A stretch of 60,056 bases of DNA from Acidimicrobiales bacterium (lineage in GTDB: Bacteria > Actinomycetota > Acidimicrobiia > Acidimicrobiales > JAUTXP01). Below the pieces are notes generated by a model. That model was not told where the DNA came from. It saw only the letters and a list, made by a program, of their open reading frames with translations, and did not search any database. Numbering within the stretch: the first letter of the stretch is position 1; each line of letters opens with the position of its first letter. Location of the stretch: NCBI GenBank assembly GCA_035651095.1, contig DASRGI010000089.1, positions 1 to 60,056 on the forward strand. Reading direction: 5' to 3'. The position numbers were made by a program, and so were the translations under genes. Of the stretch, positions 1 to 60,056 are shown piece by piece.

Positions 1-289
1 GAACCGCCTGTCCGTCGAGCTCAAGTCGGACGTCGAGCTGTGCGCCACGCTGCGGGACCGGCTCCTCGCCCCTCGCCTGGCCGACCTCCGGCGCATCCTC
101 CAACGGGCCGTCGAGCAGGGTGAGCTGCCCAAGCAGAAGGCCCCGTCGGCCGACGTCGCCCTCAGCCTGGTGATCGGCCCGGTGTACCACCGCGTCTTCG
201 TACTGGACGAGCCGATCACGCCGGCGTTCCTGCGGGTCGTGGCCGGCTTCGCGTGCGCTGGTTTGGTGGCATCGGCCGCTACCCGCTGA
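1..289 (+). CDS. TetR/AcrR-family regulator, C-terminal fragment (5' end outside window)
   Basis: Frame 2 is open from the window edge to TGA at 287-289. The tail (..LRDRLLAPRLADLRRILQRAVEQGELP..VIGPVYHRVFVLDEPITPAFL..) looks like the helical ligand-binding half of TetR regulators. The HTH part is not in the window. Confidence 0.45.
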   Translation, partial: NRLSVELKSDVELCATLRDRLLAPRLADLRRILQRAVEQGELPKQKAPSADVALSLVIGPVYHRVFVLDEPITPAFLRVVAGFACAGLVASAATR

Positions 290-315
290 AGTGCTTCCGT
301 CAACAGGCCGGTAGG

Positions 316-1623
316 ATGCATACGGCCCGAACCGAGGATGGGGGTGCAGTGGCAGAGTCGATCACCGTCACGGACAACCGCTCCGGGGAGTCCTTCGAGA
401 TCCCCATCGTGAATGGAGGTATTGCGTCCAGCGAATGGCGCAAGGGCCTCCCGGATGTCCTGTTCTACGACCCGTCGTTCATGGCGACCGCCGTGTGCGA
501 ATCGGGCGTCACGTACCTCGACGGGGACAACGGGATCCTCCGGTACCGGGGCTATCCCATCGAGCAGCTGGCCGAGAAGTCGACCTACCTCGAAGTGGCC
601 TACCTGCTCATCCACGGCGACCTGCCGGATGCCAAGCGGTACGACGAGTGGGTGCACGAGATCACGTACCACACGTTCATCCACGAGAACGTGCGCAAGC
701 GCTTCCTCGAGGGCTTCCACTACGACGCCCACCCCATGGGCATGCTCGTATCGGCGGTCGCCGCCCTGTCCACCTTCTACCTCGACGCCAAGCAGATCCA
801 CGACGAGGAGAGCAGGCACAAGCAGATCGTGCGGCTCATCGCCAAGATGCCGACGATGGCGGCCGCCTGCCACCGCTTCAGCGTGGGCATGCCGTTCGTG
901 TACCCGGACAACTCGCTCGACTTCACCTCGAACTTCCTCTCGATGATGTGGAAGATCGCCGAGCCCCGGTACGAGCCCGACCCTGCACTGTCCCGGGCGC
1001 TCGACATCCTCTTCATCCTCCACGCCGACCACGAGCAGAACTGCGGCACCACCGCCATGCGCACCGCGGGCTCGGCCCACGCCGACCCCTACTCGTGCGC
1101 GGCCGCGGCCTGCGCCGCCCTCTACGGGCCCCGGCACGGCGGCGCCAACGAGGCCGTGATCCACATGCTCACCGAGATCGGCAGCTTGGAGAACGTGCCC
1201 GACTTCATCCAGGCGGTGAAGGCAGGCAAGGGCCGGCTCCAGGGCTTCGGCCACCGGGTCTACAAGAACTACGACCCCCGAGCCAAGATCATCAAGCAGG
1301 CGGCCGACGACGTCTTCAAGGTCACCGGCAAGAACCCCCTCCTCGACATCGCCCTGAAGCTCGAGGAGACGGCCCTGTCGGACGAGTACTTCGTCTCCCG
1401 GCGGCTGTACCCGAACGTGGACTTCTACTCCGGCCTCATCTACCAGGCCATGGGCTTCCCCATCGAGATGTTCACCGTGCTGTTTGCCATCCCCCGCATG
1501 TCCGGATGGCTGGCCCACTGGGTGGAGCTGCTGGACCAGGACCAGAAGATCTACCGGCCCCGCCAGCTGTACGTCGGTGCCGACCAGCGCGACTACGTCC
1601 CCCTGGCACAGCGCACCAGCTAG
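316..1623 (+). CDS. gltA: citrate synthase
   Basis: Track ORF 253-1623. I chose the ATG at 316 because the GTG at 253 would overlap the upstream gene. Motifs: GYPIEQLAEKSTYLEVAYLLIHGDLP, LHADHEQNCGT, GPRHGGANE, GFGHRVYKNYDPRA. Confidence 0.9.
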   Translation: MHTARTEDGGAVAESITVTDNRSGESFEIPIVNGGIASSEWRKGLPDVLFYDPSFMATAVCESGVTYLDGDNGILRYRGYPIEQLAEKSTYLEVAYLLIHGDLPDAKRYDEWVHEITYHTFIHENVRKRFLEGFHYDAHPMGMLVSAVAALSTFYLDAKQIHDEESRHKQIVRLIAKMPTMAAACHRFSVGMPFVYPDNSLDFTSNFLSMMWKIAEPRYEPDPALSRALDILFILHADHEQNCGTTAMRTAGSAHADPYSCAAAACAALYGPRHGGANEAVIHMLTEIGSLENVPDFIQAVKAGKGRLQGFGHRVYKNYDPRAKIIKQAADDVFKVTGKNPLLDIALKLEETALSDEYFVSRRLYPNVDFYSGLIYQAMGFPIEMFTVLFAIPRMSGWLAHWVELLDQDQKIYRPRQLYVGADQRDYVPLAQRTS

Positions 1624-1668
1624 GTCCGGGCGTACGCTCCGGGCATCAGCCGATGTGAAGGGGGAGCG

Positions 1669-2448
1669 ATGCCTGAGATGACCGGCTACGCCAACGGGGT
1701 GCCGTCCTGGGTCGACCTGTCCAGTCCCGACATCGCCGCTTCCGCGGCCTTCTACGGCGGGCTGTTCGGGTGGCAGTTCCAGGACGCGGGCCCCGACGCC
1801 GGCGGCTACGGCATGTTCCTCCTGCGGGGGAAGATGGTGGCCGGCCTGGGACCGCTGCAGGACCCGAACCAGCCGCCGGCGTGGAGCACGTACGTCAACG
1901 TGGACGACGCCGACACCACGGTGAAGACGGCCCGGGAGGAGGGGGCCACGGTCTTCGTGGAGCCCATGGACGTGATGGACGCCGGGCGCATGGCCATCTT
2001 CGCCGACCCCACCGGTGCGGTCGCCGGCATCTGGCAGCCGGGCCAGCACCGAGGTGCCCAGCTGGTGAACGAGCCGGGCGCGTTCTGCTGGAACGAGCTC
2101 AACACCCGCGACCCCGATCGGGCCAAGGCCTTCTATGCCGCCGTGTTCGGCTGGGAGGCCGACACGCAGAGCATGGGCGAGGGCGGGCCCAGCTACACCG
2201 AGTTCAAGGTGGGCGGCCGCAGTGTGGCCGGGATGATGGACATGCGGGGACGGTTGCCCGATGAGGCCCCGCCCCACTGGCTGGTGTACTTCGCGGTGGA
2301 CGACACCGACCAGACGGTGGCCACCGCCACTCAGCAGGGGGGCATGACGTTCATGCCCCCGATGGACCTCCCTGTTGGCCGCTTCGCCGTGCTGGGCGAC
2401 CCCGAGGGTGCGGTGTTCGCCGTCATCAAGATGCAGCCTGCGGAGTAG
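1669..2448 (+). CDS. two-domain VOC (glyoxalase/bleomycin-resistance fold) protein
   Basis: 259-aa ORF with a GGGGAG Shine-Dalgarno before the ATG. It is an internally duplicated module (..FYGGLFGW.. / ..FYAAVFGWE.., each followed by GR.A.. DP.GA.F), typical of tandem VOC domains. Confidence 0.7.
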   Translation: MPEMTGYANGVPSWVDLSSPDIAASAAFYGGLFGWQFQDAGPDAGGYGMFLLRGKMVAGLGPLQDPNQPPAWSTYVNVDDADTTVKTAREEGATVFVEPMDVMDAGRMAIFADPTGAVAGIWQPGQHRGAQLVNEPGAFCWNELNTRDPDRAKAFYAAVFGWEADTQSMGEGGPSYTEFKVGGRSVAGMMDMRGRLPDEAPPHWLVYFAVDDTDQTVATATQQGGMTFMPPMDLPVGRFAVLGDPEGAVFAVIKMQPAE

Positions 2449-2460
2449 GGCACGCGACAA

Positions 2461-2494
2461 GGGAGGGGCGCCGCCGCTCGCCCCTCCCTTCTCC
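2461..2494 (+). terminator. GC-rich hairpin terminator after the VOC gene
   Basis: GGGAGGGGCG (2461-2470) pairs perfectly with CGCCCCTCCC (2479-2488) across an 8-nt loop. It is followed by TTCTCC, a weak U tract. Confidence 0.5.
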
Positions 2495-2503
2495 TACGCC
2501 AAA

Positions 2504-2542
2504 GGGGGCCCGGCAGTGCCGGGGGACACTGCCGGACCCCCC
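2504..2542 (-). terminator. second hairpin, probably terminating the small minus-strand ORF
   Basis: CCGGCAGTG (2510-2518) pairs with CACTGCCGG (2527-2535), extended by GGGGG/CCCCC. It lies about 30 nt after the stop of ORF 2574-2753 on the minus strand. Confidence 0.4.
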
Positions 2543-2573
2543 AATGCGCACGATCTCCGTGCGCCCCCCGGTC

Positions 2574-2753
2574 CTACTGGGGCGGCAGCGTGTTGCACGC
2601 TGCCTGGTTGACCACGTCGGAACCGTTCACCGTCACCGTGAGGCTATGGCACTCGGTAGCGGAGGGATCGGCGTGAGCGGCGGTGGCGGCCGCCACTCCC
2701 CACCCCAACGTCGACATCGCCGTCAGGGCCACGGTGGCAAGCACCTTCTTCAT
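2574..2753 (-). CDS. small secreted Cys-containing peptide (59 aa, below the ORF-track cutoff)
   Basis: My translation: MKKVLATVALTAMSTLGWGVAAATAAHA|DPSATECHSLTVTVNGSDVVNQAACNTLPPQ*. There is a strong SD (AAAGGAGA) 8 nt upstream of the ATG at 2753, a classic signal peptide with an AHA cleavage motif, GC-rich third positions and a hairpin downstream. Confidence 0.5.
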   Translation of the reverse strand: MKKVLATVALTAMSTLGWGVAAATAAHADPSATECHSLTVTVNGSDVVNQAACNTLPPQ

Positions 2754-2838
2754 GTCCCAGGTCTCCTTTCGCGTGTGGTCCTCCCGGGAGGACGCACGGA
2801 TAACGGACAGCCCGGCCGAAACTTGCGGTCACGTCTGG

Positions 2839-3735
2839 TCAGAGCGGTTGATCGGGCACATCCGGCCAGCCGTCGGGCAGGACCCGGTCGCCGGTCGTCA
2901 TGCGCAAGTAGACCTGCCAGCGGTAGTACCCCTGGAACGCCCGCTCGTCGGCCTGCAGCACGGCGGCGTAGCGCTTGATGGCGACGACGTAGTGGCTCGA
3001 TCGGTTGTAGCTGAACAGGGCGTCGTCCATGCGGGCGGGGGCGCCGTTGCGCTTGAGCAGGCGGGCGGCGGCGAACACGGCGTCGTGCACGTTCTGGATG
3101 TCGCCCCCGTTGCCGTACTGCTTCCACGTGTCGGGGAGGAACTGCATGGGCCCCTGGGCCCCGGCCGTGCTCGTGCCCCGCACCCGGCCGAACTTGGTCT
3201 CGACGAAGTGGATGGCGGCCAGGTAGGTCCAGGGCACGCCGATCTCCCGCTGGGCCGCCCGGTAGTCGGCCAGCAGTTCCTCGGCCGGCGGAGGGGGGAC
3301 GATGCGCCACGGCGGGAGCGACGTGCGGGCGACGGTGAGGGCCCGCAGCTCGACGGCGGCGGTGGCGTTGGCGTCGACCGCGTCACGCAGGGCCGGCGCG
3401 GCGGCGGCCACTGCGGCCACCGTCTCGGCCTTGAGCTCGGGGCGCAGGCCGATGGCCCGGTACCCGGCCTGCTGCTGGCGGGCCGCGGCCAGGAGGGCTT
3501 CGGGTGAGGCGGCCGGATCCCGCAGGGCCGCCTCCGCCTGGCTGAGGCGGCCGGCCAACGTGGCCGGGACGGTTGTGGTCGTGGGGGCGGCCGTGGTCGT
3601 GGTCGACGTGGGCGCGACCGACGGCGTCGTCGGCCCCGTCGTGGTGGTCGGCGTGGCGCGGCGGGCCGCCGGGCTGCATCCCCCCAGCACCAGCACGACC
3701 GACACCAGCGCGGCCGCCACCGCTCGATGCGTCAC
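2839..3735 (-). CDS. lytic transglycosylase-like lipoprotein
   Basis: The C-terminal part of track ORF 2839-4383. A GTG at 3735 overlaps the upstream stop (GTGA). Features: lipobox LVLGGC, a Thr/Pro linker, then ..WTYLAAIHFVETKFGR..GAQGPMQFLPDTW..YNRSSHYV.., a transglycosylase-type catalytic Glu context. Confidence 0.7.
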   Translation of the reverse strand: MTHRAVAAALVSVVLVLGGCSPAARRATPTTTTGPTTPSVAPTSTTTTAAPTTTTVPATLAGRLSQAEAALRDPAASPEALLAAARQQQAGYRAIGLRPELKAETVAAVAAAAPALRDAVDANATAAVELRALTVARTSLPPWRIVPPPPAEELLADYRAAQREIGVPWTYLAAIHFVETKFGRVRGTSTAGAQGPMQFLPDTWKQYGNGGDIQNVHDAVFAAARLLKRNGAPARMDDALFSYNRSSHYVVAIKRYAAVLQADERAFQGYYRWQVYLRMTTGDRVLPDGWPDVPDQPL

Positions 3736-5075
3736 CCCAACCGGTACAGGCCCTGGCCCTGGCCGATGCTGAGCCCCCACAGTTCGCCGTCCGGGCTCTG
3801 GCCGAAGGACGTGAAGAACGGGAGCTTGGGGCCGACCACGGCATGGTCCACGCCCGAGCCGTTGGGGGTGAGCGACTCCAGCACGCCGGTGCAGTAGTCG
3901 GCGAACAGGTACGCGCCCTGGAGGGTGGGGAACTCGGCGCCGTGGTACACGTACCCGCCCACCACCGCGCACCGGCCCGAGGCATGCGGGTACTCCCACG
4001 CCGGGTCGATCATGTTGGGCGGGGGCGTGCCCCCGTTGAAGCCCGGGTGGTCGCCCTCGCGGTAGTTCCAGCCGTAGTTGTCGCCGCCGGTGGAGCCGAC
4101 GGGCTGGCGATCGACCTCTTCCCAGTCGCTCTCGCCCACGTCGCCGATCCAGAGCTTGCCCGGCCCGTCGAACGAGAAGCGCCACGGGTTGCGGAAGCCG
4201 TAGGCCCAGATCTCGGGCATGACGCCGGGCCGGCCCACGAAGGGGTTGTCGGGCGGGATGGTGTAGGGCGCGGTGGCCGACGGATGGGGATCGATGCGGA
4301 GAATCTTGCCCAGCAGGTTCTGCAGGTTCTGGGCGTTGTTGTTGGGGTCGCCGCCCCGCTCGCCGTCGCCGAAGCTGAGCCACAACATGCCGTCGGGGCC
4401 GAACGCCAACTGCCCGCCGTTGTGCTCGCTGCCCGGCCGGGTGACCTGGAGCAGTTCGCGCTGGGCCCCCGATGCCAGGTCCACCTCGACGATGTGCGAC
4501 TCATTGCTCGACCCCGTGTAGTGCACGTACATGAAGGAGCCGTCAGGGGAGAACGTGATGCCGATGAGGCCCTGCTCGCCGTCGGTGGTGTTGGTGACGG
4601 ACCGCACGTCCAGCACGGGATTGGGGTCGACTTGCCCGTTCAGGACCCGGCGCACCAGGCCCGCCCGCTCGGTGACGTAGACGGCCGGGTCACCGGGCCT
4701 GAAGGCAACGGACGTCGGCTGCTGGAGGGCGGCGACCTCGTTCCACTGCAACTTGGGCGGCGGGGGCACGGTGACGGGCGGGGTCGGTGAAGTCGTGACC
4801 ACGACCGTACTGTCCGTGGTGCGGACCGTGGCCCGCGACGTGCGGGCCGGTGCCTTGGCCGCGGCGCCGGGTGCGGACGTGGCGGTGGGCGCGGGCAGGG
4901 TGGTGGTGGGCGACGAGGGCAGGGTGAACTCGGGCCCGCTGGGCGTCGTGGTGGTGGTGGGGCCGACGGGCAGGCGCAGGCCGTTGTCGGCTTCCCGCCA
5001 GGGCCCGCAGGCCGCCGACACCAAGGCCATGGCCAGCGCCAGCGCGGGGAGCATCCCCGGTCCCCGGCCGTGCAT
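3732..5075 (-). CDS. PQQ-dependent (glucose/sorbosone-type) sugar dehydrogenase lipoprotein
   Basis: 447-aa ORF with signal peptide and lipobox (LVSAAC). Motifs: EHNGGQLAFGPDGMLW, AYGFRNPWRFSFD, GDVGESDWEE, YEYPH..GRCAVVGGYVY. Confidence 0.8.
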   Translation of the reverse strand: MHGRGPGMLPALALAMALVSAACGPWREADNGLRLPVGPTTTTTPSGPEFTLPSSPTTTLPAPTATSAPGAAAKAPARTSRATVRTTDSTVVVTTSPTPPVTVPPPPKLQWNEVAALQQPTSVAFRPGDPAVYVTERAGLVRRVLNGQVDPNPVLDVRSVTNTTDGEQGLIGITFSPDGSFMYVHYTGSSNESHIVEVDLASGAQRELLQVTRPGSEHNGGQLAFGPDGMLWLSFGDGERGGDPNNNAQNLQNLLGKILRIDPHPSATAPYTIPPDNPFVGRPGVMPEIWAYGFRNPWRFSFDGPGKLWIGDVGESDWEEVDRQPVGSTGGDNYGWNYREGDHPGFNGGTPPPNMIDPAWEYPHASGRCAVVGGYVYHGAEFPTLQGAYLFADYCTGVLESLTPNGSGVDHAVVGPKLPFFTSFGQSPDGELWGLSIGQGQGLYRLG

Positions 5076-5136
5076 GAGGGCGGAGCTTAGGAGGTGCGGT
5101 CTTACCGCAAGGGGTCACCTCACGAGAAGACCGGCC

Positions 5137-6339
5137 TCACGAGAAGACGGGGTCGAGCCGCAGGAGGTCTCCGGTCAGAGAGAGGACATACAGCTCACCG
5201 GCCCCGTCCTCCCCGAACGAGGAGGGATTGTTGACCTTCACGCCAAGGGGCGTGACCTGCACGCCTGACGCCGAACGTCGCAGCACCTGGATGTTGCCGG
5301 CGCAGTAGTCGGCGAACAGGTAGGCGCCCTGGAACCCGCCCGCCTTGGTGCCCCGGTACACGTACCCGCCCGTGATCGAGCAGTTGCCGCCGGCGTGGCT
5401 GTACTCGTAGATCGGATCGACGCCACCCGGCGGCCGGGCGCCCTTCTGTTGGTGGGTGGCCTCGCGCCGCGACCACTCGTAGTTCTCGCCGCCCTTCGAC
5501 GCCGCCGGTTGCACGTCGATCTCCTCCCACATGTCCTGCCCCACATCCGCGATCCAGAGGTCGCCTGTCTGGCGATCGAACGAGAACCGCCACGGGTTGC
5601 GCAACCCGTAGGCCCATATCTCGGCCAGGGCGCCGGCCCGGCCCACGAAGGGGTTGCCGGGCGGGATGGCGTAGGGCTTGGCCCCGCCCGGCGTGGGCTG
5701 GATGCGCAGGATCTTGGCCAGGAGGGTGCCCAGGCTCTGGCCCCGGTTGTCGGGGTCGTGCTCGCTGCCGCCGTCGCCCACGCCGATGTAGAGGTACCCG
5801 TCGGGACCGAAGGCCAGCTGCCCGCCGTTGTGGTTGGGGTAGGTCGAGTGGGGGATGGTGAGCAGGTTGGTGACGGCGGCCGCGTTGGCGTTGGTCATGT
5901 CGTGGGCGCCGATGTGGACGTCGCCGTTGCGAGACGTCCAGTACACGTAGGCGAACGTGCCGTCGGCCGGGAAGGCGAGGCCCAGCAGGCCCTGCTCGCC
6001 GCTGGCGGCCAGGTCGCCGGACACGTCGACCACGGGAGCGCCGGTCACCGCCCCGTTCACCAGCCTGCGCACCCGGCCCGTCTTCTCGGCCACGTAGAGG
6101 GCGGGGTCGCCGGCCCGGGTGGCGAGGGCGGTGGGCTTGTCCAACTTGGCCACGGGCACGGCCTGCATGCCCTTGGCCGGCGGGGGTGGGGCGGCAGTGG
6201 TGCTCGGCGCCGCTGTCGTGGTCGTGGTGGGCGCGGCCGTTGTCGACGTGGTTGTCGTCGTGGCCGCCTTCTTGCCACCGCCGCTGCACGCGGCCGCCAC
6301 GACGGCCAGCGCCGCCGCCAACGCAACGGCGCGCCTCAC
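5137..6339 (-). CDS. PQQ-dependent sugar dehydrogenase lipoprotein, paralog of 3732-5075
   Basis: A GTG at 6339 overlaps the tesB stop (GTGA). Lipobox VVAAAC. Same motif set as the paralog: NHNGGQLAFGPDGYLY, AYGLRNPWRFSFD, ADVGQDMWEE, CSITGGYVY. Confidence 0.8.
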   Translation of the reverse strand: MRRAVALAAALAVVAAACSGGGKKAATTTTTSTTAAPTTTTTAAPSTTAAPPPPAKGMQAVPVAKLDKPTALATRAGDPALYVAEKTGRVRRLVNGAVTGAPVVDVSGDLAASGEQGLLGLAFPADGTFAYVYWTSRNGDVHIGAHDMTNANAAAVTNLLTIPHSTYPNHNGGQLAFGPDGYLYIGVGDGGSEHDPDNRGQSLGTLLAKILRIQPTPGGAKPYAIPPGNPFVGRAGALAEIWAYGLRNPWRFSFDRQTGDLWIADVGQDMWEEIDVQPAASKGGENYEWSRREATHQQKGARPPGGVDPIYEYSHAGGNCSITGGYVYRGTKAGGFQGAYLFADYCAGNIQVLRRSASGVQVTPLGVKVNNPSSFGEDGAGELYVLSLTGDLLRLDPVFS

Positions 6340-7190
6340 TGACGGTCGCGCCGTCGGATGAGGCCCTCCTGCATGACGGACACCACCAGCGTCCCGCCCC
6401 GGGTGAAGATGCGCCCCGACGCCAAGCCCCGGGCCCCGTGGGCGGAGGGGCTCTCCTGGTCGTACAGCAGCCACTCGTCGGCCCGGAACGGGCGGTGGAA
6501 CCACATGGCGTGATCGAGGCTGGCGCCCTGCACGGTCTGCTCCTGCCAGCTCAGCTCGTGGGCCACGAGGATGGAGTCGAGGAGGGTCATGTCGGACGCG
6601 TAGGCCACCACGCACGCGTGGAGCAGCGGGTCGTCAGGGAGGGTGCCGTCGGTGCGGATCCACTGCTGGAGATGGGGCTCTCGGGGACCGGTTCCCACGA
6701 AGGGCGGATCGTGCACGTGGCGCAGATCGATGGGCCGGGGCCGCTCGTACCACTCGCCCAACATGTCCTTCCACGGGGCCATGCGCTCGTGGAAGGTGGG
6801 GAGGGACTCGGGGTCGGGCGCCGGGGGCATGGGCACCTGGTGGTCGGGGCCGTCCTCCTCCCGGTGGAAGGACGCCGACAGGTTGAAGATGGCCTTGCCG
6901 TGCTGGATGGCGACCACCCGGCGGGTGGTGAAGGAGCGGCCGTCCCTGATGCGGTCGACCTCGTAGAGGATGGGGACGTTCGGGTCGCCGGGGCGCAGGA
7001 AGTAGGCGTGCAGGGAGTGGACGGGACGGTCGGGATCGACCGTGCGCCCGGCCGCCACCAGGGCCTGCCCGGCCACCTGCCCGCCGAAGACCCGCTGGCG
7101 TTTTTCGTCCGGACTGCGGCCCCGGAAGATGTTCTCCTCGATGGGCTCGAGGTCGAGCAGCTCAACGAGGTCGTCCAGGGCTTCGCTCAC
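6336..7190 (-). CDS. tesB: acyl-CoA thioesterase II
   Basis: 284 aa. LDLEPIEENIFRGRSP..RVFGGQVAGQALVAAGRTV..HSLHAYFLRPGD.. and a double hotdog layout. Confidence 0.85.
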   Translation of the reverse strand: MSEALDDLVELLDLEPIEENIFRGRSPDEKRQRVFGGQVAGQALVAAGRTVDPDRPVHSLHAYFLRPGDPNVPILYEVDRIRDGRSFTTRRVVAIQHGKAIFNLSASFHREEDGPDHQVPMPPAPDPESLPTFHERMAPWKDMLGEWYERPRPIDLRHVHDPPFVGTGPREPHLQQWIRTDGTLPDDPLLHACVVAYASDMTLLDSILVAHELSWQEQTVQGASLDHAMWFHRPFRADEWLLYDQESPSAHGARGLASGRIFTRGGTLVVSVMQEGLIRRRDRQ

Positions 7191-7250
7191 GGTCCCTCAT
7201 CCTGCTCGGTCCTGGGGTGGGCGCGCGACCGCCACCTAAACTGCGCCGTC

Positions 7251-7748
7251 GTGCGAGACCTCGCGAACCGGCTGTTCGACCATGCCCGCACGCCCGCTGG
7301 GAAGAAGGCCATCCGCTACACGCTGGCCTCGGTGATCTCCGTCGTCGTGTCCCAGGTGGCGTTCGTCGTCGCCTTCGGCCTGCTGCGTTGGACGGCCCGG
7401 TCGTCGGCCATCACCGCCACCGCCATCGGCAGCGTGCCGTCGTACTACCTCAACCGGTACTGGGCCTGGGGCAAGACCGGGCGCTCCCATCTCTGGAAGG
7501 AGATCCTGCCCTTCTGGGTGATCGCCTTCGTGGGGCTGGCCTTCTCCACGTGGTCGTCGGACGCGGCCGAGACGTACGTCAACCAACACCACTACGGCCA
7601 CCTGGCCAAGACCCTGCTCGTGACGGGCGCCTACTTCGGCGCCTTCGCCGTGCTGTGGGTCGCCAAGTTCGTGATCTTCAACAAGATCCTGTTCGTGACC
7701 AAGGACGAGGACCTGCAAGCGGCCCTCGGGAACGAGGTGGTGGGATGA
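7251..7748 (+). CDS. GtrA-family membrane protein
   Basis: In-frame GTG at 7251 inside track ORF 6186-7748. Four hydrophobic helices, with ..IRYTLASVISVVVSQVAFVVAFG.. and YYLNRYWAWG typical of GtrA. Confidence 0.7.
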   Translation: MRDLANRLFDHARTPAGKKAIRYTLASVISVVVSQVAFVVAFGLLRWTARSSAITATAIGSVPSYYLNRYWAWGKTGRSHLWKEILPFWVIAFVGLAFSTWSSDAAETYVNQHHYGHLAKTLLVTGAYFGAFAVLWVAKFVIFNKILFVTKDEDLQAALGNEVVG

Positions 7749-8809
7749 CGTCCGGCGCGTTCGAGGAGGCGGCGGCCAAGGTCCGGCCCGTGGACGAGGG
7801 CGCGGCCGCGGCCGCCCGCCAATTCCACCTGTCGCTCACCAAGCCGCCGGGGTCGCTGGGCCGGCTGGAGGACGCGGGCGTGCAGCTGGCCGCCATCGCC
7901 GGGGTGGTCCCGCCGCCCGTCCCCGAGCCCGCGGCGGTGGCCGTGTTCGCCGGCGACCACGGCGTGCTGGCCGAGGGCGTGTCCCCCTGGCCGGCCGAGG
8001 TCACGGCCCAGATGGTCGCCAACTTCTGCGCAGGGGGCGCCGCCATCAACGTGCTGGCGCGGCACGCGGGCGCGTCGGTCACCGTGGTCGACGTGGGCGT
8101 GGCCACCCCGCACCTGGTGGAGTCCCACCCCAACCTGGTGCTCGCCAACGTGCGCCGGGGCACGGGCGACCTGATGGTCGAGCCGGCCATGACGCTGGAC
8201 GAGGCCACGCAGGCGCTCGATGTCGGGGCGGAGGTGGCGGCATCGCTGGTGGCCGGCGGGGCCCGCTGCCTGGTGACGGGGGACATGGGCATCGGCAACA
8301 CCACGCCCTCGGCCGCCCTCGTCGCCGCCTTCACCGGCCGCTCCGCCGCCCAGATCACGGGCCGGGGAACGGGCATCGACGACGAGACGCTGGCCCGCAA
8401 GGTGCAGGTGGTCGACGCCGCCCTGGCCCGCACGGGCGCGGACGGCCCGCTGGCCACGCTGGCATCGCTGGGCGGGTTGGAGCACGCCGCCCTGGCCGGG
8501 TTCATGGTGGGCGCCGCCGCCGCCGGCGTGCCCGCGGTGGTCGACGGCGTGATCGCCTGCTCGGCTCTCCTGGCGGCCGTGGCCCTGGTGCCCGACGTGC
8601 TGGGCTACTGCATCGCCGGCCACCGCAGCAGCGAGCCCGGTGCCAGCGCCGTGCTGGCTCACCTGGGCCTGGTGCCCGTGCTCGACCTGGAGCTGCGGCT
8701 GGGCGAGGGCTCGGGCGCCTGCCTGGCCGTGCCCGTCGTGCAGGCCGCGGCCAAGATCATGCGGGAGATGGCGACGTTCGACTCGGCCGGGGTCAGCTCG
8801 AAGACCTGA
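7745..8809 (+). CDS. cobT: nicotinate-nucleotide--dimethylbenzimidazole phosphoribosyltransferase
   Basis: The ATG at 7745 overlaps the GtrA stop (ATGA). Motifs: LTKPPGSLGRLED, VFAGDHGV, GDMGIGNTT, LRLGEGSGA. Confidence 0.85.
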   Translation: MTSGAFEEAAAKVRPVDEGAAAAARQFHLSLTKPPGSLGRLEDAGVQLAAIAGVVPPPVPEPAAVAVFAGDHGVLAEGVSPWPAEVTAQMVANFCAGGAAINVLARHAGASVTVVDVGVATPHLVESHPNLVLANVRRGTGDLMVEPAMTLDEATQALDVGAEVAASLVAGGARCLVTGDMGIGNTTPSAALVAAFTGRSAAQITGRGTGIDDETLARKVQVVDAALARTGADGPLATLASLGGLEHAALAGFMVGAAAAGVPAVVDGVIACSALLAAVALVPDVLGYCIAGHRSSEPGASAVLAHLGLVPVLDLELRLGEGSGACLAVPVVQAAAKIMREMATFDSAGVSSKT

Positions 8810-10250
8810 GCCGCCGCCAACCGAAGACGGCCAACGCCAGCGCGGCCAGCAGTACCACGGGCCCGTCGCCTGTGCGGTTGTAGACGGTCTGGCCCTGGCG
8901 CAGCTTCACCGGCCGCTCCAGCACCTCCTGGCGTCCCAGGGTGCTGCGGACCAGCAGCCGGCCCCGGTGGTCGACGAACGCCGCGTACCCGGTGGGCGCG
9001 GCCTGCACCAGGTCCCGCCCGTTCTCCACGGCCCGCAGCCGGGCAGCGGCCACCTCGGTGGTGGGCACCTGGCTGGTCTTGAACGACGCCGCGTTGGTGG
9101 GCACGAACAGGAGCTGGCCCCCGTCGTGTACGGCGGCCCGGGCCCGGTCGGCGAAGTAGACCTCGTAGGAGATGGTGATGCCCACCCGGCCGGCAGGCGT
9201 GTCCATGGCCCCGCTGCCCGTGCCCGGGATGGCGTCGGCGGGCACGGCCGACAGGTCGGCCAGGCGCGACACCAGGCCCCGGGCGGGCACGTACTCGCCG
9301 AAGGGCACCCGGTGGACCTTCTCGTAGCGCCCGATGATGCGACCATCGGGGCCCCACAGCACGGCCGCGTTGCGGAAGTGGTTGGTGCCCGAACCCTCGA
9401 CCACCCCGCCCAGGATGGGGGCGCCGACAGCGCGGGCCAGGTTGCCCAGGAGCTCGGCTTCAGGGGTCTGGTCGACGGGGGCGTCCACGTCGATGACGTC
9501 CTCGGGCCACAGCACCAGGTCCACCGGCGGGCGCACCAGGGTGGTGGCCTGGAGGTGGCGGTCGAGGACCTCGCTCTTGTCCGTGTTGATAGCCCGCAGG
9601 CCGCGGGGCCCACCGCCCTGCACGGCCGCGACGGTGATCGTCTTCGCGGCGGGCCCGCCGTCGGGCGCCACCGCCCCGGCCACCACACCGCCCAGAGCCA
9701 CGGCCACCAGCACGCCACCCGCCACCCACCGGCGCCGGACGAGGGCGGCCAGCCCGCCGCCGGCGCAGGCCGTCAGCCCCAGCACCAGCAGGGCGCCGCC
9801 CAGCCGGGCCGAACCGAGGGCCGGGCCGCCCGTCTGGCCCAGCGCTACTCCGGCCATGGGCAGGCCGCCCAGCGGCACCCGGTCCCGGGCCGCCTCGGCC
9901 AAGACCAGCCCGGCGGGTACCAGCTCGGGCCGGCGCACCAGGGCCAGGCCGACGGTGACGAAGAAGGTCTCCAGCAACATCACCAGGAACGACCCTGGCC
10001 GGGTGAACTCGCCCATCCACCAGAACCCGATCACGAACTGCCCGAGCCCGAACGCCACCGCCGCTCCCAGCCGCGGTCGCAACGTCAGCCCGTCGAGGCG
10101 CCAGGCCAGCAGGCCCAGCCCGGCCACGGCCAGGGGCCACCAGCCCCACGGGGGCAGAGACACGGCGACCAGCACGCCGGCGAGCAAGCACAGGAGAGCG
10201 TTTCGGATGAGGGGGCAGGCTACGGTCCCGTCCTGCCCATGTGAACGCAT
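8793..10250 (-). CDS. apolipoprotein N-acyltransferase-like protein (CN-hydrolase domain, nucleophile position is Ser)
   Basis: The N-terminal half is multi-TM. The C-terminal half is nitrilase-fold: LVLWPE (Glu), YEKVHRVPFGEYVP (Lys), then GITISYEVYF where Lnt normally has ICYE. The start codon is uncertain. Confidence 0.7.
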   Translation of the reverse strand: MRSHGQDGTVACPLIRNALLCLLAGVLVAVSLPPWGWWPLAVAGLGLLAWRLDGLTLRPRLGAAVAFGLGQFVIGFWWMGEFTRPGSFLVMLLETFFVTVGLALVRRPELVPAGLVLAEAARDRVPLGGLPMAGVALGQTGGPALGSARLGGALLVLGLTACAGGGLAALVRRRWVAGGVLVAVALGGVVAGAVAPDGGPAAKTITVAAVQGGGPRGLRAINTDKSEVLDRHLQATTLVRPPVDLVLWPEDVIDVDAPVDQTPEAELLGNLARAVGAPILGGVVEGSGTNHFRNAAVLWGPDGRIIGRYEKVHRVPFGEYVPARGLVSRLADLSAVPADAIPGTGSGAMDTPAGRVGITISYEVYFADRARAAVHDGGQLLFVPTNAASFKTSQVPTTEVAAARLRAVENGRDLVQAAPTGYAAFVDHRGRLLVRSTLGRQEVLERPVKLRQGQTVYNRTGDGPVVLLAALALAVFGWRRLRSSS

Positions 10251-10305
10251 CTCGTGACGCCCACGCCGCCATGGACCTCGCCCGCGTTACGAGAACGGGA
10301 GGGGG

Positions 10306-11220
10306 CTACTGGAGCTTGGGGAGCTGCTGCTGCAGGGTGGCGACCGGTTCGAACAGGTCGCCCAGCCGCTGCACCCGCTGGACCACGTCGCCCGCCTCGA
10401 ACCGGGACCGCTCCACGTCGCCGCTCGACGCGATGTCGTCCACCTCGTCCCACGTCACCGGCGTGGACACCCACGGCCGTTCCCGGGCCCGCAGCGAGTA
10501 GACGGACACGGTGGTCTTGTACCCGTCGTTCTGGCTCCAGTCGATGAGCACCTTGCCGCCCCGCACGTCCTTCTTCTGCGACGACACGATCTCGTCCGGG
10601 AACTGCTGCTCGAACAGCTGGGCCACGGCCCGGGAGAAGGGCTTGGTCCCGGCGGCCGACTCGTAGTCGGCCTGGCCCGAGTTGAGGGGGACGTACACCT
10701 GGATGCCCTTCGAGCCCGACGTCTTGGCGAACGACTGCAACCCCATCTGCTCGAACAGGTCCCGCAGCCGCAGGGCGACTCGGGCGCAGTCGACGGCGTC
10801 GGCGGGCGGGCCGGGGTCGAGGTCGAACGCCACGGTGGACGGGTGAGGCATGTCGTCGCACCGGGACAGCGACGGGTGCAGTTCCAGCGACGCCATGTTG
10901 GCGACCCACACCAGTGAGGCCAGGTCGTCGACCACGCAGTAGTTCACGATGCCCTTGTTGCGGTCGCTCCAGATCTCGCACGTGCGCATCCACGACGGCC
11001 GGTGCGACGGGCAGCGCTTCTCGTAGAAGAACTTGTCGTCCACGCCGTTGGGGTACCGCTTCAACGTGAGGGGCCGCCCGGCCAGATGGGTGAGCAGGGC
11101 GGGAGCGATGGCGCGGTAGTAGTCGATCACCTGGCCCTTGGTGAACCCCGTGGCCGGGTACATCACCTTGTCCAGGTTGGACAGGGCCAGGGCGCGGCCC
11201 TCCACGGAAACGGTCGTCAC
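10306..11220 (-). CDS. NHEJ polymerase/primase (stand-alone LigD polymerase domain)
   Basis: 304 aa. LSNLDKVMYPATGFTKGQVIDYY..LTLKRYPNGV..LELHP..FDLDPG..KTSGSKGIQVYVPL. Confidence 0.85.
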   Translation of the reverse strand: MTTVSVEGRALALSNLDKVMYPATGFTKGQVIDYYRAIAPALLTHLAGRPLTLKRYPNGVDDKFFYEKRCPSHRPSWMRTCEIWSDRNKGIVNYCVVDDLASLVWVANMASLELHPSLSRCDDMPHPSTVAFDLDPGPPADAVDCARVALRLRDLFEQMGLQSFAKTSGSKGIQVYVPLNSGQADYESAAGTKPFSRAVAQLFEQQFPDEIVSSQKKDVRGGKVLIDWSQNDGYKTTVSVYSLRARERPWVSTPVTWDEVDDIASSGDVERSRFEAGDVVQRVQRLGDLFEPVATLQQQLPKLQ

Positions 11221-12068
11221 GACGCCTTGGTCGACTTGCGGGCCTTCTTGGCCGGGGCCTTCTCTTCGTCGTCAGCCGGTGCACCCTTGGCCGCGGCCAG
11301 CGACGCCTCCAGGGCGGCCATGAGGTCGATCACCGGGGCCGGTCGCTCGGCCTCGGGCTGGGTGACGATCTCCTGGCCCTCGGCCTTCTTCTCGATGAGG
11401 TCGAGCACCCGCTCCCGGTAGGTGTCGCGGTACTTGGCCGGGTCCCACTCGGTGGCCAACGACCCGATGAGCTGCTCGGCCATCTTCAGCTCCCGCTCGC
11501 TCGCATCCGCCTTCGAACCGGGCAGGCTCTCGAGCTCGTCCTGGGCCACGACCTCGTCGGCGAAGTTCATGGTGGTCATCACCAGCGCCTCCTCCACCGG
11601 GCGCACGGCGACGAGGTACTGCTTGGTGCGCATGACGACCTTGGCGATGCCCACCTTCCCCGCGTCCCGCATGGCTTCGAGCAGCAGCCGGTAGGCCTTG
11701 TCACCCTTGCCGTCGGGCACGAGGTAGTAGTTCGAGTCGAAGAACAGCGGGTCGATCTGGTCCAGATCGACGAAGTCCTCGATGTCGATGGTGTGGGTGG
11801 CCTCGGGGTCGAGGGCTTCGAGCTCCTCGGGCTCGATCACGACGTACTGGTTGGGCGAGATCTCGTACCCCTTGACGATCTCCTCGTACGCCACTTCCTT
11901 TTCGTCGGCCGGGCACCACCGCTTCTGCTGGATGCGCGCGCCGTCCTTGCCGTGCAGCTGGTGGAAGCGCACGTCCTTCTTGCGCACGGCCGTGAAGACC
12001 TTGACGGGGACGTTCACGAGCCCGAAGGAGATCGCCCCACTCCAGATGGACCTGGCCATGGGGCCCAT
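11217..12068 (-). CDS. ku: Ku protein
   Basis: 283 aa. IWSGAISFGLVNVPVKVFTAV..VRFHQLH.. with a Lys/Ala-rich C-terminal tail. The stop is coupled to the downstream polymerase start by a 4-nt overlap. Confidence 0.9.
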   Translation of the reverse strand: MGPMARSIWSGAISFGLVNVPVKVFTAVRKKDVRFHQLHGKDGARIQQKRWCPADEKEVAYEEIVKGYEISPNQYVVIEPEELEALDPEATHTIDIEDFVDLDQIDPLFFDSNYYLVPDGKGDKAYRLLLEAMRDAGKVGIAKVVMRTKQYLVAVRPVEEALVMTTMNFADEVVAQDELESLPGSKADASERELKMAEQLIGSLATEWDPAKYRDTYRERVLDLIEKKAEGQEIVTQPEAERPAPVIDLMAALEASLAAAKGAPADDEEKAPAKKARKSTKAS

Positions 12069-12076
12069 TCTTCCCC

Positions 12077-13036
12077 TCAGGTGGGCTCTCTGACCACGTC
12101 ACGTGACGCTTTGTCCGACCGCAGCCCTTTGTACGACGGGTGCCGCAAGGTGCCGGCGGCCGTCCATTCGGTGAACTCGACGTCAGCCACGAGCACGGGC
12201 TCCACCCAGTGGGCGCCCTTCCACGGGACGGGATCGGCGAACGGGGATGTGGGTCGGTCGAGGGATGCGAGGCGCTCCGCCAGGCCGGCCAGCACCTGGT
12301 CGGTGAAGCCCGTCCCCACCTTGCCGGCGAAGCGCAAGCGGTCCCCCTCCCAATACCCGACGAGCAGGGCGCCGATGCGGCCGCTGCGGTTGCCCGACCC
12401 TTCCAGCCACCCGCCGATCACCACCTCCTGGCGGTTCACGTTCTTGACCTTGAGCCAGCAGCGCGAGCGCCGGCCGGGCTCGTACGTCGAGTCCCGCCTC
12501 TTGGCCACCACGCCCTCCAGGCCCCGCTCCTTGGTGGCGGCCAAGAGGGCGTGGCCCTGGCCGGGGAAGGCCTTGGACACCTGCCAGGGCGGCCCGCCTT
12601 CGTCCAGGCCCAGCCCCTCCAGGGCAGCCCGGCGATCGTCGAGCGGCTCGGCCATGAGCGAACGCCCGTCGAGCCACAGCACATCGAACACCAGGTAGGC
12701 GATCGGGTATTCGACCATCAGGTGCTGGACCTGGCGGGAGTCGGTGACGTGCATGCGGTGCTGGAGGCGGCCGAAGCTGGGACGACCCTCGTCGTCGAAC
12801 GTCACCACTTCGCCGTCGAGGATGGCGTCGTGGCCCTGCAGGCCGGCGGGGAGAGCAGCCAGCTCGGGGTACCGGGGGGTGATGTCGAGGAGGTTCCGGC
12901 TCTCCAGTTGGAGCGTCCCTCCCTCGACGTACGACAGGGCGCGCACCCCGTCCCACTTGATCTCGAACGTCCATGCCGTCTCGTCCTCCGGGAGCTTGCC
13001 CGGCGTGGCCAACATCGGGGGGACGTGTCGCGGCAT
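12077..13036 (-). CDS. ATP-dependent DNA ligase (LigD ligase-domain type)
   Basis: ATG at 13036 (M87 of track ORF 12077-13294). MLATPG.., adenylation motif EIKWDGVR, ..LDGEVV.., ..EGVVAKRRDSTYEPGRRS..WLKVK. Confidence 0.85.
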   Translation of the reverse strand: MPRHVPPMLATPGKLPEDETAWTFEIKWDGVRALSYVEGGTLQLESRNLLDITPRYPELAALPAGLQGHDAILDGEVVTFDDEGRPSFGRLQHRMHVTDSRQVQHLMVEYPIAYLVFDVLWLDGRSLMAEPLDDRRAALEGLGLDEGGPPWQVSKAFPGQGHALLAATKERGLEGVVAKRRDSTYEPGRRSRCWLKVKNVNRQEVVIGGWLEGSGNRSGRIGALLVGYWEGDRLRFAGKVGTGFTDQVLAGLAERLASLDRPTSPFADPVPWKGAHWVEPVLVADVEFTEWTAAGTLRHPSYKGLRSDKASRDVVREPT

Positions 13037-13084
13037 CACCACTGCCTGCGTTTCCCGCGTCCAAGCGCTGGGAATCCTGACGCC

Positions 13085-13237
13085 ATGCTTCTCATCCTTC
13101 TGATCGTCCTCATCGTCCTGGCCGTCGGCGGGGGCCTGGGCTACGGCGACGGCGCCTACCGGGCGCCCGGCCTGGGCCTGGGGGGCCTGCTGCTGATCAT
13201 CCTGCTCGTGCTGCTGCTCACCGGTGCCCTGCGGTAG
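13085..13237 (+). CDS. small membrane protein, DUF3309-like (50 aa)
   Basis: MLLILLIVLIVLAVGGGLGYGDGAYRAPGLGLGGLLLIILLVLLLTGALR: two hydrophobic helices flanking a Gly/Tyr loop. In frame with the tail of track ORF 12140-13237. The family name is from memory. Confidence 0.5.
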   Translation: MLLILLIVLIVLAVGGGLGYGDGAYRAPGLGLGGLLLIILLVLLLTGALR

Positions 13238-14504
13238 CCAGCACGGCGCGGGCCGCGGCCCGCCCCGAAGCGATGCAAGCGGGGAGGCCCACACCGCGGA
13301 GGGCGGCGCCGGCCAAGCGGACCCGCGGGTGCGTCTGCGCGAGGGCGGCTTCCACCCGGGCGATGCGGTCCAAGTGGCCGGGCTCGTACTGCGGGAAGGC
13401 GTCAGGCCACGGGCTCACCCGGGTGGACATGGGCTCGGCCTGCACGCCCGTCGCCTCCCGCACCTCGGCCACCAGGTCGGCGGGGTCGACGTCGTTCCCG
13501 TGAGCTGACACGCGCAGCACCACGGTGTCGCCGGCTGACCAGTGGGGCCACTTGTTGGACCCGAACGACGCGGCCGTCATGCGCCGGCCATCGATGGGCG
13601 GCACGAGGAACCCGCTCCCGGTGAGAGGTGCGGGGAACGCGCTCGCCGGCCAGGTGAAGGTGGCCAGCGTCACGGAGCTGTACCTGATGGTTCGGAGCTC
13701 TTCTGAACCTGGACCGAGGAGCGAGGCGGCGGCGAAGGCGGGGACGGCCACCACCACGGGCTCGTCGGGCAGGGCGTCCACGCGGGTGCCCGTCTTGAAC
13801 ACCACGCCCCGCTCGATGAGCGCGTCCACCAGCCGATCGACCAGGACGCCGGTGCCCCCGCGGAGCGAGAGGAAGACGGGACCGCTCGCTGCCGGCCGAG
13901 GCGCCCGGCGCAGGCCCAACAGCAGGCTGCGGGACCGGCGGGCCACGGCGTCCAGTTGGGGGGCGGTGGCAGCCAGGCTCAGGTTGTCGATGCGCCCGGC
14001 GTGAATGCCGCCGAGCAAGGGGTCGACCAGGCGGTCGGCCACCTCGTCGCCGAAGCGGGCCCTGAGGATGCGGCCCACGGAGACGTCGGGACCCCCCGGC
14101 CGCAACGTACGGGGCAGCACCAGGTCGAGCCCGGCTCGGGCCACCCCCGCGGGCGACAGCAGCCCCGACCGCACCAGCCCGGCCAGCCCGGTGGGCACGC
14201 CCAGCACGAGCCCGTCGGGCAGTGCCCGCAACGCCCCCCCGCTCCAGACGAAGGCCTGTCCCGTGGCCGGGGCGACCAGTTCGCCCTCGATGCCCAGCTC
14301 CCGGCACAGCTGGAGGGCGTCGGGCACGCGGGCGAGGAAGGCGTCGGGTCCCTCGTCCACCGGCCGGCCGTCCACGTCGGTGGTGCGGATCTTGCCGCCC
14401 AGCCGGTCACTGGCTTCGTAGACGGTGACGTCGGCCCCTGCCCCCGACGCCTCCCACGCCGCCGCCAGCCCGGCGATGCCGCCGCCGACGACGCTGAGCC
14501 TCAT
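13218..14504 (-). CDS. hemY: protoporphyrinogen/coproporphyrinogen III oxidase (HemY/CgoX type, FAD)
   Basis: The ATG at 14504 overlaps the ferrochelatase stop (ATGA). Dinucleotide fold VVGGGIAGLAAAWE, then ..LGGKIRT..VDEGPDAF... Confidence 0.8.
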   Translation of the reverse strand: MRLSVVGGGIAGLAAAWEASGAGADVTVYEASDRLGGKIRTTDVDGRPVDEGPDAFLARVPDALQLCRELGIEGELVAPATGQAFVWSGGALRALPDGLVLGVPTGLAGLVRSGLLSPAGVARAGLDLVLPRTLRPGGPDVSVGRILRARFGDEVADRLVDPLLGGIHAGRIDNLSLAATAPQLDAVARRSRSLLLGLRRAPRPAASGPVFLSLRGGTGVLVDRLVDALIERGVVFKTGTRVDALPDEPVVVAVPAFAAASLLGPGSEELRTIRYSSVTLATFTWPASAFPAPLTGSGFLVPPIDGRRMTAASFGSNKWPHWSAGDTVVLRVSAHGNDVDPADLVAEVREATGVQAEPMSTRVSPWPDAFPQYEPGHLDRIARVEAALAQTHPRVRLAGAALRGVGLPACIASGRAAARAVLATAGHR

Positions 14505-15397
14505 GTGGTCGCGGCCGCCTGCTGCACCACGCCGGCGACCACCGAGCAGAAGGCGGGATCGTCGTTGAGCGACGCCGTGCGGCCCAGGCGCTTGCCCGCG
14601 GCTTCGGCCGCGGCCCGGGCCTCGATGTCGATGTCGTAGAGCACTTCGAGGTGGTCGCTCGTGAAGCCCACCGGGCACACCAACACGTCGCCGGCAGCCA
14701 GGTCGGGGATGACTTCGACCAGGGACGGCCCCAGCCAGGGCTCGGGCGTGCGCCCGGCCGACTGCCAGGCCACCCGCCAGCGCTCCGGCGGCAGGCCCAA
14801 GGCGTCGGCGACCGCCTGGCCCGTGGCCGCCACCTGCCCGGGGTAGGGGTCGCCCATGGCCCGCACTCGCTCGGGCAGGGAGTGGGCGGTGAAGAGGACC
14901 TGGGCGCCGGGCATGGGCTCGAGGGCGGTGGCCACCCGCCCGGCCAGGAGAGAGACGAGGCCGGGTTCCAGATGCCACGACGGCACACCCGTGTAGGGCA
15001 CGCTGCCGGCGGCCTTCGACGCCCGCTCGTGGTACTCGCCGACCGACAGGGCCGAGTAGTGCGGCGCCAGCACCAGGCCCACGATGCGCTCGGCGCCCTG
15101 CCCGGCGAGCTGGGCCACGGCATCCTCGATGAACGGCGCCGCGTGCTTCTGGCCCAGGGCGGTCACGTAGGCCGGCCCGAGGGCGGCCTGGATGCCGGCG
15201 ACCTGGGAGCGGGTGCGCTCCCGCAGCGGCGAGATGCCGCCGATGGCGGCGTACCGGCGGCGCAGGTCGTCCAGCTGTTCGGGCGTGGGCGGGCGGCCCC
15301 GGCGGATGTGGGTGTAGTAGGCCTCGATCTGGTCGGGTGAGGCCGGGGTGCCGTACGCCATCAGCAGGACGCCGGTCACGCCCGCGTCACCCGCCAT
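14501..15397 (-). CDS. hemH: ferrochelatase (probably coproporphyrin ferrochelatase)
   Basis: 298 aa. [43 protein letters not shown]. Confidence 0.85.
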
Positions 15398-16418
15398 GGA
15401 CCAGCTCCACCACTCGGGCCAGCGTGTCTGGGTCGGTCTCGGGCAGGACCCCGTGGCCCAGGTTGAAGATGTGGCCGGGGCGACCGCCCGCGGCGTCGAG
15501 CACCCGCCTGGCCTCCCGCTCCACCACGGGCCAGGGGGCCAGGCACACGGCCGGGTCGAGGTTGCCCTGCACGCCCTTGTCCGGGCCGACCCGGCGCCAG
15601 GCGTCGTCCAGCGGCACTCGCCAGTCCACGCCCACCACGTCGGCCCCGGCCTCGCCCATGAGCGCCAGGAGCTCGCCCGTCCCCACGCCGAAGTGGATGC
15701 GGGGCACGCCCAGGTCGGCCAGGCCCTCGAAGATGCGGCGGCTGGCAGGCAGGACCCGCTCCCGGTAGTCGCGGGGGTGGAGGACGCCGGCCCAGCTGTC
15801 GAACAGCTGCACGGCCCGGACCCCGTTGGCCACCTGCGAGCGCAGCGAGGCCAGGGCCAGGTCGGCCAGGCGGTCGAGGAGCTCGTCCCACAGCTCGGGC
15901 TCGGCGTGCATGAGGCTCTTGGTCAGGCCGTAGGTGCGGGACGGCCGGCCCTCGATGAGGTAGCTCGCCACCGTGAACGGGGCGCCGGCGAAGCCGATCA
16001 GCGGCACCTCGGGCGGCAGCTCGGCGGCCAGGATGCGCACCGTCTCCAGCACGTAGGGCGTGTCCACCTCCGGCTCCAGCGGCCGCAGGCGGGCCAGGTC
16101 GTCCTTGGACCGGAAGGGCTGGGCCACCACCGGGCCGGTGCCCGGGGCCACGTCCACTCCGAAGCCGATGGCGGCCACGGGCACCACGATGTCGGAATAG
16201 AGGATGGCGGCGTCGACGCCGTAGCGGCGCACGGGCTGGAGGGTGATCTCGGCGGCCAGGTCGGGCTGGGCGATCGCGTCGAGGATGGAGCCGGGGCCCC
16301 GCACGGCCCGGTACTCGGGGTGGGACCGGCCCGCCTGGCGCATGAACCACACGGGCGTGTGGGGGGCGGGCTGGCGCCGGCAGGCGAGCAGGAAGGGTGC
16401 ATCGTCACCGGGAGCCAC
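15387..16418 (-). CDS. hemE: uroporphyrinogen decarboxylase
   Basis: [48 protein letters not shown]. The start is uncertain: I chose the GTG at 16418, and the track ORF extends to 16493. Confidence 0.85.
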
Positions 16419-16750
16419 GCCGCCGACGTTACCCGCCCGCCCCAGGCCGCTTTGGCCGCGCTCCGTCCGGTATTTCGGGCAAAGCGCGGCCAAACCGGCG
16501 ACCCGTCCCCGCCAGCGGTGACTAGGCCGGGGGACCGGGGTGTCAACGCCCGGCCGGAGGGGCCGGCGCCTGGCCGGGCCCCCTCGGCCGCCACGGGCCG
16601 CCCGGCCCCGCCAGCGGGCTAGTCACATGTGCCTATCTGTCAACCTTTCTGGCCCTGTTCGCGCCCAGAGCGGCGATTTCGCTACAGGCGGGCACGCACT
16701 GTCACCGATAGAACCAGCAAATGGGACGGGCCGGCGAGGGAGTACAGGCG

Positions 16751-18208
16751 ATGCAGGAACGACGGGGCTGGATCCGATGGGCAACAGGAGCGCTCCTCCT
16801 GGCACTGTCGCTCCCGGCCATCCCTGCCGCGGCCGCCGCCACCGAGGCGGTGGTTGTGCAGGGCCAGAACACCGAAGCCGCGGCCGCCGCCGTCACCGCC
16901 GCCGGTGGCACGGTCACCCGCACGCTCGACCTGGTCCACGGCGTGGCCGCCAAGCTCAGCCCCGCCTCGGCCGCCACCCTCGACGCCGACCCGGCGCTGG
17001 CCGTCACCCCCGATCGCACGCTCCACGTCACCGGCTCGGACTTCACGCCCAGCGCCGACGCCCCCCAGTTCGCCTCCCTCCACACCGGCCCCGACTGGGA
17101 CCCCACCGCCGGTGACGGCGTGGGCGTGGCCTTGGTGGACACCGGTGTCACCGATGCCACGGGCGCCTTCGGCGACCGCCTGGTCGAGGGTGCCGACTTC
17201 TCCGGCGAGGGTGACGGCATCGACCGCTACGGCCACGGCACCTTCATGGCCGGACTCATCGCCGGTGGCGGTGGCCTCGGCGTCGCCCCCGGGGCCACCG
17301 TCGTCAGCGTCAAGGTGGCCGGCGCCGATGGCAGCACCTCGCTCTCGCAGGTTCTGGCCGGGCTCGGCTGGGTCGTGGACAACGCCGAGGACTACGACAT
17401 CCGGGTCCTGAGCCTCTCCTTCGGTGTCGACGCACCCATGCCGTGGCGGGCCGATCCCCTGTCCAACGCCGTCGAGGCGGCGTGGGCCTCCGGCCTGGCC
17501 GTGGTCGTCTCCGCCGGCAACGACGGGGCCGGCGACGTGACCTCGCCCGGTCGTGACCCCTGGGTCATCACCGTGGGTGCCACCGATACGCGGGGCACGG
17601 CCACCACCAAGGACGACACCGTCCCCGACTTCTCGGGCACCGGCCGGGTGGCCAAGGTCCAAAAGCCCGAGGTCGTCGCTCCCGGCGTGGACGTCGTGTC
17701 GCTGCGGGCCCCCGGCTCGTACCTGGACCGTACCTACCCCGTCGCCCGCATGGGCAGGAACTACTTCCGGGGCACCGGCACCTCCATGTCGACCGCCCTC
17801 ACCGCCGGCGGCGCTGCCGTCCTGCTGTGGGGCCACCCCGAGGCCACCCCCGACGACGTCAAGGGCGCCCTGGTCGACGGGGCCGATCGCATCTCCAAGG
17901 GCCAGCGGGCCGTGAACATCGGTGCCGCCCTGGCCGAGAAGCCGGACGACGACTGGGTGCAGAAGCTGCCCTCGGCCGACGGCTCGGACACCGAGTGGGG
18001 CCCGTCCGACCACATGCCCTGGAACGGCACCCGCTGGTCGGGTACCCGCTGGAGCGGGACGCGCTGGAGTGGTACTCGCTGGTCGGGCACGCGGTGGAGC
18101 GCCACCCGCTGGTCGGGCACGCGCTGGTCGGGCACGCGCTGGTCGGGCACCCGCTGGTCGGGCACGCGGTGGAGTGCGACCAGATGGTCGGCCATGGAGT
18201 TCGCGTGA
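16751..18208 (+). CDS. secreted subtilisin-family (S8) serine peptidase with C-terminal (G/A)TRWS repeats
   Basis: ATG at 16751 with GGGAG upstream, then a signal peptide (LLLALSLPAIPAAAAA) and an I9-like propeptide. Catalytic D (VALVDTGV), H (HGTFMAG) and S (GTGTSMSTA). Confidence 0.85.
   Translation: MQERRGWIRWATGALLLALSLPAIPAAAAATEAVVVQGQNTEAAAAAVTAAGGTVTRTLDLVHGVAAKLSPASAATLDADPALAVTPDRTLHVTGSDFTPSADAPQFASLHTGPDWDPTAGDGVGVALVDTGVTDATGAFGDRLVEGADFSGEGDGIDRYGHGTFMAGLIAGGGGLGVAPGATVVSVKVAGADGSTSLSQVLAGLGWVVDNAEDYDIRVLSLSFGVDAPMPWRADPLSNAVEAAWASGLAVVVSAGNDGAGDVTSPGRDPWVITVGATDTRGTATTKDDTVPDFSGTGRVAKVQKPEVVAPGVDVVSLRAPGSYLDRTYPVARMGRNYFRGTGTSMSTALTAGGAAVLLWGHPEATPDDVKGALVDGADRISKGQRAVNIGAALAEKPDDDWVQKLPSADGSDTEWGPSDHMPWNGTRWSGTRWSGTRWSGTRWSGTRWSATRWSGTRWSGTRWSGTRWSGTRWSATRWSAMEFA
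18020..18190 (+). repeat. 11 tandem 15-nt units encoding (G/A)TRWS
   Basis: ..WNGTRWSGTRWSGTRWSGTRWSGTRWSATRWSGTRWSGTRWSGTRWSGTRWSATRWSAMEFA*. The units differ mainly at synonymous positions. Confidence 0.9.
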
Positions 18209-18275
18209 TCTCGGTTCGCGTGATTTCGGTTCGCGTGATTTCGGTTCGCGTGATGGACCGGTTCCCGTGATGCGA
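18199..18275 (+). repeat. 15-bp tandem repeat (4 units plus a diverged fifth) spanning the S8 stop and the kinase start
   Basis: gttcgcgtgatctcg / gttcgcgtgatttcg / gttcgcgtgatttcg / gttcgcgtgatggac / (cg)gttcccgtgatgcga. Unit 1 holds the S8 stop (TGA 18206-18208). The last unit holds the kinase GTG/ATG (18267/18270). Confidence 0.9.
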
Positions 18276-20192
18276 CGGTGGGTGCTGGGGATCGCCGCGT
18301 TCCACGTGGCGCTGGCCGCTGTCCTGCTGGCCAATGAAGGTTCGTGGTCGCCCGGGGGGTCTCTGGCCGCCCTGGGCGGTTGCGCGGCTGCGTTCGCGCT
18401 GGTGGGGCTGGTGCCCATGCACCTGGAGCTGCGCCGCCACGCGTGCACGGTGGTGCTCACCGAGGCCGTGCTGGTCGTGGCCCTTCTCCACCTGGGCCCT
18501 GTGGGCGTGGTGCTGGCGGCCGCCTCGGGTGAGGCGCTGGCCTGTGTGGTCTCCCGCCAGCGCCGCCTGAAGGTCGTCTTCAACGTGGCCGGCACGTGCG
18601 GGGCCGCCGCGGTGGCCGCCGTCGTGTTCGCCCACATGGACAGCCGCCTCCTCCACCCGTGGTCGGCTGCCGTCCTGGCCGGCGTGTCCGCCTACGTGGT
18701 GACGAGCATGCTGACCACGTCGGCCATCCTGGCCGTGGCCGAACACCGCCGCTTCGTCGGCGTGCTACTCGCCAATGCCGCCACCGTCGCCGTCGCGTCG
18801 GCGGCCTCCGCCTCCGTGGGGCTGTCGGCCGTCGCCCTGGGCGAGGTCAGCACGGCCGGCCCCGTGCTCCTCGCCCCCCTCCTCGCCCTGGTCTTCCTGG
18901 GCACCCGCCGCATGGCCCTGCAGTCGGCCGAGCACATGCGGTTCCAGCGGCTGTACGAGGCGTCGGCCCGCACGGCCCAGCTGGCCGGTTTCGAGGACGC
19001 CCTGGCCACGTTGGCGGGCGAGGCCCGCGGCCTGGTCACCGGCTTCGCGGCCATCTGCTGCGGGCAGAAGCCCGACGGCGAGTGGGTGGGCGTCCTGGTG
19101 GACGACACCGGCGCGTCGCCGGCCGGCCCCGAGGTGGTGGCCGCCCTGGTCGCCCTCCCGGGCGACAAGCCCCAGGCCGTGCCCCTGAGCCAGGGCTCCG
19201 TGCTGTCGCAGGCCATGCCCCAGGCCACCGACCTGGTGTGGGCGCCGCCTCGCCCGGGCACCAAGGGCAAGGTGCACCTGGCCGTGTTCCGGGAGATCGG
19301 TCCCGACGAGCAGGCCGAGGCCCGCTCCGAGGTGCTGGGCGCCTTCTCCGGTCACGCCGCCCTCACCGTGGCCAACGCCCTCCTCTACCAGGAGGTCGAG
19401 GAGGCCCTGCTCCGCCAGATCGACCTCACCCACCAGAAGGGCGAGTTCCTGGCCACCGTGTCCCACGAGCTGCGCACCCCCCTCACCTGCGTGCTGGGCG
19501 CGGTGTCGACCATCCGCCGCTGCCAGGGACGCCTCGGCCCCGAGGACGTGGACCGCATGCTCCAGACCGCCCTGGACCAGGGCGACCGCCTGAAGCGGTT
19601 GATCGAGGACCTGCTGCAGGTGGCGTCGGCCGAGCACGGCGAGATGCGGCCCGAGTTGCGGATGGTCGACCTCGACAGCCTGATCGGCTCGATCGTGAGC
19701 GACCTGTCCGCCCCCGGCCTGCGCCTGCGGGCCGAGGTCGAGGCGGGCTGCGGCGGCCTGCGCACGGACGAGCACAAGCTCCGCCAGATCATCACCAACC
19801 TGGTGGAGAACGGCGTGAAGTACGCCCCCGAAGGCGGCATCGAGGTGCGGGCGTCGCTCATGCCGACCCTCAACGGTGTCGAGATTCGTGTGGTGGACCA
19901 TGGCTCCGGGATCCCCGAGGCCGACCGGGAGCGGGTGTTCGAGCGTTTCGTGCAGCTCGACCAGTCGTCCACCCGGCGCCGGGGCGGAACGGGCCTGGGC
20001 CTGTACCTGTGCCGGCAGTTGGCCGGCCTCTTGGGGGGGTCGCTGACCCTCGAGGCGACGGCAGGCGGGGGGTCCACGTTCCTGCTGACACTGCCATGGC
20101 AGCCGGCGGGCACACCGGCCGGTGAGACGAGCGCGGTGATCGCCGCCGAGCACAGCTCGGTGCTGCGACCGCCCGCCCTGACGGGGAGGTAG
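18270..20192 (+). CDS. membrane sensor histidine kinase
   Basis: ATG at 18270 (M117 of track ORF 17922-20192). About 6 N-terminal TM helices, a central GAF-like region, H-box VSHELRTPLT, and N/G boxes NLVENGVKYAP, DHGSGIP, GTGLGLY. Confidence 0.8.
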   Translation: MRRWVLGIAAFHVALAAVLLANEGSWSPGGSLAALGGCAAAFALVGLVPMHLELRRHACTVVLTEAVLVVALLHLGPVGVVLAAASGEALACVVSRQRRLKVVFNVAGTCGAAAVAAVVFAHMDSRLLHPWSAAVLAGVSAYVVTSMLTTSAILAVAEHRRFVGVLLANAATVAVASAASASVGLSAVALGEVSTAGPVLLAPLLALVFLGTRRMALQSAEHMRFQRLYEASARTAQLAGFEDALATLAGEARGLVTGFAAICCGQKPDGEWVGVLVDDTGASPAGPEVVAALVALPGDKPQAVPLSQGSVLSQAMPQATDLVWAPPRPGTKGKVHLAVFREIGPDEQAEARSEVLGAFSGHAALTVANALLYQEVEEALLRQIDLTHQKGEFLATVSHELRTPLTCVLGAVSTIRRCQGRLGPEDVDRMLQTALDQGDRLKRLIEDLLQVASAEHGEMRPELRMVDLDSLIGSIVSDLSAPGLRLRAEVEAGCGGLRTDEHKLRQIITNLVENGVKYAPEGGIEVRASLMPTLNGVEIRVVDHGSGIPEADRERVFERFVQLDQSSTRRRGGTGLGLYLCRQLAGLLGGSLTLEATAGGGSTFLLTLPWQPAGTPAGETSAVIAAEHSSVLRPPALTGR

Positions 20193-20194
20193 CA

Positions 20195-20593
20195 GTGCGA
20201 GACACGCACGTACGGCGGATCCTGGTGGCGGACGACGACCCGGACATCCTTCATCTCTTGACCCTCAACCTGGAAGCGGAGGGGTACGACGTCGTCAAGG
20301 CGACCAACGGCGAGGAGGCGTGGACGCTGGCTCGCAACGCCGTGCCCGACCTGGTGGTCCTCGACGTGATGATGCCGGAGCGGGACGGCCTGGACGTGCT
20401 CACGTCCCTGAAGGCCAACCCCCGCACCCAGCACATCCCCGTGGTGCTGCTCACGGCCAAGGCCACCGACGCCGAGGTGTGGGAAGGCTGGCGGGCCGGA
20501 GCGGACTACTACATCACCAAGCCGTTCATCCTGGACGAGCTGTTGCACTTCATCGACCACGTGGTCGAGGTGACACCCGCTCCCACCGTCTAA
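20195..20593 (+). CDS. single-domain (CheY-like) response regulator
   Basis: ILVADDDPDI, DLVVLDVMMPERDG, VVLLTAKA, YITKPF: all receiver signature residues are present and there is no output domain. It starts 3 nt after the kinase stop. Confidence 0.85.
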   Translation: MRDTHVRRILVADDDPDILHLLTLNLEAEGYDVVKATNGEEAWTLARNAVPDLVVLDVMMPERDGLDVLTSLKANPRTQHIPVVLLTAKATDAEVWEGWRAGADYYITKPFILDELLHFIDHVVEVTPAPTV

Positions 20594-20624
20594 GCTCGAA
20601 CGTCCCCCGGCCGGGGGGCAGCGA

Positions 20625-22832
20625 GTGAAAACCGTGGGCGAACACCCCGACTTCCAGGCCGAGCAGGCATTCCTCGACACCGCATACGACAGGCTCGAAC
20701 GCATGCGAGCCGCGGTCGCGGAGCGTGTCCAGGAGGTCCTCCAGCAGCGGGGCGGCACCTTCCAGGCCGTCACCGAGCGGGACATCGTCGTTCGCACCGG
20801 CCTCCAGCGCCTGGAGCAACTCGACATCGGCCGGGAGTCGCTCGTCTTCGGCCGCATCGACCGGGCCGGCGACGAAGCGGGCGGCAACGGCAGCAGCGGC
20901 AACAACGGGAACGGGGAGGCCTTTCACATCGGCCGGCTGGCCGTGTCGGGCGAGGACCAGGAGCCCCTGGTGGTCGACTGGCGGGCGCCCGTGGCCGAAC
21001 CCTTCTACCGGGCCACCGGCCGGCACCCGATGGGCCTGGTCCGCCGCCGCCACTTCGCCACCGAGGGCCGCCGCCTGGTGGGGATGGAGGACGAGCTGTT
21101 CGGCGTCGGCTTCGGCGAGGGCTTCGGCGAGGATGCTGGCATCGGCGAGGGTGCCGGACACGACGACAACGTGCAGGGGGCAGGCGCCCTGTTCGCCGCC
21201 CTCGAGCGCTCCCGCACCGGCGTCATGCGCGACATCGTGGCCACCGTCCAGCGGGAACAGGACGAGGTCATCAGGGCCGAGCTGCCCGGCGTGCTGGTGG
21301 TGCAGGGCGGTCCGGGCACGGGCAAGACGGCCGTCGCCCTCCACCGGGCCGCCTACCTGCTCTACACCCACCGCTTCCCGCTGGAGCGCCAGGGCGTGCT
21401 CATGGTCGGGCCGAATCCGCTGTTCCTCCGCTACATCGACCAGGTGCTCCCGTCGCTGGGGGAGACGGGCGTGGCCCTCACCACCGTCGAGGGGCTGGTA
21501 GCCGACGCCCGGGTGCGGGGCACCGACTCGCCCGCCGCAGCCCGGGTCAAGGGCGACGCCCGCATGGCCCGGTTCATCGTCCGGGCCGTCAGGGACCGCC
21601 AGCGGCCGCTGCGCAAGCCGGTGGAGGTGGGCTACGGGGGCGTGGTGCTGCGGCTCACGCCGTCGGACACGGAGGACATCGTGACCACGGCCAAGCGCCG
21701 GGCCGGCTCGCACAACGCCCGCCGCCGCTTCGTGGAGTCGCTGGTGCGCCGCCGCCTGCACGCCCAGTACCTCGGGGTGCTCGACCGCCAGCGCCGCACC
21801 GGCCTGCGGAGCGAGCTGGGCGAGGGCGAGACCGACCTGCCCGAGGCCGACCTGTGGCGCGAGATCCGGCGGGACCCGGCCGTGGCTGCCGCCCTCGACC
21901 GCATGTGGCCGGTGCTCACGCCCCAGGAGCTGCTGCACGACCTGTTGGGTGCGCCCGCCCTGGTGGCCCTGGCCGGCCGGGGCATCCTGACCGAGGACGA
22001 GATGCGGGTGCTGGCCCGGCCCCGGAGCGAGTCACTGGACGAGGTCCCGTGGTCGGCGGCCGACATGCCCCTGCTGGACGAGGCCCGGGTGGCCCTGGGT
22101 TCACGCCGGGTCGGTGCCGGCGACGGGACGGACGCCGAGATCCGCAATTACGGCCACATCGTGGTGGACGAGGCCCAGGACCTCACCCCCATGCAGCTGC
22201 GCATGCTCACCCGGCGGTCGCTGTCCGGGTCCATGACCGTGGTGGGCGACATCGCCCAGGCCACCGGGCCCCGGGCTCCCGACGGCTGGGACGAGATCAC
22301 CGCCCACCTGCCCTCCCGGCGCCCGCCCCGGATGGTGGAGCTGTCGGTCAACTACCGCACGCCGGCCGAGATCATGGAGGTGGCCGGCCGGGTGCTGGCC
22401 GTCGCCGCCCCTCACCTGCGCCAGCCCCGGTCCATCCGCTCCACGGAGACGCCACCGTGGCGGGTGCTCGTCGGGCCGGGCGAGTCGCTGGCCGAGCGGG
22501 TGGCCGAGGTGGCGGCGTCCGAGCGCGACCGGGTGGCGGGGGGCACGGTCGCGATCATCGCCCCCGACGCGCTGGTGGCCTCGCTCCAGGAGGGTCTGCG
22601 GGCGGCCGGCCTCGAGGTGGGCGGGCCGGCCGGCGGGCTGGAGTCGCCCGTCACGCTGTTGCCCATGGGCGTGGTGAAGGGCCTGGAGTTCGACGCCGTG
22701 GTGGTGGTGGAGCCCGCCCGCATCGTGGCCGACGCACCCCAAGGCCTGCGGGCCCTCTACGTGGCCCTGACCCGGGCCACCAAGCGGCTCACGTTGGTGT
22801 TCGCCGAGCCCCTGCCCGAGCCCATCGCCTGA
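20625..22832 (+). CDS. helD: HelD-type UvrD-like helicase (RNA polymerase-associated)
   Basis: 735 aa. N-terminal ..FHIGRLAVSGEDQEPLVVDWRAPVAEPFYRAT.., Walker A QGGPGTGKTAVALHR, ..IVVDEAQDLTPMQ.., ..VKGLEFDAVVVVEP... Confidence 0.8.
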   Translation: MKTVGEHPDFQAEQAFLDTAYDRLERMRAAVAERVQEVLQQRGGTFQAVTERDIVVRTGLQRLEQLDIGRESLVFGRIDRAGDEAGGNGSSGNNGNGEAFHIGRLAVSGEDQEPLVVDWRAPVAEPFYRATGRHPMGLVRRRHFATEGRRLVGMEDELFGVGFGEGFGEDAGIGEGAGHDDNVQGAGALFAALERSRTGVMRDIVATVQREQDEVIRAELPGVLVVQGGPGTGKTAVALHRAAYLLYTHRFPLERQGVLMVGPNPLFLRYIDQVLPSLGETGVALTTVEGLVADARVRGTDSPAAARVKGDARMARFIVRAVRDRQRPLRKPVEVGYGGVVLRLTPSDTEDIVTTAKRRAGSHNARRRFVESLVRRRLHAQYLGVLDRQRRTGLRSELGEGETDLPEADLWREIRRDPAVAAALDRMWPVLTPQELLHDLLGAPALVALAGRGILTEDEMRVLARPRSESLDEVPWSAADMPLLDEARVALGSRRVGAGDGTDAEIRNYGHIVVDEAQDLTPMQLRMLTRRSLSGSMTVVGDIAQATGPRAPDGWDEITAHLPSRRPPRMVELSVNYRTPAEIMEVAGRVLAVAAPHLRQPRSIRSTETPPWRVLVGPGESLAERVAEVAASERDRVAGGTVAIIAPDALVASLQEGLRAAGLEVGGPAGGLESPVTLLPMGVVKGLEFDAVVVVEPARIVADAPQGLRALYVALTRATKRLTLVFAEPLPEPIA

Positions 22833-23596
22833 CGCAGGCCGGCCAGCACCAGCCCGGCCAGGCCCACCAGCACGCCCGCCACCACGTCCAGGATCCAGTG
22901 GTTCCCGGTGATCACGACCACGAGCCCCACCACGGCGGGGTAGGCCAGCGCCGCTCGTCGCCAGAACCGGCTGTGCACGAGGGGCGCCACCGCGGCCGAG
23001 CACCACACCGCCCAGGCCAGGTGCAGGCTGGGCATGGCGGCCAGCGGGTCGGAGATGTGCTCGATGATGGGCGTGCGGAAGGACCACAGCCCGCCCAGGG
23101 TGGCGAGCGTGTCCTGGGCGCCGACACCGGCGGGCAGGAGGCGGGGCGGGGCGGTGGGCAGGACGGCGAACACGGCCAGGGCGATGGCGGTGGACAGCAG
23201 CAGGGCCGTCCGCATGCGCCGGTAGTGATCGGGCTGGGCGAACCAGAGGGCGACCACGACGGTCGCCGTCACCAGGACGTGAGCGGTGGCGTAGAACACG
23301 TTGGCGCCCCGCACCATGTCGGGCATGGACAGGAACCAGCGCTGGATGCCGCCCTCGACGTGCAGGTCGAAGAAGCGCTCGACGGCTACCACCCCCCGGG
23401 CGTTGGCCATGGCCCGGGACAGGGCGTGGGGATCGGTGGCCGTGCTCGCCCGAGTGTTGCGTATGGCGGCGTAGGCGCCGTAGCCACCGGCCAGCACGGA
23501 GAGCTCGACCCACCATCGGGGCCGGCGCCGATCCCGGGCGACCGTGACGGGTCGCCGAGCGGGGCGGGCAATGGCCGGTGCAGTCCCCATCCGCAC
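22757..23596 (-). CDS. PAP2-superfamily (PAP2_C-like) integral membrane protein
   Basis: 279 aa with about 6 TM helices and ..AAMPSLHLAWAVW.. and ..ITGNHWILDVVAG.. (His/Asp motifs of PAP2-like phosphotransferases). Its 3' end overlaps helD convergently by 76 nt. Confidence 0.55.
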   Translation of the reverse strand: MRMGTAPAIARPARRPVTVARDRRRPRWWVELSVLAGGYGAYAAIRNTRASTATDPHALSRAMANARGVVAVERFFDLHVEGGIQRWFLSMPDMVRGANVFYATAHVLVTATVVVALWFAQPDHYRRMRTALLLSTAIALAVFAVLPTAPPRLLPAGVGAQDTLATLGGLWSFRTPIIEHISDPLAAMPSLHLAWAVWCSAAVAPLVHSRFWRRAALAYPAVVGLVVVITGNHWILDVVAGVLVGLAGLVLAGLRQAMGSGRGSANTNVSRLVARVRAT

Positions 23597-23651
23597 AGCC
23601 CACCAAACCGATCTGTGAACCCGCTGAGAGCGGGCCCTTCAGCAGGAAGGA

Positions 23652-24509
23652 TCAGGCAGGAGCGGCCAGGCGCCGGTGCTGGTGGCTGGATGCCGACAGC
23701 CGGCTGTGGAAGTTGGAGCCCGAGGCCACGGCGGCGACGTAGGCCGCCTTGCGCTTGGCCACCCGGGGGCTCCCCTCGTCCTCCAGGTGGACGGCGTCGG
23801 GGTCGAGCTGCGAGTTGATGCCGTCCCGGAGGAGGGCGACGGCCTCGGCTCGCATCTGGGAGATGCGGGAGGGCGACACGCCCAACTCGTCGGCCAGCTC
23901 CTGCATGGGCCGCTCCTCGAAGAAGTAGCCCACGACGACGTGGCGCAGCCGGCCGGGCAGGGCGGCCACGGCGTCGATCAGGTAGGCCCGCCGCTCCCGC
24001 TCCATGAGCACGTGGTCGGGGCTGAGCTCATCGGCCGGCAGGATCGAGTCGGCGCCCGAGTCGGCGATGATCGAGTCGTAGTTCAGGACCACCGAACGGT
24101 GGACGTCCCCGGCGATGGCCTCGACGGCCGGCGCGTCCATCCCGACCTTCTCGGCCACCTCGGCCGTGGTCGGGGTGCGACCCAGCTGGGCAGTGAGGGT
24201 CTCGTGGGCGGCCAGCATGCGCCGCGCCTTCGAGCGCACGGACCGGCTGGCCCAGTCGCGGCTGCGGAGCTCGTCGAGCAGGGCGCCACGGATGCGCTGG
24301 GAGGCGTAGTGGTCGAAGCGGCAGTCGCGGGTGGGGTCGAAGCTGCGAGCGGCCTGGGCCAGTCCGACCATGGCGGCCGAGACGAGGTCGTCGCGCCCGA
24401 CATGGCGGGGCACCCGGGCGACCACCTGGGTCACGGCGTAGTCCACGAGCGGCAGGTTCTCCCGTACGAGACGCTCCTCGGTCGCCCGCTGCAGCGCCTC
24501 CGTCCCCAT
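23652..24509 (-). CDS. FliA/WhiG-family (sigma-28 type) RNA polymerase sigma factor
   Basis: ..VSAAMVGLAQAARSFDP..FDHYASQRIRGALLDELRSRDWASRSVR.. (the DW-RS-R hallmark), with region 4 HTH ..MQELADELGVSPSRISQMRAEAV... The start could be 24509, 24524 or 24560. There is a C-terminal tail of about 55 aa. Confidence 0.8.
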   Translation of the reverse strand: MGTEALQRATEERLVRENLPLVDYAVTQVVARVPRHVGRDDLVSAAMVGLAQAARSFDPTRDCRFDHYASQRIRGALLDELRSRDWASRSVRSKARRMLAAHETLTAQLGRTPTTAEVAEKVGMDAPAVEAIAGDVHRSVVLNYDSIIADSGADSILPADELSPDHVLMERERRAYLIDAVAALPGRLRHVVVGYFFEERPMQELADELGVSPSRISQMRAEAVALLRDGINSQLDPDAVHLEDEGSPRVAKRKAAYVAAVASGSNFHSRLSASSHQHRRLAAPA

Positions 24510-24701
24510 GCCGTCGTTCCGCATGAGGAGAATGTCGGATATCGGAGGGGTTCGGCGCATCGGCCGCGAGGGTGATTTCGGCCCATCCCATCGTCCATCT
24601 CGGCCATGTCCCGTGTCCCCACATCGGTCTAGTCATCCGGTGGGATCGTTCCTGCCGACTCCCAGGTGGCCCCTGGCAGACCCCCAGTACAGTGACGCCC
24701 G

Positions 24702-25355
24702 ATGCCGGCCCCGCCCGCCAGTGCCGTCGTGGTCGACGAGTGGCCGCTGGTGCGCCTCGGCATCGGCCAGGCCCTGCGGGGGCTCGACATCAAGGTCGTG
24801 GCCGAGCTGTCGACCGGGGCCGACGCGGCCCGCCGGGCGGGCGAGTTGGGCGCCGGGTGGCTCATCCTCGGCACCCACCGGGACGTGCCCGCGGCCGACG
24901 TGGTGCGCCGGTCCCAGGCCATCGGAGGCGACCGGTCCCCCCGGGTCATGGTGCTGCTCGACCACGTGAGCCGCGACGCCCTGGCCGGCCTGCTCGGGCT
25001 CGGGGTCGACGCCCTGCTGGTGCGCTCGGCCCGGCCCGAGGAGGTGGCCGACGCCGTGCGCCGGGTGGTGCGGGGCGAGCGGGTGGTGGCGCCGGCGCTG
25101 CTCCCCCTGCTGGTGGGCGTGCTCGGGTCCATGCCCGACGCCGAGCAGGCCGAGTCCGACGGGCTGCTCACCCGCAAGGAGCTCGAGGTGCTCGGCCGGC
25201 TGGCCGAGGGCCTTTCCAACAAGGACATCGCCGACGCCCTGTTCGTCACCTCGGCGACGGTCAAGACCCACCTGGCCCACATCTACACGAAGCTCGGCGT
25301 GACCGGCCGCCAGGAGGCGGTGGCCCGGGCCGTGGAGCTCGGTCTGCTGGGCTGA
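24702..25355 (+). CDS. LuxR/NarL-family regulator with degenerate receiver domain
   Basis: C-terminal LuxR HTH (LTRKELEVLGRLAEGLSNKDIADALFVTSATVKTHLAHIYTKLGV). The N-terminal receiver-like fold has WLILGTHRDVP where the phospho-acceptor LxxxD normally sits. Confidence 0.8.
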   Translation: MPAPPASAVVVDEWPLVRLGIGQALRGLDIKVVAELSTGADAARRAGELGAGWLILGTHRDVPAADVVRRSQAIGGDRSPRVMVLLDHVSRDALAGLLGLGVDALLVRSARPEEVADAVRRVVRGERVVAPALLPLLVGVLGSMPDAEQAESDGLLTRKELEVLGRLAEGLSNKDIADALFVTSATVKTHLAHIYTKLGVTGRQEAVARAVELGLLG

Positions 25356-25404
25356 GGGGCACAAATCCTCACATAGGGGCCTCGTACGCCGATCCTGTCG
25401 ATGA

Positions 25405-25818
25405 GTGACTCTCCAGCACTTCTCCACGGTCCTCTTTCGCGAGCGTCACCTGCTCGAGCTGTTGCTGTTCAAGCTCGAGGAGGAAGACCTCCTGTTGGAG
25501 GCGGGGCGCACCCGGTGGCTGACGCATGCCAGCAGAGAGGTCGAGACCGTCCTGGACGAGCTCGCCAAGGTGGAGCTGGCTCGGGCGGCGGCGCTGGCCG
25601 CCGCCGGTCCGGAGATCGGGGTGGGGGACGCGGTGACGCTGGCCGAGGTCGTGGAGGCGGCGCCGGCGCCGTGGGACGGCATCTTCGCCGAGCACCAGCA
25701 GGTGCTCCAGCGGTTGTCGGCGCAGGTGCTGCAGATGGCGGCGTCCAACCGAGCCCAGCTGCGCCAGGGCTACGAGGTCATCCGCACGGCCCTGACGGCG
25801 GCTGCGGCAGGCACATGA
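25405..25818 (+). CDS. FlgN-like helical protein
   Basis: 137 aa, all-helical. STVLFRERHLLELLLFKLEEEDLLLEAGRTRWLTHASREVETVL.. resembles actinobacterial proteins annotated FlgN. This is pattern memory only. Confidence 0.45.
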   Translation: MTLQHFSTVLFRERHLLELLLFKLEEEDLLLEAGRTRWLTHASREVETVLDELAKVELARAAALAAAGPEIGVGDAVTLAEVVEAAPAPWDGIFAEHQQVLQRLSAQVLQMAASNRAQLRQGYEVIRTALTAAAAGT

Positions 25819-26000
25819 CCGACGACCCGATCTCGGAACTGGCCCGGCTCTGGCACCTGGCGGCCGAGCAGGGCGAGCACGTGGTGCTGCCGCCGGGCGT
25901 GGCCCAGCAGCTGGAGCTGCGGGCGCTGGCCTACCGGGAGGCGCTGGCCGCGGGCGAGCGCATCCTGTCGCCGTCCCTCGTCGAGTTCCTCGGCCAGTAG
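25815..26000 (+). CDS. hypothetical 61-aa protein, translationally coupled to the FlgN-like gene
   Basis: The ATG at 25815 overlaps the upstream stop (ATGA). MTDDPISELARLWHLAAEQGEHVVLPPGVAQQLELRALAYREALAAGERILSPSLVEFLGQ. I recognise no family. Confidence 0.35.
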   Translation: MTDDPISELARLWHLAAEQGEHVVLPPGVAQQLELRALAYREALAAGERILSPSLVEFLGQ

Positions 26001-26047
26001 CGGCTTCTCGGGCAAGGAGCGGCTTCTCGGGCAATAGCGTTCGTCGG

Positions 26048-26641
26048 GTGGATCCGTCCGACCCGCTCGCCACCGTCGCCCAGTGGGTGGAGGAGGCCGC
26101 GGCCGCCGGCGTGGTCGAGGCCAACGCCATGGTGCTGGCGACGGTGGGCACCGGCGAGGGGGCCAGCCGGCCGTCGGCCCGGGCCGTGCTCCTGAAGGAC
26201 GTGTCCGGCGGTGGCCTGGTGTTCTTCACCAACTACCGGAGCCGCAAGGGCCGGGAGCTGGCGGCCAACCCGTGGTGCGCGGCCACGTTCGCGTGGCCGT
26301 CGTTGGGGCGGCAGGTGCGGGTGGTGGGCCGGGCCTCGCCCGTCGACCCGGCCGAGTCCGACGCGTACTGGGCCACCCGCCCGCGGGAGAGCCAGCTGGC
26401 GGCATGGGCATCGCCCCAGAGCAAGGTGCTGCCCGACCGGGCCGCCCTGGACGCGTTGGTGGGCGCCGTTGCCCTCCGCTTCGAGGGTGTCGATACCGTG
26501 CCTCGCCCGCCCCACTGGGGCGGCTACCGGCTGGTGCCCGAGGAGGTCGAGTTCTGGACGCGTGGCGAGAACCGGCTGCACGACCGGCTCCGGTGGGTGC
26601 GTTCTGGCCAGACGTGGGCCGTCGATAGGCTCGCCCCGTGA
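26048..26641 (+). CDS. pdxH: pyridoxamine 5'-phosphate oxidase
   Basis: ..PSARAVLLKD..GLVFFTNYRSRKG.EL..NP.. R.VGRA.. YW.TRPR.SQ..AWAS.QS..P.HWGGYRL.P..VEFW..G..RLHDR. Confidence 0.85.
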   Translation: MDPSDPLATVAQWVEEAAAAGVVEANAMVLATVGTGEGASRPSARAVLLKDVSGGGLVFFTNYRSRKGRELAANPWCAATFAWPSLGRQVRVVGRASPVDPAESDAYWATRPRESQLAAWASPQSKVLPDRAALDALVGAVALRFEGVDTVPRPPHWGGYRLVPEEVEFWTRGENRLHDRLRWVRSGQTWAVDRLAP

Positions 26642-26961
26642 CTGCACCCACTGCCCCCGAAGTCGGTTTCGACGAACTGGCCGCTGGCCTGGAAGCGGGC
26701 GCGCCCGTGATCGACGTTCGCAACCCGGACGAGTACGAGACCGTCCGGGTGCCGGGCGTGCGGCTCATCCCCCTGCCCGAGCTGGGTGAGCGGTTGGGCG
26801 AAGTGCCCAAGGACCAGCAGGTGTTCGTGATCTGCGCCGCGGGGGGCCGGAGTCTCGCCGCCGCCGCCGCCCTCAACGAGGCCGGATACGACGCCGTGTC
26901 GGTGGCCGGCGGCACCAACGGTTGGGCGGCCGAGGGGCGCCCGGTGGAGTCAGGCGCCTAA
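26638..26961 (+). CDS. single-domain rhodanese-like sulfurtransferase
   Basis: 107 aa. VIDVRNPDEYE..HVPGV-type context and active-site loop ICAAGGRS. The start overlaps the pdxH stop by 4 nt. Confidence 0.8.
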   Translation: MTAPTAPEVGFDELAAGLEAGAPVIDVRNPDEYETVRVPGVRLIPLPELGERLGEVPKDQQVFVICAAGGRSLAAAAALNEAGYDAVSVAGGTNGWAAEGRPVESGA

Positions 26962-26965
26962 GGCC

Positions 26966-27727
26966 ATGGCCATCCGGGTGGAAGACGACGGGCCCGTCCG
27001 CATCGTCACCATCGACCGCCCGCAGACGCGCAACGCCATCGACGGACCCACGGCCCAGGCACTGGCCGAGACCTGGCGTGAGTTCGACGCCGACGTCTCG
27101 GTGTCCGTCGGCGTCTTCACCGGGGCGGGCGGCACGTTCTGCTCGGGTGCCGACCTGAAGGCGGTGGCGTCGGGCGCCGGCAACCGGGTCACGGTCGACG
27201 GTGACGGGCCGTTGGGGTGCACGCGCCTGCTGCTGTCCAAGCCGGTGATCGCCGCCGTGGAGGGCCACGCCGTGGCCGGCGGGTTGGAGCTGGCGCTGTG
27301 GTGCGACCTGCGGGTCGCCGCGTCGGACGCCGTGTTCGGCGTGTACTGCCGGCGTTGGGGTGTTCCCCTGGTGGACGGCGGCACGATCCGCCTGCCCCGG
27401 CTCATCGGGCACAGCCACGCGCTGGACATGATCCTCACCGGGCGGGGCGTGTCGGGCGACGAGGCGTTGTCGATGGGCCTGGCCAACCGCCTGTGCCCGC
27501 CCGGGGAGGCGTTGGCGTCGGCGGTCGAACTGGCCGGGCAGGTGGCCGACTTCCCGCAGCTGTGCCTGCGCACGGACCGGCTGTCGTCCTACCGGCAGTG
27601 GGACCTCGACATCGACGAGGCCCTGCGCCAGGAGACGGCCGGCGGCCTGGAGGTCATCCGGTCGGGCGAGACCCGTGACGGTGCTACCCGTTTCGCCCAG
27701 GGCGAGGGGCGGCACGGAGCCTTCTAA
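26966..27727 (+). CDS. enoyl-CoA hydratase/isomerase (crotonase) family protein
   Basis: 253 aa. ..VTIDRPQTRNAI.., ..FCSGADLK.., ..AAVEGHAVAGGLELALWCDLRVA... Confidence 0.8.
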   Translation: MAIRVEDDGPVRIVTIDRPQTRNAIDGPTAQALAETWREFDADVSVSVGVFTGAGGTFCSGADLKAVASGAGNRVTVDGDGPLGCTRLLLSKPVIAAVEGHAVAGGLELALWCDLRVAASDAVFGVYCRRWGVPLVDGGTIRLPRLIGHSHALDMILTGRGVSGDEALSMGLANRLCPPGEALASAVELAGQVADFPQLCLRTDRLSSYRQWDLDIDEALRQETAGGLEVIRSGETRDGATRFAQGEGRHGAF

Positions 27728-27762
27728 GTTTCGCGGACGCCCCGCTGGTGTAGAGCAGTTGG

Positions 27763-29283
27763 GTGATCCGACGCGTGGCCCGATGGGTGGACGACCGCCT
27801 GTCGCTGTCGCGCTTCGCTCGCACCACCTTGAACAAGGTCTTCCCCGACCACTGGTCCTTCATGTTGGGCGAGGTGGCTCTGTACGCGTTCGTGGTGCTC
27901 GTGCTCACGGGCACGTTCCTCACGTTCTTCTTCAACCCCTCGACGCGCGAGATCGTGTACCACGGCTCCTACAAGCCGTTGCAGGGAATCACCATGTCGC
28001 AGGCCTACGAATCGACGGTGCGGCTGAGCTTCGACGTGCGGGCCGGGCTGGTGATGCGCCAGATCCACCACTGGGCGGCGCTGGTGTTCATCGCCGCCAT
28101 CGTCACCCACCTGTGCCGGGTGTTCTTCACCGGCGCGTTCCGCCGGCCGCGAGAGTTGAACTGGATCGTGGGCGTGACGTTGCTGCTGCTTGCCGTGGGC
28201 AACGGCTTCACCGGCTACTCGTTGCCCGACGATCTGCTGTCGGGGACGGGCCTGCGCATCGCCTACTCGATCGTGCTCGGCGTCCCGTTCGTGGGCACGT
28301 GGCTGGCGTTCCTGTTCTTCGGGGGCGAGTTCCCGGCCGACCAGATCGTGAACCGGCTGTTCGTGATCCACATCATGATCGTGCCCGCGCTGATCGTCGC
28401 CCTGCTCACCGCCCACATGGCGATCCTGTGGCGGCAGAAGCACACGCAGTTCCCGGGCCGGGGACGCCGTGACGACAACGTGGTGGGGTCGTACCTGTGG
28501 CCCACGTACGCGGCCAAGAGCGTGGGGTTGTTCTGCCTGGTGTTCGCCGTGCTGGCCGCCCTGGGCGGGCTGGCCCAGATCAACCCCATCTGGCTCTACG
28601 GCCCGTTCCACCCGGCGGTGGTGTCGACCGCGGCCCAGCCCGACTGGTACGTGGGTTGGCTGGAGGGCGCCCTGCGCATCATGCCGCCGTGGGAGATCCG
28701 GGCCTTCCACCACACCCTCGCCAACGTGTTCTTCCCGGGCGTGCTGCTGCCCGGCATCACGTTCGGGTTCCTGTACGCATGGCCGTTCCTGGAGGAGCGG
28801 TTCACGCACGACTACGCCGTGCACCACCTGCTCGACCGGCCCCGGTACCGGCCGTTGCGCACCGCCTTCGGCGTGGCCACGCTCACGTTCTACGGCGTGC
28901 TGCTGGTGGCCGGCGCTCAGGACATCGTGGCCCAGAAGCTCGACGTGTCAATCGTGACGGTCACCCACACGCTGCAGGTGCTGCTGCTGGTGCTGCCCGT
29001 GCTGTTCGCCGTGCTGGCATGGAAGGTGTGCCGTGACCTGGCCGGGGCCGAGGAGCTGGCCCAGCGCAAGGCCCGCATTCGGGGCGAGGTGCCGCCCGAC
29101 GACGGCGGGGGCCCACCGCCGCCGGCCGCGGGCGCAGCCGGGGCCGTCCCCGTCATGGCCATGGCCGCCGGGCCGGCCCCGGCATCCTCGGGCCAGCGCG
29201 ATCACACCGGCCGGTGGATGGCCGCCGGCACCGCGGTGGCCGCGGGCGTGGCCTGGGTCCTCGGCCGCCGCCGCCGCCCGTAA
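27763..29283 (+). CDS. qcrB: cytochrome bc1-complex cytochrome b subunit (QcrB type)
   Basis: 506 aa. ..NKVFPDHWSFMLGEVALYAFVVLVLTG.., ..RQIHHWAALVFIAAIVTHL.., ..VIHIMIVPALI.. and a long Pro/Ala-rich C-terminal tail. Confidence 0.85.
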   Translation: MIRRVARWVDDRLSLSRFARTTLNKVFPDHWSFMLGEVALYAFVVLVLTGTFLTFFFNPSTREIVYHGSYKPLQGITMSQAYESTVRLSFDVRAGLVMRQIHHWAALVFIAAIVTHLCRVFFTGAFRRPRELNWIVGVTLLLLAVGNGFTGYSLPDDLLSGTGLRIAYSIVLGVPFVGTWLAFLFFGGEFPADQIVNRLFVIHIMIVPALIVALLTAHMAILWRQKHTQFPGRGRRDDNVVGSYLWPTYAAKSVGLFCLVFAVLAALGGLAQINPIWLYGPFHPAVVSTAAQPDWYVGWLEGALRIMPPWEIRAFHHTLANVFFPGVLLPGITFGFLYAWPFLEERFTHDYAVHHLLDRPRYRPLRTAFGVATLTFYGVLLVAGAQDIVAQKLDVSIVTVTHTLQVLLLVLPVLFAVLAWKVCRDLAGAEELAQRKARIRGEVPPDDGGGPPPPAAGAAGAVPVMAMAAGPAPASSGQRDHTGRWMAAGTAVAAGVAWVLGRRRRP

Positions 29284-29316
29284 CCACGCCCCTGCGCCGG
29301 CCCCCTCCTCGTGAAG

Positions 29317-29369
29317 CCGTTCTCTTGCAACTGAGTTTCGGTACTCGCGACTGAGTTGCAACAGAACGG
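29317..29369. repeat. imperfect 20-bp-stem palindrome between convergent qcrB and ctaG (two inverted copies of a recurring 19-mer)
   Basis: CCGTTCTCTTGCAACTGAG (29317-29335) faces the reverse complement of CCGTTCTGTTGCAACTCAG (29351-29369). Likely a bidirectional terminator or REP-like element. Confidence 0.6.
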
Positions 29370-29395
29370 TTGGGGCGCCGCCGCCAGTGGGTGTC

Positions 29396-30205
29396 TCACC
29401 GGATCGGCACCTCGGCGGGCGTGGCCGGCGACACCTTGTCGGCGTGGGCCAGCCATGCCGCGAACAGCAGGCATGCGCCCAGCAGGCTGGGCACGCACGC
29501 CGACCCCCACATCAGCGCGCCGGCCACCTGCTGGTCGTTGAGGGCGGCATCCAACCGCCCGCCGAACCCGTGCGCGATGTACCACGGGTACCAGGGATGG
29601 CCGGTGAGGGCGAGGGCGGCGCCCAGAGCGGTGGCGGGCAGCGTGGTGAGGAACACCACCAGCACGCCGGGGCCGTAGGCCGACCGCCGCCGGGCTCCGG
29701 CGGCCACCCACCACAGCAGGGCCGACGTGGCCAGCAACGACACGTGCTCCATCCCGTGCAGCACGGCGTTGGACAGTGCCGCGTCGTACAGGGCGGGGAC
29801 GTGCCACACCCACATGGCCGCCGTCGACAGCACCAGCGCCACCAGCGCCCACAGATACCAGCGGCCACCCACGGCCGACCGGTTGACCGCTCGCGCCCAG
29901 CGCGCCGCCCGCCGGCGCGCTCGCCCGGGGAGGGCCCACACCAACGGCGGCACCGGTTCGCCCACGACGAGCAGGGGCGCGGCCACCGTCATGAGCAGCA
30001 GATGCTGGACCATGTGCGCGGTCAGCGAACGGTCGGCGGCCACGTCGACCGGCGGCGACAGCGCCACCCCGACGGCCACCAGCCCGCCGAAGAACGCGGC
30101 GACCTCCCACCGGCGCACGCCCTGGCCCCTGCCCGCGTGGCGCCACACCCGCCGGACACCGACCGCGTACCACCACGCCAGCAGGGCGACGCCAGCCTCA
30201 GCCAC
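29396..30205 (-). CDS. ctaG: cytochrome c oxidase assembly factor CtaG (caa3-type, membrane)
   Basis: 269 aa, multi-TM. ..TAHMVQHLLLMTVAAPLLV.., ..WHVPALYDAAL.., ..HGMEHVSLL... Confidence 0.7.
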   Translation of the reverse strand: MAEAGVALLAWWYAVGVRRVWRHAGRGQGVRRWEVAAFFGGLVAVGVALSPPVDVAADRSLTAHMVQHLLLMTVAAPLLVVGEPVPPLVWALPGRARRRAARWARAVNRSAVGGRWYLWALVALVLSTAAMWVWHVPALYDAALSNAVLHGMEHVSLLATSALLWWVAAGARRRSAYGPGVLVVFLTTLPATALGAALALTGHPWYPWYIAHGFGGRLDAALNDQQVAGALMWGSACVPSLLGACLLFAAWLAHADKVSPATPAEVPIR

Positions 30206-30524
30206 AGCCCCGAAGCGTCCAGATGAAGGCCTCCTCGATGAGGATGAGGAGGAGCGACAGGCCGCCCATGGACAAGCCCAGCCAGCCGAGGAACACGTAC
30301 CGGTCGTCGACGCTCGCCCGCCGCACGCGGTAGCTGATCCACAGGGCCGCCGCCGTGGCCCCGCCGGTGACGACCGTGAGCAGGTGGGCGCCCCACTGCT
30401 CCCACTGGTGGGCGCACCAGCCGCTGGCGAAGGCGGACACTCCGGTGATGTGCACCATCCAGAGCAGCGGCCCCGAGGTGACGCCGTACCACAGCCAGAA
30501 GCCCCGAGCGGGGGCGCGCCTCAC
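30198..30524 (-). CDS. small polytopic membrane protein inside the oxidase operon (possible subunit IV analogue)
   Basis: The GTG at 30524 overlaps the ctaE stop (GTGA); an ATG at 30536 is an alternative. It has 3-4 hydrophobic helices. I see no family motif, so the call rests on context only. Confidence 0.45.
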   Translation of the reverse strand: MRRAPARGFWLWYGVTSGPLLWMVHITGVSAFASGWCAHQWEQWGAHLLTVVTGGATAAALWISYRVRRASVDDRYVFLGWLGLSMGGLSLLLILIEEAFIWTLRGCG

Positions 30525-31120
30525 CGCAACAGCCATGGCGACAGGTAGAGGGACGAGAACACGAGGATCCAGACGGCGTCGACGAAGTGCCAGTACAGCG
30601 ACGCGATCTCGACGGTGTGGTGGCGCTGGCCGTCGAACTTGCCCAGCCACGCCTTGGCCTGCACGACCGCGTTCATCACCAGGCCCACGAGGAGGTGGGC
30701 GCCGTGCAGTCCCGTGATCGTGTAGAAGAGCGAGCCGTAGACGGTGGGCCGGATGCCGAAGTGGAGGTCGTGGTACTCCACTGCCTGGTTGGCCAGGAAG
30801 GCGGCACCCATGATCCAGGCCACGGCCAGGCCCAGCTTCAACCGGCCCACGTGGCCCCGGCGGATGGCCCACTCCGCCCACGCCATGGGGACGCTGCTGC
30901 CCAGGAGCACGACGGTGGCGATCGAGATCTTGCCGAGCGGAGGCTTCTCGATGCCGGCGGGCGGCCACGGGTGTTGGCCCGCTCGCACGTAGAAGTACGA
31001 CCCGACGAGCGCGCCGAAGATCATCAGCTCGGTGAGGATGAGCATCCACATGCCCCACGTGCCCCGGCGCAGGCCGCGCACCCGGCCCGTGGCCATGGGG
31101 ACGGCGACGGCGGCGCTCAC
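30521..31120 (-). CDS. ctaE: cytochrome c oxidase subunit III
   Basis: The GTG at 31120 overlaps the ctaD stop (GTGA). ..GMWMLILTELMIFGALV.., ..FYTITGLHGAHLLVGL.., ..YWHFVDAVWILVF... Confidence 0.85.
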   Translation of the reverse strand: MSAAVAVPMATGRVRGLRRGTWGMWMLILTELMIFGALVGSYFYVRAGQHPWPPAGIEKPPLGKISIATVVLLGSSVPMAWAEWAIRRGHVGRLKLGLAVAWIMGAAFLANQAVEYHDLHFGIRPTVYGSLFYTITGLHGAHLLVGLVMNAVVQAKAWLGKFDGQRHHTVEIASLYWHFVDAVWILVFSSLYLSPWLLR

Positions 31121-33006
31121 CTGATGTCCTCCGCCGTGCGCCATGTCCATACGCCCACGGCCGCGGCCGCCAGCACCACACCGACGACGATCACCGTCAC
31201 CTGGCTCACGAGGAAGCCCACGAACACGATGCCGACGCCCAGCGCGGAGAGGAAGGGGACGTACGTCTCCTCGGGCACCTGCATGATGTCCTCGACCACC
31301 GTGTCCATGCCCTCGGTGATGGGCGTTTGCCGCTCGAGGGCGGCGTCGACGCCACCGCCCTCGACGTTGGCCGCCGGCAGCACGCCGTCCCACATGGGAT
31401 GCCGGCTCGACACCGCGGGGATGACGGCGAAGTTCTCGTGCGGCGGGGGCGACGGTAACGACCACTCGAGGGTGTCGCCGTCCCACGGGTTGGGTCCGGC
31501 GGGGGCGCCGCGGGCCCGGCTCCAGAAGAAGTTGTAGAGCGAGACGGCGGTGCCCAGGCCGAACAGGAAGCCGCCGACGGTGGACAGCATGTTGAGCCAG
31601 TCCCATCCCAACCCGGCCGGGTACGTGTAGATGCGCCGGGGCATGCCCAACAGCCCCAGGATGTGTTGTGGGAAGAAGCCGAGGTTGAAGCCGGCGAACA
31701 TGATCCAGAAGCTCCACTTGCCCAACCGCTCCGACAGCATGCGGCCGGTCATCTTGGGGAGCCAGTAGTAGAGGGCGGCGAAGATGGGGAACAGGACACC
31801 GCCCACGAGCACGTAGTGGAAGTGGGCCACCACGAAGTACGTGTCGTGCACCTGCCAGTCGAACGGCATCACTGCCACCATCACGCCGGTGATCCCGCCG
31901 AGCACGAAGATCGACACGAAGCCGATGGTGTAGAGCAGCGGTGTCGACCACCGGACCGTGCCCCGCCACAGCGTGGCGATGAGGGCGAAGATCACGATGC
32001 CGCTCGGTATGGAGATGGTGAGGCTCGCTCCCGAGAAGAAGCCCATGGCCTGGGACGGCAGGCCGGTGGCGAACATGTGGTGCACCCATAGCCCGAAGCT
32101 CACGAAGCCGATGCCGACGACGGCGGTGACCACCCACACATACGCCTTCAGCCGGGCCTTGGCGAACACGGGGACGATGGTGGCGATCATGCCGATGGCC
32201 GGCACCAGGAGGATGTACACCTCGGGGTGTCCCCAGAACCAGAACAGGTGCTGGAACAGGAGGGGGCTCCCCTTGCGCAACGGGTCGTAGAACGCGGTGC
32301 CCACCTTGCGGTCCATCTCCAGGAGGCCGCACGCCACGGTCAGGGCGGGCACGGCGAAGAGGATCATGAAGCCCATGACGAGGATCGACCACACGAAGAC
32401 GGGCATGCGGTTCAACGTCATCCCGGGGGCGCGCATCTTGAACACGGTGACGATGAAGTTGACGGCGCCGACCGTCGTCGAGATGCCGAGGAAGATGACG
32501 CCCAGGCCCCAGAAGTCGATGTTCAGCGCGGGCGAGTAGGTCTTTCCTGTGAGGGGCACGTACGAGAACCAGCCCCCGTCGGGCGCCTTCCCCATGAACT
32601 GGCTGGTGAACATGAAGAGGCCCGACAGGAGGAACACCCAGTAGCTGAAGGCGTTCAGCCGGGGGAACGCCATGTCGCGCGTGCCCAGCTGCAAGGGGAG
32701 CAGGTAGTTGCCGAAGCCGGCCAGAACCGGGGTGTTGAAGAGGAAGATCATCGTGGTGCCGTGCATGGTGAACAGCTGGTTGTAGGCGCTGGGCCCGAGC
32801 ACGTGGAGGTCGGGCTCGGCCAACTGCACGCGCATCACCAGCGCCTGCAGCCCGGCCACGAAGAAGAAGATGAAGGCGGTGTAGATGTACCGCACGCCGA
32901 TGCGCTTGTGATCGACACTGGTGAGGAAGCCGATCAGGCCGGGCGCGTCGCGCCAGGCGGTCTCGACCACGTCCTCGTCGACCACGGGCAGGGCGGTGGT
33001 CGTCAC
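31117..33006 (-). CDS. ctaD: cytochrome c oxidase subunit I
   Basis: The GTG at 33006 overlaps the ctaC stop (GTGA). ..TSVDHKRIGVRYI.., ..LFWFWGHPEVYILLVPA.., ..HHMFATG.., ..VVAHFHYVLVGG... Confidence 0.9.
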   Translation of the reverse strand: MTTTALPVVDEDVVETAWRDAPGLIGFLTSVDHKRIGVRYIYTAFIFFFVAGLQALVMRVQLAEPDLHVLGPSAYNQLFTMHGTTMIFLFNTPVLAGFGNYLLPLQLGTRDMAFPRLNAFSYWVFLLSGLFMFTSQFMGKAPDGGWFSYVPLTGKTYSPALNIDFWGLGVIFLGISTTVGAVNFIVTVFKMRAPGMTLNRMPVFVWSILVMGFMILFAVPALTVACGLLEMDRKVGTAFYDPLRKGSPLLFQHLFWFWGHPEVYILLVPAIGMIATIVPVFAKARLKAYVWVVTAVVGIGFVSFGLWVHHMFATGLPSQAMGFFSGASLTISIPSGIVIFALIATLWRGTVRWSTPLLYTIGFVSIFVLGGITGVMVAVMPFDWQVHDTYFVVAHFHYVLVGGVLFPIFAALYYWLPKMTGRMLSERLGKWSFWIMFAGFNLGFFPQHILGLLGMPRRIYTYPAGLGWDWLNMLSTVGGFLFGLGTAVSLYNFFWSRARGAPAGPNPWDGDTLEWSLPSPPPHENFAVIPAVSSRHPMWDGVLPAANVEGGGVDAALERQTPITEGMDTVVEDIMQVPEETYVPFLSALGVGIVFVGFLVSQVTVIVVGVVLAAAAVGVWTWRTAEDIR

Positions 33007-33923
33007 TTCAGTGCCTCCAGGTAGGCGAGCACCGCTTGGAGCTGGTCGGGGCTGAGGTCGACGTCGGGCATGAGGCTCCCCCGCTTCAGGGACTGGGCGT
33101 GCTGGACCCACTCGGCCAGGTGCTCACGATCGTTGGGCACGGTGACGGCGCCAAGGGTGGTTCGGCTGGCCAGGTGGGTGAGATCGGGCCCGAAGGTGCC
33201 GTCGGCGGGCGTGCCCCGCACCGTGTGGCAGCCCGCGCACGTGAGGCGGGAGAAGAGCGCTTCCCCGGCGACGTCGGTGGGGGCGTCACCGGCCTGGTCG
33301 GCCACCCAGGTGCGGAACAGGCCGGGCGGGTCGGCGATCACGAGGAAGTCCATGTGGGCGTGTTGCAGCCCGCAGAACTCGGCGCACAGGCCCCGGTAGG
33401 TCCCCGGGTGGTCGGCCCTGATGTGGATGAGGTTCGTCTTGCCGGGGATGAGGTCGACCTTGCCCGCCAGCTCCGGCACCCAGAAGCTGTGGTTGACGTC
33501 CACCGACGTGAGCGTGATGTCGACGGGCTCACCCACCGGGATGTGGATCTCGTTGGCCGTGACCGCTCGCTGGGCTGGGTACTTGACCGCCCACCAGTAC
33601 TGGTACCCGGTGACCTCGACCTGCAGGGCATTGGGCTCCGAGCGGGTGAGCCGGTGGGTGGTGTGGATGGTGACGACGGCGAGGAGGAGCACCACCGCGC
33701 TGGGCACCACCAGCCCGCCGGCCACGATGAATGCGTGGTCGGTGAAGCGGGTGGGACGCTCGCCCTTGCGGAAGAGGCCGAACACGAACAGGCCCATGGT
33801 CACCACGTAGATGACGGTGGCGATGCCGACCATGAGCCAGAAGACGTGGGCCAGGTCGCGTGCCGCCGGCCCCTTCGGGTCGAGGGCACTGGGCGCCTTG
33901 GCGAGGAGAAGCGCCAGCGTCAC
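33003..33923 (-). CDS. ctaC: cytochrome c oxidase subunit II with fused C-terminal cytochrome c domain (caa3 type)
   Basis: CuA site CAEFCGLQHAHM, then a heme c motif CAGCH plus a distal ..GSLMP... The GTG at 33923 overlaps the qcrA stop. Confidence 0.9.
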   Translation of the reverse strand: MTLALLLAKAPSALDPKGPAARDLAHVFWLMVGIATVIYVVTMGLFVFGLFRKGERPTRFTDHAFIVAGGLVVPSAVVLLLAVVTIHTTHRLTRSEPNALQVEVTGYQYWWAVKYPAQRAVTANEIHIPVGEPVDITLTSVDVNHSFWVPELAGKVDLIPGKTNLIHIRADHPGTYRGLCAEFCGLQHAHMDFLVIADPPGLFRTWVADQAGDAPTDVAGEALFSRLTCAGCHTVRGTPADGTFGPDLTHLASRTTLGAVTVPNDREHLAEWVQHAQSLKRGSLMPDVDLSPDQLQAVLAYLEALK

Positions 33924-34801
33924 CGGCGGTTCCAGAAGGCTGGGCCGATGGGCTCCGGGTAGTCACTGCGCGCCCGGAGGAACCCTTGGCCGTCGACCCG
34001 CAGCGGCAGCTGGGGGAGCGACCGGGTGGCCGGGCCGAAAACGGGCCGGGCCCCGTCGAGCACGTCGAAGGCCGACTGGTGGCAGGGGCACAGCAACTGG
34101 TGGGTCTCGACCTGGTACAGGCCCACGGGGCAGCCGGCGTGGGTGCAGACCTTGTTGTAGGCCACGTAGCCGTTGGGGGCCCACGCTTCCCGGCCGGGGC
34201 GGGGCCGGTTGAGGTCGGCCTCCACCCGCACCAGCACGGTCTGGCCGTCGGCCGAGCCGGCGTGGCCTTCGGGATAGACGGTGAACATGCCGCCGATGGG
34301 GATGTCCTCGGCCCGGATGGGCTCACCGTCCTCGCCCACCACCCGGCTGCCGGGGCGCCAGGGCGTGCGGTACAGGGACTTGCCCGGGCTGGGGCCGAGG
34401 GAGCGGATGGGGAACACGGCGGCCACGCCCAGGGCGGCCGCGGCCAGGCCCAGCATGCGGGTGAGGAGCTTGCGCCGGCCGATGACCCCGCCCCGCTCGA
34501 AGCTCTCCTCCACCACCTCGAGCTCTGCTTCGGTGGCCTCGTGGAGGTGGCGCTCCTCAACCACCGGGCCCTGGGGGAGGAGGCGGTGGCCCCACACGAC
34601 GAAGCCGAAGCCGAACCCGCCCAGGGCGATGGCCAGCAGCACCCCCTCGGCCTGGGGCTGGCCGCCGTTGAAGTAGACGACGGCCAGGGCGATGGCGGCC
34701 ACGATGGTCACGGCGAAGCCGAGGGCGGCGCGCAGCTCGTCGCCGGTGCCCCCGGGGACGGGACCGCCGGTGAGGTCGCTCCCGGGATCGGTGTCCGTCA
34801 C
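33920..34801 (-). CDS. qcrA: Rieske iron-sulfur subunit of the bc1 complex
   Basis: The GTG at 34801 overlaps the qcrC stop (GTGA). TM helices, then CTHAGCP ... CPCHQSAF. Confidence 0.85.
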   Translation of the reverse strand: MTDTDPGSDLTGGPVPGGTGDELRAALGFAVTIVAAIALAVVYFNGGQPQAEGVLLAIALGGFGFGFVVWGHRLLPQGPVVEERHLHEATEAELEVVEESFERGGVIGRRKLLTRMLGLAAAALGVAAVFPIRSLGPSPGKSLYRTPWRPGSRVVGEDGEPIRAEDIPIGGMFTVYPEGHAGSADGQTVLVRVEADLNRPRPGREAWAPNGYVAYNKVCTHAGCPVGLYQVETHQLLCPCHQSAFDVLDGARPVFGPATRSLPQLPLRVDGQGFLRARSDYPEPIGPAFWNRR

Positions 34802-35571
34802 TCCCGCTCCCCGATCCAGAAGAGGGCGAGCAGCAGCGCGCCGATGCCCGCCACCCAACCGACCAGTCCCTCGGCGAACGGGCCCAGGTGCCACAGGCCC
34901 AGGCCGCCCCGGTCGTCGGGGTGGCGCAGCGACACCACGTAGGCGGCGATGGAGTCGAGTTCGTGCTCGTTGATCGTGCGGGGGCTGAAGCCGGGCATGT
35001 CCACGGGGCCGGCCCGCACCGCCTCGCCGATCTGGGTGGGCGTCGACTGGTGGAGGGACGGGGCGATGAGGCCGAGCAGGGCGCCGCCCTCGCCCGCCCA
35101 CTGGTGGCAGGACGCGCAGTTGGCCCGGTACAGCTCGCCGCCGGCGGCGAGGTCGCCCTTCTCGGGGTGGACGTCGGGGATGGGCGGGCCGCCGGCGATG
35201 AACGGCGTCATGTAGTTGATGAGGGCGTCGATCTGGGCCCGGTCGTAGGCGGGCGGGCGCCGGCGCCGGGGGTCGTCCTCGCTGCGGATGGGCATGCGCC
35301 CGGTGGACAAGGCGTAGTCGACCTCGGCCTCGCCGATGCCCTGGAGGGCCACGCCCTGGTCCGTCCCCTGGCCGCTGTCACCGTGGCAGTACGCGCAGTC
35401 TCGCTGGTACAGGTACCGGCCGTCCGTGCTGTGGCGCTCCGTCGGCGGGATGGGCCCGGGCGCGGCCAACGCGTGGCGCGGGGCCGGCAACGACAGGAAC
35501 GCCAGCGTCAACATGCACGGGAGCGCGACGACACGGGGGAGCACCAGGACTGGCCCTGCCCACCCGCTCAC
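34798..35571 (-). CDS. qcrC: diheme cytochrome c subunit (QcrC type)
   Basis: Two CxxCH motifs (CAYCH, CASCH) and a C-terminal TM anchor. The start is uncertain: GTG 35571, GTG 35544 or ATG 35514. Confidence 0.8.
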   Translation of the reverse strand: MSGWAGPVLVLPRVVALPCMLTLAFLSLPAPRHALAAPGPIPPTERHSTDGRYLYQRDCAYCHGDSGQGTDQGVALQGIGEAEVDYALSTGRMPIRSEDDPRRRRPPAYDRAQIDALINYMTPFIAGGPPIPDVHPEKGDLAAGGELYRANCASCHQWAGEGGALLGLIAPSLHQSTPTQIGEAVRAGPVDMPGFSPRTINEHELDSIAAYVVSLRHPDDRGGLGLWHLGPFAEGLVGWVAGIGALLLALFWIGERE

Positions 35572-35632
35572 CCCCCCGAAACCTGCCCACTCGATCGCCC
35601 ATCGATCGTGGCCGAGCAGGGTAGGTTCCCCG

Positions 35633-38600
35633 ATGATGCGAAAGCTGATCGCGGCGTGGCCGGCGGCCCGGCAGCTGTCCGGCGACCTGTTGGGGCTGGG
35701 CAAGGCGGTGAAGTCGGAGCGGTACGAGCAGCTGATGCCCCGCACGGCCGAGGCCGACGCCGTCGTGCGCTCGGTGTGCCCGTACTGCGCCGTGGGCTGC
35801 GGCCAGCGGGTGTTCGTCCAGGACGGGCGGATAACGCAGATCGAGGGCGACCCCGACAGCCCCATCTCCCGGGGCCGGCTCTGCCCGAAGGGGTCGGCTA
35901 CCAAGAGCCTGGTCACCAACCCCGCCCGTGAGTACAAGGTGAAGTACCGCCGGCCCCATGGCACCGAGTGGGAGGAGCTCCCCCTCGACCGGGCCATGGA
36001 CATGATCGCCGACCGGGTGCTCGCCACCCGCGAGGCCACTTGGCAGGAGAACGACCCCGACCATCCGGAGTGGGCCCACCTGCGGCGCACCCTCGGTTTC
36101 GCCAGCCTCGGAGGAGCGACCCTCGACAACGAGGAGAACTACCTCATGAAGAAGCTGTACACGGCTCTGGGAGCCATCCAGATCGAGAACCAGGCCCGCA
36201 TATGACACTCCTCCACCGTGCCCAGTTTGGGTACCTCGTTCGGTAGGGGCGGCGCCACCACGTTCCAGCAGGACCTGGCCAACAGCGACTGCATCGTGAT
36301 CATGGGTTCGAACATGGCGGAGTGCCACCCAGTGGGCTTCCAGTGGGTGATGGAGGCGCGCCAACGGGGCGCCACCGTCATCCACGTCGACCCCCGGTTC
36401 ACGCGCACGAGCGCGGTGTCCGACGTGCATGTCCCCATCCGGGCCGGGTCGGACATCGCCTTCCTCGGGGCCATCGTCAACTACATCCTCGAGAACGGCC
36501 GCGAGTTCCGCGAGTACGTCGAGCACTACACCAACGCGTCCCTCATCGTCCGGGAGGATTTCAAGGACACCGAGGATCTCGACGGCATCTTCTCGGGCTG
36601 GGACCCGGAGGAGGCCCAGTACGAGGTCGAGTCGTGGCAGTACGAAGGCGTGGAGACGCCGGCGACGGCCCACCATGGCGAGTCCGATGCTGCGCTGGGG
36701 GAGCGCCACGGCAGCCACGGTGGCCAGACCGGTGGTCTGCCCCGCCGCCTGGACCCCACGCTCCAGCACCCGCGCTGCGTGTTCCAGCTCCTGAAGAAGC
36801 ACTTCGCCCGCTACACGCCCGAGGTGGTGGAGGAGCTGTGCGGCGTCCCCCGCGACCGGTTCCTCCAGGTGGCCGAGGCGCTGTGTGACAACTCCGGCCG
36901 CGACCGCACCTCGGCCTTCTGCTACGCCGTGGGCTGGACCCAGCACTCGGTGGGCGTCCAGTACATCCGCACTGCGGCCATCATCCAGCTCCTGCTCGGG
37001 AACATCGGCCGGCCCGGCGGCGGCATCCTCGCCCTGCGGGGCCACGCCAGCATCCAGGGCTCCACCGACATCCCCACGCTCTACAACATCCTGCCCGGCT
37101 ACCTCCCCATGCCCCATGGCATGGAGGGCCCGGACCTGGCCGGCTACCTCGACATCAACGCGTCCAAGACCGGCTTCTGGGCCCACATGGGCGAATACTT
37201 CGTGAGCCTGCTGAAGGCCTGGTGGGGTGACGCAGCTACGGCCGAGAACGACTTCTGCTTCGACTACCTGCCGCGTATCACGGGCGACCACTCCACCTAC
37301 CAGACCGTCACCGACATGGCCGACGGCAAGGTGCAGGGCTTCTTCGTCGTGGGCGAGAACCCGGCCGTGGGCTCGGCCAACTCCAAGCTCCACCGGTTGG
37401 CCTTGGCCCAGCTCGACTGGCTGGTGGTGCGCGACTTCGTGGAGATCGAAACGGCGTCGTTCTGGTACGACGGCCCCGAGATCGACACGGGTGAGCTGCG
37501 CACGCAGGACATCAAGACCGAGGTGTTCTTGATGCCGGCGGCCACCCACACGGAGAAGGACGGCACATTCACCAACACGCAGCGCCTGTTGCAGTGGCAC
37601 CACAAGGCGGTCGAGCCCCAGGGGGACTGCCGGTCCGACCTCTGGTTCTACTTCCACCTGGGCCGCATCATCCGGGAGAAGCTGGCCGGGTCGACCGACC
37701 CCAAGGACCGCCCCATCCTCGACCTCACGTGGGACTACCCGACCATCGGCGACATCGCCGAGCCCGACGCCGAGGCCGTGCTCCGGGAGATCAACGGGTG
37801 GGGTCCCGACGGGCGCACGCTGTCGAGCTACACGGAGATGAAGGCGGACGGGTCGACGGCGGGCGGCTGCTGGATCTACTGCGGCTGCTATGCCGACGAG
37901 ACCAACCAGACGGCCCGGCGCAAGCCTGGCCAGGACCAGAACTGGGTCGCGCCCGAGTGGGGATGGGCGTGGCCGTCCAACCGGCGCACGCTCTACAACC
38001 GGGCGTCGGCCGACCCCGAGGGCAAGCCCTGGTCGGAGCGCAAGCGGTACGTGTGGTGGGACGAGGAACAGGAGCGCTGGACGGGTTACGACGTCCCCGA
38101 CTTCGAGGCCACCAAGCGGCCCGACTACCGCCCGGCCCAGGATGCCACTGGGGAAGCGGCCATCGCCGGCGACGCCCCCTTCATCATGCAGGGCGACGGG
38201 CTGGGCTGGCTGTTCGTGCCCAACGGCCTGAAGGACGGGCCCCTGCCCACCCACTACGAGCCCCACGAATCGCCGTTCCGGAACCCCCTCTACTCGCAGC
38301 AGTCCAACCCGGCGCGCCTGCAGAAGTGGCGCAAGGACAACCGGTACAACCCCACCGACGGCGAGCCCGGCGCCGACGTGTTCCCGTACGTCATGACCAC
38401 CTACCGGGTGACCGAACAGCACACCGCCGGTGGCATGAGCCGATTCATCAATTATCTTTCCGAACTGCAACCGGAGATGTTCTGCGAGGTCAGCCCGCAA
38501 CTGGCGGCCGAGCGGGGTCTCACCCACGGGGAGTTCGCCACCATCATCACGTCCCGGACGGCCATCGAGGCGCGAGTGCTGGTGACCGACCGCGTCGCCC

Positions 38601-38836
38601 CCCTCACCGTGCAGGGACGCACCCTGCACCAGGTAGGCCTGCCCTACCACTGGGGCCAGCGGGGACTCTCCAAGGGCGACTCGGCCAACGACCTGTTCCC
38701 GCTCGCCCTCGACCCCAACGTGCACATCCAAGAGGTCAAGGCGGCGACGTGCGACGTGCGCCCGGGCCGCCGCCCCCGCGGTGCCGCCCTGCTGGCGCTG
38801 GTCGAGGAGTACCGGGCCCGGGCGGGGGTGCTGTGA
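35633..38836 (+). CDS. fdnG: formate dehydrogenase-N-type catalytic subunit, selenocysteine-containing (TGA 36203-36205 read as Sec)
   Basis: Track ORFs 35336-36205 and 36218-38836 are one frame joined across a TGA: ..IQIENQARI-U-HSSTVPSLGTSFGRGGAT... Also CPYCAVGCG (4Fe-4S), HYTNASLIVREDF, YAVGWTQHSVG, ALRGHASIQGSTD. ATG at 35633. Confidence 0.85.
36203..36248 (+). promoter_or_regulatory. Sec codon plus candidate SECIS hairpin
   Basis: 12 nt after the UGA, GUGCCCA-GUU-UGGGUAC (36218-36234) forms a 7-bp stem. It can be extended by CCACC (36213-36217) pairing with GGUAGG (36243-48) with a bulged A. Hand fold only. Confidence 0.4.
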
Positions 38837-39666
38837 CCGTGATCGACCCGGCCGCCCTCTCCGGGTACGACGTCCACCCACCGCGGGTGGGCTTCTTCAC
38901 CGACACCACGCTCTGCATCGGGTGCAAGGCGTGCGAGGTGGCGTGCAAGGAGTGGAACGGCGTACCCGACGACGGGCTCAACTGGCTCACGTCGTCGTAC
39001 GACCACACCGGCGCCCTGGGGGCCAACACCTGGCGCCACGTGGCCTTCATCGAGAAGCAGGCGCCCGCGGGCGAGGGCCCGGCGGGCGAGGGCACCGCCG
39101 GCGTGCAGTGGCTGATGTCGTCCGACGTGTGCAAGCACTGCACGTCGGCTGCATGCCTGGACGTGTGCCCCACCGGCTCGCTCATGCGCACCGAGTTCGG
39201 CACTGTCGTCGTCCAGCAGGACATCTGCAACGGGTGCGGGTACTGCGTGCCCGCCTGCCCGTTCGGTGTCATCGACCGGCGCCACGACGACGGCCGGGTG
39301 TGGAAGTGCACTCTCTGCTACGACCGCCTGAAGAACGACCTCGAACCGGCCTGCGCCCAGGCCTGCCCCACGAAGTCGATCCAGTTCGGGCCGCTCGACG
39401 AGTTGCGGGTGCGGGCCCATGATCGGGTGGCCAAGCTGCACGATGCCGGCACGGTCGACGCCCGGCTGTACGGCGCCGGTGACGGCGATGGCGTGGGCGG
39501 CATGGGAGCGTTCTTCCTCCTGCTCGACGACCCCGAGGTCTACGGCCTCCCGCCCGATCCGGTGGTCACCACCCGCGACCTGCCTGACATGTGGCTGACG
39601 GCGGGCAAGGCGGCGGCCGCCTTCGCCGTGGGTGTGGTGGCCATGTTCGTGGGCCGGCGGCGGTGA
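38833..39666 (+). CDS. fdnH: formate dehydrogenase iron-sulfur (4x[4Fe-4S]) subunit with C-terminal TM anchor
   Basis: The GTG at 38833 overlaps the alpha-subunit stop (GTGA). Cys clusters CIGCKACEVACK, CKHCTSAAC..CP, CNGCGYCVPACP, CTLCYDR..ACAQACP. Tail: AAAFAVGVVAMFVGRRR. Confidence 0.85.
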   Translation: MTVIDPAALSGYDVHPPRVGFFTDTTLCIGCKACEVACKEWNGVPDDGLNWLTSSYDHTGALGANTWRHVAFIEKQAPAGEGPAGEGTAGVQWLMSSDVCKHCTSAACLDVCPTGSLMRTEFGTVVVQQDICNGCGYCVPACPFGVIDRRHDDGRVWKCTLCYDRLKNDLEPACAQACPTKSIQFGPLDELRVRAHDRVAKLHDAGTVDARLYGAGDGDGVGGMGAFFLLLDDPEVYGLPPDPVVTTRDLPDMWLTAGKAAAAFAVGVVAMFVGRRR

Positions 39667-40583
39667 GCCCCAGAGGCGGGGTGGAGCGGGCCATGGTCCC
39701 GCCCGCCGAACCTCGTTCGTACTACGGCCGGCCCATCCTCAAGAAGCCGGTGTGGGAGTGGTTCATCCCCGCCTACTTCTTCTCGGGTGGCCTGGCGGGG
39801 GCGTCGTCGGCCTTGGCGTTCGGCGCCCGTCTCACCGGCCGCACGCGGCTGGCCCGCCGGGCCCGGCTCACCTCGCTGGCCGCGGTGAGCGCCAGCACGT
39901 ACTTCCTGGTGGCCGACCTGGGCCGGCCCGAGCGCTTCGTCAACATGCTGCGGGTAGCCAAGCCCACCAGTCCCATGAGCGTGGGCAGCTGGATCCTGGC
40001 CGGATTCGGTCCCGCGTCAGGCGTGGCCGCGGCCACCGACGTGCTCGGCATCCTGCCCGGCGTGGGCGCGGTGGCCGAGGCCGGGGCCGCCATCCTGTCG
40101 CCTGCCCTCACCACCTACACCGGCGTGCTGGTGGCCAACACCGCCATCCCCGCGTGGCACGAGGCCCGCCACGAGCTGCCGTGGCTGTTCGCCGCCGGGT
40201 CGGCGGCCAGCGCCGGCGGGATCGTGGCCGCTCTGGCGCCTCCCCAGGAAGCGGGCCCGGCCCGGCGCATGGCCGTCGCCGGAGCCGCGGCCGAGCTCAT
40301 CGCCGCCGACCGCATGGAGAGGCAGTCGGGCGAGTGGGGCGAGGTGTACCGCGAGGGCAGGGCCGGCCGGTACAGCTGCCTGTCGCGCTGGTGCACGGGC
40401 GTGGGCGCGCTGGTCATGCTGCTGCTGGGCCGGCGGCGGCCGGGCGCGGTGGTGGGCGGCACCCTGGTGGCGGTGGGCGCCGCCTTCCAGCGCTTCGCGG
40501 TGGCGGCCGCGGGGGAGCAGTCGGCCGAGGACCCTCGCCATGTGGTGGGACCGCAGCGGGCTCGGGTCTCGGCGCCGAGCTAG
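39663..40583 (+). CDS. NrfD/PsrC-like polytopic membrane anchor subunit
   Basis: The GTG at 39663 overlaps the beta-subunit stop (GTGA). ..YYGRPILKKPVWEWFIPAYFFSGGLAG.., ..DLGRPERF.., about 8 TM helices. It is not a cytochrome b556 (FdnI)-type sequence. Confidence 0.7.
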   Translation: MSPRGGVERAMVPPAEPRSYYGRPILKKPVWEWFIPAYFFSGGLAGASSALAFGARLTGRTRLARRARLTSLAAVSASTYFLVADLGRPERFVNMLRVAKPTSPMSVGSWILAGFGPASGVAAATDVLGILPGVGAVAEAGAAILSPALTTYTGVLVANTAIPAWHEARHELPWLFAAGSAASAGGIVAALAPPQEAGPARRMAVAGAAAELIAADRMERQSGEWGEVYREGRAGRYSCLSRWCTGVGALVMLLLGRRRPGAVVGGTLVAVGAAFQRFAVAAAGEQSAEDPRHVVGPQRARVSAPS

Positions 40584-40699
40584 TCCTGCTCCTCGCCGAT
40601 CTCCTCCCCCTCCTCCGACCTGCCCTCTTCCATCAGGTCCTGCTCGAGCTCCTCCCGGTGGGTGACGGGATCGTCCTCGGGGTCGTGTACGTCGGTCAT
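40580..40699 (-). CDS. candidate 39-aa highly acidic peptide (below track cutoff)
   Basis: MTDVHDPEDDPVTHREELEQDLMEEGRSEEGEEIGEEQD*. SD AAGAGGA 5 nt upstream of the ATG at 40699 and strongly GC-biased third positions. I recognise no homology. Confidence 0.35.
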   Translation of the reverse strand: MTDVHDPEDDPVTHREELEQDLMEEGRSEEGEEIGEEQD

Positions 40700-40751
40700 G
40701 GCATCCTCTTACCCACACCGGGCGAGGGGGTCGAACCCGGCCAGGCCTCGG

Positions 40752-41735
40752 CTAGGCCAGGGCGGCGGTGATGACCTCGCCGGCGAACGCCACCTGCTCG
40801 AGATCGTGGCCGTCGAGGGGCATGTTGAACGTCACGCCGTCGAGGCCCATGCCCAGGAGCCCATGGATGTGCTCGGTGACGTGGTCGGGGTCGCCCACGT
40901 AGAAGCGCCCGTCGAGCATGGCCTTGGTCGCGTCGTCGAGCGTGTTCCAGTCGACCCCGCGTGACGCCAGCAGCTGGGCCCGCTTGTCCGTGGCTTCATC
41001 CATGGTGCGGCCCAGGACGAGGGTGCCGAGCACCGTCTTGTTGATGGTGCCCATGTCCCGGCCCACGTCCGAGCAGTGCTTGGCCAGCACCTCCAGCTTG
41101 TGGGGCACTTCCTGCCGGGCGGCCAGGAGGTTGAGCATGTCGGCGTGCTGGGCGGCCAGGCGCAGGGTCTTGCGCTCGCCGCTCCCGCCGATCATCACCG
41201 GCGGACCTCCCGGCCGCACCGGCGCCGGCGAGTTGATGGCGTCCCGCACGCGGTAGTGCTTGCCCTCGAACGTGGGCCGCTCGCCGCGGAACATGGCCCG
41301 GGTGATGTGGAGGGCCTCCTCCAGGCGCTCGAAGCGCTCGGCCACGGGCGGGAAGTCGACACCCAGCGCCTGGTGCTCGGCTTCGTACCAGGCGGCGCCG
41401 ATGCCCAGGAAGGCTCGGCCGCCGGACACCACGTCGAGGGTGGTGACCTCCTTGGCCAGGATGGCCGGGTTCCGGTACGTGACCCCGGTGACCAGCGTGC
41501 CCAGGTTGACCCGGGACGTGCGGGCGGCCAGGGCACCGAGGAGGGTGTAGGCCTCGAACATCTCGTTGGTGGGCGGACCCAGCTGGGGCAGCTGGTAGAA
41601 GTGGTCCATCACCATCACGGTGTCGAAGCCGGATTCCTCCGCGGTACGAGCGATGGCCGACACCCGCTCGAAGAGCTCGGCGCCGGCCACGCCGGGATAC
41701 GTGAAGTTGGGGATCTGCAAACCGGCTCGGATCAT
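40752..41735 (-). CDS. LLM-class (luciferase-like) F420-dependent oxidoreductase
   Basis: 327 aa. ..GFDTVMVMDHFYQ.., ..LGTLVTGVTYRNPA.., ..GGRAFLGIGAAW.., ..PVMIGGSGERKTLRLAA... Confidence 0.8.
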   Translation of the reverse strand: MIRAGLQIPNFTYPGVAGAELFERVSAIARTAEESGFDTVMVMDHFYQLPQLGPPTNEMFEAYTLLGALAARTSRVNLGTLVTGVTYRNPAILAKEVTTLDVVSGGRAFLGIGAAWYEAEHQALGVDFPPVAERFERLEEALHITRAMFRGERPTFEGKHYRVRDAINSPAPVRPGGPPVMIGGSGERKTLRLAAQHADMLNLLAARQEVPHKLEVLAKHCSDVGRDMGTINKTVLGTLVLGRTMDEATDKRAQLLASRGVDWNTLDDATKAMLDGRFYVGDPDHVTEHIHGLLGMGLDGVTFNMPLDGHDLEQVAFAGEVITAALA

Positions 41736-41771
41736 GCGACCCGTTCTAGCCGGTCTTCGAGAGGAGTCGGC

Positions 41772-42632
41772 TCAGTCGCCGCCGCCGGACTTCCCGGAGA
41801 CGGAGCCGGCGCTGCTGTTCGAGCCGCCCGACTCGCCGGAGTCGCCGTGGTGGTCGCCGCCACTGTCGCCGTTCTGATGCTCGACCTCGGTGGTCGACGT
41901 GGTGCTGGCGTGCTCGCCCGCACCCTCGTTCTCGTGCTCGGCGGCGTGCTCGTTCTCGTGCTGGTCCTCGACGGCATTGCCCGGTCCCTGGTTCACACTG
42001 CCGGGGCCCTGGTTCTGGTCGTGCTCCTGCTCCACCTCGGGCTTCTCGGTGGTGAGCCTCGTGGAGGTCGACGTGGAGGTCGTCGACGTGGTGGAGGTCG
42101 ACGACGTGGTGGAGGTCGTCCCGTCGGGGTCGTTGACCTCCTGGGCGCGGGCGTTGGCGTGGTCGTCGGGGCCGGGCACGCTGATGCCGATGTGGGACAG
42201 CGTGCGTGACGCAGCCGACTGGGCCGGCCCGGGCAGGGCACCGGCTGCGGCCAGGCCGCTGGTGAGGGTGAGACCGGCGACGACGCCGGCAGCGGCGAGC
42301 TTGGCAGAGCGGGCGTTGGACAGCATGCGGATCCTCCACGAGGGATTCGGGCACGAGGGATTCGGGCACGAGGGGTTCGGGGCGGTTGGAGATGCCTCGA
42401 TGCCGTACCCCGCAGCCGTGAAGGCCACCACCGCGGCCGCTTCGCCCCGGAGTTCCGCCGGATCGGCCGGGGCGGTGACCGCCGCCAGCAACTGGGCCAC
42501 GCCGGCATAGGCGGAGGGGGCGTCGTCCGGATCCAGACCTGCGAGCAGTCGATCGGTGGTGCTCGGATCGACGTCGAGGGGATCGAACGGGGTATCGGGC
42601 ATCTCGGGGAAGGAAGCGCCGAACCACCCCAT
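41772..42632 (-). CDS. putative anti-sigma factor (RsdA-like N-terminus, one TM helix, acidic His-rich exodomain)
   Basis: It starts 5 nt after the ECF sigma stop. ..DVDPSTTDRLLAGLDPDDAPSAYAGVAQLLAAV.., TM helix AKLAAAGVVAGLTLTSGLAAAG, then Ser/Thr and E/H/D/G-rich low complexity. Confidence 0.45.
   Translation of the reverse strand: MGWFGASFPEMPDTPFDPLDVDPSTTDRLLAGLDPDDAPSAYAGVAQLLAAVTAPADPAELRGEAAAVVAFTAAGYGIEASPTAPNPSCPNPSCPNPSWRIRMLSNARSAKLAAAGVVAGLTLTSGLAAAGALPGPAQSAASRTLSHIGISVPGPDDHANARAQEVNDPDGTTSTTSSTSTTSTTSTSTSTRLTTEKPEVEQEHDQNQGPGSVNQGPGNAVEDQHENEHAAEHENEGAGEHASTTSTTEVEHQNGDSGGDHHGDSGESGGSNSSAGSVSGKSGGGD
42338..42382 (-). repeat. 3 x 15-bp in-frame tandem repeat (NPSCP NPSCP NPS)
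   Basis: Plus strand: cacgagggattcggg x2, then cacgaggggttcggg. Confidence 0.9.
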
Positions 42633-42636
42633 CCCG

Positions 42637-43206
42637 TTACACCTCCGTCCTCTCGACGACGGCGAGGATCTCGGCCAGGCGCCGCAATCCCCGGTGGGCC
42701 AGCACCCGCACGGCCCCTGCCGTCTTGCCCGTGATGTCCGCCACCTGGCTCACGTCCAGGCCGGCCACCGCCCGCAGGAGCACGACCTCGGCCTGGTCGG
42801 GCGGGAGCAGGGCGACCAGGCGAATGGCCTCGGCCGTGCCCTGGCTCGTTTCGGTCGTGGCCGCCGGGTCGTCGCCGTCGCCCCGGGCGCGGAGCTGCGC
42901 CATCTCCTCGGTGGGCACGGGGTCTGCCAGCCGGCGGGCCGCCGCCCGCTGCCAGTCGAACAGCCGGTGCCGGGCCATGGTGAACACCCAGCCCCGGAAC
43001 GCGCCCTCGTCCCCGCGGAACCGGCCCAGGCCCTTTGCCACGTCGACCCAGGTCTCCCCGGCCACGTCGTCAGCCGCCTCCGCCGACATGACCCGCAGGT
43101 ACCGGAGCAGGCGCGGCTGGGTGGCACGGAAGATGGCGGCGAAGGCCGCTTCGTCACCCGTCTGGGCGGCTGCCAGGAGCTCGGAGAACGGCGAGAGAAC
43201 CACCAC
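42637..43206 (-). CDS. ECF (group 4) sigma-70 factor
   Basis: 189 aa. Region 2 ..DDVAGETWVDVAKGLGRFRGDEGAFRGWVFTMARHRLFDW.. and region 4 ..LPPDQAEVVLLRAVAGLDVSQVADITGKTAGAVRVLAHRGLRRL... Confidence 0.85.
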   Translation of the reverse strand: MVVLSPFSELLAAAQTGDEAAFAAIFRATQPRLLRYLRVMSAEAADDVAGETWVDVAKGLGRFRGDEGAFRGWVFTMARHRLFDWQRAAARRLADPVPTEEMAQLRARGDGDDPAATTETSQGTAEAIRLVALLPPDQAEVVLLRAVAGLDVSQVADITGKTAGAVRVLAHRGLRRLAEILAVVERTEV

Positions 43207-43270
43207 CAGTCGTCATCGGCACAACGCCGGGATCTACTGAGGGCGGCTCAAATTACTCCAATCGGCTCCT

Positions 43271-43322
43271 CCGGCCCGCTACCCCAACCAGCTACGCCGG
43301 CCCGGCTACCCCAACCAGCTAC
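43271..43322 (-). repeat. 27-bp tandem duplication that copies the last four codons plus the stop of the S53 gene
   Basis: Minus strand: ..AGC TGG TTG GGG TAG CCG GGC CGG CGT AGC TGG TTG GGG TAG = SWLG* PGRR SWLG*. Confidence 0.9.
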
Positions 43323-44484
43323 CCCTCCCCGAGCACAGGTCGAACCCGGTGAGGCAGGGGGCGCCGTTGTTGCCGACGGTGATGTCGCGGTAGGTGATGG
43401 TCGAGCCGTAGACGGTCGCGGCATTGACCACCGCACCCGACACCGCCGCCCGCCCGGCCCACATGGGCGACGAGGCGCTGGTGCCGCCGACCGTGAACCA
43501 GCCCGAGCGATTCAGGTACGGCGTGCTGTCGTACACCGACACGCCTGACGCCGGGTCGGCGTCGAGGGAGACGTCCGGCGTGGCCCGCTTGCCGTTGCAG
43601 CCCGCCTGGGCGTACTGGCTGAACGCGGCCTGCGCCGGCGTGGCCGTCTCGTAGACGCTGCAGCCGCCACCACCGGCCGACCACCCGGTCTCGGTGACGC
43701 TCGGCGTGCCCGCGTTGGTGAGGGTGGTGCCGCCCACGGAGATGACGTTGGGCGACGACGACGGGTATTCAGCCGGGAGCCCGGCGTCACCCGCGGACAC
43801 GAAGATGCTCACGCCCGGTTGCGAGAAGTGGGGGTCGTACGCGGTCTCGCCGCTGAACTCGCCGGCGCCCCAACTGTTCGACACATACCGCGCGTGGGTG
43901 CGGGCGTAGTCCTCGGCGGCCAGCAGGTTGGCGAAGCTGTTGCTGCTCGCCTCGACCAGAAGGATGGTGGCGCCCGGTGCGATGGCGTGGGCCCACTCCA
44001 CGTCGAGGGATATCTCCAGGGCCCAACCACTGTTGGCCCTGGGCAGCCGCGAGCCCCCGGTCTGGTTCACCTTCTTGAAGCAGGGGTTGGCGCTATTGCA
44101 GAGGGGCAGCCCGTACTGGCTGGAGAAGACGTTGAGATCGTTGGCGATGTTGGGCGCGTCATAGGCGTCGACGATGGCGATGGTGGTGCCCGCGCCCGCG
44201 GTCGACGACGTGGGGAAGTTGTACGACGCCTTGATCTTGGCGGGCGACAGGCCGGTGGGCGTGGTGTTGGTCACCACCGGCGACGGGTTCCGGGAGCCGT
44301 GGTCCACCACGCGCGACAGGCAGCGGGCGAACCCGGTGGGTGCCGCGGTGCAGACCGAGTGGTGGCCGCGCACGCCGTCGTCGCGTGGCGACGCGTTGGC
44401 GGGCCCGGCCAGGGTGAGGGGAACGGCGAGGGCGGGAACGGCGGAAAGAACGGCAATCGCAGCACCGGTGCGGGTGATACGCAA
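43306..44484 (-). CDS. secreted sedolisin-family (S53) serine peptidase
   Basis: ..IAIVDAYDAPNI..DL..F.., ..EISLDVEWAHAIAPGA.., ..VSAGDAG.., ..TVGGTSASSPMWAG... I chose the TTG at 44484, just before the signal peptide (AIAVLSAVPALAVPLTLAGPANA). The track ORF runs to 44619. Confidence 0.75.
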   Translation of the reverse strand: MRITRTGAAIAVLSAVPALAVPLTLAGPANASPRDDGVRGHHSVCTAAPTGFARCLSRVVDHGSRNPSPVVTNTTPTGLSPAKIKASYNFPTSSTAGAGTTIAIVDAYDAPNIANDLNVFSSQYGLPLCNSANPCFKKVNQTGGSRLPRANSGWALEISLDVEWAHAIAPGATILLVEASSNSFANLLAAEDYARTHARYVSNSWGAGEFSGETAYDPHFSQPGVSIFVSAGDAGLPAEYPSSSPNVISVGGTTLTNAGTPSVTETGWSAGGGGCSVYETATPAQAAFSQYAQAGCNGKRATPDVSLDADPASGVSVYDSTPYLNRSGWFTVGGTSASSPMWAGRAAVSGAVVNAATVYGSTITYRDITVGNNGAPCLTGFDLCSGRGSWLG

Positions 44485-44594
44485 CGTCGCCTCGTTTCGC
44501 AGGTTCGGTGGGGGCTCCGGGAGTGAGGGTAGAGCGGCCTCGGTGATTTGCCTAGGGGCGAGTTCCGGCGTCGTTGGCGTTCGCGCCGTTCCTC

Positions 44595-44613
44595 CCGTTC
44601 TGTTGCAACTGAG
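44595..44613 (+). repeat. third copy of the 19-mer CCGTTCTGTTGCAACTGAG
   Basis: Matches the two copies at 29317-29369 with at most 1 mismatch each. It lies between the HD-GYP gene and the S53 gene. Confidence 0.7.
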
Positions 44614-44648
44614 CGCCACAGACGGGCGCGCCGTGCGAAAGAACGAGC

Positions 44649-46337
44649 TCAGGGGAGGGGCAGCGGCGGGGGTTTGGGGGTGGTGGGCGTCGTCACCGGC
44701 GGGATGGTGACCTTCAGGGTGGTGGTCGTGACCTTGGGGATCGTCACCGTCGTCGTGGTGGTGAGGTGCGGGATGGTGACCGTCGTGGTCGTCACCGGTG
44801 GGACCGTGATGGTGGTCGACGTGCTGGGCCCCGGCGGCAGCGTCGGGATGGGTCCGATGACGGGCAGCGTGCTTGGCGTGGTCACGCTGACGCCGGGGAC
44901 GCTCACGAGCGTGGTCGTCGACCCCCCGGCTCCGCCACCCCCACCGCCACTACCGTCGCCCCCGGCGGCGCCCGCGGTCGGCGAGGTCGTGGCCGACGTG
45001 CCCCCGGTGGTCGTCGTGCCCGTGCCCGGGCCGCCGCTGCCGCCGCCGGCGATGGCACCGGTGCCCGCGCCGGCGCTCGGGGTCGGACCGGCGCCCTTGG
45101 TGCCCGGCCGGGCCGTGGACGTGCCCTCGACGTTGGCCGGCTTGGCGTTCGACACCAGTTGTCCGCTGAGGACCGGCACGTGCAGGTTGTGGGGCCCGCC
45201 GGCGGCGGCCACGCTCAGACTCACGCCCAGCGCGGCAGCCGTGGCCCGGCCCGCGCTGGCCAGCACCTCGGGTGCCAGGCGGGTCAGCCCGGCGAGCACG
45301 GGCGCCTCCACGAACCAGGCGATGGGCCCGTACGCCCACCGCAGCCGGCGAATGGAGATGCCGAGGAACGCTCGCACCATGCCCGGATCGAACTGCTCAC
45401 CCGACAGCTCGGCCAACCGCTCACGGGCCGCCTCCAGGCTCATGGGCTCGTTGTACGAACGGCGGGCGGTCATGGCCTCGAAGCTGTCTGCCACGGTCAC
45501 GATGCGGGCACCCAGGCAGATGTCCTCGCCCGCCAGCCCGTGGGGGTAGCCCTTGCCGTCGAAGCGCTCGTGGTGCTGCTCGACAGTCGGCGCCCACGGC
45601 CCCAGCCAGTCCCACAGCGGGTGGACGAGGCGGGCCCCGTCCATCGGGTGGCGCTGGATCTGCTCCCACGCCGCGGCGTCGAGGGCGCCGGTGCCTTCGA
45701 GGATCTCGACGGGCACGCTGACCTTGCCCACGTCGTGCAGCAGGGCGGCCCAGCGCAGCCGGTGGCGGTCGCGGGCCGACAGGGCCAGCTCCTCGGCCAG
45801 GAGGTCGGTGTAGGCGCGCACCCGTTCGGAGTGTTTGCGGGACGGGCGGTGGTGGGTCGTCAGCGCGGCGACGAGGGTGAGGATGTTCTCGGCCGTCTCC
45901 GCCGGGTCGCCTTCCAGTCCGATCCTGTTGGCCGCCTCCACGTGCTCCCGGATGTGCTTGCCCGACCCGCTCTGGAGCGCCAGCTTGAACCGGGACGGGG
46001 CGCGCTGGGGGAACAGCAGCGACAGTTCGAGCAGGACGGCGATGGGCAGCAGGCGCCGTGTCAGCCGGTCGGCCAACCGCAGGGCGACGGCGGACACGGC
46101 CAGCACCGACACCCACCACGCCAGCGTGGCGACTCCGGTATGGGGGCGGGGGAGCAGCGTGCCGAAGCCGATGCCGGCGGCCACGCTTGCCGCAAACGGC
46201 AGGACGGCGACGACGACCCGCAGTACGACGGCGAGGGCGCGATGGTCCTGCCAGTGGCCTTCGCCGTGCGGAGTGGCCGCGCCGGGCTCCCCTCCCATGC
46301 ACCCTTCTCGGCAGTGCGGCCGCCGACGTGAGTGCAC
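44649..46337 (-). CDS. membrane-associated HD-GYP domain protein with Gly/Thr/Pro-rich repetitive C-terminus
   Basis: N-terminal TM helices, then HSERV..AALLHDVGK..RHP..HHERFDGKGYP (HD-GYP signature). After another hydrophobic segment comes ..TTTTVTIPHLTTTTTVTIPKVTTTTLKVTIPPVTTPTTPKPPPLPLP. The start could be 46337 or 46298. Confidence 0.75.
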   Translation of the reverse strand: MHSRRRPHCREGCMGGEPGAATPHGEGHWQDHRALAVVLRVVVAVLPFAASVAAGIGFGTLLPRPHTGVATLAWWVSVLAVSAVALRLADRLTRRLLPIAVLLELSLLFPQRAPSRFKLALQSGSGKHIREHVEAANRIGLEGDPAETAENILTLVAALTTHHRPSRKHSERVRAYTDLLAEELALSARDRHRLRWAALLHDVGKVSVPVEILEGTGALDAAAWEQIQRHPMDGARLVHPLWDWLGPWAPTVEQHHERFDGKGYPHGLAGEDICLGARIVTVADSFEAMTARRSYNEPMSLEAARERLAELSGEQFDPGMVRAFLGISIRRLRWAYGPIAWFVEAPVLAGLTRLAPEVLASAGRATAAALGVSLSVAAAGGPHNLHVPVLSGQLVSNAKPANVEGTSTARPGTKGAGPTPSAGAGTGAIAGGGSGGPGTGTTTTGGTSATTSPTAGAAGGDGSGGGGGGAGGSTTTLVSVPGVSVTTPSTLPVIGPIPTLPPGPSTSTTITVPPVTTTTVTIPHLTTTTTVTIPKVTTTTLKVTIPPVTTPTTPKPPPLPLP

Positions 46338-46593
46338 GAGGTGGGGCTGATGGTCCTACGACCTGCCGGACCTGCCTAGGACTCGGCCAGCTCCACGGGC
46401 CGGACCTCGTAACCCTCGGCCCGCCATTCGTCGACGGCGTCGGCCGCGCCGGCGCCGGAGAGGATCACGACCACCCGCCCGTCCGCCGCGAGCACCGCCA
46501 ACGCCGTCTGGACTGCGATGTCGAGTGCGACCATGCCGACTCACTCGGCGTCCGCCCGCTCGCGCTTGAGTCCTCGCGTGCTAGGGATGCGAG

Positions 46594-47526
46594 ATGGGAG
46601 CGGGCGACACGAGGTGGCGGGGCCAACCGGGGCGGGTGGAGGTGTGGTACGCCACCTTCACCGGGGGCTGGATCCACTACGAACTGGTGTCGCCTGCCAG
46701 CGACGCCGATGGGGCCTATGGCCATGGCTGGGTGGCCATGTTCCCGCCCGGGCGGGCGCCCGCGGTGGCCCGGTTCGGGCCGTCTTCGGTCCTGGTGGGC
46801 AGTGAGCCCTGGTTCGCGGCGGGACCGTACCGGGCCGACGCCGGCACGCTGGCCGGCGACACGTGGTCGCTCACCTACACGACCGATGCGCCGCCCCTCT
46901 GGACCTTTCCGCGGTGGGCGTGGGAACGGGAGTCGCTGCCCGGGGCCCAGGTGGTGGTATCGCCCTCGGCCACCTTCGACGGCTGGGTGGAGGTAGGGGG
47001 CGAACGCTTCGAGGTCCGGGCCGAACCGGGCGCCCTGGCCCACATCTACGGCCACGGCAACGCCCAACGCTGGGCCTGGCTGCACGCCGACCTCGGTGAC
47101 GGCGACGTGCTGGAGATCGTGGCCGCCGTCTCCCGGCGCCCCGCTCTGCGCCGCCTGCCGCCGCTGGCTCTGGTGCAGTTGCGGGCCGGGGGCGAGGACT
47201 GGCCCCGCGACCCGCTGGCCGTGGCTCCCCTGTTCCGCACCCGGATCGGCCTGCCTCGCTGGTCCGTGAAGGGAACGGTCGGTCGCCGCCGCCTCCGGGT
47301 CGACGTCAACGTGCCCCCGGCCGCGTCGGTCACCCTCGACTACACCGACCCCGATGGTGCCGCGGCCGAGTGCAGCAACAGCGAGCGGGCCGACGCCCGC
47401 ATCCGGGTGCAGCGCTGGGCCCGGGGCCGGGGATGGCGCACCGAGCGGGAGTGGAACCTGGCCGGCACGGCCCACGCCGAGGTGGGCCTGCGCGACGAGG
47501 TGGGCCTGCGCGACGAGCGCGGCTAG
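46594..47526 (+). CDS. hypothetical Trp-rich protein (possibly tocopherol-cyclase/AttH-like beta fold)
   Basis: 310-aa ORF with good GC3 bias. ..AHIYGHGNAQRWAWLHADLGDG.. is reminiscent of that fold, but this is a weak call. It ends with a duplicated EVGLRD EVGLRD. Confidence 0.45.
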   Translation: MGAGDTRWRGQPGRVEVWYATFTGGWIHYELVSPASDADGAYGHGWVAMFPPGRAPAVARFGPSSVLVGSEPWFAAGPYRADAGTLAGDTWSLTYTTDAPPLWTFPRWAWERESLPGAQVVVSPSATFDGWVEVGGERFEVRAEPGALAHIYGHGNAQRWAWLHADLGDGDVLEIVAAVSRRPALRRLPPLALVQLRAGGEDWPRDPLAVAPLFRTRIGLPRWSVKGTVGRRRLRVDVNVPPAASVTLDYTDPDGAAAECSNSERADARIRVQRWARGRGWRTEREWNLAGTAHAEVGLRDEVGLRDERG

Positions 47527-49049
47527 AGCGGCGGGAGGTGCGTGAGGTACGCGGGCAGGTGCACGTTGAGCAGGGCCAGGGTGCGCCGGAGCATCACCAC
47601 CGCGGCTTCGTGCACGTCGGGGGCCAACGTCGTTACCCGGACGTGCTCGCACACGGCGTCGGCCAGCCGTACGAGGTGCGACGGATCGCGCCGCGCCACC
47701 GTCTCGTCCACCGCCTCGGGCAGGGAGTCGAGCAGCAGCAACAGTGACCGCAGGTCGCCCGGTCGGGCGGCCGTGGCCGTCGCCGCGCCGGCCGGGTTCG
47801 ACAGCACGCGCATCAGCGAGGCGAAGCGCGGCAAGGTCTTGGACCACAGCTCGCCTTCGTCCCACACCAGGTCGCGCATTCGGGGCACGCGCAGGAAGTG
47901 GTACTTCACCAGGGCGACGGCCAGTTGCTCGCAGACCTCTTCCTCGAACGGGTCCAGGTCGGCGTGCCACGACGCCCGGAACCGGTCCGCCACCGAATCG
48001 AGCAGCCCGTCCACGTCCACCACGTCGTCGCCTCGCGAACTCATCTTGCGGGTGCCCAGGCTGACCATGCCGTGATAGACGGCCTCGGTGTCGCCGGCCA
48101 GGCGAGCCATGCCGAAGCGGCGAACCACCTCGACGAGGCCCGGGAACGTGTCGGCGTACTCCCGGCCCATGAGGAACAGGAACCGAGCGCCGGGCGCCAG
48201 CTCGTGGCGACGGATCGACGCGCCCAGGTAGTACGCGTGCAACAGGGGACTGCCGTCGGCGCGCAGCAGCGTGACCGGGTGCTCGCCGTCGTCAGTGAGG
48301 TCGGCGTACACCGACCCGTCATCGCGTACGTGGCAGGTCCGCCCCAGCTGCGCGGCGATGGCCGCCTTGGCCAACGGGATGGTGTCGCCCTCTCGCAGGG
48401 TCACGTCGAAGGCGGTGCCCAGCCGGGTGTACGTCTGGCGGATGCCCTCGAATGCGGCCGCCGTCACGGCCCGGTTGTGGGCGAGGAGCGCGGGATCGCC
48501 CGCCTCCAACCCGGCCGCCACCTGGGCCAGGGCGTCGTCGTCGAGGCCCGGTTGGAAGCTCACGTAGAAGTCCTGCACGGCGTGGTCGAGCTTCCGACTG
48601 GACGACACCAGCGACGGCGTGCCCGCCCGCTGGTAGCCGAGGACGGCCTTGGCGATGTGCCGGCCCCAGTCGCTGGGCTGGTCGCTGCGGACCACGTGCC
48701 AGCCGGTGGCGGCCAGCACGTGGGCGAGGGCCATACCCATCACGTTGGTGCGCAGATGGCCGAGGTGGAGGGCCTTGTTGAGGTTGGGACAGGAGAACTG
48801 CACCTGCACCATGCGTCCGTCGCCCCGGTTGGTGCAGCCGTACGTCGCCCGGCTCCCGAGGATGCCGGCGACCACGCTCGAGCGCAGGGTGTCGAGGGCG
48901 GGCGTGACATACACGTTGGGCGGCACGGGGACGGCCCGGTCCACCTCGGGGAGCAACGCCAACCGCCGGGCCTCTCCCGCGCACGCGTCCCTGTCCATGC
49001 CCACGCCGACCTTGAAGTCGCCGAGGGCGCGCTTGTCGCACGCGAGCAC
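47523..49049 (-). CDS. divergent arginyl-tRNA synthetase-like protein (class I aaRS paralog)
   Basis: VQFSCPNLNKALHLGHLRTNVMGMALAHVL..SDQPSDWGRHI (ArgRS-type HIGH region and DWG motif), ..LGTRKMSSRGDDVVDVDGLLD.. (the MSTR-type KMSKS equivalent), and a helical DALR-like C-terminus. The N-terminal add-on domain is short or absent. Confidence 0.65.
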   Translation of the reverse strand: MLACDKRALGDFKVGVGMDRDACAGEARRLALLPEVDRAVPVPPNVYVTPALDTLRSSVVAGILGSRATYGCTNRGDGRMVQVQFSCPNLNKALHLGHLRTNVMGMALAHVLAATGWHVVRSDQPSDWGRHIAKAVLGYQRAGTPSLVSSSRKLDHAVQDFYVSFQPGLDDDALAQVAAGLEAGDPALLAHNRAVTAAAFEGIRQTYTRLGTAFDVTLREGDTIPLAKAAIAAQLGRTCHVRDDGSVYADLTDDGEHPVTLLRADGSPLLHAYYLGASIRRHELAPGARFLFLMGREYADTFPGLVEVVRRFGMARLAGDTEAVYHGMVSLGTRKMSSRGDDVVDVDGLLDSVADRFRASWHADLDPFEEEVCEQLAVALVKYHFLRVPRMRDLVWDEGELWSKTLPRFASLMRVLSNPAGAATATAARPGDLRSLLLLLDSLPEAVDETVARRDPSHLVRLADAVCEHVRVTTLAPDVHEAAVVMLRRTLALLNVHLPAYLTHLPPL

Positions 49050-49105
49050 CAGCGCATCGCCGCCGAGAATCCGGGCCAGCGCGCGCGCCGCCGGGCGACC
49101 GTCGC

Positions 49106-50293
49106 TCAGTGTTCGCCCTCGTGGAAGGACGGGAGCAGCGCGGCGTCCATGCGGGCCCGGAGATACCGGACCCCGGCCGTTCCGCCCGTGCCCGGAACCT
49201 CACCGATCAGCCGGCTGGCGACGGCCAAGTGCGTGCGCTTCCACTGGAGCCACTCGTGGTCGAGCTCGGCGCCGGCTCGGAGGAGCCGGGCCTGGCTCGA
49301 GGGGCCGAGGCGGGTGGCGGTGTCCTGTATGGCGCCGTCCAGCGGCGTGTCGTCGAGGACGCACAGGGCTTCGATGGCCGTGAAGGTCTGCGACTGCAAG
49401 CCGCTGGCCCCCTCCGTGAACTGGCGGATCACGGCAAAGCGCTCCCTGGGCATGGTGGCGAGGATCCGGAAGAATGGCATGGCGCGGCCGAGCGCGACCC
49501 GAGCGGCTTCGAGCCGCTCGATGCCGGCGCCGCTGTCACCTGCCGCCAGGGCGTCGCGCGCCGCCGTCGCCGCCCGGAGCACGACGCCGAAGGCCGTCTC
49601 GAAGAGTTGGAGCACCCGCAGGAACATGATCTCGTCGGGCACGTCGGTCGACGGCACCACGGCCAGGCGGGCGAAGCGGTGGACGCCGAGGGGCACCACG
49701 GCGAGGAAGCGTTCGGCCAGGCGCTGAGCGGCTTCGGCCTCGGCGGTGCCCCGCGGCGACCGGGCCACCGGCCACAGGGGTGCGACCTCGTCCCGGTCGA
49801 GGAGGTCCGCCCGGTTGTGGGTGAGGATGGTGGCGATGGTCGAGACCCGCCGAGCCCGCAGGCGGTCACCGTGCTCGAGCACGGCCGTGCTCTCGCCCAG
49901 CAGGAGGTCGGCCAGGAGGATGGTCGTGAGCACATCGGCGCTGACCGACGCCCGCACCAGGTCCTCGTACAGGCGGGTCCCGACGTACGTGGCGTAGGTG
50001 CAATCCCGGCGGTGGGCATCGACGAGCATGGGGAGCCAGCGCCCGAGGAACCACGTCCACGACGGCACATGGCCGGGTCCAACCGTGAATGATTGCTCGA
50101 TCGAATCGAGCAATTCCAGGCAATGGATGTCGGCGTTCGCCCGGCCTCGTTCCCAGAAATGCCCCGCGACAGTGGCCGCAGGAAATGCCGCGCATGCACC
50201 CTCCGACGGGAGCACCGTTCCTCTGGCCATGGCCCATTCGTGCCAGGCGCGAACGGCGTCCGACGCGCTGGTCACGAGGCGTTGCTCGCGCAC
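49106..50293 (-). CDS. tryptophan 2,3-dioxygenase-superfamily heme protein with an N-terminal extension of about 170 aa
   Basis: ..PDEIMFLRVLQLFETAF.., ..FAVIRQFTEGASGLQSQTFTAIEAL.., ..WKRTHLAVASRLIGEVPGTGGTAGVRYL.. match the three TDO signature blocks. The proximal His is kept and the distal His position reads Leu. The start is uncertain: GTG 50293, GTG 50275 or ATG 50230. Confidence 0.6.
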   Translation of the reverse strand: MREQRLVTSASDAVRAWHEWAMARGTVLPSEGACAAFPAATVAGHFWERGRANADIHCLELLDSIEQSFTVGPGHVPSWTWFLGRWLPMLVDAHRRDCTYATYVGTRLYEDLVRASVSADVLTTILLADLLLGESTAVLEHGDRLRARRVSTIATILTHNRADLLDRDEVAPLWPVARSPRGTAEAEAAQRLAERFLAVVPLGVHRFARLAVVPSTDVPDEIMFLRVLQLFETAFGVVLRAATAARDALAAGDSGAGIERLEAARVALGRAMPFFRILATMPRERFAVIRQFTEGASGLQSQTFTAIEALCVLDDTPLDGAIQDTATRLGPSSQARLLRAGAELDHEWLQWKRTHLAVASRLIGEVPGTGGTAGVRYLRARMDAALLPSFHEGEH

Positions 50294-50316
50294 CCTCCAC
50301 ACCCCCCCGTTCCTGA

Positions 50317-52467
<2,151 letters not shown>

Positions 52468-52485
52468 TTCCCAGCCCATCCCTTC

Positions 52486-52530
52486 TCTCGTTGCGTTTTC
52501 TCTCGGTAGGCGAGCGTCAGCGCAACGAGA
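52486..52530. terminator. hairpin between convergent thiC and esterase genes
   Basis: TCTCGTTGCG (52486-52495) pairs with CGCAACGAGA (52521-52530), with an inner CTCG/CGAG stem. The reverse complement of the right arm (CCGTTCTCGTTGCG) resembles the 19-mer family. Confidence 0.45.
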
Positions 52531-52538
52531 ACGGCTCG

Positions 52539-52575
52539 GGGGGTGGCTCAGAGGGGGTGGCTCAGAGGGGGTGGC
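52539..52575. repeat. 14-bp tandem repeat (about 2.6 units) covering the esterase stop codon
   Basis: gggggtggctcaga / gggggtggctcaga / gggggtggc. The esterase stop (tca, 52562-52564) lies in unit 2. Confidence 0.9.
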
Positions 52576-53482
52576 CGGCGCGTTTCATGCCCCGCGACAC
52601 CATGCCGAACGGGAGGTTGTCGGCCCGCTCGACGTTGTGCCAGGGGCGGCCCAGGAAGTCGATCAGCGCCGGGAACTGCGACGCCACCCAGCCCCAGTCG
52701 TGGCCGCCGGGCGTGATGGTGAGCGTGGCCGGGACGTGGTGCTCGTCGAGGAGGGCCTTGAACCGCTGCGACTCGCCGGTGACCACGGACTCCTCGTCGT
52801 GGTCGCCGCTCAGCAGGAGGACGCGCAGGCGCCGGGCCACGGCCACGTGCTGGTCCGGGCTGTTGGCGGCGACGACGGCAGGGTCCTTGCCGAACATGCC
52901 GTCGGGGTCGTCGACGTGGAAGTACCCGGCCATGGACACGACCTGGCCGAACACGTCGGGATGGCGCAGGGCCAGGTTCATGGCGCCGTACCCGCCCATG
53001 GAGAAGCCGGCGATGGCCCGGTGCCGGCGGTCGCGCAGGTGGGGACCTTCCACCGCGGGGATCACGTGCTTCAGCACGAACGTCTCCAGCAGATCCTGGC
53101 CGTCCTTGGCGTCGGCCCACTCGGTGTCGAGCCGGGTGGTGCCGTTGCCGTCGGGCGCCGCCACGATGAACGGCGTACCGTCCCGGGCCAGGTTGGCGGC
53201 CAGGGCGGCGGCCAGGCCGTGGTCGAAGACGTCGCCGGCTTGCCCGGGCACGCCGTGCAGGAAGTAGAGGACGGGCAGCGTCCGCACGTTGCGAACGTGG
53301 GGCTTCCACACCCACACGTCCCGGGGGCCACGGCCCTTCTCGGGCGACGGCACGTGCAGCACCTCGACGCCCACCGGCGGCGTCGCCTCCTCGTTGAAGT
53401 AGCGAGCCATCACCGCGCCGTTCAACCCCAGAAGGGCGACACACGTGGCGCCCATGACCGGGAGGAGGCGGTGGCGGAGCAC
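52562..53482 (-). CDS. secreted alpha/beta-hydrolase esterase (esterase D / PF00756-like)
   Basis: 306 aa with a signal-like N-terminus. ..LPVLYFLHGVPG.., nucleophile elbow GFSMGGYGA, ..LLLSGDHDE.., ..GGHDW... Confidence 0.7.
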   Translation of the reverse strand: MLRHRLLPVMGATCVALLGLNGAVMARYFNEEATPPVGVEVLHVPSPEKGRGPRDVWVWKPHVRNVRTLPVLYFLHGVPGQAGDVFDHGLAAALAANLARDGTPFIVAAPDGNGTTRLDTEWADAKDGQDLLETFVLKHVIPAVEGPHLRDRRHRAIAGFSMGGYGAMNLALRHPDVFGQVVSMAGYFHVDDPDGMFGKDPAVVAANSPDQHVAVARRLRVLLLSGDHDEESVVTGESQRFKALLDEHHVPATLTITPGGHDWGWVASQFPALIDFLGRPWHNVERADNLPFGMVSRGMKRAGHPL

Positions 53483-53496
53483 AGGGGCGGTCGGGC

Positions 53497-55395
53497 CTAC
53501 GACGGCTTGGCGTCCATGCCCACGATGGGCCGGGTGAGCGGCAGGTGGGCCGCCGAACCGAGGAACTTGGCTGCGCCGAAGCTGTAGAGCATGCCGTCCC
53601 GGCCGACCATGCGGTACCCGTTGCCGCTGGTGCCGATGGCCGTCACCGCTGCCGCATTCACGCCGCCCGCGGCCGACCCGTAGAACGGCGCACTGCCGAA
53701 GCTGAAGATGCCGCCGTCGGTGGCCACCAGGCGGTAGCCGGACCCGTCGGCCGTCGGGTCCATGGAGACGATGGGCTGGTTGAGGCGCTGGCCGCCCATG
53801 GATCCGTAGAAGGGAGCGTTGAAGCTGAACATGCCGCCGTCGCTCGCCACCATCCAGTAGCCGCCCGTGCTGCGGTTGGCGGCCATGCCCACCACCGGCT
53901 GGTTGAGGCGGGTGCCGCCCATCGAGCCGTAGAAGCGGGCCGACCCGAAGGCGAAGATGCCGCCGTCCGATGCCACCATCCAGTAGCCCTTGCCGTCGGG
54001 CGCCGGAGCCATGCCCACGATGGGCTTGTTCAAGGGCTGGCCGCCCATCGAGCCGTAGAAGCGGGCCGACCCGAAGGCGAAGATGCCGCCGTCCGACGCC
54101 ACCATCCAGTAGCCCTTGCCGTCGGGCGCCGCGGTCATGGCCACGATGGGCTTGTTCAAGGGCTGGCCCCCCATCGAACCGAAGAACCCGGCCGAGCCGA
54201 AGGCGAAGATGCCGCCGTCGCTGGCGACCATCCAGTAGCCGTCGCTCCCGCCAGGTGACTGGCCGGCCGCCATCACCCGCTGCACGTCGGCCCGCAGGTT
54301 GGGGAGGAAGTTGTAGGCGAAGTCACCCGGGCAGCTGGTCTGGTCGACATCTCGGTGCCCGACGATGGTCCACAGCAGGATGGGTTGGCCTTCGGGGAAG
54401 CGGGAGCCGTCGAAGGCGGCCGGAGTCACGGTGAGCTGGCCGGTGGGATTGGCGTTGTGCACCGCCATCTTCCAGGCCAGCAGGTTCACCAGCGCGTTGT
54501 ACGTGGCCGCGGGGACCGCCGTCGACTCGAAGGAACCGATGAGCGACGTGCCCACGCTCTGGTAGTTGAACCCGCCGGCGTGGGCGCCGACGACGGCGCG
54601 GGTGATGCCGCCGGCCCGGCCCTCCCACACGCCGCCGAAGCGGTCGATCAGGAAGTTGTACCCGATGTCGCACCAGCCGTTGGTGAAGACGTGGAAGCGC
54701 CAGATGCTGTTGATGATGGCGGGGACGTCCGCGGGTGCGTAGCTGTTGGCCGTGTCGGTGTGGTGGACGACGGCGTAGTTGACGGTGGGCGCGTAGTCGG
54801 GCGAGTCGCACCCGTCGTGGTTGGACTGCCAGGCCTCGGGCTGGCCCCAGTCGGTGCGGGGGTGGATGCTGGGTGAGGCGGGGGCGGCCGCCGCGGCGTT
54901 GGTCGACAGGGCCGGCTGCTCGACGGTGGCGTGCACGGCGTGGACGGTGACGTCGCGAAGGGGCTCGGTGTGCTGAGCATCGTTGGGTACGCGCACCTGC
55001 AGGTCGTGCACGCCGTGACCCACCCAGATGGGGCCGGCCGACGTGATGCCCTTGTCCTCTCGGGTGCCCTGGTCAGGGCCCTCGGCGGGGTTGCCGGTAA
55101 GGGTGGTCCAGTCCGACCAGCCGCTCGCCGTCTTCGTACGCAACTCGACGTCACCCACCACCGCGCCCCTCCACGTGACGCCCACCAGTTCGGTGCTGGC
55201 GGCGGTGTGGAAGGTCCGCGACCAACCCTTGGGCGCGAGCCCGGCGGTGACGAGGCGTTCGATGGCGGAGCGGACCGACGGGCGGGAGGCGGGCGTGACC
55301 GCACCGGTGCTGATGGCGGACAAGGCCACGACCAGCACGGCCACCGGGATGGCCGCCCGAGCGCGGCGCCGCCGAGGCCGCGGGGTGGACTGCAT
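53497..55395 (-). CDS. secreted N-acetylmuramoyl-L-alanine amidase (PGRP/amidase_2) fused to six ~41-aa repeats
   Basis: ATG at 55395 (M33 of the track ORF) and a signal peptide. ..YAVVHHTDT..WCDIGYNFLIDRFGGVWEGR..GAHAGGFN..VGHRDV..TSCPG.., then 6 x GYWMVASDGGIFAFGSA.FYGSMGG..LN.PIVGM. Confidence 0.8.
   Translation of the reverse strand: MQSTPRPRRRRARAAIPVAVLVVALSAISTGAVTPASRPSVRSAIERLVTAGLAPKGWSRTFHTAASTELVGVTWRGAVVGDVELRTKTASGWSDWTTLTGNPAEGPDQGTREDKGITSAGPIWVGHGVHDLQVRVPNDAQHTEPLRDVTVHAVHATVEQPALSTNAAAAAPASPSIHPRTDWGQPEAWQSNHDGCDSPDYAPTVNYAVVHHTDTANSYAPADVPAIINSIWRFHVFTNGWCDIGYNFLIDRFGGVWEGRAGGITRAVVGAHAGGFNYQSVGTSLIGSFESTAVPAATYNALVNLLAWKMAVHNANPTGQLTVTPAAFDGSRFPEGQPILLWTIVGHRDVDQTSCPGDFAYNFLPNLRADVQRVMAAGQSPGGSDGYWMVASDGGIFAFGSAGFFGSMGGQPLNKPIVAMTAAPDGKGYWMVASDGGIFAFGSARFYGSMGGQPLNKPIVGMAPAPDGKGYWMVASDGGIFAFGSARFYGSMGGTRLNQPVVGMAANRSTGGYWMVASDGGMFSFNAPFYGSMGGQRLNQPIVSMDPTADGSGYRLVATDGGIFSFGSAPFYGSAAGGVNAAAVTAIGTSGNGYRMVGRDGMLYSFGAAKFLGSAAHLPLTRPIVGMDAKPS
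53500..54240 (-). repeat. six tandem ~123-126-bp coding repeats; units 1-3 are nearly identical at the DNA level
   Basis: Protein units of 42, 42, 42, 41, 40 and 40 aa. Strings such as ccgaaggcgaagatgccgccgtccga.gccaccatccagtagcccttgccgtcgggcgcc recur. Confidence 0.85.
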
Positions 55396-55456
55396 CTCTC
55401 CATAGTGGCAAACCGGGCAGGGCAGGTGGCGCGCGCCCGGTCGTAGAGTCGCCGCC

Positions 55457-56776
55457 GTGCCTGCTGACGACGTGCTGACCTTGGCGGACAAGCTCTGGCG
55501 GGGCGAGATCGAGATCGGCGTGGGACCGGGGCGGCATCATCCCTTCGGGCACGACGGCCGACTGGCCGAGATCGGCGACGGTGCCGATCACGGCGTGGCC
55601 TTCGTGCCGTCCTTCGCCAACGTCTCCGCCTTCGCCACGGGCGACGGTCTGGTGTTGGTCGACACCGGCAGCGCCCCGCTGGCCCGCATCGTGCACGGCC
55701 TGGTGCGCGGGTGGTCGACCCTCCCATTGCACACAGCCGTGTACTCGCACGGCCACATCGACCACGTGTTCGGCGTGCCCGTCTTCGAGGAGGAGGCGGC
55801 GGCGCAGGGATGGCGGGCGCCCCGGGTGGTGGCCCACGAGGCGCTGCCCGCTCGCTTCGACCGGTACGTCCTCACCCACGGGTACAACGAGGTCGTCAAC
55901 CGGCGCCAGTTCCAGCTGCCCGAGCTGCGCTGGCCCACCGAGTACCGCTACCCGGACGAGACGTACCGGGACGTGCTGCCACTCGATGTCGGCGGCGTGC
56001 GCTTCGAGCTCCACCACGCCAAGGGGGAGACCGACGACCACACGTGGACGTGGATCCCCGAGCGGCGGGTGCTGTGCTGCGGCGATCTCTTCATCTGGGC
56101 CTCACCCAATGCCGGCAATCCCCAGAAGGTGCAGCGGTACCCGAGGGAGTGGGCCCAGGCGTTGCGGGAGATGGCCGGGCTGGGTGCGGAGGTGCTGCTG
56201 CCCGGGCACGGCTTCCCGGTGGTGGGCGCCGCCCGGGTGCGCCAGGCGTTGGACGACACGGCCACGTTGTTGGAGTCGTTGGTCGACCAGACCCTGGCCA
56301 TGATGAACGCCGGGGCCCGGCTGGACGAGATCGTGCACTCGGTGCGGGCGCCGGCCCCGTTGTTGGAGCGCCCGTACCTGCGGCCGATCTATGACGAGCC
56401 CGAGTTCGTGGTCCGCAACATCTGGCGGTTGTACGGCGGTTGGTACGACGGCAACCCGGCCACGTTGAAGCCGGCGCCCGACGCCGCCGTGGCGCGGGAG
56501 GTGGCCGCCCTGGCGGGGGGTGCGGAGGCGCTGGCCAGGCGGGGCCTGGCTGTGGCCGACGGGCCGGGCGACGGACCAGGTGGCCTGCGGCTGGCGGCCC
56601 AGTTGGTGGAGTGGGCGGCCCTGGCCGACCCGTCGAGCGCGTTCGTGCAGCGGGCCCGGGCCGACGTGTACGGGCGGCGGGCCGAGGCCGAGGCGTCGAC
56701 CATGGCGCGCGGCGTGTTCTCGTGGGCCGCGTCGGAGTCCCGGCGCGCCGCGGGCGACCCGCCCGACCCGGCGTAG
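55457..56776 (+). CDS. MBL-fold alkyl/aryl-sulfatase-like hydrolase (no SCP2 tail)
   Basis: 439 aa. ..LVDTGS.., YSHGHIDHVFG (HxHxDH), ..HAKGETDDH.., ..LLPGHG.., followed by the helical dimerisation-type domain ..YDEPEFVVRNIWRLYGGWYDGNP... Confidence 0.7.
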   Translation: MPADDVLTLADKLWRGEIEIGVGPGRHHPFGHDGRLAEIGDGADHGVAFVPSFANVSAFATGDGLVLVDTGSAPLARIVHGLVRGWSTLPLHTAVYSHGHIDHVFGVPVFEEEAAAQGWRAPRVVAHEALPARFDRYVLTHGYNEVVNRRQFQLPELRWPTEYRYPDETYRDVLPLDVGGVRFELHHAKGETDDHTWTWIPERRVLCCGDLFIWASPNAGNPQKVQRYPREWAQALREMAGLGAEVLLPGHGFPVVGAARVRQALDDTATLLESLVDQTLAMMNAGARLDEIVHSVRAPAPLLERPYLRPIYDEPEFVVRNIWRLYGGWYDGNPATLKPAPDAAVAREVAALAGGAEALARRGLAVADGPGDGPGGLRLAAQLVEWAALADPSSAFVQRARADVYGRRAEAEASTMARGVFSWAASESRRAAGDPPDPA

Positions 56777-56814
56777 CCGCCGGCCCGCCCGCCCGACCCG
56801 GCGTAGCCGCCGGC
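56761..56814 (+). repeat. 30-bp tandem duplication copying the last codons plus the stop of the sulfatase-like gene
   Basis: gcccgacccggcgtagccgccggc occurs at 56761 and 56791. The reading is ..PPDPA* PPARPPDPA* (TAG at 56774-56776 and, in frame, at 56804-56806). Confidence 0.9.
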
Positions 56815-56836
56815 GGCCCTCTACGCTTCTGCGTTC

Positions 56837-57163
56837 GTGGAATACGAGTATGTCGACGATCCCCATGCCGAGCTGGTTCGCAAGGTGGCATGGCTCAAAT
56901 GGGGCTCGATCATCGAGACCGTGTCCTACCTCTTGCTGCTCACGTTCTGGCTGTCGGGGCACGACCTGCTCACGGCCATGGTCGGATCGCTGCACGGCAT
57001 GATCTGGATGGGGTTCGTGGGCATGCTCGTCGGCCTGCGGGTGCCCATGCGCTGGACGTGGACGTGGGTGGCGCTGGCTGTCGTCACCGGCCCCATCGGT
57101 GCGGTGCTGGTGTACGAGCGCATCCGCCGCCAGGGCGTGCCCGAGGACGCCACCGCCCGGTAA
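56837..57163 (+). CDS. DUF3817-like small membrane protein
   Basis: 108 aa, 3 TM helices. ..GSLHGMIWMGFV.. and ..TGPIGAVLVYERI... The family name is from memory. Confidence 0.5.
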   Translation: MEYEYVDDPHAELVRKVAWLKWGSIIETVSYLLLLTFWLSGHDLLTAMVGSLHGMIWMGFVGMLVGLRVPMRWTWTWVALAVVTGPIGAVLVYERIRRQGVPEDATAR

Positions 57164-57550
57164 CGACCAACCTGCAGTACAGCTCGCCGCCGGGCCCTCG
57201 CTGGAGCGCCGCCGCGGGAGGGCCGGCGAAGCTGCGCGGGTGGACCCGGCGACGAGTTCTATGGGTGCAACGACTGTGGCCCCCCTGTCGGTTGACGGGG
57301 GCGGGCCGGGGCCCGCCCCCGATTCGCCCGGGGCTGGCGTCCGGGCTTCACTAGGGAGTACGCCCGAGACGCGGGAATGTGTCGACTATTCGTCGCCTTT
57401 TCGGCAAGACCCGCCGATCGGCAGTGACTCGCAGTTTCGAACCCCAGCTCCCCCGGCGTTTCGCTGCAACCCGGCGCTCTCGACGGCCGTCAGTGGCAAC
57501 CGAACGATCAGGCGGGTAGCGACGCAGCCGGTAGCGTGCGGGGCGAACGG

Positions 57551-57623
57551 GGCCCCGTAGCTCAGGGGATAGAGCGTCGGTTTCCTAAACCGTGCGTCGC
57601 AGGTTCGAATCCTGCCGGGGCCG
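57551..57623 (+). tRNA. tRNA-Arg (anticodon CCT)
   Basis: GGCCCCG TA GCTC AGGGGATA GAGC G TCGGT TTCCTAA ACCGT GCGTC GCAGG TTCGAAT CCTGC CGGGGCC G. There is one T-T mismatch at the top of the anticodon stem, and CCA is not encoded. Confidence 0.9.
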
Positions 57624-57704
57624 CAAAACTGCAGATCCGCAAAACCGCACGACTACGCGGTCGCGTGGTGTCGGGGCCGGTCGCGGGCGGGCACGTTGTC
57701 GGGT

Positions 57705-58154
57705 ATGCCGGTCATGGGCGTGGCCCAGTTCGAACGGTTCTTTCGCGTCGCCGCCGACCTGGACATCGACAAGAGCGACCTGAAGCGCTACGACGACTTC
57801 GTCTTCGGGAAGCTGTCCGACCTGCTCATCCGGGGCGAGGCCAACGCCAAGGCCAACCTGCGGGACATCATCGAGCCGTGGGACCTGCCCATCACCAAGG
57901 GGCTGCAGGAGCGCATCCACGAGTTCCGGCGGCTCGACGAGGAATCCGGGGTCGAGCCGTTCATCGAGCGCATCGCCGACCGGCCCGCCCTGGAGCTGGG
58001 GCTGAGTGAGGAGACGCAGGAGCGCCTCCCCGACATCGCAGGAGGGTTGAGCGTGGCCTTGGCCCGCGCCTTCCCCCTCCTCGATCCCAACGTCAAGAAC
58101 CCGCAGACGAAACAGTGGGAGCGGGCCTTCCAACTGTTCCGTCTGCTCCTCTGA
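57705..58154 (+). CDS. DUF1931-like (histone-fold-like) small cytoplasmic protein
   Basis: MPVMGVAQFERFFRVAADLDIDKSDLKRYDDFV.. matches my memory of DUF1931 N-termini. ATG at 57705; the track start at 57696 is TTG. Confidence 0.5.
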   Translation: MPVMGVAQFERFFRVAADLDIDKSDLKRYDDFVFGKLSDLLIRGEANAKANLRDIIEPWDLPITKGLQERIHEFRRLDEESGVEPFIERIADRPALELGLSEETQERLPDIAGGLSVALARAFPLLDPNVKNPQTKQWERAFQLFRLLL

Positions 58155-58155
58155 A

Positions 58156-60056
58156 CTAGGCGGCGGCCATCCCCGTCATGGGCGCCTTGAGGCGCATGTC
58201 GCCGGTGGAGCCGTGGAACCCGCCGTCGCCGTAGGTGAACACACCGCCGTCCGAGCCCACCAGCCAGTACCCGCTGCCGGTGTCGGTGGTGGCCATGCCC
58301 ACGATGGGCGCCCGCAGCTTCTGACCGGCGGCGCCGCCCCTGTAGGGAGCGTTGCCGTAGGTGAACACGCCGCCGTCCGACCCCACCAGCCAGTACCCGC
58401 CGCCGTCCGGTGTGCCTGCCATACCGACGATGGGCGCCCGCAGCTTCTGGCCGGCGGCGCCGCCCCTGTAGACGGCGTCACCGAAGGCGAACACCCCGCC
58501 GTCGGCGGCGACCAGCCAGTAGCCCCGGCCGGTGGCCGACGATGCCATGCCGGCGATGGGCGCCTGCAGCTTCGAGCCCACGGCGGACCCGTGGAACTTG
58601 GCGTCGCCGAAGGCGAACACGCCGCCATCCCGAGCCACCATCCAATACCCCCGGCCCGTGGGCGTGGCGGTCATGCTCACGATGGGCGCGTTCAGGTGCA
58701 GGCCGCCAAGGGAACCCAAGAACTTGGCGTCGCCGAAGGCGAACACCCCGCCGTCCGACCCCACCAGCCAGTACCCGCTGCCGCTGGGCGTGCCCGCCAT
58801 GCCCACGATGGGAGCGGCCAGCTTGATGCCGCCCAGCGAGCCCCGGTAGGCGGCGTCACCGAAGGCGAACACCCCGCCGTCCGACGCGGCCAGGCGGTAC
58901 CCCTCGGGCCCTCCGTTGGTGCCCGGCGTGGGCGCCGGCGCCGGCGTGGACCCGCCGCCGCCCGTCCCGCCGCCCGTGCCGCCGCCCGTGCCGCCGCCCG
59001 TGGTAGTGGGCGCCGGCGTGCACAGCCCGGTACCCGCGGCCTTGTCGGCGTCGGTGGGCGTGGAGTTGGTGGGCACGGCCGCCAGGTTCACGTTGGACCC
59101 GCCCGCTGACAGGGGCGGGTAGGGGCCGACCGTGGGATGCGGGCCGGCCCAATCCGGGGCGGCGCCCACGGGAAGGGCGAAGCCGGACGGCGTGGTCGTG
59201 GCGTCGTACGCGACCCGCAGCGTCTGGCCCCCGTTGATGAACGGCGCCGACACCTGGATGAGCAGGCTGTTGGCGGCCGTCCCGTGCACGGGCACCTTGG
59301 TGAGCACCTCGGTGGGCGTGTTCGACAGCCCGATGAGGTTGGCCCGGGCCGAGCCGATGAGCGTGCCCGTGAGCGTGTTCGGGTCCTGGTCGGCGAAGAC
59401 CTGGATGTCGACCACACCGTTGGGCGCCAGCGCACTCGGGTCGCTCATGCTCCACCACCAGTCGAAGATGACGTCGCCGTCGATGGTGAGGTTGCTGACC
59501 GATGCCTTCCAGAAGACGGCCAGCGGGTTGCCGGCCAGGTCGGTATTGGCGAAGGGCGCCGTGGTCTGGACCACCGGGACCGTGCCCGTGGGCTGGTTCT
59601 GGTCGAAGGTGGCCGTGTAGGGCGGGCCGATCACCCGGTTGGCCTGGTCGTCGGGCGTGCCGTGGAACCAGTAGGGCGTGGTGGGTTGGGGGGGCGGCGG
59701 GAAGAACCACTGGTACCCGGCGCCCCTGTTGTCGTCGGTGGTGGTGGCTCCGTTGCACCCGGCCGAGCGCACCCCGAACTCGTAGTCCTGACTGGGGTCG
59801 ATGCCCTGCACCTGGACCTGGTGGTTCATGGTGCGAGCGGGCGAGCCCACCTGCGTCCACGCCGTGTCGCCCTTGCGCCGGAACAGCACCAGCGAGTCGG
59901 ACAGCACGTCGGTGCGCCAGTTGACGGTCATCGTCCCCGCGGTGGCGCCCGGGTGGATGCCGATGCCGCTGATGACGGGCGCCGCCGCGTTGGGGTCGCA
60001 CGGCGTGAACGGCGGCTGGGTCGTCGACGTCGACGTGGTGATGATCAGCTTGGGCC
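58156..60056 (-). CDS. secreted FN3-like/unknown-domain protein with the same six-unit ~42-aa C-terminal repeat module (5' end outside window)
   Basis: The frame stays open upstream of the track start (59931) to the window edge (..PKLIITTSTSTTQPPFTPCDPNAAAPVISGIGIHPGATAGTMTVNWRTD..). A Gly-rich linker is followed by 6 x GYWLVGSDGGVFAFGDA.F.GS.GG.KL.APIVGMA (58159-58902). Confidence 0.7.
   Translation of the reverse strand, partial: PKLIITTSTSTTQPPFTPCDPNAAAPVISGIGIHPGATAGTMTVNWRTDVLSDSLVLFRRKGDTAWTQVGSPARTMNHQVQVQGIDPSQDYEFGVRSAGCNGATTTDDNRGAGYQWFFPPPPQPTTPYWFHGTPDDQANRVIGPPYTATFDQNQPTGTVPVVQTTAPFANTDLAGNPLAVFWKASVSNLTIDGDVIFDWWWSMSDPSALAPNGVVDIQVFADQDPNTLTGTLIGSARANLIGLSNTPTEVLTKVPVHGTAANSLLIQVSAPFINGGQTLRVAYDATTTPSGFALPVGAAPDWAGPHPTVGPYPPLSAGGSNVNLAAVPTNSTPTDADKAAGTGLCTPAPTTTGGGTGGGTGGGTGGGGSTPAPAPTPGTNGGPEGYRLAASDGGVFAFGDAAYRGSLGGIKLAAPIVGMAGTPSGSGYWLVGSDGGVFAFGDAKFLGSLGGLHLNAPIVSMTATPTGRGYWMVARDGGVFAFGDAKFHGSAVGSKLQAPIAGMASSATGRGYWLVAADGGVFAFGDAVYRGGAAGQKLRAPIVGMAGTPDGGGYWLVGSDGGVFTYGNAPYRGGAAGQKLRAPIVGMATTDTGSGYWLVGSDGGVFTYGDGGFHGSTGDMRLKAPMTGMAAA

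Follow-up and report, generated by a model that had tools for sequence, protein, structure and literature searches.

Organization of the locus

The window, i.e., the whole stretch of 60,056 nt analysed here from a soil actinobacterium, carries a compact and conserved module on its minus strand, in the order promoter-like site, tRNA, tryptophan 2,3-dioxygenase (TDO)-like gene and arginyl-tRNA synthetase (ArgRS)-like gene. The dedicated tRNA (50324..50565, minus strand, 242 nt) was read directly from the sequence, and about 22 nt separate its end from the start codon of the first gene, which encodes a heme enzyme (49106..50302, minus strand) with a TDO-like C-terminal domain and an N-terminal YXXY domain. 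The ArgRS-like gene (47523..49049, minus strand; 508 aa), encoding a class I synthetase paralog of ArgRS origin, follows after an intergenic spacer of 56 nt (49050..49105, minus strand), as expected from the co-directional pair with a 56-nt gap described in the sequence-only reading, and no terminator-like site was detected in this spacer. The ORF at 49106..50353 (minus strand, 415 aa) contains FLRVLQLFETAF and WKRTHLAVASRLIGEVPGTGGTAG, and because it overlaps the tRNA 3' end (50324), the true start is placed at GTG 50302, which gives the 398 aa of database cluster P0001, or at GTG 50293, which gives 395 aa. The ORF at 47523..49049 (minus strand) contains CPNLNKALHLGHLR, SDWG, and MSSR.

A sigma-70-like promoter (50582..50609, minus strand; TTGACA-16 nt-TACACT) was predicted from a consensus match only; 16 nt separate its end from the tRNA 5' end downstream, and it lies in the 100-nt divergent region that the module and the thiC TPP riboswitch have in common. 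It matched the consensus at 10 of 12 positions and was the sole match in the 3.5 kb scanned, where shuffled sequences gave an expectation of 0.1. The tRNA, the heme enzyme, and the synthetase are probably transcribed as one unit. Among archived sequencing runs, the locus sequence was found in one DNA run only and in no RNA run.

A heme enzyme of the bacterial tryptophan hydroxylase type

The TDO-like protein matched PF03301 at 50.6 bits (cut-off 34.9), confirming its membership of the TDO superfamily, and its AF2 model (pLDDT 88) had MarE and TDO as the closest folds. In the profile-to-PDB alignment, XcTDO His55 corresponds to Leu, and the equivalents of the proximal His, Arg117, Thr254, and Phe51 were retained relative to TDO structures; the earlier readings of a distal catalytic His changed to Leu and of a proximal heme His still present are therefore both upheld. 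Across the TDO-like family, His55 is replaced by Leu or Ile and Tyr113 by Phe, and the equivalents of Arg117 and Thr254 are invariant (for the roles of these active-site residues in TDO, see PMC2652831). The N-terminal extension (approximately 175 aa), which had been taken to match no recognisable family, turned out to be the YXXY domain, a hallmark of bacterial heme-dependent tryptophan hydroxylases (bTPH).

In two reports (PMC13091554, PMC13141384), bTPHs such as the Actinomadura luzonensis enzyme Luz15 (Shi et al. 2023) are described as proteins of about 400 aa with an N-terminal YXXY domain and a TDO-like C-terminal heme domain, in which the proximal His is present and the distal His is replaced by Ile or Leu, and the substrate of the characterised enzymes is free L-Trp. 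Of the Luz15 residues selected by homology, all 14 matched family columns (identical or conservative) under three constant offsets, and the Rosetta-selected P305 mismatched an invariant Gln of the family. By this residue-number concordance, the heme enzyme is assigned to the bTPHs of the Luz15 type. An ordinary kynA was rejected on account of the Leu/Ile in place of the distal His and the YXXY domain, and an unclassifiable or orphan TDO relative was rejected since the bTPH family features were matched. Homologs in cultured strains share only about 30% identity with the heme enzyme, some of them lying in Streptomyces NRPS clusters, and bTPH relatives at this distance could catalyse other oxidations. 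About 30 cultured actinomycetes harbored a bTPH-like gene and lacked the ArgRS-like neighbour, indicating that the hydroxylase is independent of the synthetase. The bTPHs described so far are standalone or belong to natural-product clusters and deliver free hydroxy-tryptophan into small molecules, whereas the module enzyme is tied to a tRNA and to a synthetase, with which it is fused at some loci.

An ArgRS-derived synthetase with an altered pocket

The ArgRS-like protein matched PF00750 at 85.2 bits (cut-off 23.3). The source genome contained a canonical argS on contig C99 (382 bits, versus 86 bits for this copy) together with two divergent copies at about 86–89 bits, and the normal argS elsewhere in the genome makes the module copy a paralog, as had been suspected. 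Phylogenetic analysis grouped the ArgRS-like paralogs in one clade separate from canonical ArgRS (SH-aLRT 99), with a TDO-linked subclade of 19 rows (support 100). A search of 1.84 billion representatives retrieved about 60 top matches outscoring the first canonical ArgRS (329 bits), nearly all of them without the E/D-Y-D triad, and a few more such paralogs scored lower.

The AF2 model (pLDDT 91) matched canonical ArgRS over the whole chain (yeast 1f7u/1bs2, E. coli 4oby), with the yeast ArgRS–tRNA-Arg complex 1f7u as the best Foldseek hit (query TM 0.82). Like canonical ArgRS, the protein retains the HIGH motif (HLGH) with its invariant preceding Lys, a KMSK motif in the MSxR form (MSSR), and a C-terminal anticodon-binding domain of the DALR type, in line with the earlier description of a ~508-aa protein with HLGH, DWG, and MSSR motifs and a DALR-like tail. 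The D-loop-binding Add1 domain had been thought mostly missing; it is indeed shortened, to about 60 aa, but not absent, as the beta-alpha-beta-beta core with its P-N-x-Y motif persists. Likewise, the residues around HIGH had been called unusual through comparison with the wrong ArgRS subtype: the pattern 'SPNxxKxxHxGHLR' is common to the ArgRSs of yeast and E. coli and to the genome's own canonical ArgRS, and the oddity is the Gln that stands, four residues ahead of the Asn in this pattern, where an acidic residue is usual. Despite these likenesses, the protein shares only about 20% identity with canonical ArgRS, and it differs in the residues that bind the guanidinium group (yeast E148/Y347/D351, corresponding to E. 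coli D118/Y313/D317; PMC3956977). The canonical Glu/Asp, Tyr, and Asp are replaced here by Gln84, Leu, and Tyr, and throughout the TDO-linked clade by Gln, Leu (Met or Val in two members), and Tyr/Phe. Since this triad is lost, arginine is unlikely to be the substrate, and the arginine-derived chemistry first suggested is likewise unlikely.

A dedicated tRNA

The tRNA has a canonical acceptor stem (GCGCCUG/CAGGCGC) with A73 and an encoded CCA, a canonical anticodon arm (loop CUUGUAA, anticodon UGU), and a canonical T arm; about 165 nt are inserted in the D-loop, which is closed by the stem GCUC/GAGC, and the Rfam tRNA model gave a partial match (50335-50388, 29.9 bits). The source genome contained exactly two such special tRNAs, each beside one ArgRS-like paralog, with a common acceptor stem and anticodon and differing D-loop inserts. 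Special tRNAs adjoined 11 of the 12 ArgRS-like paralog loci examined, consistent with the tRNA linkage proposed earlier, and a homologous one adjoined the pair or fusion at every such locus checked. The only exception among the 12 was the NMO-fusion locus L020, with no tRNA nearby, indicating that some family members may act tRNA-free.

All 11 special tRNAs retained a canonical anticodon loop, T loop, and D-loop GG, and their anticodons were UGU, UAU, or UAA only, none of them an arginine anticodon. Two family tRNAs lacked any D-loop insert and scored 63–67 bits as ordinary tRNAs. The acceptor stem was perfect and A73 was kept throughout, and CCA was encoded in some and missing in others, a variability resembling that of real tRNA genes.

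Conservation of the module and sister cassettes

The pairing of TDO-like and ArgRS-like genes recurs, as the sequence-only reading had anticipated, in at least nine metagenome contigs with differing surroundings. Adjacent genes were found in unrelated neighbourhoods at L024, L025/L026, L027, and L028; four further pairs were inferred from matching contig sizes; and four fusion proteins had the order TDO-like to ArgRS-like, with about 100 aa of the N-terminal heme-enzyme domain missing. The distance matrices of the two partners were correlated (Mantel r 0.69; 1 of 5000 permutations as high), i.e., the partners co-diverge, and together with the fusions this excludes chance adjacency.

The wider ArgRS-like family is monophyletic, comprises about 60 clusters, and pairs with varied amino-acid-tailoring enzymes. 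Partners in the sister cassettes include a PLP enzyme with an IMPase, a Lys/Orn N-monooxygenase, a heme-oxygenase-like diiron enzyme, and a luciferase-like monooxygenase, and one sister cluster adds a formyltransferase and a DTD2-type aminoacyl-tRNA deacylase. The synthetase pocket residues vary between these cassettes.

Proposed function and alternative explanations

The explanation we favour, to which we give about an even chance, is a three-part module in which the bTPH would make hydroxy-tryptophan and the ArgRS-derived enzyme would link it as an ester to the dedicated tRNA. The heme enzyme would oxidise free L-tryptophan, most likely by ring hydroxylation, as proposed from its bTPH membership and the retained carboxylate/ammonium clamp. 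The synthetase, whose ATP and tRNA machinery would be retained and whose side-chain pocket is now predicted to be neutral and aromatic, would then activate the modified tryptophan and load it onto the tRNA 3' end; that the amino acid is an oxidised tryptophan is suggested by family resemblance alone. The D-loop domain and the shortened Add1 may insulate the pair both from ordinary protein synthesis and from the genome's other, paralogous cassette. The charged tRNA would pass its amino acid to a consumer encoded outside the module, more likely an unlinked aminoacyl-tRNA-dependent transferase than the ribosome; no conserved transferase of this kind was found near the module, leaving the proposed pathway without a visible end. 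Of the earlier interpretation, tRNA linkage, paralogy, and conserved pairing stand, and arginine chemistry and self-resistance are unlikely.

Four other explanations were weighed against this one. In the first, the heme enzyme would oxidise Trp or another amino acid after the synthetase has loaded it on the dedicated tRNA, much as SelA, SepCysS, GatCAB, and Fmt take charged tRNAs as substrates. The fusion of the two enzymes would favour channelling of such a tRNA-bound intermediate, the formyltransferase (Fmt-type) and deacylase of the sister cluster belong to families acting on aminoacyl-tRNA, and the Tyr113-to-Phe change takes away one carboxylate ligand; this order of events is nevertheless unlikely, given that the residues by which TDO clamps the free carboxylate and ammonium (the equivalents of Arg117 and Thr254) are invariant here, that characterised bTPHs use the free amino acid, and that the Streptomyces NRPS-cluster homologs have neither a tRNA nor a synthetase partner. 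Feeding of the ribosome, with oxidised Trp inserted at a rare sense codon (ACA here, AUA/UUA in sisters), is unlikely as well. The parts are those of the pyrrolysine system, namely a tRNA, a dedicated synthetase, and an amino-acid-making enzyme, with no linked transferase; the canonical loops of all 11 tRNAs and the two insert-free members fit decoding, and the anticodons UGU, UAU, and UAA correspond to codons that include the two rarest sense codons of the genome (UUA 0.09 and AUA 0.29 per 1000; ACA 1.2 per 1000). However, the canonical tRNA set of G001, from the same family as the source genome, is complete and contains a tRNA-Thr(UGU) as well as the special tRNA(UGU); when the window is compared with L024, a relative at 80% identity, ACA swaps with ACG, ACC, and TCC (n = 3 ACA codons); and between L031 and L032, TTA swaps with CTC, CTG, and TTG and occupies non-conserved sites (n = 8 TTA codons), so that these small tests of sense-codon recoding were negative. 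Moreover, the cognate codon is nearly missing from the module's own genes, and the 165-nt elbow domain would be hard to fit through the ribosome.

It is well established that aminoacyl-tRNA synthetases have given rise to ligases with no tRNA-charging role, and the ArgRS-like protein might, on the model of MshC or the MetRS-like domain of hydrazine synthetases, join its amino acid to a small molecule such as hydroxy-tryptophan, independently of tRNA or with the tRNA as a cofactor or regulatory leader. MshC is among its fold matches, the Lys/Orn N-monooxygenase-fused member without a nearby tRNA mirrors hydrazine-synthetase logic, and the tRNA ends close to the first start codon; in addition, ArgRS requires bound tRNA for amino-acid activation (PMC3956977), and a tRNA cofactor may therefore have been retained. 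Such a ligase is improbable in view of the complete anticodon-binding domain and retained Add1 core, the perfect acceptor stems and A73 with variably encoded CCA, and the adjacency of tRNA and synthetase at nearly all loci. That the protein is a spare or inhibitor-resistant ArgRS, kept for backup or self-resistance, or that it lies beside an unrelated heme enzyme by chance, is scarcely credible and was rejected: Pfam does assign the protein to ArgRS, and extra synthetase copies within biosynthetic clusters often confer resistance (reviewed in PMC12945691), but all three guanidinium-binding residues are replaced, an inhibitor gene cluster was absent around the module in six contexts, and the fusions and co-divergence speak against chance.

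Comparison with known systems

The arrangement of tRNA, bTPH, and ArgRS-derived synthetase is not known to have been described before. In sharing a dedicated tRNA, a synthetase, and an enzyme for a non-standard amino acid in a cassette portable between genomes, it resembles the pyrrolysine system (tRNA-Pyl, PylS, PylBCD); its synthetase, however, is of class I and ArgRS-derived, whereas PylS is of class II, and its tRNAs carry sense anticodons rather than CUA. The NOS–TrpRS II pair of Deinococcus radiodurans also joins a Trp-modifying heme enzyme, in that case a nitric oxide synthase, to an auxiliary class I synthetase, a TrpRS paralog that works on normal tRNA-Trp and can charge 4-nitro-Trp or 5-hydroxy-Trp; to our knowledge, it has neither a dedicated tRNA nor a fusion. 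SepRS/SepCysS, SelA, GatCAB, Fmt, MshC, and hydrazine synthetases differ in that none is ArgRS-derived or has a tRNA with a D-loop domain or a TDO-fold partner. The likeness to these tRNA-dependent conversions and synthetase-like ligases lies in the reuse of class I scaffolds for non-standard substrates and in the PLP enzyme, formyltransferase, and N-hydroxylase partners of the sister cassettes.

Organization of the locus

The module is encoded on the minus strand in a soil metagenome-assembled genome (MAG; 3.35 Mb, 91% complete), in a window with a G+C content of ~72%, and comprises a tRNA-like gene (50565..50324), the downstream ORF of a tryptophan 2,3-dioxygenase (TDO)-like heme protein (49106..50302), a 56-nt spacer, and the ORF of an arginyl-tRNA synthetase (ArgRS)-like protein (49049..47523). 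All motifs quoted for these two proteins in the sequence-only reading were found in the two ORFs. The longest TDO-like ORF (415 aa) runs into the tRNA, and thus the true start is GTG 50302 (398 aa) or GTG 50293 (395 aa). A candidate sigma-70-like promoter, TTGACA-16-TACACT, was detected at 50609..50582 on the same strand, as the sole such site in 3.5 kb, and no terminator-like site was found within the unit. Upstream of the module lie a TPP riboswitch and thiC in divergent orientation. The module sequence was detected in one soil DNA sequencing run and in no RNA run, and the PADLOC defence-system models gave no meaningful match for either protein or for the conserved neighbours.

Convergent to the module, a 310-aa ORF (46594..47526, plus strand) has a stop codon that shares CTAG with that of the ArgRS-like gene. 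Its match to tocopherol cyclase is below threshold (24.7 bits, cut-off 26.6), and the ORF is missing from the same place in an 80%-identical relative (L024).

The heme protein resembles bacterial tryptophan hydroxylases

The heme protein belongs to the TDO superfamily, as its family profile matched TDO structures (E 1e-30) with an invariant His358 opposite the proximal His, and as the residues corresponding to the proximal heme ligand, Arg117 (carboxylate clamp), Thr254 (ammonium and carboxylate), and Phe51 (indole pocket) of the reference enzyme XcTDO are retained (residue roles from PMC2652831). An ordinary kynA product was nevertheless ruled out, as the distal His55 is replaced by Leu or Ile and Tyr113 of the carboxylate motif by Phe in all 14 family members, the protein is 395–398 aa long vs. 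~280 aa with a short N-terminal segment in kynA products, and Pfam PF03301 matched in only two partial stretches (50.6 bits; profile positions 38–138 and 281–331 of 346). The AF2 model (pLDDT 88) had MarE and TDO as its nearest folds, in the C-terminal part only. Close relatives were few, with 14–16 clusters recovered from 5.8 billion proteins.

The sequence-only reading had matched the N-terminal extension to no family that it recognised, which did not stand, as such an extension is a known feature of the bacterial heme-dependent tryptophan hydroxylases (bTPH) of the Luz15 type. These enzymes carry an N-terminal domain (~200 aa) in which a YXXY motif is conserved (PMC13091554) and convert free l-Trp to 5-hydroxy-Trp (PMC13091554, PMC13141384). 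In the present family the YXXY motif is Y100-A-T-Y103, and Y103 was conserved in 13 of 13 aligned sequences. Moreover, the 14 homology-selected residues of Luz15 (Y106, F229, I233, F236, Y240, L283, F291, R295, S302, A303, H375, I383, Y397, and L398; PMC13091554), when compared by residue numbers, all fall on family columns that are identical or conservative, at constant offsets of -3, -2, and -17, the matches including the distal-position Ile/Leu and the YXXY tyrosine. Luz15 itself was not among the proteins retrieved when the large protein collection was searched with the profile. Judged by sequence, the heme protein is of the bTPH type and a predicted tryptophan hydroxylase.

More distant bTPH-like homologs (~30% identity) occurred in some 30 species genomes, mostly of cultured actinomycetes (such as Streptomyces, Kitasatospora, and Amycolatopsis; loci L029, L030, and L034–L054) together with several MAGs, and none of them in those ~30 genomes had an ArgRS-like neighbour. 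At the two loci whose surroundings were read, the gene lies directly 3' of an MbtH gene in non-ribosomal peptide synthetase clusters with hydroxyphenylglycine genes, making these bTPH-like genes candidate suppliers of hydroxy-tryptophan for lipopeptides.

The ArgRS-like protein is a paralog with an altered side-chain pocket

The ArgRS-like protein was assigned to PF00750 (85.2 bits), and yeast ArgRS was its top match in a sequence search of the PDB. Its AF2 model (pLDDT 91) fits the yeast ArgRS–tRNA-Arg complex over the whole chain (query TM 0.82). The HLGH motif, the invariant Lys before HIGH, MSSR (its version of KMSK), and the C-terminal anticodon-binding helices are retained, and so are the core strands and the P-N-x-Y motif of Add1. 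In ArgRS, Add1 is a domain of ~100 aa that reads position 20 of the D-loop, and its A20 pocket motif has been described (PMC3956977). The window protein has a shortened Add1 of ~60 aa, and among relatives the domain reaches ~100 aa. The residues around HIGH, considered unusual in the sequence-only reading, proved to be of the 'SPNxxKxxHxGHLR' type found in yeast, Escherichia coli, and this genome's own ArgRS. Thus, the fold, HIGH, and the KMSK equivalent of a functional ArgRS are present, whereas the guanidinium-binding triad is not. In E. coli ArgRS this triad consists of D118, Y313, and D317 (PMC3956977), equivalent to E148, Y347, and D351 in yeast; the window protein has Gln, Leu, and Tyr at these positions and keeps the main-chain ligand Asn. 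Among the TDO-linked proteins the first position is Q, the second L (two members have M or V instead), and the third Y/F. Because the side-chain pocket for the guanidinium group is changed, arginine is an unlikely substrate of the ArgRS-like protein.

A housekeeping role was ruled out by a genome search of the kind proposed in the sequence-only reading. This search located a canonical argS on contig C99 of the same genome (382 bits), and two divergent copies scored ~86–89 bits, one in the window and the other on contig C263. In the phylogenetic tree, the ArgRS-like paralogs form one clade separate from canonical ArgRS (support 99), so that the suspected paralogy was confirmed. Synthetase paralogs next to tailoring enzymes may also serve as self-resistance genes of inhibitor clusters, an explanation that is unlikely here, as the pocket is replaced and the module forms a unit of its own in each of six unrelated surroundings.

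The two proteins are conserved as a pair

Homologs of the heme protein with at least 37% identity on contigs of sufficient length each adjoin an ArgRS-like gene of the Q/L/Y-F clade. The surroundings vary: the pair is syntenic with thiC in L024, lies inside a ribosomal-protein cluster in L025/L026, has different surroundings in L027, and shows the reversed gene order in L028. Four more pairs were inferred from contigs of equal extent carrying the partners, and four proteins (P0027–P0029 and P0034, 801–932 aa) are fusions with the heme domain followed by the synthetase. The pairwise distances of the partners were correlated (Mantel r 0.69, with one of 5000 permutations as high). Conservation of the pair across genomes, a point raised by the sequence-only reading, was therefore borne out by the differing surroundings and the four fusions, and none of the circumstances which that reading had named against itself (a sole housekeeping argS, an unconserved pairing, or an ordinary kynA) was found. 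In L028, a baeRF (eRF1-like) family protein is encoded at 8873..9988, three genes away from the pair with its insert-free tRNA(UAA), possibly by coincidence.

A dedicated tRNA accompanies the module

The window tRNA consists of a 5' end, GCGCCUGUAGCUCAA, at 50565 and a 3' part, GAGCAGUGGCCUUGUAAGCCGC..GGGUUCGAAUCCCACCAGGCGCACCA, and its D stem encloses ~165 nt. The 3' fragment alone could be taken for the remnant of an integration (attachment) site, a reading that was rejected because the matching 5' half is located 164 nt further upstream and conservation extends over the entire element. Equivalent tRNAs were found beside the pair or fusion (L024, L025, L027, L028, L031, and L032) and beside other members of the ArgRS-like family (L006, L019, L021, L022, and L023), and a special tRNA was present in 11 of the 12 loci examined. 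Across these tRNAs the acceptor stem and A73 hardly vary, and the anticodons of the 11 are UGU, UAU, or UAA only. The D-loop insert ranges from none (L028 and L023) through an 11-nt hairpin (L019) up to about 175 nt. The window's own genome harbors exactly two special tRNAs, one per paralog; because these differ in the insert and share the acceptor stem and anticodon, it is suggested that the D-loop insert may distinguish the two systems. As to origin, the tRNA core is 72% identical to tRNA-Arg(CCG) and 71% identical to tRNA-Met and tRNA-Asp of the genome, which separates no ancestor among them. In addition, ARAGORN called a 98-nt 'tRNA-Arg(CCG)' on contig C34 (6558..6655) that has a very high G+C content and lacks a normal T loop, and is probably a false call.

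Sister cassettes combine ArgRS-like proteins with other enzymes

A profile search for the ArgRS-like family in 1.84 billion representative proteins separated it cleanly from canonical ArgRS: ~60 matches outscored the highest-ranking canonical enzyme (329 bits), nearly all of them without the E/D-Y-D triad, and a few further paralogs of this kind had lower scores. The proteins with the Q/L (M, V)/Y-F pocket, including the window protein, form one subclade (19 rows, support 100). Members of the family were found in 5 of 61 related genomes. In the nearest genomes (G054, G001, G002, and G026), tblastn detected no TDO-like neighbour of the ArgRS-like paralogs; as those cassettes use other partner enzymes, the pair was traced from the TDO side.

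The second paralog of the window's own genome, on the minus strand of contig C263 (approx. 31300–36000; 4313..8973 in L006), is an 896-aa fusion of an ArgRS-like protein with an inositol-monophosphatase-family domain, followed by a PLP-dependent (PALP) enzyme and then by a tRNA(UGU) with a D-loop insert of ~150 nt, different from that of the window tRNA. An inosine-uridine nucleoside hydrolase is encoded upstream. The sister cluster of G054 (L019, contig C17, 2460..11867) combines the ArgRS-like gene with those for a PLP enzyme, an argininosuccinate-lyase-like protein, a DTD2-type aminoacyl-tRNA deacylase domain, an Fmt-type formyltransferase, and a polyprenyl synthetase, together with a tRNA(UGU) bearing only the 11-nt D-loop hairpin. 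The families of the deacylase and the formyltransferase normally act on charged tRNAs. In G001, the partner of the first copy is a luciferase-like monooxygenase, and the second copy (L020, contig C61, 8025..11363) forms one 1112-aa fusion protein with a Lys/Orn N-monooxygenase, with no tRNA found nearby; the logic of this fusion resembles that of the hydrazine synthetases, which combine an N-hydroxylase with an aaRS-like ligase. A further fusion (P0052, 970 aa) joins the ArgRS-like protein to a heme-oxygenase-like diiron domain. The pocket residues vary between cassettes. The recurring design combines an enzyme producing or modifying an amino acid with a synthetase whose new pocket matches and with a private tRNA.

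Proposed function and implications

All functional roles proposed for the module are putative. The heme enzyme would oxidise free Trp, a likely substrate given the retained clamp residues and the bTPH precedent, and the synthetase would then load the oxidised product onto the private tRNA. No conserved aminoacyl-tRNA transferase was found near the module. The parts are of known kinds; their combination and the underlying family are new. Within the literature collection searched, no paper described an ArgRS-derived paralog family, a bTPH–synthetase pair, or such tRNAs, and nothing relevant emerged on gene-cluster ArgRS, on dedicated tRNAs, or on tRNA synthetases in connection with hydroxytryptophan.

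Few synthetase/tRNA pairs dedicated to a non-standard amino acid exist in nature, where they are extremely rare, with pyrrolysine the best known, in addition to the indirect phosphoserine and selenocysteine routes, and they are the raw material of genetic-code engineering. The present study revealed a family of ArgRS-derived synthetases with rebuilt pockets, each fused or adjacent to an enzyme for an unusual amino acid and nearly all beside their own tRNA, often with a large D-loop domain. If the proposed charging is true, these would be new naturally orthogonal class I pairs, one of them for hydroxy-tryptophan, and a new example of co-evolving synthetase specificity and tRNA identity; they would reveal either a tRNA-dependent route of biosynthesis or a type of recoding that is new, and would extend the recently discovered heme tryptophan hydroxylases to RNA-linked metabolism.

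The module matches a pyrrolysine-like cassette in uniting a dedicated tRNA and a synthetase with a gene for amino-acid biosynthesis (with enzyme functions as predicted here) but not in having a freed codon, as a competing canonical tRNA exists in G001 and ACA and TTA interchange with synonymous codons in small samples. In G001, of the same family as the window genome, the canonical tRNA set is complete and includes tRNA-Thr(UGU), which coexists with the special tRNA(UGU). In the small samples compared, ACA codons stand opposite ACG, ACC, and TCC between the window and L024, and TTA codons stand opposite CTC, CTG, and TTG or at non-conserved sites between L031 and L032. A search for rare-codon enrichment in the flanking genes showed two TTA codons in each of two small genes that precede the fusions, at positions that are not conserved. 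Canonical tRNA-Thr(UGU) was undetected in G054 (99.5% complete, with a special tRNA(UGU)), which proves nothing because tRNA-His and tRNA-Trp were likewise undetected in its incomplete set of tRNA genes (L063–L096). The negative recoding tests, from small samples, argue against a constitutive codon reassignment, not against a conditional use.

The anticodons of the special tRNAs match the rarest codons of the window genome (UUA 0.09, AUA 0.29, and ACA 1.2 per 1000), a pattern which means that the anticodon does not drift at will: the tRNAs either keep their contact with translation to a minimum or are used conditionally. A bolder reading, which we consider improbable, is that the module and its ~60-cluster family might be natural orthogonal synthetase/tRNA pairs that deliver a non-standard amino acid (here hydroxy-Trp) to the ribosome at UUA/AUA/ACA, the rarest sense codons of high-GC genomes, conditionally or at a low level, perhaps decorating particular proteins or poisoning the translation of AT-richer invaders. 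What such delivery would account for best is that 11 independent tRNAs have only three anticodons, all for rare codons, and poisoning, if true, would exploit the far more frequent use of UUA/AUA/ACA by AT-richer invaders than by the host.
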